From: Ferroglobus placidus DSM 10642
Lineage (GTDB): Archaea; Halobacteriota; Archaeoglobi; Archaeoglobales; Archaeoglobaceae
DNA length: 32,000 bases
Reading direction: 5' to 3'
NCBI RefSeq assembly: GCF_000025505.1
Contig: NC_013849.1
Coordinates: 330,001 to 362,000, forward strand
Positions 1 to 32,000 of this stretch are shown in pieces; the stretch's first letter is position 1, and each line of letters starts with the position of its first letter. Made by a program: the position numbers and the translations under genes. The notes under the pieces are model-generated. The model was not told the origin of the DNA. It did not search any database and worked only from the letters and a program-made list of their open reading frames with translations.

Positions 1-1012
1 ATGAAACGAAGTCGAAAGCTTTCTCTTTGTCAAAGCCGATCATCAATCCAAATCCATCAGCTTCGAAACCGAGTTCGCTGAGTTTTTCCTTAAAAAACTC
101 TCCCATTCTCCTCGAATTTTCAACGAGTTTGTTTTTCTCTATGTACTCAATCGTCGCGAGAGCAGCAGTGCAAGCCAGCGGATTCCCGCCGAAGGTCGAT
201 CCGTGATCTCCAGCTTCAACTTTCTCTGCAACGTAATCCTTTACCCCAACAGCTCCCATCGGAAATCCGTTCGCTATTCCCTTCGCCATAGCAATTATGT
301 CCGGCTCAACGTTGTAGATGTCTTTGGCAAACCACTCTCCGGTTCTTCCGAAGCCAGTCTGAACTTCGTCGAACACTACAAGAAATCCGTACTTTTCTTT
401 CAGCTCGAATATCTCCTGAATGAATTCTTCCTTAGCGGGATAAACTCCAGCTTCTCCTTGAATAGCCTCGACAAAAACCGCCGCAACTTCTTCGCTCAAC
501 TTCTTCTTCAAATCCTCCACGTTGTTGAATTCGGCGAAAACAACCTCGCCTATCAACGGCTCGAAGGGTTTCCTGAACTTTTCCTTCCAAGTTAACGACA
601 GCGCCCCCATAGTTCTTCCGTGGAAGTTGCCAGTAAACGAAACGAGCCTTTTTCTTCCGGTAGCTTTTCTCGCAAGCTTAATTGCAGCCTCAACAGCCTC
701 AGTTCCGCTGTTGCAGAAAAAGAACTTGTCCATTCCGCTTACTTCCCTCAGCTTTTTCGCAAGCTCGATCTGGGGGAGAGTGTAGTAGAGGTTGGAAACG
801 TGAACGAGCTTCTCAAGCTGCTCTTTGACCCTTTCGATAAAGTATTTGTTGGAATGTCCTATCGAAACGCAGGCAATTCCTGCCACGAGATCCAAGTACT
901 TCTTTCCTCTCTCGTCGTATAGCCAGCAACCTTCCCCTTTTACGAATACGACTCTCTGCCGTTTGAAGAAGGGGATCAAAAGCTCTTTTTCGAGCTCGAA
1001 AATCTCACTCAT
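1..1012 (-). CDS. argD: class-III PLP aminotransferase, acetylornithine/LysW-lysine aminotransferase type (3' end runs off window)
   Basis: Absent from the ORF track because there is no stop in the window. My own minus-strand translation from ATG 1012..1010 stays open to position 2. It reads [55 protein letters not shown]...[18 protein letters not shown]...[13 protein letters not shown]...[16 protein letters not shown]...[11 protein letters not shown], the hallmark blocks of ArgD/LysJ-type aminotransferases. The start overlaps the guaA stop by 8 nt. ArgD versus LysJ cannot be separated by eye. Confidence 0.8.
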
Positions 1013-1911
1013 ACTCGATCGTCGCCGGAGGTTTAGGAGTTACGTCGTAAACGACTCTTACGACCTCCGGTATTTCGTTCGTAATCCTTAGAGCTATTCT
1101 TCTTAGCTTTTCGTAATCAAGCCTGAGGGGATCGGCTGTCATCCCATCTCTGCTTTCAACAGCTCTTACAGCAATTATGTATCCGTAAACCCTCACGTCT
1201 CCCTTTACTCCGGTAGCCTTCCCTATTAAAGCAGCAAAAGCCTGCCACTTCGGAACGTCTTTTAACTCCTCCTCAACTATCTTCGTGGCTTTTCTAACAA
1301 TTTCGACTTTTTCTGGAGTAACCTCTCCAACAACCCTCACAGCCAAGCCCGGTCCTGGGAAAGGCATTCTTTCGGAAATTTCCTCCGGCAAGCCGAGGTA
1401 TCTTGCAATTTCTCTCACTTCGTCCTTGTAAAGCTCTCTCAGCGGCTCGATCACTTTTTTGAACTTGTACTTCGTGGGAAAACCGCCGACGTTGTGGTGA
1501 CTCTTTATTCCTCCTTGACTCTCTATTATGTCCGGATAGATCGTTCCCTGAATAAGGTACTCTGCTCCCTTCTCTTCTGCAACCTTCTCGAATATTCTGA
1601 CGAAAAGCTCTCCCACAATCTTCCTCTTCTCCTCCGGATCGGTGACTCCTTTTAAAGCTTTGAAGAATTCGTCCCTCGCGTCTATGAACACGAGGTTCAT
1701 GTGACCGAAAACTTCCTTCACTCTCTCCGGTTCTCCTTCCCTCATCAGTCCAGTGTCGACGAAAACGGGAATTAGCCTGTCACCTATCGCTTTGTAAGCT
1801 AAAACTGCGCAGACCGAGCTATCCACTCCACCGGACAAAGCTATTATCGCCTTTCCATCCCCCACTTCTCTTTTTATTTCCTCAATTGCTTTTTTCACGA
1901 ATTCTTCGACG

Positions 1912-1919
<8 letters not shown>
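1005..1919 (-). CDS. guaA: GMP synthase, ATP-pyrophosphatase subunit B (stand-alone, archaeal type)
   Basis: 304-aa ORF with the PP-loop SGGVDSS near the N-terminus and a C-terminal ...[13 protein letters not shown] typical of the GMP synthase dimerisation domain. There is no glutamine amidotransferase domain. It overlaps both neighbours by 8 nt. Confidence 0.9.
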
Positions 1920-3503
<1,584 letters not shown>

Positions 3504-3507
<4 letters not shown>

Positions 3508-3692
3508 AGCTTGTCCCTCAGCTCAGGAGGAAGCAAATTCGGAATCCCCTCTTCAATCGGATACCTTTCGTTGCAGTTATCGCAGATGAGGAAACCTTCT
3601 AAAACCTCCTCTTCGTTTTCCTCCTTCACTTCGAGCCTCAAATCTCCTTTGCAAACCGGACATGCAAGAATGTCAAGCAGCTTTTTCCTCAT
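3504..3692 (-). CDS. Trm112-like zinc-ribbon protein (methyltransferase activator family)
   Basis: The track ORF is 130 aa, but its first 68 codons run into the purA 3' end and the intergenic region. The recognisable part starts at ATG 3692: [18 protein letters not shown]...[20 protein letters not shown] (CPxC...CxxC...YPI..GIPxLL). It overlaps the pyrG start by 4 nt. Confidence 0.7.
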
Positions 3693-3745
3693 AATCACAG
3701 CCTTTAAGAAAATCGAATAAAAATTTTGTTGTTCGGTTACATTTT

Positions 3746-4759
3746 TTAAAGCTTCTCTCTTCTCAAATCGATTATATGCTCGAGTTCTGGGCCAGTGGAA
3801 ATTAAAGTTACTGGCGTTTTTGTGTCTTCCTCTACTCTCTCGATGAACTCCTTCGCTTTTTTCGTCAGCTTCTCGTATTCGGTAACTCCGTAGCACTCTT
3901 TATCGAGCTTGTCTATTCCGGTTATCGCAACTTGCGTCGCTCCGTTGACCATAGCTGAGTATCTCGCCATCTCACCGTCCCACCAACCGACTCTTCTCTT
4001 CCTTCCAGTTACAGTTCCGTACTCGACGAGTCCAAGTCTCTCCGCTTCCTCTTCGCTCATTTCTGTCGGAAAAGGACCGGCTCCAACTCTCGTCGGGAAC
4101 GTTTTGAAAACAACAATAACGTCGTCAATCTTTGTTGGTCCAATACCAACATCTGCAGCCATTTGAGAGGCTGTCGTATCTTTGCTCGTGACGTACGGAT
4201 AAGTGCCGTAATATAGGCTTAATCCGAAACCTTGAGTCCCTTCGACTAAAACGAACTCACCTTTGTCTATTGCCTCGTTGACCTCGAGAGGAACGTCAGT
4301 AAGGAACGGTTTTAGCTCGGGCACGTCTTTTGCTTGCTTCGCGACTCTCATAACTCTGTCTGCATTTGCGGGTCCGCAGCCAGTACCAGTCGTGCCGATT
4401 TTTCCCCTTAAGTGGTCGCTCTTAGTGTCTGCTTCTATGTGCTTCCTCTCAATTATAGCACATCTATAATCCACGCCAGCCCTATTGGCTGCGTTGAGCA
4501 TTTCGACCTCTTTAAGGAAAACTTCCGGATTTACGAGGACGCCAGCACCTATCAGAAGTCTTGCCTCTTCGTAAACGAATCCTGAGGGAAGCATTCTTAC
4601 CCCGTATTTTTTCCCTTTGTACTCTACGGTATGCCCGGCATTCGGTCCGACTCCTCCTCTCGCTATTATTTTAGGCTTGTCGGAAAAAGCGATGTGGGCG
4701 ACAATTTTCCCTTTCCCTTCGTCTCCCCAAAATCCTCCTACAACTATCGCTACTCCCAT
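3746..4759 (-). CDS. purA: adenylosuccinate synthetase (short archaeal form)
   Basis: 337 aa with the N-terminal [12 protein letters not shown]-binding loop, GTTGTGCGP and a C-terminal TGRKRR(V)GW block. Confidence 0.9.
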
Positions 4760-4799
4760 AACAAATCCCCAAAAAGCTCTTCAAAAGGATATTTTAAAG

Positions 4800-5396
4800 T
4801 TACTTTAATTCACTCCCAAAGTCGGCAACGACCACCAATCTCTTTTTCGCTTCATCGTAAGCGACGCCTATTCCTATTTCCTCGTAAGCAGGGTGAAGCA
4901 AGTTCTCCTTATGCTTTTTACTCTCCATCCACCCGTTTACAACAACCTTCGACATGTTTATCGGATCGAGGTATTGCAATCTGTCGGCTTCGAATATGTT
5001 CTCTCCGGCGACGTAGTAGTTGTAACCTACTTCCTTCAACCTCTCGAATACGCTCTCACCTTCCGGAGAGTAGTGGCTTAGGTAGTTCCTTTCTATCATA
5101 TCTTCCGCGTGTCTTTGAGCGGCTAACTCAAGCTTCTCGTCTCTTTCAAGTTTACCAACACTGTTGTTCATTCTGACCGCGTTTATCAGCAAGTAAACGT
5201 TCTCTCTCAGCTTTTCGACGTTCTCCTCCTCGACATAGTAATCCTTCTTCGCGTAAACTAATTTTGGTTCGGGAAAAGAAAACACTTCAGAAAGCTTATC
5301 GAATATTGAAAAGTCCGATATGGCGATCGAGATGCTGTTCGATACTATTAACGAGGCGAGGAGTAGAGGGATCCAGACGTATTTCCTTATCATCAT
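4800..5396 (-). CDS. secreted/membrane-anchored CAP (SCP/PR-1, YkwD-like) domain protein
   Basis: 198 aa with an N-terminal hydrophobic segment (WIPLLLASLIV). The CAP-domain pattern is present: AAQRHAEDM...YLSHYSPEG...GENIF...VVNGWMESKKHKENLL...YEEIGIGVA. Confidence 0.75.
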   Translation of the reverse strand: MMIRKYVWIPLLLASLIVSNSISIAISDFSIFDKLSEVFSFPEPKLVYAKKDYYVEEENVEKLRENVYLLINAVRMNNSVGKLERDEKLELAAQRHAEDMIERNYLSHYSPEGESVFERLKEVGYNYYVAGENIFEADRLQYLDPINMSKVVVNGWMESKKHKENLLHPAYEEIGIGVAYDEAKKRLVVVADFGSELK

Positions 5397-5557
5397 GATA
5401 GTAATAGTCTGATAGGGAAGTATATAACTCTTTTGCTTGAAAAGATAAACAAATTCTAACCTTTAAAAATTGAACGGATGTGTAAACGTTGTTAAGTTTT
5501 GATTGCGATGTCAAAAGAGCACAACCTTTTAGTAAGGCTGAAAATTAAACGGGGAAG

Positions 5558-6295
5558 ATGATTGACGAAGTCATAGAAGAGTGTTCGAACATCCTCGCTG
5601 GAAGGAGTGTTGTTAGCGAGTGGGAAATTGAGAGAGTTGCGAGAAGAGCTATTTTAAGAGTTCTCGGAAGCGAAGCTATCGGAAAAAACTTCGATGAGGT
5701 TGTGAATGAAGTAAAGAGCAGCTTTTTAAACGAGCCGATAAGCGTTAAGAGCTTGCATTTCTCCGAATGCTTCGAATTAAACGGAGAGAAATTTTATCAC
5801 TTACACGTCTGCAAACCGGAGAGTGACGAGATTAGCTTTGCTTACGAGGAGATGCTTAAGTCTAAAAGATACGTCAAAGCGATTGGAGAAGTGAAAGACC
5901 TGTTCGTTAAATTCTTTGAAGGGTACTCGTCGAAGGATGGGTTTATTCAGGAATTTCTCGGAAAAAACAAGTACGCCGTGAGCGTGTTCTTGATAGAGGA
6001 CGTTGGTGAAGATTTGGAGTATCATAAAAAAATTGCTGAGAAATACGATGGGGAGTATGCCGTTGTAGCTTTAACCGAGAAGGACATCTTCCCGTTTTTG
6101 AGGTTCTTCAAGAGGCATTCTGAAGAGGTTAAAAAGTCCGGTTTCTACATCTGGGTGGCTGACGAGGAGAGAAAGTACATCGACCCATTCATAGGTTATC
6201 CGAAGGACGTAAAGCTCTGGAAGAAATTTAAAAATCCAAAGGCTGCGAGCATAGTAAACTCGTTATGGAGGGTAAAAGTGGAAGAAATAGATTAA
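5558..6295 (+). CDS. hypothetical protein
   Basis: 245-aa ORF with an ATG preceded by GGGGAAG, and coding-like composition matching its neighbours. I recognise no motif. Confidence 0.6.
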
Positions 6296-7296
6296 TCCAC
6301 GTCTATTCCCTTAATCCACGGCATCATCTTTCTGAGCTCCTTCCCAACCTTTTCTATCGGGTGGTTTCTTTCCATTTCAAGGAGCTTGTAAAAGCTCGGT
6401 CTCCCAGCCATGTTTTCCAATATCCACTCCCTCGCAAATTCTCCGGTCTGGATTTCCTTCAAAATCTTTCTCATCTCCTCCTTCACTCTTTCGTTTATTA
6501 TCCTCTTTCCCCTCGTCATTCCGCCGTATTTAGCGGTGTCGCTAACCGAATACCACATGGCGTAAATTCCTCCCTCGTAGATTAGGTCGACGATGAGCTT
6601 TAACTCGTGTAAAGCTTCGAAGTAAGCAACTTCCGGCTGGTATCCGGCTTCAACGAGAATTTCGAAGGTTGCCTTGATAAGTTCAGCAACTCCTCCGCAG
6701 AGATCCACCTGCTCTCCGAAGAGGTCTGTTTCGGTCTCTTCTTTAAAAGTCGTCTCTATAACTCCCGCTCTCGTGCAGCCAAGTCCCTTCGCGTAGGCTA
6801 AAGCGTAATCCAAAGCTTTTCCGCTGTAATCTTGGTGAACAGCCACCAAAGCTGGAACTCCTTTTCCTTCCTCGAACATTCTCCTCACGAGGTGTCCGGG
6901 GCTTTTCGGAGCAACTAAAACGACATCAACGTAACTCGGCGGGATTATCTGGTTGTAATGGATGTTGAAGCCGTGGGCGAAAAGCAGAACGCTTCCTTCC
7001 TTCAAATTATCCCTTATGTACTTGTTGTAAACAGCCGGCTGCACCGTGTCTGGAATCAGCATCGAAACGAAGTCGCTTTTCTTAACAGCCTCGCTCACCT
7101 CGTAAACTTCGAAACCGTCCTTCTCAGCTTTTTTCCAGCTTTTACTTCCTCTGTAGAGTCCCACAATAACGTCAACGCCAGAATCTCTTAAATTTAGGGC
7201 ATGCGCGTGCCCTTGGCTTCCGTAGCCGATAACAGCCACCTTTCTATCCTTTAGATGCTCGAGCTTCGCATCTTTGTCGTAGTAGATCTTCGCCAT
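6292..7296 (-). CDS. ilvC: ketol-acid reductoisomerase (class I)
   Basis: 334 aa. [10 protein letters not shown]..., Rossmann motif [19 protein letters not shown], and LFGEQ..LCGG. Confidence 0.95.
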
Positions 7297-7316
7297 GGTT
7301 TAAAGAAGTGAAAGCT

Positions 7317-7326
7317 AAAATATATA
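7317..7326. promoter_or_regulatory. shared TATA-like box for divergent ilvC and the HTH/Zn-ribbon gene
   Basis: AAAATATATA lies ~26 nt from the ilvC ATG (7296, minus) and ~28 nt from ATG 7350 (plus). This is the expected archaeal TATA-to-start distance for leaderless or short-leader mRNAs. Confidence 0.4.
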
Positions 7327-7349
7327 GTTTCCTGAAAGCACTTGGTCGT

Positions 7350-7631
7350 ATGGAAAGGAGCTTGAGGGAGAGAATAATCGACCTTCTGAAAGAAAAGGAA
7401 ATGAGCGTAACGGAAATTTGCAGAGAGCTCGATCTGGAGCCTGAGAGGGCGAAAGAAATTTACAAAATCATTACGACTCTTCCGAAAATTCTCAAAAGGA
7501 AAGGAATGCAACTTTTCATGCTTCCGCCGAAGTGCATGAGCTGCGGGTTTGAGTTCGAAAATCCCAAGCCGAGCAAATGTCCGAAGTGTAAAGGGGAAAG
7601 AATAAGTGAGGCGAGGTTCAAAATAGTTTAG
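7350..7631 (+). CDS. putative transcriptional regulator, wHTH fused to C-terminal zinc ribbon
   Basis: The track ORF starts at 7308. I prefer ATG 7350 (MERSLRERIIDLLKEKEMSVTEICRELDL...) because the TATA-like box lies inside the longer version. The C-terminus has CMSCG...CPKCKG. Confidence 0.6.
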   Translation: MERSLRERIIDLLKEKEMSVTEICRELDLEPERAKEIYKIITTLPKILKRKGMQLFMLPPKCMSCGFEFENPKPSKCPKCKGERISEARFKIV

Positions 7632-8732
7632 ATGGAGCTGGCGATAAACCCGAGCAAAATCATTAGCACTCTCTGCTACTCCATTTTCAGGCTCGAGCCT
7701 TACACTTCCTGCTCCTTCTCCTGCTCCTACTGCTACGCGAGGTGGTATAGAGAGGAGAGACTCGGAGTTAATCGAAAAGTCGTCGGCATTTTCTCTAAAG
7801 TTGCCAGAAAACTTGATAGAAGAATTGCTTTCAGACTTGCAACACTTTCAGACCCGCTTCAGGATTTGGAGGAGAAAGCGAAGCTCTCTTTAAAGCTTAT
7901 GAGGATCGCCGAAGAAAACGAGGTTCCGATCGTTCTCAACACCAAATCCGACAGAATTTCCAAGAATCCTTGGAGGGAGCAGATAAACAGAATGGCGAAA
8001 AATAATTTGATAGTCGTACAGGTTTCGATAAGCTCGCTGAAAAATTTTGAATTCGAGAAAAAGGCTCCGAAAGCTGAAAAGAGGCTTGAAGCTCTATCTT
8101 CGATTGAAGCTCCGAGAATCGTCAGGCTTCAACCTTTTCTGCCGAATTACTCCTTTGATGAGGCTGAGGAGTTCGTTGAGAAGCTAAAAGATTATGGTGT
8201 CGACCAGCTTACCGTCGAAATGCTCAGGATTGTGAAAAGCGAGCTTTCAGCTTACAAAAAATACTGGGATAGGTGGAATGATTACTCTTTCGAAGGGGAT
8301 CTGATAAAAGCTGAAGCTCCGGAGAAGCTTGAGGAGCTGAGTAATGCTTGCAAAAAGTACGGCATCGATTTCGCTTTATGTAAAGAAGGCTTATTCAATC
8401 TCGAAACAGCCAACTGCTGCGGATTTCACTACTTAGACGCTGAAATAAGACCGACGCTAAGAGAAGTTTACAGAGAGCTTTTGAAAAGGAAGAAAATTAG
8501 GTTCGAAGAGTTGAACGAAATTTTCAAAGATTACCTTTTCGGAGAGAAGCTGAACTCTCTTCCGAGACTCGTGAGAAAAGCTTTGAAATACCACGAGAAG
8601 ACGTTGATCAGGAATTTGAAGAAGAAGGAGGTAGTTGAAAGGTTGACGCCTCTCGTGAAGGTTGAAGACAACGCTTTAATTCTCTCCAAATACGCACAAA
8701 GTATTCAAAGGGAAGATTCCAATACTGTATGA
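7632..8732 (+). CDS. radical SAM protein (SplB/DNA-photolyase-like COG1533 type)
   Basis: 366 aa with the CX3CX2C cluster motif CSFSCSYCYARW near the N-terminus. The ATG directly follows the upstream stop. Confidence 0.7.
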   Translation: MELAINPSKIISTLCYSIFRLEPYTSCSFSCSYCYARWYREERLGVNRKVVGIFSKVARKLDRRIAFRLATLSDPLQDLEEKAKLSLKLMRIAEENEVPIVLNTKSDRISKNPWREQINRMAKNNLIVVQVSISSLKNFEFEKKAPKAEKRLEALSSIEAPRIVRLQPFLPNYSFDEAEEFVEKLKDYGVDQLTVEMLRIVKSELSAYKKYWDRWNDYSFEGDLIKAEAPEKLEELSNACKKYGIDFALCKEGLFNLETANCCGFHYLDAEIRPTLREVYRELLKRKKIRFEELNEIFKDYLFGEKLNSLPRLVRKALKYHEKTLIRNLKKKEVVERLTPLVKVEDNALILSKYAQSIQREDSNTV

Positions 8733-9919
8733 TGTTCTACAAAGCTGTTAGAACGGACAAATGCGTGGGCTGTAATTTCTGCCGGAATTACGTTTGTCAA
8801 TCTGAAGAGTGCGTAGGCTGTAAAGCCTGCTACTTAGCATGTCCCAACGAAGCCGTGAAGCTTGAGGAGGTTGAGAAAAAGGAAGAAATAAACGTGGTTG
8901 TCGACGGGGAGAAATTTTCCGTTCCGGCTGGAGTAACTGTGAAGAAAGCTCTCGAAATTTTGGGGTACAAATTTTCGAAATACCCCGAAAAGAATGCGAT
9001 TTTCGCTCCCTGCGAAGTGGGAGGATGCTGGAGCTGTGCAGTTGAAATAAATGGTGAGCTTAAGCAGAGCTGCGTCACTCCGGTAAGGGAAGGAATGGTG
9101 GTAAAAACAGACGTTAAAAGATTGCTTAGAGCCGTCCACGGCTTTAGCGGACATCCGGTTGGAGGAGTAGGCACTCCCTGGTGGATAAAAGGGAGGAGGT
9201 ATATAGAAGCAGCTTGTTTCGCTTGCGGCTGCAACCTGCGTTGTCCTCAGTGTCAGAACTGGACAACCACGTACTGCGGAAAAGAAAAGCCTCTTACGCC
9301 GAGAGAAGCTGCTATGAAAATGACCGCTTTGAGAAGATCCATTGAAGTTGATAGAATGGCGATCTCCGGCGGAGAGTGCACGTTAAACAGAGAGTGGCTC
9401 GTAAGCTATGTAAAAGAGTTGAAAAATCTCAACAGAGACGAAAAAGCGAGAATACACATAGACACCAACGCAACAATTCTAACCGAGGATTACTTGGAAG
9501 AGCTCGTTGAAGCTGGGATGACGGATATAGGCATAGATATCAAAGCTTTGAAGCTTGAAACGTTCGAGAAGATTACCGGAGTTGGGGGAGAACTCGGGAA
9601 GAAGTACTTGAAAACGTCCTGGAGAGCTTTAAAGCGTGCTTTGAATTACGACATCTTCGTCGGAGTTGGAATCCCCTACAATCCCGAGCTTATCTCTCTG
9701 GAGGAGGTTAGGAAAATAGGGGAAAAGATAGCAAAGATGAGCGACGAAGTTCAGGTCTGCGCCCTCGATTACCGAGCCGAGTTCAGGAGCAAAATAAGGA
9801 GACCGAGCTTTGAGGAGATGTTCAGAGTCTGGAAAACTTTGAAAGAGGTCGGTTTGAAAAACGTGATTTGCCAAACTTCCGTAGGATACATTAACCCTTA
9901 CGGAGAACTTTATCCTTGA
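8729..9919 (+). CDS. multi-cluster Fe-S radical SAM protein (ferredoxin-like N-terminus + radical SAM core)
   Basis: 396 aa. The N-terminus has CVGCNFC...CVGCKACYLACP (4Fe-4S ferredoxin-type), followed by a 2Fe-2S-like CEVGGCWSC block and then CGCNLRCPQCQNW (CX3CX2C). ATGA overlap with the upstream radical SAM gene. Confidence 0.7.
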   Translation: MMFYKAVRTDKCVGCNFCRNYVCQSEECVGCKACYLACPNEAVKLEEVEKKEEINVVVDGEKFSVPAGVTVKKALEILGYKFSKYPEKNAIFAPCEVGGCWSCAVEINGELKQSCVTPVREGMVVKTDVKRLLRAVHGFSGHPVGGVGTPWWIKGRRYIEAACFACGCNLRCPQCQNWTTTYCGKEKPLTPREAAMKMTALRRSIEVDRMAISGGECTLNREWLVSYVKELKNLNRDEKARIHIDTNATILTEDYLEELVEAGMTDIGIDIKALKLETFEKITGVGGELGKKYLKTSWRALKRALNYDIFVGVGIPYNPELISLEEVRKIGEKIAKMSDEVQVCALDYRAEFRSKIRRPSFEEMFRVWKTLKEVGLKNVICQTSVGYINPYGELYP

Positions 9920-11355
9920 GCCTTAACGACCTTTTTCATATCTTCTATCGTTATCTCAGCGAGGTTTTCGAAGTTTATCAGAAAATCCTTTAAGCTCTCC
10001 GCAATGCTTACGTAACTCGCTTTCATATCCTCCGAAATTATTCCGAGCTCGCAGCACCTCTCAAGGGACTCTCTGTCTATTACCTCTACTTTCTCGTTAG
10101 TAGCGACAACGTCTATTTCCACGTCAACGTACCTGATTGCATTCCTCGAAATCTCCGGAGGAGTGTTAAGGTTTACGTAAACTCCTTTGAACTCTCCCTC
10201 CCTTCCGAAGTACTTGTGGAGGACGAGAGGAAGCTTGGTGGAGAACTCCATCAAATCGTAATCTCCCGGATTCTTTTCAACGTTTAACCCATCGTAAATT
10301 CCCCTGCTTCTGAAAACTCTTCTCATTCTGAACGAATCTTCGTTAGCTTCTACAACCTTCCCCGGCGTGAGTCTTTTCACTTCTCCGCTAAGCAGAGAAA
10401 CGTGTTCGATGCTTACCAAGCTCTGCTCTCTCATCAGAGATGCCACGTAACTTTCTACGGCTTTCGAAATCCTTTCTCTGTCTCCGATGCCGTGAGATAG
10501 AATGTGCTCAGCCAGATCAACCACTTCGCTCTCGTTCATCGATTTTAAGGAGTGGTGCCCTTCAATAGTGGGAAGAACGCTCGCTCTTGTATCATCTAAC
10601 CTCTTTTTAGCCTCTCTTCCGAAACAGAGAATCGAGAAGAATTCACCCTCGTAAACGATTTCTCCAACTTCAGCCTCCTCCCCCTTTTCTACGATCTCTT
10701 CAGCTTTTTCATACGTTTCCTTGAGATCCTTTATCATTTCGCTGAATTCACCGATTGCAGCTGAAGACCTCCACTTCACGCTCCAATCTCTGACATCTGC
10801 GAGAGCCGAAAGTCTAAGCAAATCAGACTTCAGACTCCTGTTTGCTATGTGCTTGCTGAAAATCACTTTCTTTCCAGCGCCTTTTATCAGAGCCACGAAT
10901 TTTCCGTAAATTGTGTAGTTCGTCGAAAGCTTGGCGTAATCTTCGTGTGGTAGGAAAGGTCTCGAAACGTCGACGAGAATTTCGCTTCCCTCCTTCACTT
11001 CTTCGTCCAAAATTCCCTTGTACTCTCCGAGATCCACTACGGACTTACCCTTTTCAGCTTTGACAACTTTTCCTTTAATTATCGCATGTAGAGGAAGCTT
11101 CGAAGTCCAAGAAAAAGCTCTTTCGACCCTCTTTTTTAGAACCTCGTGAACTTTTTTCCCGTGCTCGTATTCTCCCACAATAACAACTCCGTGCTTTTGC
11201 TCGGTATCCTTTACCGTCACTGTCGGAGGTTCTCTGTTTTCCGGAAGATTAAATCGCTCTCTAATCTTTTTCGAGCTGTGGGAAACTTCCAAGCCTTCTT
11301 CGAGCAGAATTTTTGTTATCGCCGTCGAATATATCCCTCTAACTCTTACTCGCAT
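9910..11355 (-). CDS. FAU-1-like RNA-binding protein / probable ribonuclease (DUF402-containing)
   Basis: The track ORF starts at 11400. I prefer ATG 11355 (MRVRVRGIYSTAITKILLEEGLEV...), the N-terminus I recall for the archaeal FAU-1 family. That start also sits 27 nt from the central A/T box. Confidence 0.6.
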   Translation of the reverse strand: MRVRVRGIYSTAITKILLEEGLEVSHSSKKIRERFNLPENREPPTVTVKDTEQKHGVVIVGEYEHGKKVHEVLKKRVERAFSWTSKLPLHAIIKGKVVKAEKGKSVVDLGEYKGILDEEVKEGSEILVDVSRPFLPHEDYAKLSTNYTIYGKFVALIKGAGKKVIFSKHIANRSLKSDLLRLSALADVRDWSVKWRSSAAIGEFSEMIKDLKETYEKAEEIVEKGEEAEVGEIVYEGEFFSILCFGREAKKRLDDTRASVLPTIEGHHSLKSMNESEVVDLAEHILSHGIGDRERISKAVESYVASLMREQSLVSIEHVSLLSGEVKRLTPGKVVEANEDSFRMRRVFRSRGIYDGLNVEKNPGDYDLMEFSTKLPLVLHKYFGREGEFKGVYVNLNTPPEISRNAIRYVDVEIDVVATNEKVEVIDRESLERCCELGIISEDMKASYVSIAESLKDFLINFENLAEITIEDMKKVVKAQG

Positions 11356-11373
11356 CCACTTTAACCTGACAAC

Positions 11374-11390
11374 ATAAAATTTTAAAATTT
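11374..11390. promoter_or_regulatory. shared A/T box for the divergent FAU-1-like and DsrE-like genes
   Basis: ATAAAATTTTAAAATTT is centred at ~11382, 27 nt from ATG 11355 (minus) and 27 nt from ATG 11409 (plus). Confidence 0.4.
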
Positions 11391-11408
11391 CTCCCAACAT
11401 TTTGTGGC

Positions 11409-11738
11409 ATGCCGAAATTGCTGGTCATAATTTCGAGCGGAAAAGAGGCTAAGGAAAAAGCGAAAACCGGAGTTCTTTTTGCGGCAAATTCGATAAAGTT
11501 CGGCTGGGCTGAAAAGGTTGAGGTCGTATTCTTCGGGGCAAGCGAAGAGATGCTTGCTGAAGATGAAGAATTCAGACAGATGGTCGTGGACTCTTTCAAG
11601 GACTACAAACCCCTCGCATGTAGGTTTATTGCTGAAAGCAAAGGAATTTCCGACAAACTCGATTTCGTGCGAGTGGAATACGTCGGAAAGATAATAAACG
11701 AGCTCATAGACGAAGGCTTCGTTCCGCTGGTTTTTTGA
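11409..11738 (+). CDS. small DsrE/DsrF-like fold protein (tentative)
   Basis: 109 aa. MPKLLVIISSGKE..., with the alternating beta-alpha pattern of the DsrE-like family. The assignment is from general resemblance only. Confidence 0.45.
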   Translation: MPKLLVIISSGKEAKEKAKTGVLFAANSIKFGWAEKVEVVFFGASEEMLAEDEEFRQMVVDSFKDYKPLACRFIAESKGISDKLDFVRVEYVGKIINELIDEGFVPLVF

Positions 11739-11796
11739 AAGCACATCTGAGAGTAGTATATTTCACTAAATATTTTAATATTGATTAATTAAATTA

Positions 11797-13197
11797 TTAA
11801 ATCTTTTCATTATGTAAAGGTTTTAATATTAATGAAATAATAACTGCTATAATACACATAACTCCAGATACTATGTAAGCTAATTCATATTTTCCTGTAA
11901 TATCTCTAATAAATCCAGCCATTACTGGTCCAAGTATTCCTGCAACTCCCCAAGCTGTGAAAAGAATTGCATAGTTCATACCTAAATTCCTTGTACCGAA
12001 ATAATCTCCACATATGTTCGGCATTAGCGGTGAAATCCCTCCATAAGATAGACCAATCAAAACTACTCCTAAAATAGCTCCTATAGCACCGAATGTTACA
12101 ACTAGAGGAATGAAAAAGAACATCATTAACGACATCAATACTGCATCCGCAAGCATTGTATTTCGTCTACCAATTTTATCAGAGATAGTTCCAAACACAA
12201 CTCTCCCAAATCCATTAAACAGAGATAAAGTTCCAACAGCTAAAACGCTTGTGCTCATGCTAAAAATGGGAGTATTTGCACCGTATTCGTCAATTATAAC
12301 TTTGATATGCCCTATGACAAGTAAACCTGCTGCAGCCATAAACCAGTACCATAGCCAAATTAACCAGAACTGCCTTGTTCTTATCATTTCTCTCCACGTA
12401 AAGTTAATCTCTTCTTTTATTGAATGCTTTTCTTGAAGTGAAATATTATGATTTTTAGGATACCAGCCTTCTGGAGGGTATTTTAGAAATATTCCTGCTA
12501 TAAAAATTATAACTAGAAACATAATACCCATATATAAAAAAGCATTATGCCAACCGAAATGCTGTATCAGCTTAACAGCGAGTGGAGCTAAAAACAAAGC
12601 CCCCATTCCAAATCCCATTACTGTTAAACCAATTGCAAATCCAGCTTTATCCGGAAACCACCTCCTGACAACTGGAATGGGCACATTGTAAGCGAAACCT
12701 ATCCCGATACCACTAATTACACCATAAGTTAGATAAAGCCAGTACAAGCTCATAATATTGTAAGCACCTCTGAACTTGACTATCTTTTCTAAAGTCTCCT
12801 TATCTGATATTTTGATTTCTTTTCCGTTAATTATCTCTACTCTATCCAAAAATCTTGTTGCAGTAGGATCAGAGAAAAATCCGTCAGTTGCAAACATTCC
12901 AGAAAGGCTGGATAGTATCCACCCTAAAGCCAGTAAAAATCCTCCAAACCAGACTACTTTTCTTGGACCCCATTTTTCCAGCAAATTTCCTGCTGGTAGC
13001 ATACCCACCGAGAAAAAAAGCACAACTAATGCAAAAGCTCCAGAAGTCATAGCTCTCGTCCAGCCAAAAATTTTCTCAAGTGGTTCAATAAATACAGACC
13101 AAGAGAAGATTACGCCAAGTATAAGATTTATTACAAACCCACAAATAAGATATATCCATCGAGGAAAATCTTTATTAATCATTTTATAACTTTTCAT
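11797..13197 (-). CDS. MFS transporter, oxalate/formate antiporter (OFA)-like
   Basis: 466 aa with ~12 hydrophobic segments and an OFA-like N-terminus (RWIYLICGFVINLILGVIFSWSVF...W..A....F). A ~45-aa hydrophilic insert follows TM3-4. The start lies 6 nt downstream of the 50-aa Zn-ribbon ORF. Confidence 0.75.
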   Translation of the reverse strand: MKSYKMINKDFPRWIYLICGFVINLILGVIFSWSVFIEPLEKIFGWTRAMTSGAFALVVLFFSVGMLPAGNLLEKWGPRKVVWFGGFLLALGWILSSLSGMFATDGFFSDPTATRFLDRVEIINGKEIKISDKETLEKIVKFRGAYNIMSLYWLYLTYGVISGIGIGFAYNVPIPVVRRWFPDKAGFAIGLTVMGFGMGALFLAPLAVKLIQHFGWHNAFLYMGIMFLVIIFIAGIFLKYPPEGWYPKNHNISLQEKHSIKEEINFTWREMIRTRQFWLIWLWYWFMAAAGLLVIGHIKVIIDEYGANTPIFSMSTSVLAVGTLSLFNGFGRVVFGTISDKIGRRNTMLADAVLMSLMMFFFIPLVVTFGAIGAILGVVLIGLSYGGISPLMPNICGDYFGTRNLGMNYAILFTAWGVAGILGPVMAGFIRDITGKYELAYIVSGVMCIIAVIISLILKPLHNEKI

Positions 13198-13203
13198 ATA
13201 TAT

Positions 13204-13356
13204 TTAAATTGAAATTGTATAAGTAAATGTATGACCGCAAACGGGACATTGTACATTGTATTTCCTAATAGTTTTAACACTCGAAGAATCAATTGAGCAA
13301 GAGAAATTTTCTGTATTACCGCAGTTCGGACATTTCAAAGGTCCAGCGCAGCACAT
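13204..13356 (-). CDS. Zn-ribbon microprotein (50 aa), paralog of 13950..14117
   Basis: Below the track's 60-aa cutoff. My translation is MCCAGPLKCPNCGNTENFSCSIDSSSVKTIRKYNVQCPVCGHTFTYTISI*. It has two CxxCG knuckles, shares GPLKCPNCGN with the second micro-ORF, and has a GTGAT partial SD upstream. Confidence 0.55.
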   Translation of the reverse strand: MCCAGPLKCPNCGNTENFSCSIDSSSVKTIRKYNVQCPVCGHTFTYTISI

Positions 13357-13398
13357 ATCTATCACAATATATATTATAAAAAATTAAATATTATATTA

Positions 13399-13914
13399 CT
13401 AGAAACTACCCCAAATTCCAAGCATATATGGAAACGCTGGGATGTATGCAAGAATTCCGGAGACTATTGTGAAGTAAGCTATTGGCTTTACACCTTTTCC
13501 GTGTACTAATAACACCCAGAAGCTAAACCACAACGCTGCCCACTCAAACCAGAGAAACTTTAGGACTGCAAGTCCTATTTCCGTTGGTGGTGTTAAAGCT
13601 CCGCTAATCACCGCTGTTATTGCAACAAGCAGACAGTACCAACCTAAAGCTCTTTGATCGCTAATGTCCCTGACTATATTGAAGAATACCCAGAGGTACG
13701 TAAAGGAGAATAACAATCCTTGAGCCCAAGCGATTGCTCCAGGAGCTTTCAAAACTGCAAGATTGTAGTATGAAGACGAAAAAGTCACTATTCCCGTGAA
13801 AAGATTCATGATTGCTACATCCTTGGCATCAACTTTATTTAGTAACCATAAACCGTTCAGGATTAATACAAATCCTACATAAAGTAAAGCAGCACCAAGA
13901 ACTTCTAAACCCAT
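13399..13914 (-). CDS. amiS: AmiS/UreI family amide/urea channel
   Basis: 171 aa, the same length as Pseudomonas AmiS as I recall it, with six hydrophobic segments. It shows family-like blocks (LLYVG.VL.LNG.WLL; F.FTYLW.). A strong GAGGTGA SD precedes the ATG. Confidence 0.8.
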   Translation of the reverse strand: MGLEVLGAALLYVGFVLILNGLWLLNKVDAKDVAIMNLFTGIVTFSSSYYNLAVLKAPGAIAWAQGLLFSFTYLWVFFNIVRDISDQRALGWYCLLVAITAVISGALTPPTEIGLAVLKFLWFEWAALWFSFWVLLVHGKGVKPIAYFTIVSGILAYIPAFPYMLGIWGSF

Positions 13915-13949
13915 TATTTCACCTCACGAATATACCGCCTCTCCTATCT

Positions 13950-14117
13950 TTATGTTTCGAAAGTACACTTTGCAACACTTTCAGTATAGTAAAATCTCGT
14001 ACCGCAAGAAGCACATTCAATAAGATATTTAATAAGGAACTTTTTAGTTTCTACATTTGTTTGGCGCAAGTTGTCCGAGTTACCACAGTTTGGACACTTC
14101 AAAGGTCCACGGCACAT
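13950..14117 (-). CDS. Zn-ribbon microprotein (55 aa), paralog of 13204..13356
   Basis: Below the track cutoff. My translation is MCRGPLKCPNCGNSDNLRQTNVETKKFLIKYLIECASCGTRFYYTESVAKCTFET*. An AGGTG SD lies 6 nt upstream. It sits between the amiE stop and the amiS start. Confidence 0.55.
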   Translation of the reverse strand: MCRGPLKCPNCGNSDNLRQTNVETKKFLIKYLIECASCGTRFYYTESVAKCTFET

Positions 14118-14169
14118 CTTTTACACCTTTTAAAGTCTTTATATAAAAATATAATAATATTTTAAGGTT

Positions 14170-15162
14170 TTATTCTCCTGGTGGTTGTGGTGTTGATCTT
14201 GTAACTTTTTCTGACATTTCCTTAGCTTTTTTCACGTCGGTTGCCCAGATCTTATAGAATTCATATGGACATTCTGCAATTCCGTCTTCACTTTCTCCAG
14301 CCTCAGCTGTAGCAGTATAACCTCTGTGAAGCAACTTGTATAAGTGGTTCTGGGACATCCAGTTTCTCCTAGCGTTTCTTATAGCTGATATAGATAATTC
14401 TGCATACTGCACCTCATCGGGACTTTCACCACACTCTCCGAGAACTCTACCATCAAAGTCTATTATTGCAGAGTGCCCAAAGTAATAGTATGTGCCATCC
14501 CATCCCGCTAAGTTAGCCACTGCTACATAAACGTTGTTGCACCAAGCCATAACTCTTGCTACATCAATTTGTTGCTGTTTTGGAGGATACATGTATCCTT
14601 GGCACCTAACAATTAGTTCAGCACCTTTCATAGCACAATCTCTCCAGATTTCTGGATAATTTCCATCATCACAGATTATCAGGCTTATTTTTAGTCCTTT
14701 GGGACCTTCTGAAACATATGTTTTGTTACCAGGATACCAAGGTTCAATCGGGACCCATGGCATTATTTTCCTGTACTTTTGAACGATCTCCCCTTTGTCG
14801 TTTATCAATATCAAAGTATTGTATGGATTTTTCTTTGGATGTTCCTCGTGTAGCTCCCCAGTTAGTGAGAAAACTCCCCAGACTTTGTGTTTCTTGCAAG
14901 CCTCTGCAAATATGTCCGTCTCTTCACCTGGAATTGTCGTGGATAATTCTTTCCACTTCACGGGATTAAATCCCTGAGTGCTGTACTCAGGGAATATTAT
15001 TAAATCCAACCCTGGCAACCCTCTCTTACACCCTTCTATAAAACTAGCAATTCTTTCGCAGTTCTCCAAAACTTCTTCTTTGCTATTAACTACAGGAACC
15101 CTGTAATTCACTACAGCTACTCCAACCGTATCTTTTGACGACGCAATATCTCCGTGTGGCAT
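14170..15162 (-). CDS. amiE: aliphatic amidase (acylamide amidohydrolase, nitrilase superfamily)
   Basis: 330 aa. The N-terminus [20 protein letters not shown] and the block [33 protein letters not shown] match bacterial AmiE (Pseudomonas/Helicobacter) as I remember it. The Glu-Lys-Cys triad contexts FPEYS, KYRKI and ICDDG are present. A GAGGTG SD precedes the ATG. Confidence 0.9.
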
Positions 15163-15283
15163 ATGTTACCACCTCAAAAAATGGTTGTTAGATTGAAAAT
15201 TTAAAGTTTGTTATTATTAATTATTACTTATACTTACAAACTCGCAACTTGTAAATTTCATTAATGTAAGTTCGGGGAGAATA

Positions 15284-15832
15284 TTACTCGTTACTACTAA
15301 GGTCTACTATCACAAGTTTGCCGTAACCCTCCTCTATTTTTACAGGAAAACGCATTTTCTGGAATATCACTTCAAGTGAGATTTTTATGAACTCCTTTGT
15401 TGATGAATCTATGAGTATAAGCGAATAGGTTTTCTCAGAAATTTTTTTAACTTCAAACCAATTGGTTTTTTCCATTAGCTTCAGAACGTCTTCAACAGAG
15501 TTTAATCCTCTCACGAGGAATTCTACTGCATGACTCGCTGCGACTTTTCGAACTTCTTTCCAAAATCTCTCGTCTTTTATTTTCTCTATTTCTGAAAATA
15601 TAACTTTTAAATAATCAGTATCTAATATTACATGTTCTCTTTTTGATAACATCTCAACCCATGCCGTTAGTGTTTCTTGATCGACATCGCTTTCTCGAAA
15701 AAGAGAATAACCAAGCTCTATTAAATGTCTTATACATTCACTTGTGCTGACATTGGATTTCCTTCTTAATGATTCTAATTTTCTTTTTGAATCTTCATTA
15801 ATTGATATACTTATTCTTTCAGTCGTTCCCAT
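15284..15832 (-). CDS. ribbon-helix-helix (CopG-like) protein with C-terminal unknown domain, paralog of 20628..21218
   Basis: 182 aa with an N-terminal RHH pattern (ERISISINEDSKRKLESLRRKSNVSTSECIRHLIELG). It overlaps the TRAP permease stop by 14 nt, so it is likely co-transcribed. Confidence 0.6.
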   Translation of the reverse strand: MGTTERISISINEDSKRKLESLRRKSNVSTSECIRHLIELGYSLFRESDVDQETLTAWVEMLSKREHVILDTDYLKVIFSEIEKIKDERFWKEVRKVAASHAVEFLVRGLNSVEDVLKLMEKTNWFEVKKISEKTYSLILIDSSTKEFIKISLEVIFQKMRFPVKIEEGYGKLVIVDLSSNE

Positions 15833-17684
15833 TTTGATACACCTCGTATAATGCTTTTTTACGCAATATATATAACATTGATGTTAATATAATTAGACCT
15901 AAAAATTTAAATAGAAGCAATTGTTGAAGGAGGAGGATTGCTAAAAAAGCAAATAAAATTCTGTATGCAACACTAAGTTTTCTTCCAAAATAGCCTACTA
16001 CTGCAATTGATAAAGCAACGAATCCACTTAATATAAAAAATACCGTAAAAAGGGAATTTAAGGAGGGCTGAGTAAGCTCTTTATATATAAGCATTAAGAA
16101 TGGAATCACGTATGATACAGTAGCAAGCTTAAACGCAGTAAATCCAGTTTCTTCAATCTTTGATCCAGCCAACGAAGCAGCAGCATAGGAGGCAACAGCT
16201 ACTGGAGGAGTTACGGCTGATAGCATGGCAAAATAGAAGACAAAAAGGTGAGTTGCAATTTTGTCGAAACCTGCATGTATCAGAATTGGAGCAGCTATAG
16301 ATGCTGTGAGAACATATGCGGCTGTTGTCGGCATACCCATCCCTAGAAGGATTGCTAAAATCATTGTCAGTACAGTAAGTACGACAATATTTCCATGGGA
16401 TAGGCTTATGATCACACTTGTTAGTTTTTGACCAAGTCCGGTTAAGCCAATTATTCCCACAACCATTCCAACTCCAGCAAGTATGCATGCAACGACTGTT
16501 GCATTTTTTGCAGCATCAGAGAACGAATCCAATATCAGCTTGAGATTCCTAGGTTTTTTGTCAATGACTAAAATTTTGAAAAATATGAAGGCAAACGTAA
16601 ATGTTAATGAGTCAACAATGGCACCTAAAGGTGACATAGTTGTTACGAGTCTATAAATCAAAACGACTAAAGGTAGGAATAGATATAAATTTTTCAGAAC
16701 ATCTTTCCAGCTTATTTTAACTTCAAAACCTTTTAATTTATCTCTTTGAGCAATTAAATCGACTGTTATGAATATAGAAGCATAATATAAGAAAGCTGGT
16801 ATAATTGCAGCAGTGATTATATAAAGATAATTAACGTTTAAAACCTCTGCCATTATAAAAGCTGCAGCACCCATTATCGGTGGAACTAGCTGACCTCCCG
16901 TTGATGCAATAGCCTCTACGGCTGCGGCAAATGATGCCCTGTATCCTGCTTTTTTCATCATAGGTATTGTAAAAGTACCTGTAGCAAGGACATTAGAAAC
17001 AGATGCACCGGATATAGTTCCAAATAGGGAACTTGCTATTATCGCAGCTTTTGCAGCCCCTCCTCTCTTCATTCCAACGGCTCTGAGAGCAACGTTAATG
17101 TAAACTGTCCCGATCCCTGTACCGTAGAGGATAGAAGAGAAAAGTATGAACATAAAGACGTAAGTTGCTGAAATGTACAGAAGAAAACCTAGTATGCCGT
17201 CTGGACTTAACGCAATTTGCTCGAATATCAGCTGAAGACTGACCCCGTGGTGCATAACACCTGGAATGGCAGGACCAACGATCCAATAAAGTACGAATAA
17301 ACTTATGAAAACTGTTAGAACTCTTCCTGCAACTCTTCTAACACTTTCAACTGTTAGAAAAATTAATAGCGAACCAAAAAGTATGTCTGGAAATGTAATA
17401 GGCGTTAGAAGCGGTATTCTTTCAAGTATATATTCTTCTCTCATCAAATAGAAAATTCCTGTTAATGCTGCTAAGATTACCAGGATTGGATCCACAAATT
17501 TATTTAATGGATGTTTAGAAGGTTTAACTAAAAAAGCGAGTATCAGAGCAAAAGTTATATGCACTATTTTTAATGTAAAATCATTTTTCAGAATTGCAAG
17601 AACATATAGTTGAAGGAAAACCCAAACAGAACTTAGAAGATATATAATATTTTCACGGGTGACTTTATTCGAGATTTTATTCAA
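15819..17684 (-). CDS. TRAP transporter fused 4TM/12TM permease (TAXI-associated type)
   Basis: A 621-aa polytopic membrane protein placed after a TAXI binding protein. The start is TTG at 17684, 5 nt downstream of a perfect GGAGGTGA SD. Confidence 0.8.
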   Translation of the reverse strand: MNKISNKVTRENIIYLLSSVWVFLQLYVLAILKNDFTLKIVHITFALILAFLVKPSKHPLNKFVDPILVILAALTGIFYLMREEYILERIPLLTPITFPDILFGSLLIFLTVESVRRVAGRVLTVFISLFVLYWIVGPAIPGVMHHGVSLQLIFEQIALSPDGILGFLLYISATYVFMFILFSSILYGTGIGTVYINVALRAVGMKRGGAAKAAIIASSLFGTISGASVSNVLATGTFTIPMMKKAGYRASFAAAVEAIASTGGQLVPPIMGAAAFIMAEVLNVNYLYIITAAIIPAFLYYASIFITVDLIAQRDKLKGFEVKISWKDVLKNLYLFLPLVVLIYRLVTTMSPLGAIVDSLTFTFAFIFFKILVIDKKPRNLKLILDSFSDAAKNATVVACILAGVGMVVGIIGLTGLGQKLTSVIISLSHGNIVVLTVLTMILAILLGMGMPTTAAYVLTASIAAPILIHAGFDKIATHLFVFYFAMLSAVTPPVAVASYAAASLAGSKIEETGFTAFKLATVSYVIPFLMLIYKELTQPSLNSLFTVFFILSGFVALSIAVVGYFGRKLSVAYRILFAFLAILLLQQLLLFKFLGLIILTSMLYILRKKALYEVYQNGND

Positions 17685-17729
17685 AGTTTTTCACCTCCAA
17701 AAATAGAAGAGAAGAAATCAAAAATTATA

Positions 17730-18770
17730 TTATTTAGATTCGAAATATTTTTTAGCTCCATCGTGAAGAGGAATCAAAGACTCCCCCGCATGTTTAACGT
17801 CAAATCTCTCAAACCCAGCAAAAGCTTCTATAAGTCTCTCCTTATTTTCGACTATTGCCTTTGTAACGATGAATATAATTTCATCTGGTATGTCACTTCT
17901 TGCAACTATGCATGCCCAGAGACCTACCGTCTTTATGTCTTCGTTCATCCCCTCGAATGTTCCCTTTTCAACGGTATACGGTGTAAGTCCGTAATCTTTG
18001 AATTTTTCTATAACTTCATCGTTAAGCGGCAAATAAACGACATCCGTAGCTGCTGTTAGTTTCAACCATAGTGGATGGTTGTATGTTCCAACATCTGCGA
18101 AAACTTGAGCTTTGCCTGTTTTTAGAACTTCCACTCTATAATCTTCCGATGTCCCGAGTAGAACATCTCCACCAGCTTTTTTAATGTCATCATATGTAAC
18201 TCCGTAAAGTTCTAAGGCAACTCTTGTTGCGTATTCATCTAATGAACCCTTTTTACCTGTTACAATTACCACACTTTTTCCATCTTTAATCATTTTTATG
18301 ACATCATCGAGGGTTTTAATGTTATTTTTTTCTGCAAACTCTTTTTTAACAGCAAAGAGAAGGAAATATGGAGATAATTTGTTTACAACCATTCTTATAT
18401 TTGGAATTTTCTCTTCATAGGGTGGCATTCCGTTGTAAGCGAAATAGGCATAGGTATCAAAAGTTATAGCAAGATCTCCCTCATTTTTTGCAAGAAGACC
18501 GAGATTGCCTATCGCTCCAGGTCCCGGAACAACATCGACGCTTGATCCTGGAGGTAAATAATCCTGAATGACTTGTGCTATGCTGCTCCCCATTATGTAC
18601 CAGCTACTTCCAACGCTGTAAGTTAGCAACCGTAATTTAACAGCCTCTTTTTTCTCAAGTGTCGGAGTCTGTGCAGGAGTTGGTGTTTTCTTTTCTGTAG
18701 GTTGTGCACACCCTAAAAATGTCGTCACGATCAACAGTGCAATGAGTAGTAATAACACAGTTTGTCGCAT
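17730..18770 (-). CDS. TRAP transporter solute-binding lipoprotein, TAXI family
   Basis: The track start (18785) is a TTG. ATG 18770 is preceded by GGGGTGA and gives MRQTVLLLLIALLIVTTFLGC, a signal peptide with a lipobox Cys. The body resembles TAXI receptors (SWYIMG...GPGAIGNL). Confidence 0.8.
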   Translation of the reverse strand: MRQTVLLLLIALLIVTTFLGCAQPTEKKTPTPAQTPTLEKKEAVKLRLLTYSVGSSWYIMGSSIAQVIQDYLPPGSSVDVVPGPGAIGNLGLLAKNEGDLAITFDTYAYFAYNGMPPYEEKIPNIRMVVNKLSPYFLLFAVKKEFAEKNNIKTLDDVIKMIKDGKSVVIVTGKKGSLDEYATRVALELYGVTYDDIKKAGGDVLLGTSEDYRVEVLKTGKAQVFADVGTYNHPLWLKLTAATDVVYLPLNDEVIEKFKDYGLTPYTVEKGTFEGMNEDIKTVGLWACIVARSDIPDEIIFIVTKAIVENKERLIEAFAGFERFDVKHAGESLIPLHDGAKKYFESK

Positions 18771-18957
18771 AGTGTTCACCCCCAATTATTAAAAATTAGT
18801 AATTACCATTCGTTAAAATTCTTGTTATGGTAGGATTATGAAAAAATTGCCAGTTATTAGTCATGTTTTCGTAACAAGTAATTAATATGGTATCTTACAT
18901 AAAAAAGTTGATGGAGAGTATTAGCTTTGATTATTATAACGCACTGGGGGCGAAGCA

Positions 18958-20268
18958 ATGAGAATTGGTTGCGGAGCAGGTTTTTTGAACGATCGCGTAG
19001 ACTCAGCTAAAGAACTTGTAAAAAAAGTAGATTTAGATTACTTGGTCTTCGAGTGTCTCGCAGAAAGAACACTTGGAATAATTCTAAAAAACAGCTCTAA
19101 AGGTGGTGATGCTTATGCTCCAACGCTTTTGAACAGAATGCGAGAAATACTCCCTCTTTGTATAGATAAAGGCACAACAGTTATTACAAATGAAGGAGCA
19201 GCGGACCCACTAACTGCGGGATTTCGTGTTGCCAACTTAATAAATGAAATGGGGTACGATGACGTCTCAATAGGTGTTGTAATAGGTGATAAAATTTCGG
19301 ACAATGGTATACTAAAAGAAATTGTCCATAAAAAGGACAGTGAGGAGTTCTTGGGAGCATTCGTATATCTTGGGGCAGAACCGGTTGTAGAAGCTCTAAA
19401 AAAAAGTGTTGATATCGTTATAACAGGAAGAGTTTCCGATACTAGCTTATTTCTCGCTCCGATGATTTACGAATTTGGCTGGGAACTCGACGATTGGGAG
19501 AGATTAGCTAAAGGAGCGACTATTGGGCATCTGTTAGAGTGTTGTGGTCAAATTACTGGGGGATACTTTGCATCACCTCCTGAGAAAATTGTTACAGACT
19601 TAGCAAAATTAGGATTTCCTTATGCAGAAGTATCTGAGGACGGAGAAGCAATAATATCAAAGCCAGAAGGTACTGGTGGAGCTGTAACTGCTTTGACTTG
19701 CAAGGAGCAATTACTCTATGAGATTTTTGATCCGTCCAATTATGTGACGCCAGATGTAGTTATAGATTTCACGAATGTGGAATTTCAAGAAATCGGAAAA
19801 GATCGAGTAGTAGTTACAGGGGCTCGCGGAAAGCCCAGACCTGAGAATCTGAAAGTTATAATTTTTTATAAAAGCGGATATATTGGAGAGGGAGAAATAT
19901 CCTATGGAGGTTATCGAGCCTTGGAGCGAGCAAAGCTAGCTTCGGAAGTAATTTTAGAAAGGTTAAGAATCAGACGTATAAGTTTTGATGACGTGAGGGT
20001 TGACTTTATAGGCATTAATAGTCTCTCAAAAGCAGTAAATTTAAACGAGTTTAACAACATTCCGGAAGTTAGGTTGAGAGTAGCTGTCAAATCAAAAAGA
20101 CTTGATGAAGTGAAGATATTTTGTGATGAAGTGGAAGCTCTCCTTACGAATGGTCCAGCTGGGGGTGGTGGAGTTAAGACAAGCATCGATGAACTTGTTA
20201 GAACTGATTATGCTTTTATTCCACGAGAAAAGATAGCTACGAAAGTTTTTGTTATAACAAATAGGTAG
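18958..20268 (+). CDS. AtuA-like protein (DUF1446, acyclic terpene utilisation family)
   Basis: 436 aa. The N-terminus MRIGCGAGF..DR...A..L......DYLVFECLAERT and the internal GHLLECCGQITGGYF match the DUF1446 pattern as I recall it. Confidence 0.7.
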   Translation: MRIGCGAGFLNDRVDSAKELVKKVDLDYLVFECLAERTLGIILKNSSKGGDAYAPTLLNRMREILPLCIDKGTTVITNEGAADPLTAGFRVANLINEMGYDDVSIGVVIGDKISDNGILKEIVHKKDSEEFLGAFVYLGAEPVVEALKKSVDIVITGRVSDTSLFLAPMIYEFGWELDDWERLAKGATIGHLLECCGQITGGYFASPPEKIVTDLAKLGFPYAEVSEDGEAIISKPEGTGGAVTALTCKEQLLYEIFDPSNYVTPDVVIDFTNVEFQEIGKDRVVVTGARGKPRPENLKVIIFYKSGYIGEGEISYGGYRALERAKLASEVILERLRIRRISFDDVRVDFIGINSLSKAVNLNEFNNIPEVRLRVAVKSKRLDEVKIFCDEVEALLTNGPAGGGGVKTSIDELVRTDYAFIPREKIATKVFVITNR

Positions 20269-20277
20269 GTGACTTGA

Positions 20278-20601
20278 ATGAAACTGGGAGAAGTCGCTCA
20301 TGCGAGAGCTGGAGACAAAGGTGGAACTGTGAATATCTCAATAATTCCCTACAAGGAAGAAGATTACGAAAAATTGAATGAAATTCTTACTGAAGAGAGA
20401 GTTGAAACCTTTTTCAGATCTGTTTTGGGAAGAGACATTTATGTCAAAAAATATGAACTCCCAAAGATAAAGGCTTTGAACTTCGTTATTGAAAACGCTT
20501 TTTCTGGAGTTACATATTCTCTAGCTTTAGATAAACATGGAAAAACGTTGAGCTACATACTCCTCGAAATGGAGCTTGAAGATGAACAGCGAAAGTTTTA
20601 A
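20278..20601 (+). CDS. small AtuA-associated protein (DUF4387-like)
   Basis: 107 aa. MKLGEVAHARAGDKGGTVNISII..., sited directly after the DUF1446 gene with an AGGTGA SD. This pairing is typical of DUF1446/DUF4387 loci, from memory. Confidence 0.55.
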   Translation: MKLGEVAHARAGDKGGTVNISIIPYKEEDYEKLNEILTEERVETFFRSVLGRDIYVKKYELPKIKALNFVIENAFSGVTYSLALDKHGKTLSYILLEMELEDEQRKF

Positions 20602-20627
20602 CCAAATTTATTCAGTAACTAAAGATA

Positions 20628-21218
20628 ATGAGAAAATATTACAAGAGAGTTACAGTAGCCTTAGAAGAGAATGAGTGGGAAGATGTCAAAGAACTAAGTG
20701 ATATGCTTGGAAAGTCCCTTAGCAAGATAATAAGGGAAGCCGTTCAAATTTATAGTCAGATTGTAAGACGATCAATTTTGAATTCGTCTTCTCTTCACGA
20801 GTTTGACAAATTAGATCTAGAAAGATTGTACAACTGGATCCCAGCTATGGCAGATAACCAGCACATAATTATAGACAACGAACATTGGAGGTTGCTTTTT
20901 GAAGCAATAGAGAGAATCGAAGATCAAACAATTTTGAACAAATTTTACGAGAAGGTTAGAAACTCTGGTGTAGCCCATGGCTTCGAATTTTTTTACGAGG
21001 GATACAATACTCCGTTAAAAATTTTGAAAAGATTAGAATTTGGTGGATGGGGATATGTGTTAAAAAAGGATGATGAAACTTATGTTTTTGTTATAAAAAG
21101 TGGAATAGGTTCTAAGTTTGTTGAATATTTCTTGAGAGGTGTCTTTGAGTCACAAAACATTTCAGCAGCAATTACAAGAGGGGAAGGAAAACTTATTATA
21201 AAAATTTTATCTAAATAA
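20628..21218 (+). CDS. ribbon-helix-helix protein with C-terminal unknown domain, paralog of 15284..15832
   Basis: 196 aa with RHH-like KRVTVALEENEWEDVKELSDMLGKSLSKIIREAVQIY. Its C-terminal domain aligns by eye with the other RHH protein: HIIIDNEHWRLLFEAIERI versus HVILDTDYLKVIFSEIEKI, and GKLIIKIL versus GKLVIVDL. Confidence 0.55.
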   Translation: MRKYYKRVTVALEENEWEDVKELSDMLGKSLSKIIREAVQIYSQIVRRSILNSSSLHEFDKLDLERLYNWIPAMADNQHIIIDNEHWRLLFEAIERIEDQTILNKFYEKVRNSGVAHGFEFFYEGYNTPLKILKRLEFGGWGYVLKKDDETYVFVIKSGIGSKFVEYFLRGVFESQNISAAITRGEGKLIIKILSK

Positions 21219-21249
21219 ATTAAAAAATTAACTTTACTCATTAATAATT

Positions 21250-22005
21250 GGTAATGCCTCAGTAATGTTTATATTCAATTAGTTGGATAAATCGGTGATG
21301 ATGTGTCCGCATTGCAAATCGATAAAAACTGTGAAAATGGGCTGTTATTACACGAAATCTGGTGAGAGGAGGCAGAGATACAAATGCAAGAGCTGCGGGA
21401 GAACTTTCGTTTTGAATCCGATAAAGCCGAGGAATTATCCCGAGGAATTTAAGGAGATGGTAGTTAGAGCTGTTGTGAAGGAGGGTGTAGGGATAAGACA
21501 AGCGAGCAGAATTTTCAAGCTTTCTCCTAACACTGTGACAGCTTGGGTAAGAGAATTTTCTAAAAAAGACCTGAGAAATGAGATTAGATCGGAAAAGCCT
21601 GTTATCGAGTTAGATGAAGCTTGGAGTTTTGTTAAGAAAAAGGAAAACGAAATCTGGATTTGGATTGCTTTAGAGAGAAATTCCCGAAAAATAATAAGTT
21701 ATGCAATAGGAGATCGTTCTGTGGATACTTTCAAGAAATTGTGGGACGGAATTGGCGATGAAATAAAGCGGAAAGCAATTTTCTACACGGATCGCTGGGA
21801 CGCTTATAATTTGATTCCTTACAGGCAGAGAATCGTAAGAAGAGGAGGAACGAACCACGTTGAAAGGTTATTCTTAACTCTGAGAAATGATAATCCGAGA
21901 TTCGCAAGAAAATCAATCAGATTCTCAAAATCCTCGGAAATGCTCGAAATTCAATCAAACTGTGGATTCATTACTATAATTTATCAACATTATAGTGACA
22001 CTACC
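21250..22005 (+). mobile_element. IS1-family insertion sequence (~756 bp)
   Basis: Imperfect terminal inverted repeats: GGTAATGCCTCAGTAATG (21250..21267) against the reverse complement of CATTATAGTGACACTACC (21988..22005), 13/18 matches. They enclose an IS1-type transposase. I found no target-site duplication. Confidence 0.6.
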
Positions 22006-22209
22006 GTTGGAGTTTTAACAACTACATTACTTTTCTCCATTTTTTCAAGGACATTTCTTAAATTCTCACGATCAACCTTTGCTGGAATTAGATCTCCAAA
22101 ACCACAAGCGTTTAGAACTTTAGATGTTATCTCTAAAACATCACTCCACGATAAACCTGGATACAATTCACATATACTTTATATATGGCTAGTTCTCTTA
22201 TGTCTGTAA
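21283..22209 (+). CDS. IS1-family transposase (InsA-like Zn-finger/HTH fused to InsB-like DDE domain), with read-through tail
   Basis: CPHCKS...CKSCGRTF zinc finger, HTH IRQASRIFKLSPNTVTAWV, and DDE blocks ELDEAWSF, FYTDRWDAY and TNHVERLFLTLRN. The family-like end (..YQHY) coincides with the right IR at ~22005. The ORF nevertheless stays open for ~68 more codons to 22209. Confidence 0.8.
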   Translation: MDKSVMMCPHCKSIKTVKMGCYYTKSGERRQRYKCKSCGRTFVLNPIKPRNYPEEFKEMVVRAVVKEGVGIRQASRIFKLSPNTVTAWVREFSKKDLRNEIRSEKPVIELDEAWSFVKKKENEIWIWIALERNSRKIISYAIGDRSVDTFKKLWDGIGDEIKRKAIFYTDRWDAYNLIPYRQRIVRRGGTNHVERLFLTLRNDNPRFARKSIRFSKSSEMLEIQSNCGFITIIYQHYSDTTVGVLTTTLLFSIFSRTFLKFSRSTFAGIRSPKPQAFRTLDVISKTSLHDKPGYNSHILYIWLVLLCL

Positions 22210-22231
22210 TCTCAATTATATTTTCCGTCAT
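21990..22231 (-). pseudogene. remnant of an unknown gene, frameshifted and truncated by the IS1 element
   Basis: ATG 22231 gives MTENIIEITDIRELAIYKVY.. and stops after 32 codons. A second frame (22178->21993) reads SICELYPGLSWSDVLEITSKVLNACGFGDLIPAKVDRENLRNVLEKMEKSNVVVKTPTVVSL and is closed by a stop inside the IS1 right IR. A TATA-like TTTAAATTT lies ~30 nt upstream. Confidence 0.25.
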
Positions 22232-22460
22232 TACGGAATTCTATGGGATTTACAAATTTAAATGTTCTTACTCGGAATATGCCAAAAGGGTTAATACTGC
22301 ATCTCAAGCTGTCTGAAGAATTTGCAGAAAAATTGGAGATTAAAATAATAATAAAGAGAAAGAACTTACACTGGATAAGAGAAATGACGGTTAAGGTTAT
22401 GCGGGCGATAATTAAGTTACTCCTAGGGTTACTGATCTAAGTTTAAGGCACAAAGAGATA

Positions 22461-23351
22461 TTAAGGTGACTTTTTATCCTCTTGTTTTCCTCTAATAGCT
22501 TCAAGGATTTCTTTCTCTAACTTCAATATTTCATCTACCATTGTTCTGAGAGAATCTATCTCAGATTTAAGCGTACTAAATTTTGTATCAAGCTCTCCGG
22601 CGATCTTGTTTACTCTCTCAGATAATATTTTAATTTCACTCCATATGGTGGTTACTAAGTCTCTTGTTGCAACGTTGATTATACCTCTAATGAACAGTTC
22701 TGTTATTAACTCAGTTTTATTTATCGGAAAATCATAGATTCTTATGAAGCCTACAGGAAGCGCTACTCCATGCTTATAACACACAATAAAAGCGTGCATG
22801 TATTGGGTATTATCGGCTATGGCTAGTGGAGTATATGTCACTCCCGAAACTCCTGGAGGTAAGTTCCTTTGATGAGGACGCGTGCCTATCCATGTTGGAA
22901 GTCCGAACATTATACCATATACTGTTAACATGACAGGTTTATTTGTATTAATAAAGTTTGAATTTATGCCAAGCACGTTTTGCATAGCATTTGGAGTATT
23001 AATTTTTCCTCCATCTATTTTTCCGACATAATATAATGGAACATCTCCAATCCAGACAATACTATGACCTACATTGAGAAATAATCTTAGCAGACTATTT
23101 GCTGTTGGATTGTTTGGGTTATCTAAGATTAAATCAGGAACAACATCTTGGGCAAACACTACTACATATTCTTTATCTGTAGTCCTAGAGCCTTCACTTA
23201 GTATGTTTTTTAAACTGGTAGTATCAATAGCTTCAAAATCGTACTTTTCAAGTTCTCTAGCTATAATCTTGGCTATATTATGAGGTATCCAGCTATAGGG
23301 ATATCTTTCGTCATAGTATACATACAGCTTTTTAGATGACCCTACCACCAT
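22461..23351 (-). CDS. hypothetical protein, globular N-terminal domain plus C-terminal coiled coil; partner of the OLD-family nuclease
   Basis: 296 aa. ATG 23351 has an AGGTG SD 7-8 nt upstream, inside the OLD gene, and overlaps that gene by 20 nt. The last ~60 aa are heptad-rich ([45 protein letters not shown]). I see no Walker A, DEAD/DExx, HNH or other catalytic motif. Confidence 0.7.
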
Positions 23352-25245
23352 AAGCTACACCTACTTCACGGTCTATACTTAAAATGATCCTCATAATATC
23401 ATCTGGAACTTCTGTGAGTTTTGGTGCAACCTTTTCTGCAATCTTTTGCTTCAAATCTCGTTCAATCAGGCTACCTTTGTGCCATTCAAGTATATCAAGA
23501 AGGTTTTCGTCTACATCTTTTAAAACGTTGAACAGTATTCCGCTAAGTCTATGTAATAGATCTTCTCCATTTTTGCAGGCACCATGCAGTTTCATCTCAT
23601 CTATGACAGATCTAATTTCTTTATCTTGCATGACGACATCATACTTATCCTCAAGATTCCCTCTTAGTGACTCATCAAGTGCTTTAACAAAATCCTCAGA
23701 TTTTATGTAACATAATATATCTTTTCTATTCGTTGTGAATACTTCGTAATTTTCACGTAACTCCATTTCTTTAGCGTCATTTACTGCTTTACGTCCTTGC
23801 TGGTCATTGTCAGCTATTACAAACACTCTCAACCCATAGTCATCTCTAAAGACTTTTATTAGTTCTTTTAGATTTCTTCGACCGAATGGTACTATAGTAT
23901 AACTAAGTTTAGGTAAGTTTTCAAGTAGTTGTTTTTCTATTAGTATGTCAATATAGCGTTGCAACAGTATTCGATCGCTATTCCCTTCAACAAGTATCAC
24001 AGCATCTGAGAAAAGGAAGTAACCGGGCACGACGCCCAATTCTCTGGCAAGTGATTCACTAAGCCTACCACCACGAAATGGATAAAAGACAATCGTGGCT
24101 GGGAGTATCGTTAAGTAACCTTCAAGTTCAGTTTCAATCAACTCCTTTCGAACTCCTATAACGAATCTCTTATCCTTAAGACCAGCGATAAAATCTGGAG
24201 AATGTGTAACTATAATTAGCTGAACATCTAGGCTGTTAGCTAAGATCTCCAAGACCTTAGCTAAACTTCTAACGTATGCTGGATGTAAGTGTACTTCAGG
24301 TTCTTCTATCAAAAACACATGGTGTTTACCTTTAGATATAATCGACGCTAGTATTCCTTCAGTAATTTGATCTCCACTTCCGAAGAGCTCATAACTTAAG
24401 GATGTGCCCTCATACGATTTCGTTAAGGTTTCAGCTCTATCAGGCTGTTCATATTCGTATATGTTACCCCTTATTTGTCTAAGATAATCGTACAGCATTT
24501 TACGAAGGGCAAAAGTTCTTATCACATTTCTAATAGCATTCATAAGTTCGAGAGGCGTAATAGATTGAGTAAAAAGCCCCTTAATCGGGATATCCGCCAT
24601 TTTAGAGACACCAGAAAATGTGTCTATATAGTATACTTTATCTTTTATAATGTCTAAGAATGATTTTAAAACTTCCTCATTCTTCACAGTTCCATTCTCT
24701 ACGATTACACATTGCGTCAAGGGATTAAATCTTTCAGCTTTCAAATCAACATTACGTTTCGTTACTTTACTATGAATTTCTTTCATACCCTCCAAAGCCT
24801 CTTTTGCGATTTTGACAGTCTCTGTTACATGACCATAAACAACTATATTTTGAAGCTTCCACGTAATTTGATTGTCGTTCTTCTCAATAGACACTTCTAT
24901 GTATGCTTTTTCAACACCACTCTCCAAGCCACATATATCCTTCAAGGTGTCTCCTTCTTCTTTATCAAAATTTAATGATACAGCAAGCTTTATTGGTTTA
25001 TTTTGATGAGTGTAAAACCAAAGTCCTCTAATCTGATCTCTTAATCCCTGCTCGGTTATAGTGTTGACATCAAGATTCTTCTCAGTGGAGATGGTATCAA
25101 GATTCTCAAATATTACTCGTATAGCGTTGAGTATTGAAGTCTTTCCAGAACTATTCCTACCTATAAGTACTGTAATTCTTCCAAATTCTACGGACAGATC
25201 ATATATGCTTCTAAAGTTTTTTACTTCAAGTCTTTCTATCTTCAT
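23332..25245 (-). CDS. OLD-family ATP-dependent endonuclease (ABC-type ATPase fused to Toprim domain)
   Basis: 637 aa. Walker [10 protein letters not shown] (aa 29-37), signature-like FGSGDQ (288-294), Walker B/D-loop [13 protein letters not shown] (310-322), H-loop VTHSP (346-350). Toprim Glu in [10 protein letters not shown] (E420) and DxD in VIADNDQQG (D479/D481). Confidence 0.85.
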
Positions 25246-25293
25246 CTGCCATAATCCTCTCCAATTGTATGTTTTTTAAGATTATTTTTCTTT

Positions 25294-26147
25294 GGGGCGT
25301 GTCCAGAAATAACCTCTCGAGATAAGACTGCAAAAATATTACTATCGAATTAAACTCCTTCATGCTCAAAAGATGGAATTCAGCCGTCTACGATGTAGAA
25401 CTCATACTCAAATTCCTTCACGTGATTTTAACATCGCTGAAGATTGATGAAAGATTCAAGAAACGAAAGGGGCGAAAGCCTAAAAGATGTCTAAGCCTGT
25501 ACGTCAAAGCTATCGTTCTGAAAGAGATATTTAAGTGCAGCTTTCGCTATTCGGAATCTTTAACGAAGAAATTCCTTAAAGCAAGAATCCACTTTGAACT
25601 ACTGGGAAATAAAGCATTCGGATCTGATAAAAGAAGTTCTCAAAGCCATAAACGAGTTTTTGAGCCAGATAGAATACTTCTACACCTTTCTCGATTCTAC
25701 GAAGTTTTCAAACTGGCATAAAGACCCTAACAAGCTCTTCGTCTGCGTTAGAGTTGGAGAAGCTTTGATTCCGGTTTACGTTGACTTAACGAGCTCTGAA
25801 GAAGAATTCGTTGGAGAAATTCCTGAGGGGAGAGGATTTGCCTTGGCCGATGGCGCTTTCGACGCTAAAAAAAGTTCTGAACGAGTTATCTGCCGATCGT
25901 TAAGCCGACGAAGAGAAAGCCTGACGGCTTGGGATCGAAGATAAGGGGCCTCTTTTTCGATAGATCGATCTACAGGTATAGAGCTGTTGGAGAAGGTTAC
26001 TTCGGAGCTCTAAGCGTTGAATTAGGCGAGAGATTAAAATCGAGAGGAAAAAGCGATAAAACGAGGATTTTCTAGAAATGTAGTCTATTGTATAAAAATG
26101 GCTTTAAGGTGGAAGCATGGAGCTTCTTGAATTTTTGGACATCCCCC
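25294..26147 (+). mobile_element. degenerate IS4/IS5-superfamily insertion sequence (~854 bp)
   Basis: Terminal inverted repeats GGGGCGTGTCCAGAAATA (25294..25311) against the reverse complement of AATTTTTGGACATCCCCC (26130..26147), 14/18 matches. They enclose a broken DDE transposase gene. No target duplication found. Confidence 0.6.
25362..26075 (+). pseudogene. DDE transposase (IS4/IS5-type), at least three frameshifts
   Basis: The transposase-like sequence is spread over three frames. Frame 0 has ..RKGRKPKR..SFRYSESL. Frame 1 has ..FYTFLDSTKFSNW...GFALADGAFDAKK. Frame 2 has VLNELSADR. Frame 0 resumes with VKPTKRKPDGLGSKIRGLFFDRSIYRYRAVGEGYFGALSVELGERLKSR..*. The D, D and E contexts sit in different frames. 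One shift coincides with the A7 run at 25867..25873. Confidence 0.7.
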
Positions 26148-26163
26148 TCAGGAGTTCGATAAA

Positions 26164-26691
26164 ATGATTGCCGTAGTTGCTGCGATAATCGGCGGACTCT
26201 TAACAGGTTTGAAAACACCGCTACTTTCGCCAGTAATCTACCTATCGAAGTTCAAGAGAGACATCTTTCTCATCCTATTCTTCGTTTACTGTTTAGCACT
26301 GGGTTACGAGCTCGAAATAACAAACGTATACGATGATAATTTAATCACGATTTTTGCCGTCATATTACCATCGATACTTCTTCTCGACGCCGGATTGAAA
26401 GGCGAAAGCAGAAGTTTATTCGGCTATATTCTTTTTGTTGCCATCTCAATCGGCTGGTTTGTTAGAGAAGTGTTTGTTATTGCAGTGCTACTCGCTCTTC
26501 TTTATCACTTCTCAAAAGACAACCCGAAAAGAGGAGTTTTTGCAGTATTAGTCAGCATTTCTTTGCTTATTGCTGGACTTGTTTTTGGTAAGAGTACGCT
26601 TAATTTGCTCGGAGGTTCTTCAACGCAGGTAGTTTTTATCTCAGCTATCAGCATACTAATTGTGCTTTTGTTTTGGAGAAAAATGGCTTAA
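26164..26691 (+). CDS. hypothetical integral membrane protein
   Basis: 175 aa with ~5-6 hydrophobic segments and no recognisable motif. Confidence 0.5.
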   Translation: MIAVVAAIIGGLLTGLKTPLLSPVIYLSKFKRDIFLILFFVYCLALGYELEITNVYDDNLITIFAVILPSILLLDAGLKGESRSLFGYILFVAISIGWFVREVFVIAVLLALLYHFSKDNPKRGVFAVLVSISLLIAGLVFGKSTLNLLGGSSTQVVFISAISILIVLLFWRKMA

Positions 26692-26713
26692 TCGTCTGAA
26701 TATATTAAAGAAC

Positions 26714-27658
26714 TTATATCTTCTCCAGTCGTTGTTTGAAGTATTCTATTACATATTTTTCTATGTTTTTATAAAATTTTTCCTCTCCACCAGCCAGCTT
26801 TATTAGGTCTTCGTAGATGCCCATTTCTTTCAGCTTCTCTAAAACGCTTTCCGACAGGGACTGGGGGCCCAGAAGTCTTAGGGTGTGCGCGGACCTGCCA
26901 GCTCGAACAAACAGTTCGGCGACGGGTCTCGGAATAAGCAACACGTTTCGATTGAGTTCGACGAAAGCGAGTGGCGTAAGATCGTCAAGAAACAATTCCA
27001 AGTACATTCTGCGCAAAATATTCGGGTCTACTTGATTAGCATATTCTCTAGCTATTTTGTCAAAGTCGCCTGAATTTACAACCTCCTCGATACTCGGTCT
27101 GCTAACATCTACTTGTTTTCTTTCCTTTAAGTATTCTTCAAAGAGAAATGAAAGTTCAGCTAACTCGTGAAGTATGGTAGCTACGATGTAGAGTGAGTCT
27201 TCAACGCACAACCGTCCTTTTTCGTTTCTGTACATACCTATCGCTGCTGGCATAGGATAGTTATCTTTTCTAAGGATGTACTCGGTTTTGAAGATTTCTC
27301 TAAACCAATTTGAATTGTATATTATGTCGATCGCCCTTCTCATGTCATCTCCTATCTTAGCTCTTCTTCTCTCTCTTTTTAGAGTGTTTTCTAAGTACTC
27401 TATGTACGGTTTTGACGTTGAAACGAATCTTTTGTTTCTAATAATTTGCTTGTCTAAATCTTCTAGATACCCCGCTGCAACCATATCTTTCCTACACTTA
27501 ATGACTGGCTTCTGGTTGACCTTACTAGGGTCGTTTACGTTGTAAATGATTTTCAGAACTTCGCTTTGTGTCCTTGGAAACATCCAAATCAGGTAACACG
27601 CCCCACAAATTGTGTCTTTTTGTAAGCGTTCAAGCAAGTCCGTGTTCGCAGTTCTCAT
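26714..27658 (-). CDS. hypothetical protein, possible N-terminal wHTH (candidate Rep/regulator of a mobile element)
   Basis: 314-aa ORF of coding-like composition. The N-terminal region ...PRTQSEVLKIIYNV... could form an HTH. Iteron-like repeats lie directly upstream. I recognise no family. Confidence 0.55.
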   Translation of the reverse strand: MRTANTDLLERLQKDTICGACYLIWMFPRTQSEVLKIIYNVNDPSKVNQKPVIKCRKDMVAAGYLEDLDKQIIRNKRFVSTSKPYIEYLENTLKRERRRAKIGDDMRRAIDIIYNSNWFREIFKTEYILRKDNYPMPAAIGMYRNEKGRLCVEDSLYIVATILHELAELSFLFEEYLKERKQVDVSRPSIEEVVNSGDFDKIAREYANQVDPNILRRMYLELFLDDLTPLAFVELNRNVLLIPRPVAELFVRAGRSAHTLRLLGPQSLSESVLEKLKEMGIYEDLIKLAGGEEKFYKNIEKYVIEYFKQRLEKI

Positions 27659-27676
27659 CTCTTTGTCTCTTCAGTA

Positions 27677-27745
27677 TAACTACACTTTTTAGGTTTGTTA
27701 TGCAGCTAACTACACGTTTTTTAAAATTAGATAGTTTACTACATA
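27677..27745 (+). repeat. three iteron-like direct repeats at exact 30-bp spacing
   Basis: TAACTACAC at 27677, TAACTACAC at 27707 and TTACTACAT at 27737, the first two each followed by a T-run. They sit in a very AT-rich divergent intergenic region between ATG 27658 (minus) and ATG 27826 (plus). Confidence 0.55.
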
Positions 27746-27825
27746 ATTTTAGTAAATTTGTATAATTAAACGAAATAAATTTTATGTTTCCTTTTGAAAA
27801 CTTTCGAGCAACAGAGGTGATCAAA

Positions 27826-27975
27826 ATGGTGAGAAAAGAAACAATAGAGTTCTTTGAAAAGTACAGGGATCTCATAAGATTAGTAGAGCAACACGGAAGT
27901 CCGGAGATAAGGAAAATAGCAGCAGCAATCCGGCTTGCTGTTGAAGACGCAAAAAGGAGAGGTGTTTTTAAATGA
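27826..27975 (+). CDS. hypothetical small protein (49 aa)
   Basis: ATG 27826 has a GAGGTGA SD 7 nt upstream and gives MVRKETIEFFEKYRDLIRLVEQHGSPEIRKIAAAIRLAVEDAKRRGVFK. The longer track version (27784) has no SD. Confidence 0.35.
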   Translation: MVRKETIEFFEKYRDLIRLVEQHGSPEIRKIAAAIRLAVEDAKRRGVFK

Positions 27976-28088
27976 TGAAAATACTATGTAGAAAAATTTA
28001 TGCTAATATGACGCTGAAAGTGCTGAAATTTCCCTTGACTCTACTAAGTCCTAAACTCTCCCCAAAGGGACATGGACCGGAATATTCG

Positions 28089-28110
28089 CCACAACCGTGG
28101 ACGGTTGTGG
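28089..28110 (+). other. perfect 9-bp stem / 4-nt loop hairpin
   Basis: CCACAACCG-TGGA-CGGTTGTGG, followed ~15 nt later by a T5 run (28125..28129). It lies upstream of the AT-rich IS6-like transposase gene. Confidence 0.35.
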
Positions 28111-28192
28111 TGAAAATCAGGTACTTTTTGCCAATGTCTGTAATGTGGAAAATTGCAGCACTTAGAATCAACGGTGTGGAGGTTTCGGAACC

Positions 28193-29149
28193 GTGATGGG
28201 GGTAAAGAGAATTTCAATTCCTAAAGAAAATAGGGAAAAACTTTTAGTTTTCAACAGGCTCCTCAGAAATCAAACCTTAAACAAATGGAATCCATCCTGT
28301 CCTCATTGCAACAGCTATCATATTATAAAAAAGACAGACATAAAAAGAGAAAGAAAAGGATATGCGAAAAAATATTTATGTAGGGATTGTAATAGTACAT
28401 TTACTTTTGACAATTGCTTTGAATGGACGCATTATCCTCCTAGAGTTGTCGGGGACATATTTCACCTGATAGCAAAAGGTGAATCCTACAGAGACATTAT
28501 TGAGTTCATCAAGGACCGACATGGGGTCGAAATGGACCGAAAAACTGTGATTAACATATCTAGATATTGCACAGAAAGGTTGGAAATGTTTCGGAAGAAA
28601 ATTGATCTAAAACTATTACATCCGACAGTCTGGGAGATAGACGAGATATATTTGCCCAGAGGAAAGGGTAAATTTTTCAAAGCGTTAACGGTCCTCGACA
28701 TTGATACAGGATACATCCTCATAATTTATGTGAGCAATGAAATAGACTACGAATCTGCCAAGAAAACAATAGAGCTGGCGTTGAATAACAGCATACGCCC
28801 ACCGAGAAAGTTTAAATGTGAGAAAAATGCTGCAATAATAAAAGCAGCTAGCACACTCCTACCAAAAAAGACCAAAATAGATGCAAAATCTAAGAAGGAA
28901 AAATTCGACCACTTAAACAATATCGAAGGTCAAAACAGGAAATTAAGAAAGACTTTAAAAAGAGGAGTCGCATATAGAAACAAATCGACGCTCCAAATCA
29001 GAGCCGACATATACAGATACGACCATAACTTTTTCTGGAGGAAACAGGGTCCCCCTCCGGTGTACTATGCTGGCATTAATGTGCCGAAAAATCTGACTAG
29101 GGAAAGGTTCCTTATAGCGGTCGATAAATTTAATAAATTGAATTTATAA
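28193..29149 (+). CDS. divergent IS6-like transposase with N-terminal zinc ribbon (second catalytic Asp position reads Glu)
   Basis: 318 aa, starting at GTG 28193 or ATG 28196. CPHCNSYH...CRDCNSTF zinc ribbon. WEIDEIY...LDIDTGYIL and NNIEGQNRKLRKTLKR align by eye with WHVDDSV...LLDSETRFIL and NNRAERFFKELKRR of the neighbouring IS6-type transposase. The SDGLKSY position reads CEKNAAI. It is AT-rich, unlike its neighbour. Confidence 0.55.
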   Translation: MMGVKRISIPKENREKLLVFNRLLRNQTLNKWNPSCPHCNSYHIIKKTDIKRERKGYAKKYLCRDCNSTFTFDNCFEWTHYPPRVVGDIFHLIAKGESYRDIIEFIKDRHGVEMDRKTVINISRYCTERLEMFRKKIDLKLLHPTVWEIDEIYLPRGKGKFFKALTVLDIDTGYILIIYVSNEIDYESAKKTIELALNNSIRPPRKFKCEKNAAIIKAASTLLPKKTKIDAKSKKEKFDHLNNIEGQNRKLRKTLKRGVAYRNKSTLQIRADIYRYDHNFFWRKQGPPPVYYAGINVPKNLTRERFLIAVDKFNKLNL

Positions 29150-29177
29150 AATTATTATTCTATAATTCTGTATAGAG

Positions 29178-30251
29178 TTATCTTTTGGAGGCTCTGAGTA
29201 TAAGTTCCAGCCAGCTGCAATCTTCTGACAAAGCAGCAGACTGCGCCGGAGTTCGATCGTTTAGCGAACTGTGCTTCTTTATGAAATTGTAGTAAATCCT
29301 GTAGCCCTCGACGAACGTTTCTGCTCCTTTCCGAGTTTTAAATCCGTCCATAACCTTCACTCTACGTTTTAGCTCTTTGAAGAATCTCTCAGCTCTGTTA
29401 TTCAGCCCCTCTCTAAGAGAGGACTGGATGTGAATTACACCCGAAAACTTCTGTGATATCGCTTTTTCGTAAGACTTGAGACCGTCGCTGACTATTTCTT
29501 CAGGTTTTTTCGAAACCTCCAAACCTTTTTTTAAAAGCTTTAGAGCCTCTTCGGCTCCTCTTGACTTGCTGATGTGAATAGCCAAGATGAACCTAGTTTC
29601 GCTGTCGAGCAGTGTCCAAATTCGGATGTGATCACCCTTCACCTTAATAACGGAGTCGTCGACATGCCACCTGGCGGAAGAATCTAAATTCACCGACTTG
29701 ACGAACTCGTTGACGAGCTTTACGTACCTCTTTATCCAGTTGTGAACGGTTTTGTGGCAAACTTCGACGTTATAGCTCGCTTTGAGGTGCTGAGCAACCT
29801 GCCTCAGACTCAAACCCCTGAAGTACAGGTCGAGCGCAGCCACTATGGCTTCGGCTCTCTTCTTCATTCCGCCGAACCCCGTTCTCGCGGAGAACTTCTT
29901 TCCACATCTCTTGCAGTAGTACATCTGCACGGGTCCGGATTTGTTGTACCTGATTCCCTTTTTTATGACCTCGTCGTCTCGTCCGCAGTTCTTACAAGTT
30001 CTTTCCTCTTTCAAAGTCGTCGCGGCGTTTTTTACATCCCTAACCGCCAAGTAGTACATCGAAGCGTATATGTGCTTACACTTGACCCCTTTCTTAAAAT
30101 CGGGACATTCGCAAGTCCATCTGTCCCTATTCCACACGACCCTGTACTCTTTATCTCCCTTTTCGGATTTCACAACGAACTCTCCTTCCTTTACCTGAAG
30201 AACTTTACCCTCAGCGAGGAGTTTAAGCCCCTTATCTCTCCTTTTCGACAT
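29178..30251 (-). CDS. IS6-family transposase with N-terminal SWIM zinc finger
   Basis: 357 aa. SWIM motif CECPDFKKGVKCKH, a second CxxC...CxxC ribbon (CKNCG...CKRCG), HTH LSLRQVAQHL, and DDE blocks WHVDDSVIKVKG, IVSDGLKSYEKAI and NNRAERFFKELKRR. Confidence 0.85.
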   Translation of the reverse strand: MSKRRDKGLKLLAEGKVLQVKEGEFVVKSEKGDKEYRVVWNRDRWTCECPDFKKGVKCKHIYASMYYLAVRDVKNAATTLKEERTCKNCGRDDEVIKKGIRYNKSGPVQMYYCKRCGKKFSARTGFGGMKKRAEAIVAALDLYFRGLSLRQVAQHLKASYNVEVCHKTVHNWIKRYVKLVNEFVKSVNLDSSARWHVDDSVIKVKGDHIRIWTLLDSETRFILAIHISKSRGAEEALKLLKKGLEVSKKPEEIVSDGLKSYEKAISQKFSGVIHIQSSLREGLNNRAERFFKELKRRVKVMDGFKTRKGAETFVEGYRIYYNFIKKHSSLNDRTPAQSAALSEDCSWLELILRASKR

Positions 30252-30261
30252 CTTCGATCAC

Positions 30262-30288
30262 CTCGGAAGAACAAACGCGACTTCCGAG
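30262..30288 (-). promoter_or_regulatory. hairpin overlapping the transposase Shine-Dalgarno
   Basis: The minus-strand RNA reads CUCGGAAG-ucgcguuuguu-CUUCCGAG-GUGAUCgaagAUG. The 8-bp stem's 3' arm contains the first three bases of the GAGGUGAUC SD of the IS6 transposase (ATG 30251). Confidence 0.4.
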
Positions 30289-30380
30289 CTATGCTGAAGC
30301 CTTTTCGACGTTCTCTAAAACCGCAGTAGCGATTTCCTCAACTGCAGCGTCGATGTTTTCTAACACGAGCTGCAGCGTTT

Positions 30381-30959
30381 TCAGAGGGTTGCTCCCGCAC
30401 TTTCTTTTTTCTTTCCAATCTCTTTTCCGGTATTTGCAGTCTGCCCGCAACGCCAACACTCTGGTCCGGGAACGCGTTTTCCTAGCTTTTTTAGCTCCTC
30501 CTTGTCCTTTAGATGCTCGATGAGCTCTTGAAGTATCTTTTCTGCCGTTTGGACGTCAATTACGAGAATACCTCCACTTCTCAGATCCACGAGGATTGTT
30601 TTTGTCCGGCTTAGAAGTGTGTAGATTGCAGGTTGGACTAGTTTCACACTACCGGTTTTAACCTCTATTAGGGCAGAGCAACCGTTTCCTCCGGTAATGT
30701 AAACCCTACTTATCGCCCCGTTGACGTATCCGAGCTTGAGGGAGACCTCGTTGGCAACATCACTTTTGTTCAGTTTAAGCTGAAGTCTTGCAAGCAACCT
30801 CGACTTGGCTATATCGTGTACGAGCCTATACGCGGAAGATAATTCCTTGTTTTCCGGTTTGTAGAATGGACAGACCGTAAGTAGTTGTTCGTCGAGCTGG
30901 CTCGGTCTGAACGCGTCAAGTAGCTTCTTAATCTTCTCCTCGATCTTTCCGTCAACCAT
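30381..30959 (-). CDS. hypothetical protein with Cas4/RecB-like nuclease motifs (tentative)
   Basis: 192 aa. ALIEVKTGS fits the (D/E)xK(T/S)G motif and QPAIY follows 8 aa later (QxxxY). There is an N-terminal Cys (VCPFY) and a C-terminal CWRCG. The expected motif-II Asp position (GAISRV) reads Ser, so the call is weak. Confidence 0.5.
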   Translation of the reverse strand: MVDGKIEEKIKKLLDAFRPSQLDEQLLTVCPFYKPENKELSSAYRLVHDIAKSRLLARLQLKLNKSDVANEVSLKLGYVNGAISRVYITGGNGCSALIEVKTGSVKLVQPAIYTLLSRTKTILVDLRSGGILVIDVQTAEKILQELIEHLKDKEELKKLGKRVPGPECWRCGQTANTGKEIGKKKESAGATL

Positions 30960-30972
30960 ACTTTCTTCACCT

Positions 30973-31051
30973 CATTGTAGCCTTATTGTAGCTACATAGT
31001 GGTTATAATGTAGTTAACAAAGAAATTTATATTTTTCGCCACATTGTAGCT
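30973..31051. promoter_or_regulatory. cluster of TGTAG(C/T) boxes including a perfect palindrome TGTAGCTACA
   Basis: cATTGTAGCc (30973), tATTGTAGCTACAt (30984, palindrome 30987..30996), tAATGTAGTt (31006) and cATTGTAGCt (31042). All lie in the 95-bp divergent intergenic region between ATG 30959 (minus) and ATG 31055 (plus). Core spacings are 11, 22 and 36 bp. Confidence 0.5.
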
Positions 31052-31054
31052 CTA

Positions 31055-31207
31055 ATGAAAAAAATCAAGATCACGGTAGAAGGGTACGAAGTAATCGAGA
31101 AAGTCGTCAAGAGTGCCGGAAACTCTGGAAGGATATATCTGCCAAAGTCATGGGTCAACAAGAGAGTCAAGGTAATTTTATTGGAGCCTATCGATGAATC
31201 AAGTTAA
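31055..31207 (+). CDS. AbrB/SpoVT-like micro-protein (50 aa; resembles archaeal DUF2080 'putative transposon-encoded protein')
   Basis: Below the track cutoff. My translation is MKKIKITVEGYEVIEKVVKSAGNSGRIYLPKSWVNKRVKVILLEPIDESS*. The GNSGRIYLPKSW..K.VKV pattern is the swapped-hairpin AbrB-like signature. Confidence 0.5.
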   Translation: MKKIKITVEGYEVIEKVVKSAGNSGRIYLPKSWVNKRVKVILLEPIDESS

Positions 31208-31240
31208 TTTCAAAAAAGCTTAAACTAATAGTTCCGAAAT

Positions 31241-31762
31241 TCACTGGAGGAGTTTCACTACTTCAACTATCGTCAATAACAGTAAAACGAAAGTTAGCAC
31301 AACCATAATCAGTTGAAGATTTTTATTTACAGATGCCAATTTAACGTTAGTCGATGCTAAAAATAGGCTAGTGTTATCTCGCAAATGGCTGTACGAGGTA
31401 CCGTACTGATTTCTGAGGATATCATACTCATTCCTTACATTTTCGGCATATTTTGATAGATCCTCGCAAAGTGCTTGATAGATTCCTTTCGTGATTGAAG
31501 GAATCATATCTTTTATTGGGATTGGCAACTCGCCGTAAAAAGGATTTGACAAAGCTCTTTTTTCTCTTTCTATATACGAAACAATCACACGACATTCATC
31601 GATAACGCGAGTCATTTCTGCGACAAAGTCACTGTATGCCTTTAAGACTAGATTTAGGGTGTTTTTTAGGTGCTTGACAAGATCTTTTTCGTTATAATAC
31701 TGTAATTGCCGTATATTTTCAGATATCTCATCAACATTCTTTTTATGGTCTAAAATACCCAT
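31241..31762 (-). CDS. hypothetical protein with C-terminal transmembrane anchor
   Basis: 173-aa AT-rich ORF, helical and charged, with a C-terminal hydrophobic segment (LQLIMVVLTFVLLLLTIVEVV). Confidence 0.5.
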   Translation of the reverse strand: MGILDHKKNVDEISENIRQLQYYNEKDLVKHLKNTLNLVLKAYSDFVAEMTRVIDECRVIVSYIEREKRALSNPFYGELPIPIKDMIPSITKGIYQALCEDLSKYAENVRNEYDILRNQYGTSYSHLRDNTSLFLASTNVKLASVNKNLQLIMVVLTFVLLLLTIVEVVKLLQ

Positions 31763-32000
31763 AAACCTGAAGCGAAGTCAGTAAATTAATAATAACATAT
31801 GGATTAACCTATTAATAGTGACTTCTCCTAGAATTTCAAAATCTTTCTGTATTAGAGCATTTGATGTCACTATTGAAAAACCAGTATAGCAGAATCCAAA
31901 GTTGTCAAAAACTGCGTCACTTTGCCCGACTATGCTCAAAAGCACTGGTATTATTGACATTAGCCCAGATGTGTTAATATTGAATGAGTAAAGAACCTAT

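Follow-up and report, generated by a model that had tools for sequence, protein, structure and literature searches.

Several major immune systems of bacteria, among them P2 Old, Gabija, retron Eco8, and PARIS, are built around OLD enzymes, and the partner largely sets how each OLD-based system senses infection. The combination of an ABC ATPase sensor with a Toprim effector has precedent in Gabija, PARIS, and P2 Old (PMC10568477; bioRxiv 10.64898/2026.07.10.737580). Class 1 OLDs are encoded by stand-alone genes in variable neighborhoods (PMC10568477). For archaea, almost nothing has been established about OLD proteins so far. The only characterized archaeal member, Cran1, occurs solely in Sulfolobales, where it is essential and passed on by vertical inheritance; it has a predicted membrane protein as its neighbor and is not a defense protein (PMC12796447). 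Thus, the presence of an archaeal OLD does not automatically mean immunity. A phylogeny published in 2025 lists eleven uncharacterized OLD clades (U1 to U11; PMC12796447).

The stretch analyzed here, a window of 32,000 nt from Ferroglobus placidus DSM 10642, encodes an OLD enzyme and a novel type of partner, a combination that falls outside OLD Classes 1 to 5. The OLD-family gene is an intact open reading frame (ORF) of 637 aa at 23332..25245 on the minus strand, and the partner gene, an ORF of 296 aa belonging to the PF27344 "MJECL34" family, follows at 22461..23351 on the same strand. At the junction (23332..23362, minus strand; sequence GAAGTAGGTGTAGCTTATGGTGG), the partner ATG (23351..23349) lies 20 nt ahead of the end of the OLD stop codon, and its Shine-Dalgarno sequence, AGGTG, lies 6 nt 5' of the ATG within the OLD coding sequence. 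A preliminary description of this DNA had reported both ORFs (22461-25245, minus strand), their 20-nt overlap, the internal Shine-Dalgarno motif, and an AT-rich setting, and all of these were borne out: the module has a GC content of ~0.35-0.37, below the 0.46-0.47 at the ends of the window. In other lineages, the gap between the two genes ranges from -20 to +11 nt (2 and 0 nt in L027 and L028), and a GGTG- or GAGG-type motif is present in eight of the nine junction sequences read. Such tight junctions across lineages fit translational coupling. The exact window sequences of OLD and partner are absent from the protein collection in which the flanking F. placidus proteins are present, probably because start codons were annotated differently.

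The OLD protein comprises an N-terminal ABC-type ATPase with an inserted domain (approximately residues 50-270), a Toprim nuclease domain (~410-510), and a C-terminal helical domain (~515-632). It matched the Pfam families AAA_15, AAA_21, and PF20469 (OLD-like_TOPRIM, 8.4e-12). Among PADLOC models, Old scored best (9.5e-35), followed by AriA and GajA, with the AriA model matching the ATPase half (8.4e-32). All of the OLD hallmark motifs quoted in the preliminary description were found at the residues given there. On the ATPase side, these are Walker A (29-37, with K35), FGSGDQ (288-293), Walker B (310-322, with E314/E315), and VTHSP (346-350); on the Toprim side, they are ILVEGNSD (417-424, with E420) and IADNDQQG (477-484, with D479/D481). 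The protein thus has both the ATPase motifs and the Toprim Glu and DxD by which members of the OLD family are recognized. Residues K35, E314/E315, E420, and D479/D481 are invariant across the clade, and K35, E315, E420, D479, and D481 remain so even in comparison with distant OLDs. By its motifs, this OLD is a complete ABC ATPase-Toprim enzyme and a predicted nuclease. Its AlphaFold2 (AF2) model (pLDDT 85.7) matched GajA and TsOLD by Foldseek at E values of 1e-16 to 1e-14, and the Eco8 OLD was also a fold match. The orthologue in Methanocaldococcus jannaschii is MJECL35 (Q60291; 67% identity). In searches with the OLD profile, clade members scored 590-990 bits, and the next OLD scored 119.

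The pair had initially been described as lying outside the known OLD arrangements, and comparison with Classes 1 to 5 of the context-based classification (PMC10568477; PMC12796447) agrees. Like the Class 1 enzymes (P2 Old, Thermus scotoductus OLD, Vibrio cholerae OLD, and Escherichia coli YbjD), the window OLD joins ABC ATPase and Toprim in a single polypeptide; the PADLOC model for this type is its best match, and TsOLD (6P74) is both its best PDB sequence match and a top fold match. TsOLD has a helical domain after Toprim, as does the window OLD model. However, in each of the 11 lineages the OLD gene is followed directly by an MJECL34-family gene and does not stand alone. Gabija (Class 2, GajA plus GajB) is likewise a two-gene operon in which a full-length OLD precedes a conserved accessory gene, and GajA is the best structural match of the window OLD (Foldseek E value, 1.5e-16). 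In contrast to GajB, the partner has no P-loop or helicase match and combines a GATase1-like fold with a coiled-coil helix, while the window OLD is ~15% identical to GajA and scored no better with GajA models than with Old or AriA. No helicase gene conserved near the pair was found in the related loci. Class 2 OLDs carry a helical insert in the Toprim domain that makes them ~50 aa longer. In the window OLD model, helices (516-632) come after the Toprim strands and may or may not correspond to this insert. A retron-like arrangement (Class 3, retron effectors) was rejected, as there is no adjacent reverse transcriptase ORF in the window or the related loci and no Rfam match in 21900-25600. PARIS (Class 4, AriA plus AriB) has its logic, with an ABC ATPase as sensor and a Toprim as effector, in common with the present pair; there, ATPase and Toprim are separate, whereas here they are fused in the 637-aa ORF and the second gene encodes neither. 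Class 5 (Cran1 of Sulfolobales with SiRe_0087) likewise pairs an archaeal OLD with a neighboring gene that is conserved and has no known function (PMC12796447). In contrast, the present pair is patchy in distribution, is borne on plasmids and islands, and spreads by horizontal transfer, with a partner that is soluble by model.

The partner was assigned to Pfam PF27344 through the precomputed annotations of its homologs, all 38 of which carry this family, rather than by scoring the window protein itself. PF27344 is a recent, sequence-based Pfam family named after an M. jannaschii locus tag. The orthologue, MJECL34 (Q60258), is encoded on the 58-kb plasmid of M. jannaschii and is 64% identical over 98% of its length. 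Our local Pfam, PADLOC, and NCBIfam libraries returned no match for the partner, consistent with the earlier statement that it lacks a Walker A motif, a helicase motif, and an HNH domain, and literature searches for MJECL34 and MJECL35 retrieved no paper. The term "unrecognizable" applied to the partner earlier holds in that no function is assigned to the family but not otherwise, as the protein is cataloged and has a recognizable fold. In its AF2 model (pLDDT 91.1, pTM 0.79), a GATase1-like alpha/beta domain (residues 1-231) is followed by a single long amphipathic helix of 62 residues (232-293). The best Foldseek matches were class I glutamine amidotransferases (probability 0.97; 2A9V and 7D97), with TM-scores of 0.45-0.53 even when normalized to the target and ~12% identity. 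The first ~110 residues have the same order of strands and helices as GATase1, and in the viral library a type 1 GATase was the second-ranked, weak match. Unlike GATase1 proper (GMP synthase subunit A; 2A9V and 7D97), the partner has neither the nucleophilic Cys nor the Cys-His-Glu triad. The position after the beta4 strand is occupied by G102-D103, and no invariant or near-invariant Cys was found in the 37 sequences of alignment A1; thus, the partner is not a glutaminase. A degenerate GajB was also rejected because the fold is GATase1-like and not that of a helicase, and none of the known defense-partner families in PADLOC, Pfam, or NCBIfam matched. Profile matches to PDB entries for NadA, haemagglutinin HA2, and spike HR1 are coiled-coil look-alikes and were treated as compositional.

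Two further features of the partner are relevant to its role. A mosaic, highly divergent tract spanning residues 156-205 (22737..22886, minus strand), which forms a loop and a beta-hairpin, shows more indels and more variation than any other part of alignment A1. Between the window and L006, it shows a dS of 1.23 and a dN of 0.236, compared with a dS of 0.11-0.28 in the rest of the gene. Its omega of 0.19 is not raised, and positive selection was rejected for lack of any excess of nonsynonymous change. The very high dS combined with this omega is better explained by recombination, by which the tract was probably swapped in. The C-terminal helix carries a conserved polar motif, which suggests a specific docking surface.

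The N-terminal domain of the partner is also found, without the helix, in hundreds of other proteins. It is fused to TIR domains in two of these (P0095 and P0165) and to a DpnII/MboI-type restriction endonuclease in a third (P0056); these fusions support an immune-type sensing role. Many other relatives are secreted proteins of large size that carry lectin, CBM, or dockerin modules, and these mostly secreted contexts do not by themselves hint at nucleic acid or immune sensing. No OLD was found within the flanks examined around 10 loci encoding the N-terminal domain only. A profile search of genome contigs recovered N-domain relatives only and missed the full-length family.

Full-length partner homologs are sparse, forming ~12 clusters (50% identity) within a set of 1.84 billion representatives. 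Conserved linkage of these homologs to OLD genes, a test proposed at the outset, was seen without exception: an OLD gene lies directly upstream in 11 of the 11 lineages examined (the window, the M. jannaschii plasmid, Thermofilum, L006/L007, L008, L010, L012, L023, L024, L027, and L028), over an OLD identity range of 30-97%. The converse also applies, as OLDs of the clade found independently have the partner next downstream, while the partner is absent beside the nearest outgroup OLD. Distances among OLDs and among partners are correlated (Mantel r of 0.94, P of 0.0002, nine pairs), and both genes are under purifying selection (omega of 0.19 for each, window versus L006). The module occurs in Archaeoglobales, in Methanococcales (on a plasmid), and in Thermoproteota (Thermofilum), with unrelated flanks in every lineage. 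On the M. jannaschii plasmid, MJECL35 and MJECL34 have the same gene order with a 5-nt gap, and the 73% DNA identity to the window is limited to 22499-25245, i.e., to the two genes only. The 94% identity to L006/L007 breaks off at a point 18 nt upstream of where OLD starts with its ATG. These comparisons indicate that OLD and partner move horizontally among hyperthermophilic archaea as a two-gene cassette.

The constant pairing of OLD and partner, together with their transfer as a unit, makes it probable that the pair constitutes an antiviral defense system based on OLD and of a kind not described before. With moderate confidence, we favor a horizontally mobile, defensive two-gene OLD module in which the partner acts as sensor or regulator. 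We infer that OLD and partner form a complex, with the conserved C-terminal helix anchoring the partner to OLD, and that the GATase1-like domain is a pseudo-enzyme that either senses an infection-associated ligand or protein or keeps OLD inactive. A trigger would then free the ATP-dependent Toprim nuclease to act on DNA or tRNA, and the freed nuclease would halt the invader or the infected cell in a presumed defense response, as in Gabija, PARIS, and P2 Old. The N-domain fusions, the missing invariant Cys, the recombined tract on the globular domain, and the polar motif of the helix support the sensor role. A more tentative proposal, which we hold to be somewhat less probable, is that the pair represents a sixth OLD immune class, belonging to hyperthermophilic archaea, in which a GATase1-like sensor also reused with TIR and restriction endonuclease effectors is joined to OLD by the coiled-coil tail as an adaptor.

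A different role for the partner, that of an enzyme, is suggested by its invariant residues. Alignment A1 contains ~20 of these, including five Asp and one Arg. The most conserved globular block (22700..22774, minus strand) comprises GFIRIYD (G201, F202, R204, and D207) together with H186, all invariant in A1. This block and D14, D69, D77, and D103 probably line a pocket matching the GATase active-site region, an assignment based on matching the order of secondary-structure elements in the model rather than on structural superposition. With its aromatic residues, such a pocket (D14, D69, D77, D103, H186, R204, and D207) might catalyze hydrolysis or transfer, by which the partner would destroy a metabolite or nucleotide or modify a target alongside OLD, much as nucleotide hydrolysis by GajB complements GajA. 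The placement of the invariant residues on loops after beta1, beta3, and beta4 as well as in the final strands, where the GATase1 active site lies, agrees with this possibility. These residues, the block motifs among them (A2 consensus), are moreover retained in distant N-domain-only relatives whose protein contexts are wholly different, as would be expected of a core that binds a ligand or performs catalysis. That the invariant acidic residues may just as well denote a site of catalysis was counted against the sensor reading. Nevertheless, we consider catalysis by the partner unlikely: a Cys nucleophile and the canonical Cys-His-Glu triad are both missing, no enzyme family in Pfam or NCBIfam matches the sequence, and the domain is fused elsewhere to dedicated effectors (TIR and restriction endonuclease), where a second effector would be unusual. 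Many GATase1-like domains are, in addition, noncatalytic.

The neighborhoods of related loci contain type I and type II restriction-modification systems, GmrSD, Mrr, nSTAND NTPases, HEPN, EVE, PIN, and VapBC proteins, and an integrase, a mobile and defense-type setting that we counted in favor of the defense reading. On the 58-kb extrachromosomal element of M. jannaschii, the pair lies beside VapBC and PIN genes. This placement, the association of the pair with insertion sequence (IS) elements and an integrase, and the fixed OLD:partner stoichiometry that translational coupling would give are compatible with an addiction or maintenance module of toxin-antitoxin type, in which the OLD nuclease would be toxic, the partner would inhibit it stoichiometrically, and the mobile element carrying them would be stabilized. 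PARIS AriA has also been deposited in the PDB as "AriA antitoxin". We regard this role as improbable, since the putative toxin comes first, the reverse of the order in most type II toxin-antitoxin pairs, the partner has a size and a structural complexity unusual for an antitoxin, and the TIR and restriction endonuclease fusions of its N-terminal domain suggest immune-type sensing. Because toxin-antitoxin-like and abortive-infection functions overlap, such a module would differ from the defensive one mainly in the biological role assigned to it.

A housekeeping function in chromatin, DNA repair, or the cell cycle has a precedent in Class 5, as Cran1 with its conserved adjacent gene is an essential archaeal OLD unrelated to defense (PMC12796447), and the neighbors of the pair in the window are not defense genes. 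The distribution of the module, however, is sparse and patchy, with the same cassette found in three archaeal groups between unrelated flanks and with a GC content below that of the surrounding chromosome, the opposite of the vertical, order-wide conservation of Cran1. In addition, the soluble partner is unrelated to the membrane-protein neighbor of Cran1, making a housekeeping role very unlikely. The reading of OLD as an ordinary Class 1 nuclease that stands alone, with the partner as an unrelated passenger, as the best-scoring P2-type "Old" model in PADLOC and the presence of TsOLD among the best structural matches might suggest, is effectively refuted by the linkage data, namely the invariant linkage in 11 lineages, the tight junctions, the co-divergence, and the missing partner beside the outgroup OLD.

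If the reading as a sixth OLD immune class is true, the GATase1-like domain would be a previously unrecognized immune sensor module, wired independently to TIR and restriction endonuclease effectors in other prokaryotes. The pair is a compact, thermostable, and cleanly defined candidate that would offer a tractable entry to archaeal OLD biology. It would likewise open the way to what its widespread but unannotated domain does, a domain that other proteins carry in fusions with TIR and restriction-nuclease effectors. In addition, it provides a testable role for the "hypothetical" genes MJECL34 and MJECL35, which have been on record for the M. jannaschii plasmid since 1996 and have lacked annotation throughout.

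Finally, the surroundings of the module in the window differ in part from what had first been described. An IS1 element on one side was confirmed: an IS1-family transposase gene with the right IS end lies at 21283..22004 on the plus strand (PF03400, DDE_Tnp_IS1; 2.3e-17), and a search for terminal inverted repeats detected none. A degenerate IS on the other side (25362-25944, upstream of OLD) was not substantiated, as this region has no Pfam match and no plasmid match and looks only like a frameshifted ORF. Likewise, the defense-island context described as typical was not found. The AT-rich region carries transporters, an amidase, AtuA, and IS elements, so that the window neighbors are metabolic genes and IS elements without defense genes, which we counted against the defense reading. 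Defense-gene surroundings of the module are thus seen only in related loci and not in the F. placidus window.

Downstream of the partner, DNA alignment and tblastn against L006/L007 revealed a gene remnant at ~22005..22241 on the minus strand. The corresponding gene is intact in L006/L007 and encodes a protein of 251 aa, which has no Pfam match and no similarity to the downstream genes of other lineages. The claim that IS1 had destroyed this gene is correct as to the truncation; the remnant, however, occupies the position given here and also has 12 nt deleted and 2 nt inserted, the insertion shifting the reading frame. A lost third component of the module, suggested on the basis of this gene, was rejected because the 251-aa gene has no counterpart in any other lineage. 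Homology to L006/L007 stops at 22005, so that IS1 forms the lower homology boundary with the related loci. One related locus, L005, carries a split OLD; because the same module is intact in L004, this split is probably a frameshift.

The 637-aa OLD-family ATPase-Toprim gene (23332 to 25245, minus strand) and the gene for its 296-aa partner (22461 to 23351, minus strand) proved to be a conserved pair. All full-length partner homologs with retrievable genomic context have an OLD gene immediately upstream on the same strand. These loci comprise the Methanocaldococcus jannaschii plasmid (L001 and L026), a Thermofilum MAG (L004 and L005), two close relatives of the window with different flanks (L006 and L007), and L008, L010, L012, L027, and L028. 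In the reverse direction, two clade OLDs found via an OLD search (L023 and L024) were each followed by a gene of the partner family, MJECL34. The nearest outgroup OLD, which scored 119 bits versus 590 to 990 for clade members, has a type I HsdR gene after it in place of the partner. The linkage thus holds in 11 of 11 distinct lineages, including the window, with no exceptions and with OLD identities spanning ∼30 to 97%; homologs of the 296-aa protein consistently lie beside OLD genes, a linkage that the preliminary description had proposed to test. These data exclude the possibility that the downstream gene is an unrelated neighbor of OLD.

The gene junction is also conserved. As described previously, the two genes overlap by 20 nt, counted from the partner ATG to the last base of the OLD stop codon, with AGGTG 6 nt upstream of the ATG. 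The gap from OLD stop to partner start ranges from −20 to +11 nt in every lineage, and a GGTG- or GAGG-type motif precedes the partner ATG in 8/9 junction sequences read (L012 has only a weak GGGGCG); the two genes are probably translationally coupled. Pairwise OLD and partner distances were strongly correlated (9 pairs; Mantel r = 0.94, p = 0.0002), with the same subclusters in both matrices, and omega against the 94%-identical L006 pair was 0.19 for both genes. Overall, a catalytically complete OLD and a structurally defined partner are cotranscribed, coinherited, codiverging, and under purifying selection, and a conserved module is strongly supported. At L005 (486 to 2337), two ORFs (284 and 335 aa) take the place of a single OLD gene, with the otherwise matching contig L004 encoding an intact 654-aa protein (4034 to 5998); this probably reflects a frameshift or assembly error and not a PARIS-like split.

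The window OLD carries all of the motifs originally reported, at the same residues: Walker A with K35, FGSGDQ, Walker [19 protein letters not shown], Toprim E420, and the DxD at D479/D481. It matches Pfam AAA_15, AAA_21, and OLD-like_TOPRIM, and its top PADLOC model is Old (9.5e-35), followed by AriA and GajA. The AlphaFold model (pLDDT 85.7, pTM 0.82) structurally matches GajA, the Gabija OLD (E = 1.5e-16), Thermus scotoductus OLD (7.7e-15), and the retron Eco8 OLD (∼1e-11). Taken together, motifs, library matches, and fold matches establish that the protein is a genuine member of the OLD family and that its catalytic set is intact. Because sequence identity to these three proteins is only 13 to 16% each, the window OLD is not especially close to any characterized class. 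Relative to L006, omega in the C-terminal helical domain (residues 501 to 637; 23335 to 23745) is 0.61 versus ∼0.1 to 0.2 elsewhere in OLD, a value based on only 10 substitutions. Three flanking proteins (AtuA-like, radical SAM, and amidase) are identical to proteins of the F. placidus genome. The exact window OLD and partner sequences are absent from a 15-billion-protein collection, though flanking F. placidus proteins were present; start codons annotated differently in the public record probably account for this.

The partner had been called unrecognizable. This holds for the Pfam, PADLOC, and NCBIfam libraries searched, in which it had no match, but the protein is no orphan: all of its homologs in a 5.8-billion-protein collection (38/38) carry a precomputed assignment to Pfam PF27344, "MJECL34." The family takes its name from the locus tag of the partner's orthologue (64% identity), which M. 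jannaschii carries on a 58,407-bp extrachromosomal element, where the gene upstream, MJECL35, is the OLD orthologue (67% identity); the literature searched mentions neither. The partner's AlphaFold model (37-sequence alignment; pLDDT 91.1, pTM 0.79) consists of an alpha/beta domain resembling class I glutamine amidotransferases (GATase1-like; residues 1 to 231) and a single uninterrupted helix (232 to 293). Approximately 20 residues are invariant (Y12, D14, Y17, F39, F66, D69, P72, D77, G95, W100, G102, D103, P105, G110, W154, P159, G201, F202, R204, and D207). None of these is Cys, which rules out a canonical glutaminase. A heptad-type hydrophobic pattern runs along the helix and is kept across the family. 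The helix also bears a polar motif, [16 protein letters not shown], whose strong conservation points to a specific docking surface more than to a generic coiled coil. Some OLD-linked homologs (P0031 and P0033; L010, 5001 to 6464) bear an extra ∼200-aa domain after the helix, without a Pfam match, and at L010 the extended homolog is followed by a 303-aa gene of unknown function.

OLDs are sorted into classes by their genetic context: stand-alone (class 1), with the GajB helicase (class 2), with a retron reverse transcriptase and noncoding RNA (class 3), as split AriA and AriB (class 4), or, for Sulfolobales Cran1, with a membrane-protein neighbor (class 5) (PMC10568477; PMC12796447). None of the five contexts was found for the pair (0/5), in agreement with the initial view that it fits no known OLD arrangement; the most fitting description is thus an OLD-family module whose partner is of a new type. 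A 2025 phylogeny recognized eleven uncharacterized OLD clades, three of them archaeal, with no partners described. The two genes have been on public record as neighbors in M. jannaschii for decades, and a Pfam accession now exists for the partner. In the literature searched, we found no description of the OLD-partner association or of any function. New candidate pairs of defense genes turn up frequently; much of OLD biology in archaea has still to be explored.

An exhaustive HMMER search of 1.84 billion cluster representatives (E ≤ 1e-3) retrieved 355 proteins, of which only ∼12 span the whole partner including the helix; the remainder match just residues ∼8 to 160 or 8 to 210. No OLD was found within the flank examined at 10 loci encoding relatives with the GATase1-like domain only (0/10), and one divergent homolog without the tail adjoins HEAT-repeat and JAB genes. 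Thus, OLD linkage is specific to the helix-bearing subfamily. The domain, for which the Pfam copy searched has no model, also occurs in large, apparently secreted proteins of up to 5,142 aa (P0045, P0054, P0057, P0070, P0098, P0116, P0128, and others) with dockerin, PA14, CarboxypepD_reg, BNR, Laminin_G_3, or CBM modules. In three further proteins it is joined to a DpnII/MboI-type REase that also matches the PADLOC pAgo-associated Helical-REase (P0056), a TIR_2 domain (P0095), or a CAP12/Pycsar-type TIR matching the TIR part of the PADLOC candidate PDC-S35 (P0165). These REase and TIR domains are typical immune effectors, and the host proteins are unrelated. The invariant partner motifs are retained in these relatives, and in our reading the domain is a conserved module for binding ligands or proteins (or for catalysis), repeatedly recruited to effector proteins.

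Within the partner gene, a tract at 22737 to 22886 (residues 156 to 205) differs from L006/L007 by indels and a dS of 1.23, compared with ∼0.1 to 0.3 in its flanks. Omega is not raised, and the tract is closer to the P0001 and M. jannaschii alleles than to that of L006; it looks like a recombined mosaic segment.

Defense is a candidate role for the pair, and any mechanism is conjectural. OLD and its partner may form a complex in which the partner helix would serve as the attachment element and the GATase1-like domain as a sensing or regulatory element. The nuclease may act on DNA or tRNA: characterized OLDs nick or degrade DNA (PMC10568477; PMC12392090), and tRNA cleavage was recently reported for P2 Old (bioRxiv 10.64898/2026.07.10.737580). 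In the leading alternative, the conserved acidic pocket would be catalytic and the partner a second enzyme. We favor the sensor because the domain is fused to dedicated effectors elsewhere, the partner lacks a catalytic nucleophile, tract 156 to 205 is recombined and highly divergent, and OLD nucleases controlled by a partner have precedent in Gabija and PARIS (PMC10568477). An addiction module or a Cran1-like housekeeping role is less likely, since the pair is patchily distributed and horizontally transferred.

At the DNA level, homology with the M. jannaschii plasmid (73%) is confined to 22499 to 25245, just the two genes, and homology with L006/L007 ends at the IS1 boundary on one side and 18 nt before the OLD ATG on the other. 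Hence, the two genes behave as one cassette, which has been transferred among Archaeoglobales, Methanococcales, and Thermoproteota. Its neighbors in related loci are typical of defense or mobile regions: type II and type I restriction-modification genes and a DNA methyltransferase (L004 and L026), GmrSD, Mrr-TPR, and DUF1156/DUF499 (L006/L007), nSTAND NTPases (L010), HEPN and an integrase (L012), and PIN and VapBC (L026). EVE-domain (PUA-like) genes lie near the pair in 3 of ∼11 lineages (L026, 4267 to 4701; L023, 2117 to 2614; L010, 11359 to 11464), two of them directly upstream of OLD and the one in L023 overlapping the OLD start. EVE, absent from the window, may be an optional third component.

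In the window, the AT-rich stretch around the pair is an IS-rich variable region and not a recognizable defense island, contrary to the typical defense-island context first proposed. This stretch encodes an MFS transporter, AmiS/UreI, an amidase, TRAP transporter components, AtuA, two ribbon-helix-helix proteins, IS1, and two IS240-type transposases; no Rfam families were found in 21900 to 25600. A downstream gene destroyed by IS1 had been suggested as a possible third component. It is the remnant (22005 to 22241, minus strand) of a 251-aa gene without a Pfam match that is intact downstream of the partner in L006/L007; the remnant has lost 12 nt in frame immediately after the ATG, carries a frameshifting insertion of 2 nt, and is truncated by IS1 at 22005. 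No counterpart was found in other lineages, and this gene is therefore not part of the conserved module; the 220-nt spacer between remnant and partner gene is very well conserved. The IS1-family transposase ORF (21283 to 22209, plus strand) reads past the element end (∼22004) into flanking DNA, and no terminal inverted repeats were detected in 21150 to 22100.

Directly upstream of OLD, homology to L006/L007 is lost across 25264 to 26163; ORFs in this segment (119 and 116 aa, ADGAFD motif) overlap, look frameshifted, and have no Pfam or plasmid-database match. The segment may be a decayed IS, and its arrival probably replaced the native promoter of OLD. The AT-rich region has at its upper edge two convergent DDE_Tnp_IS240 transposase genes (28193 to 29149, plus strand; 29178 to 30251, minus strand), the second of which also encodes a SWIM zinc finger. 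The proteins with N-terminal ribbon-helix-helix domains (∼180 to 196 aa; 15284 to 15832, minus strand, and 20628 to 21218, plus strand) are each encoded next to transporter or AtuA-type metabolic genes and may be paralogous regulators.
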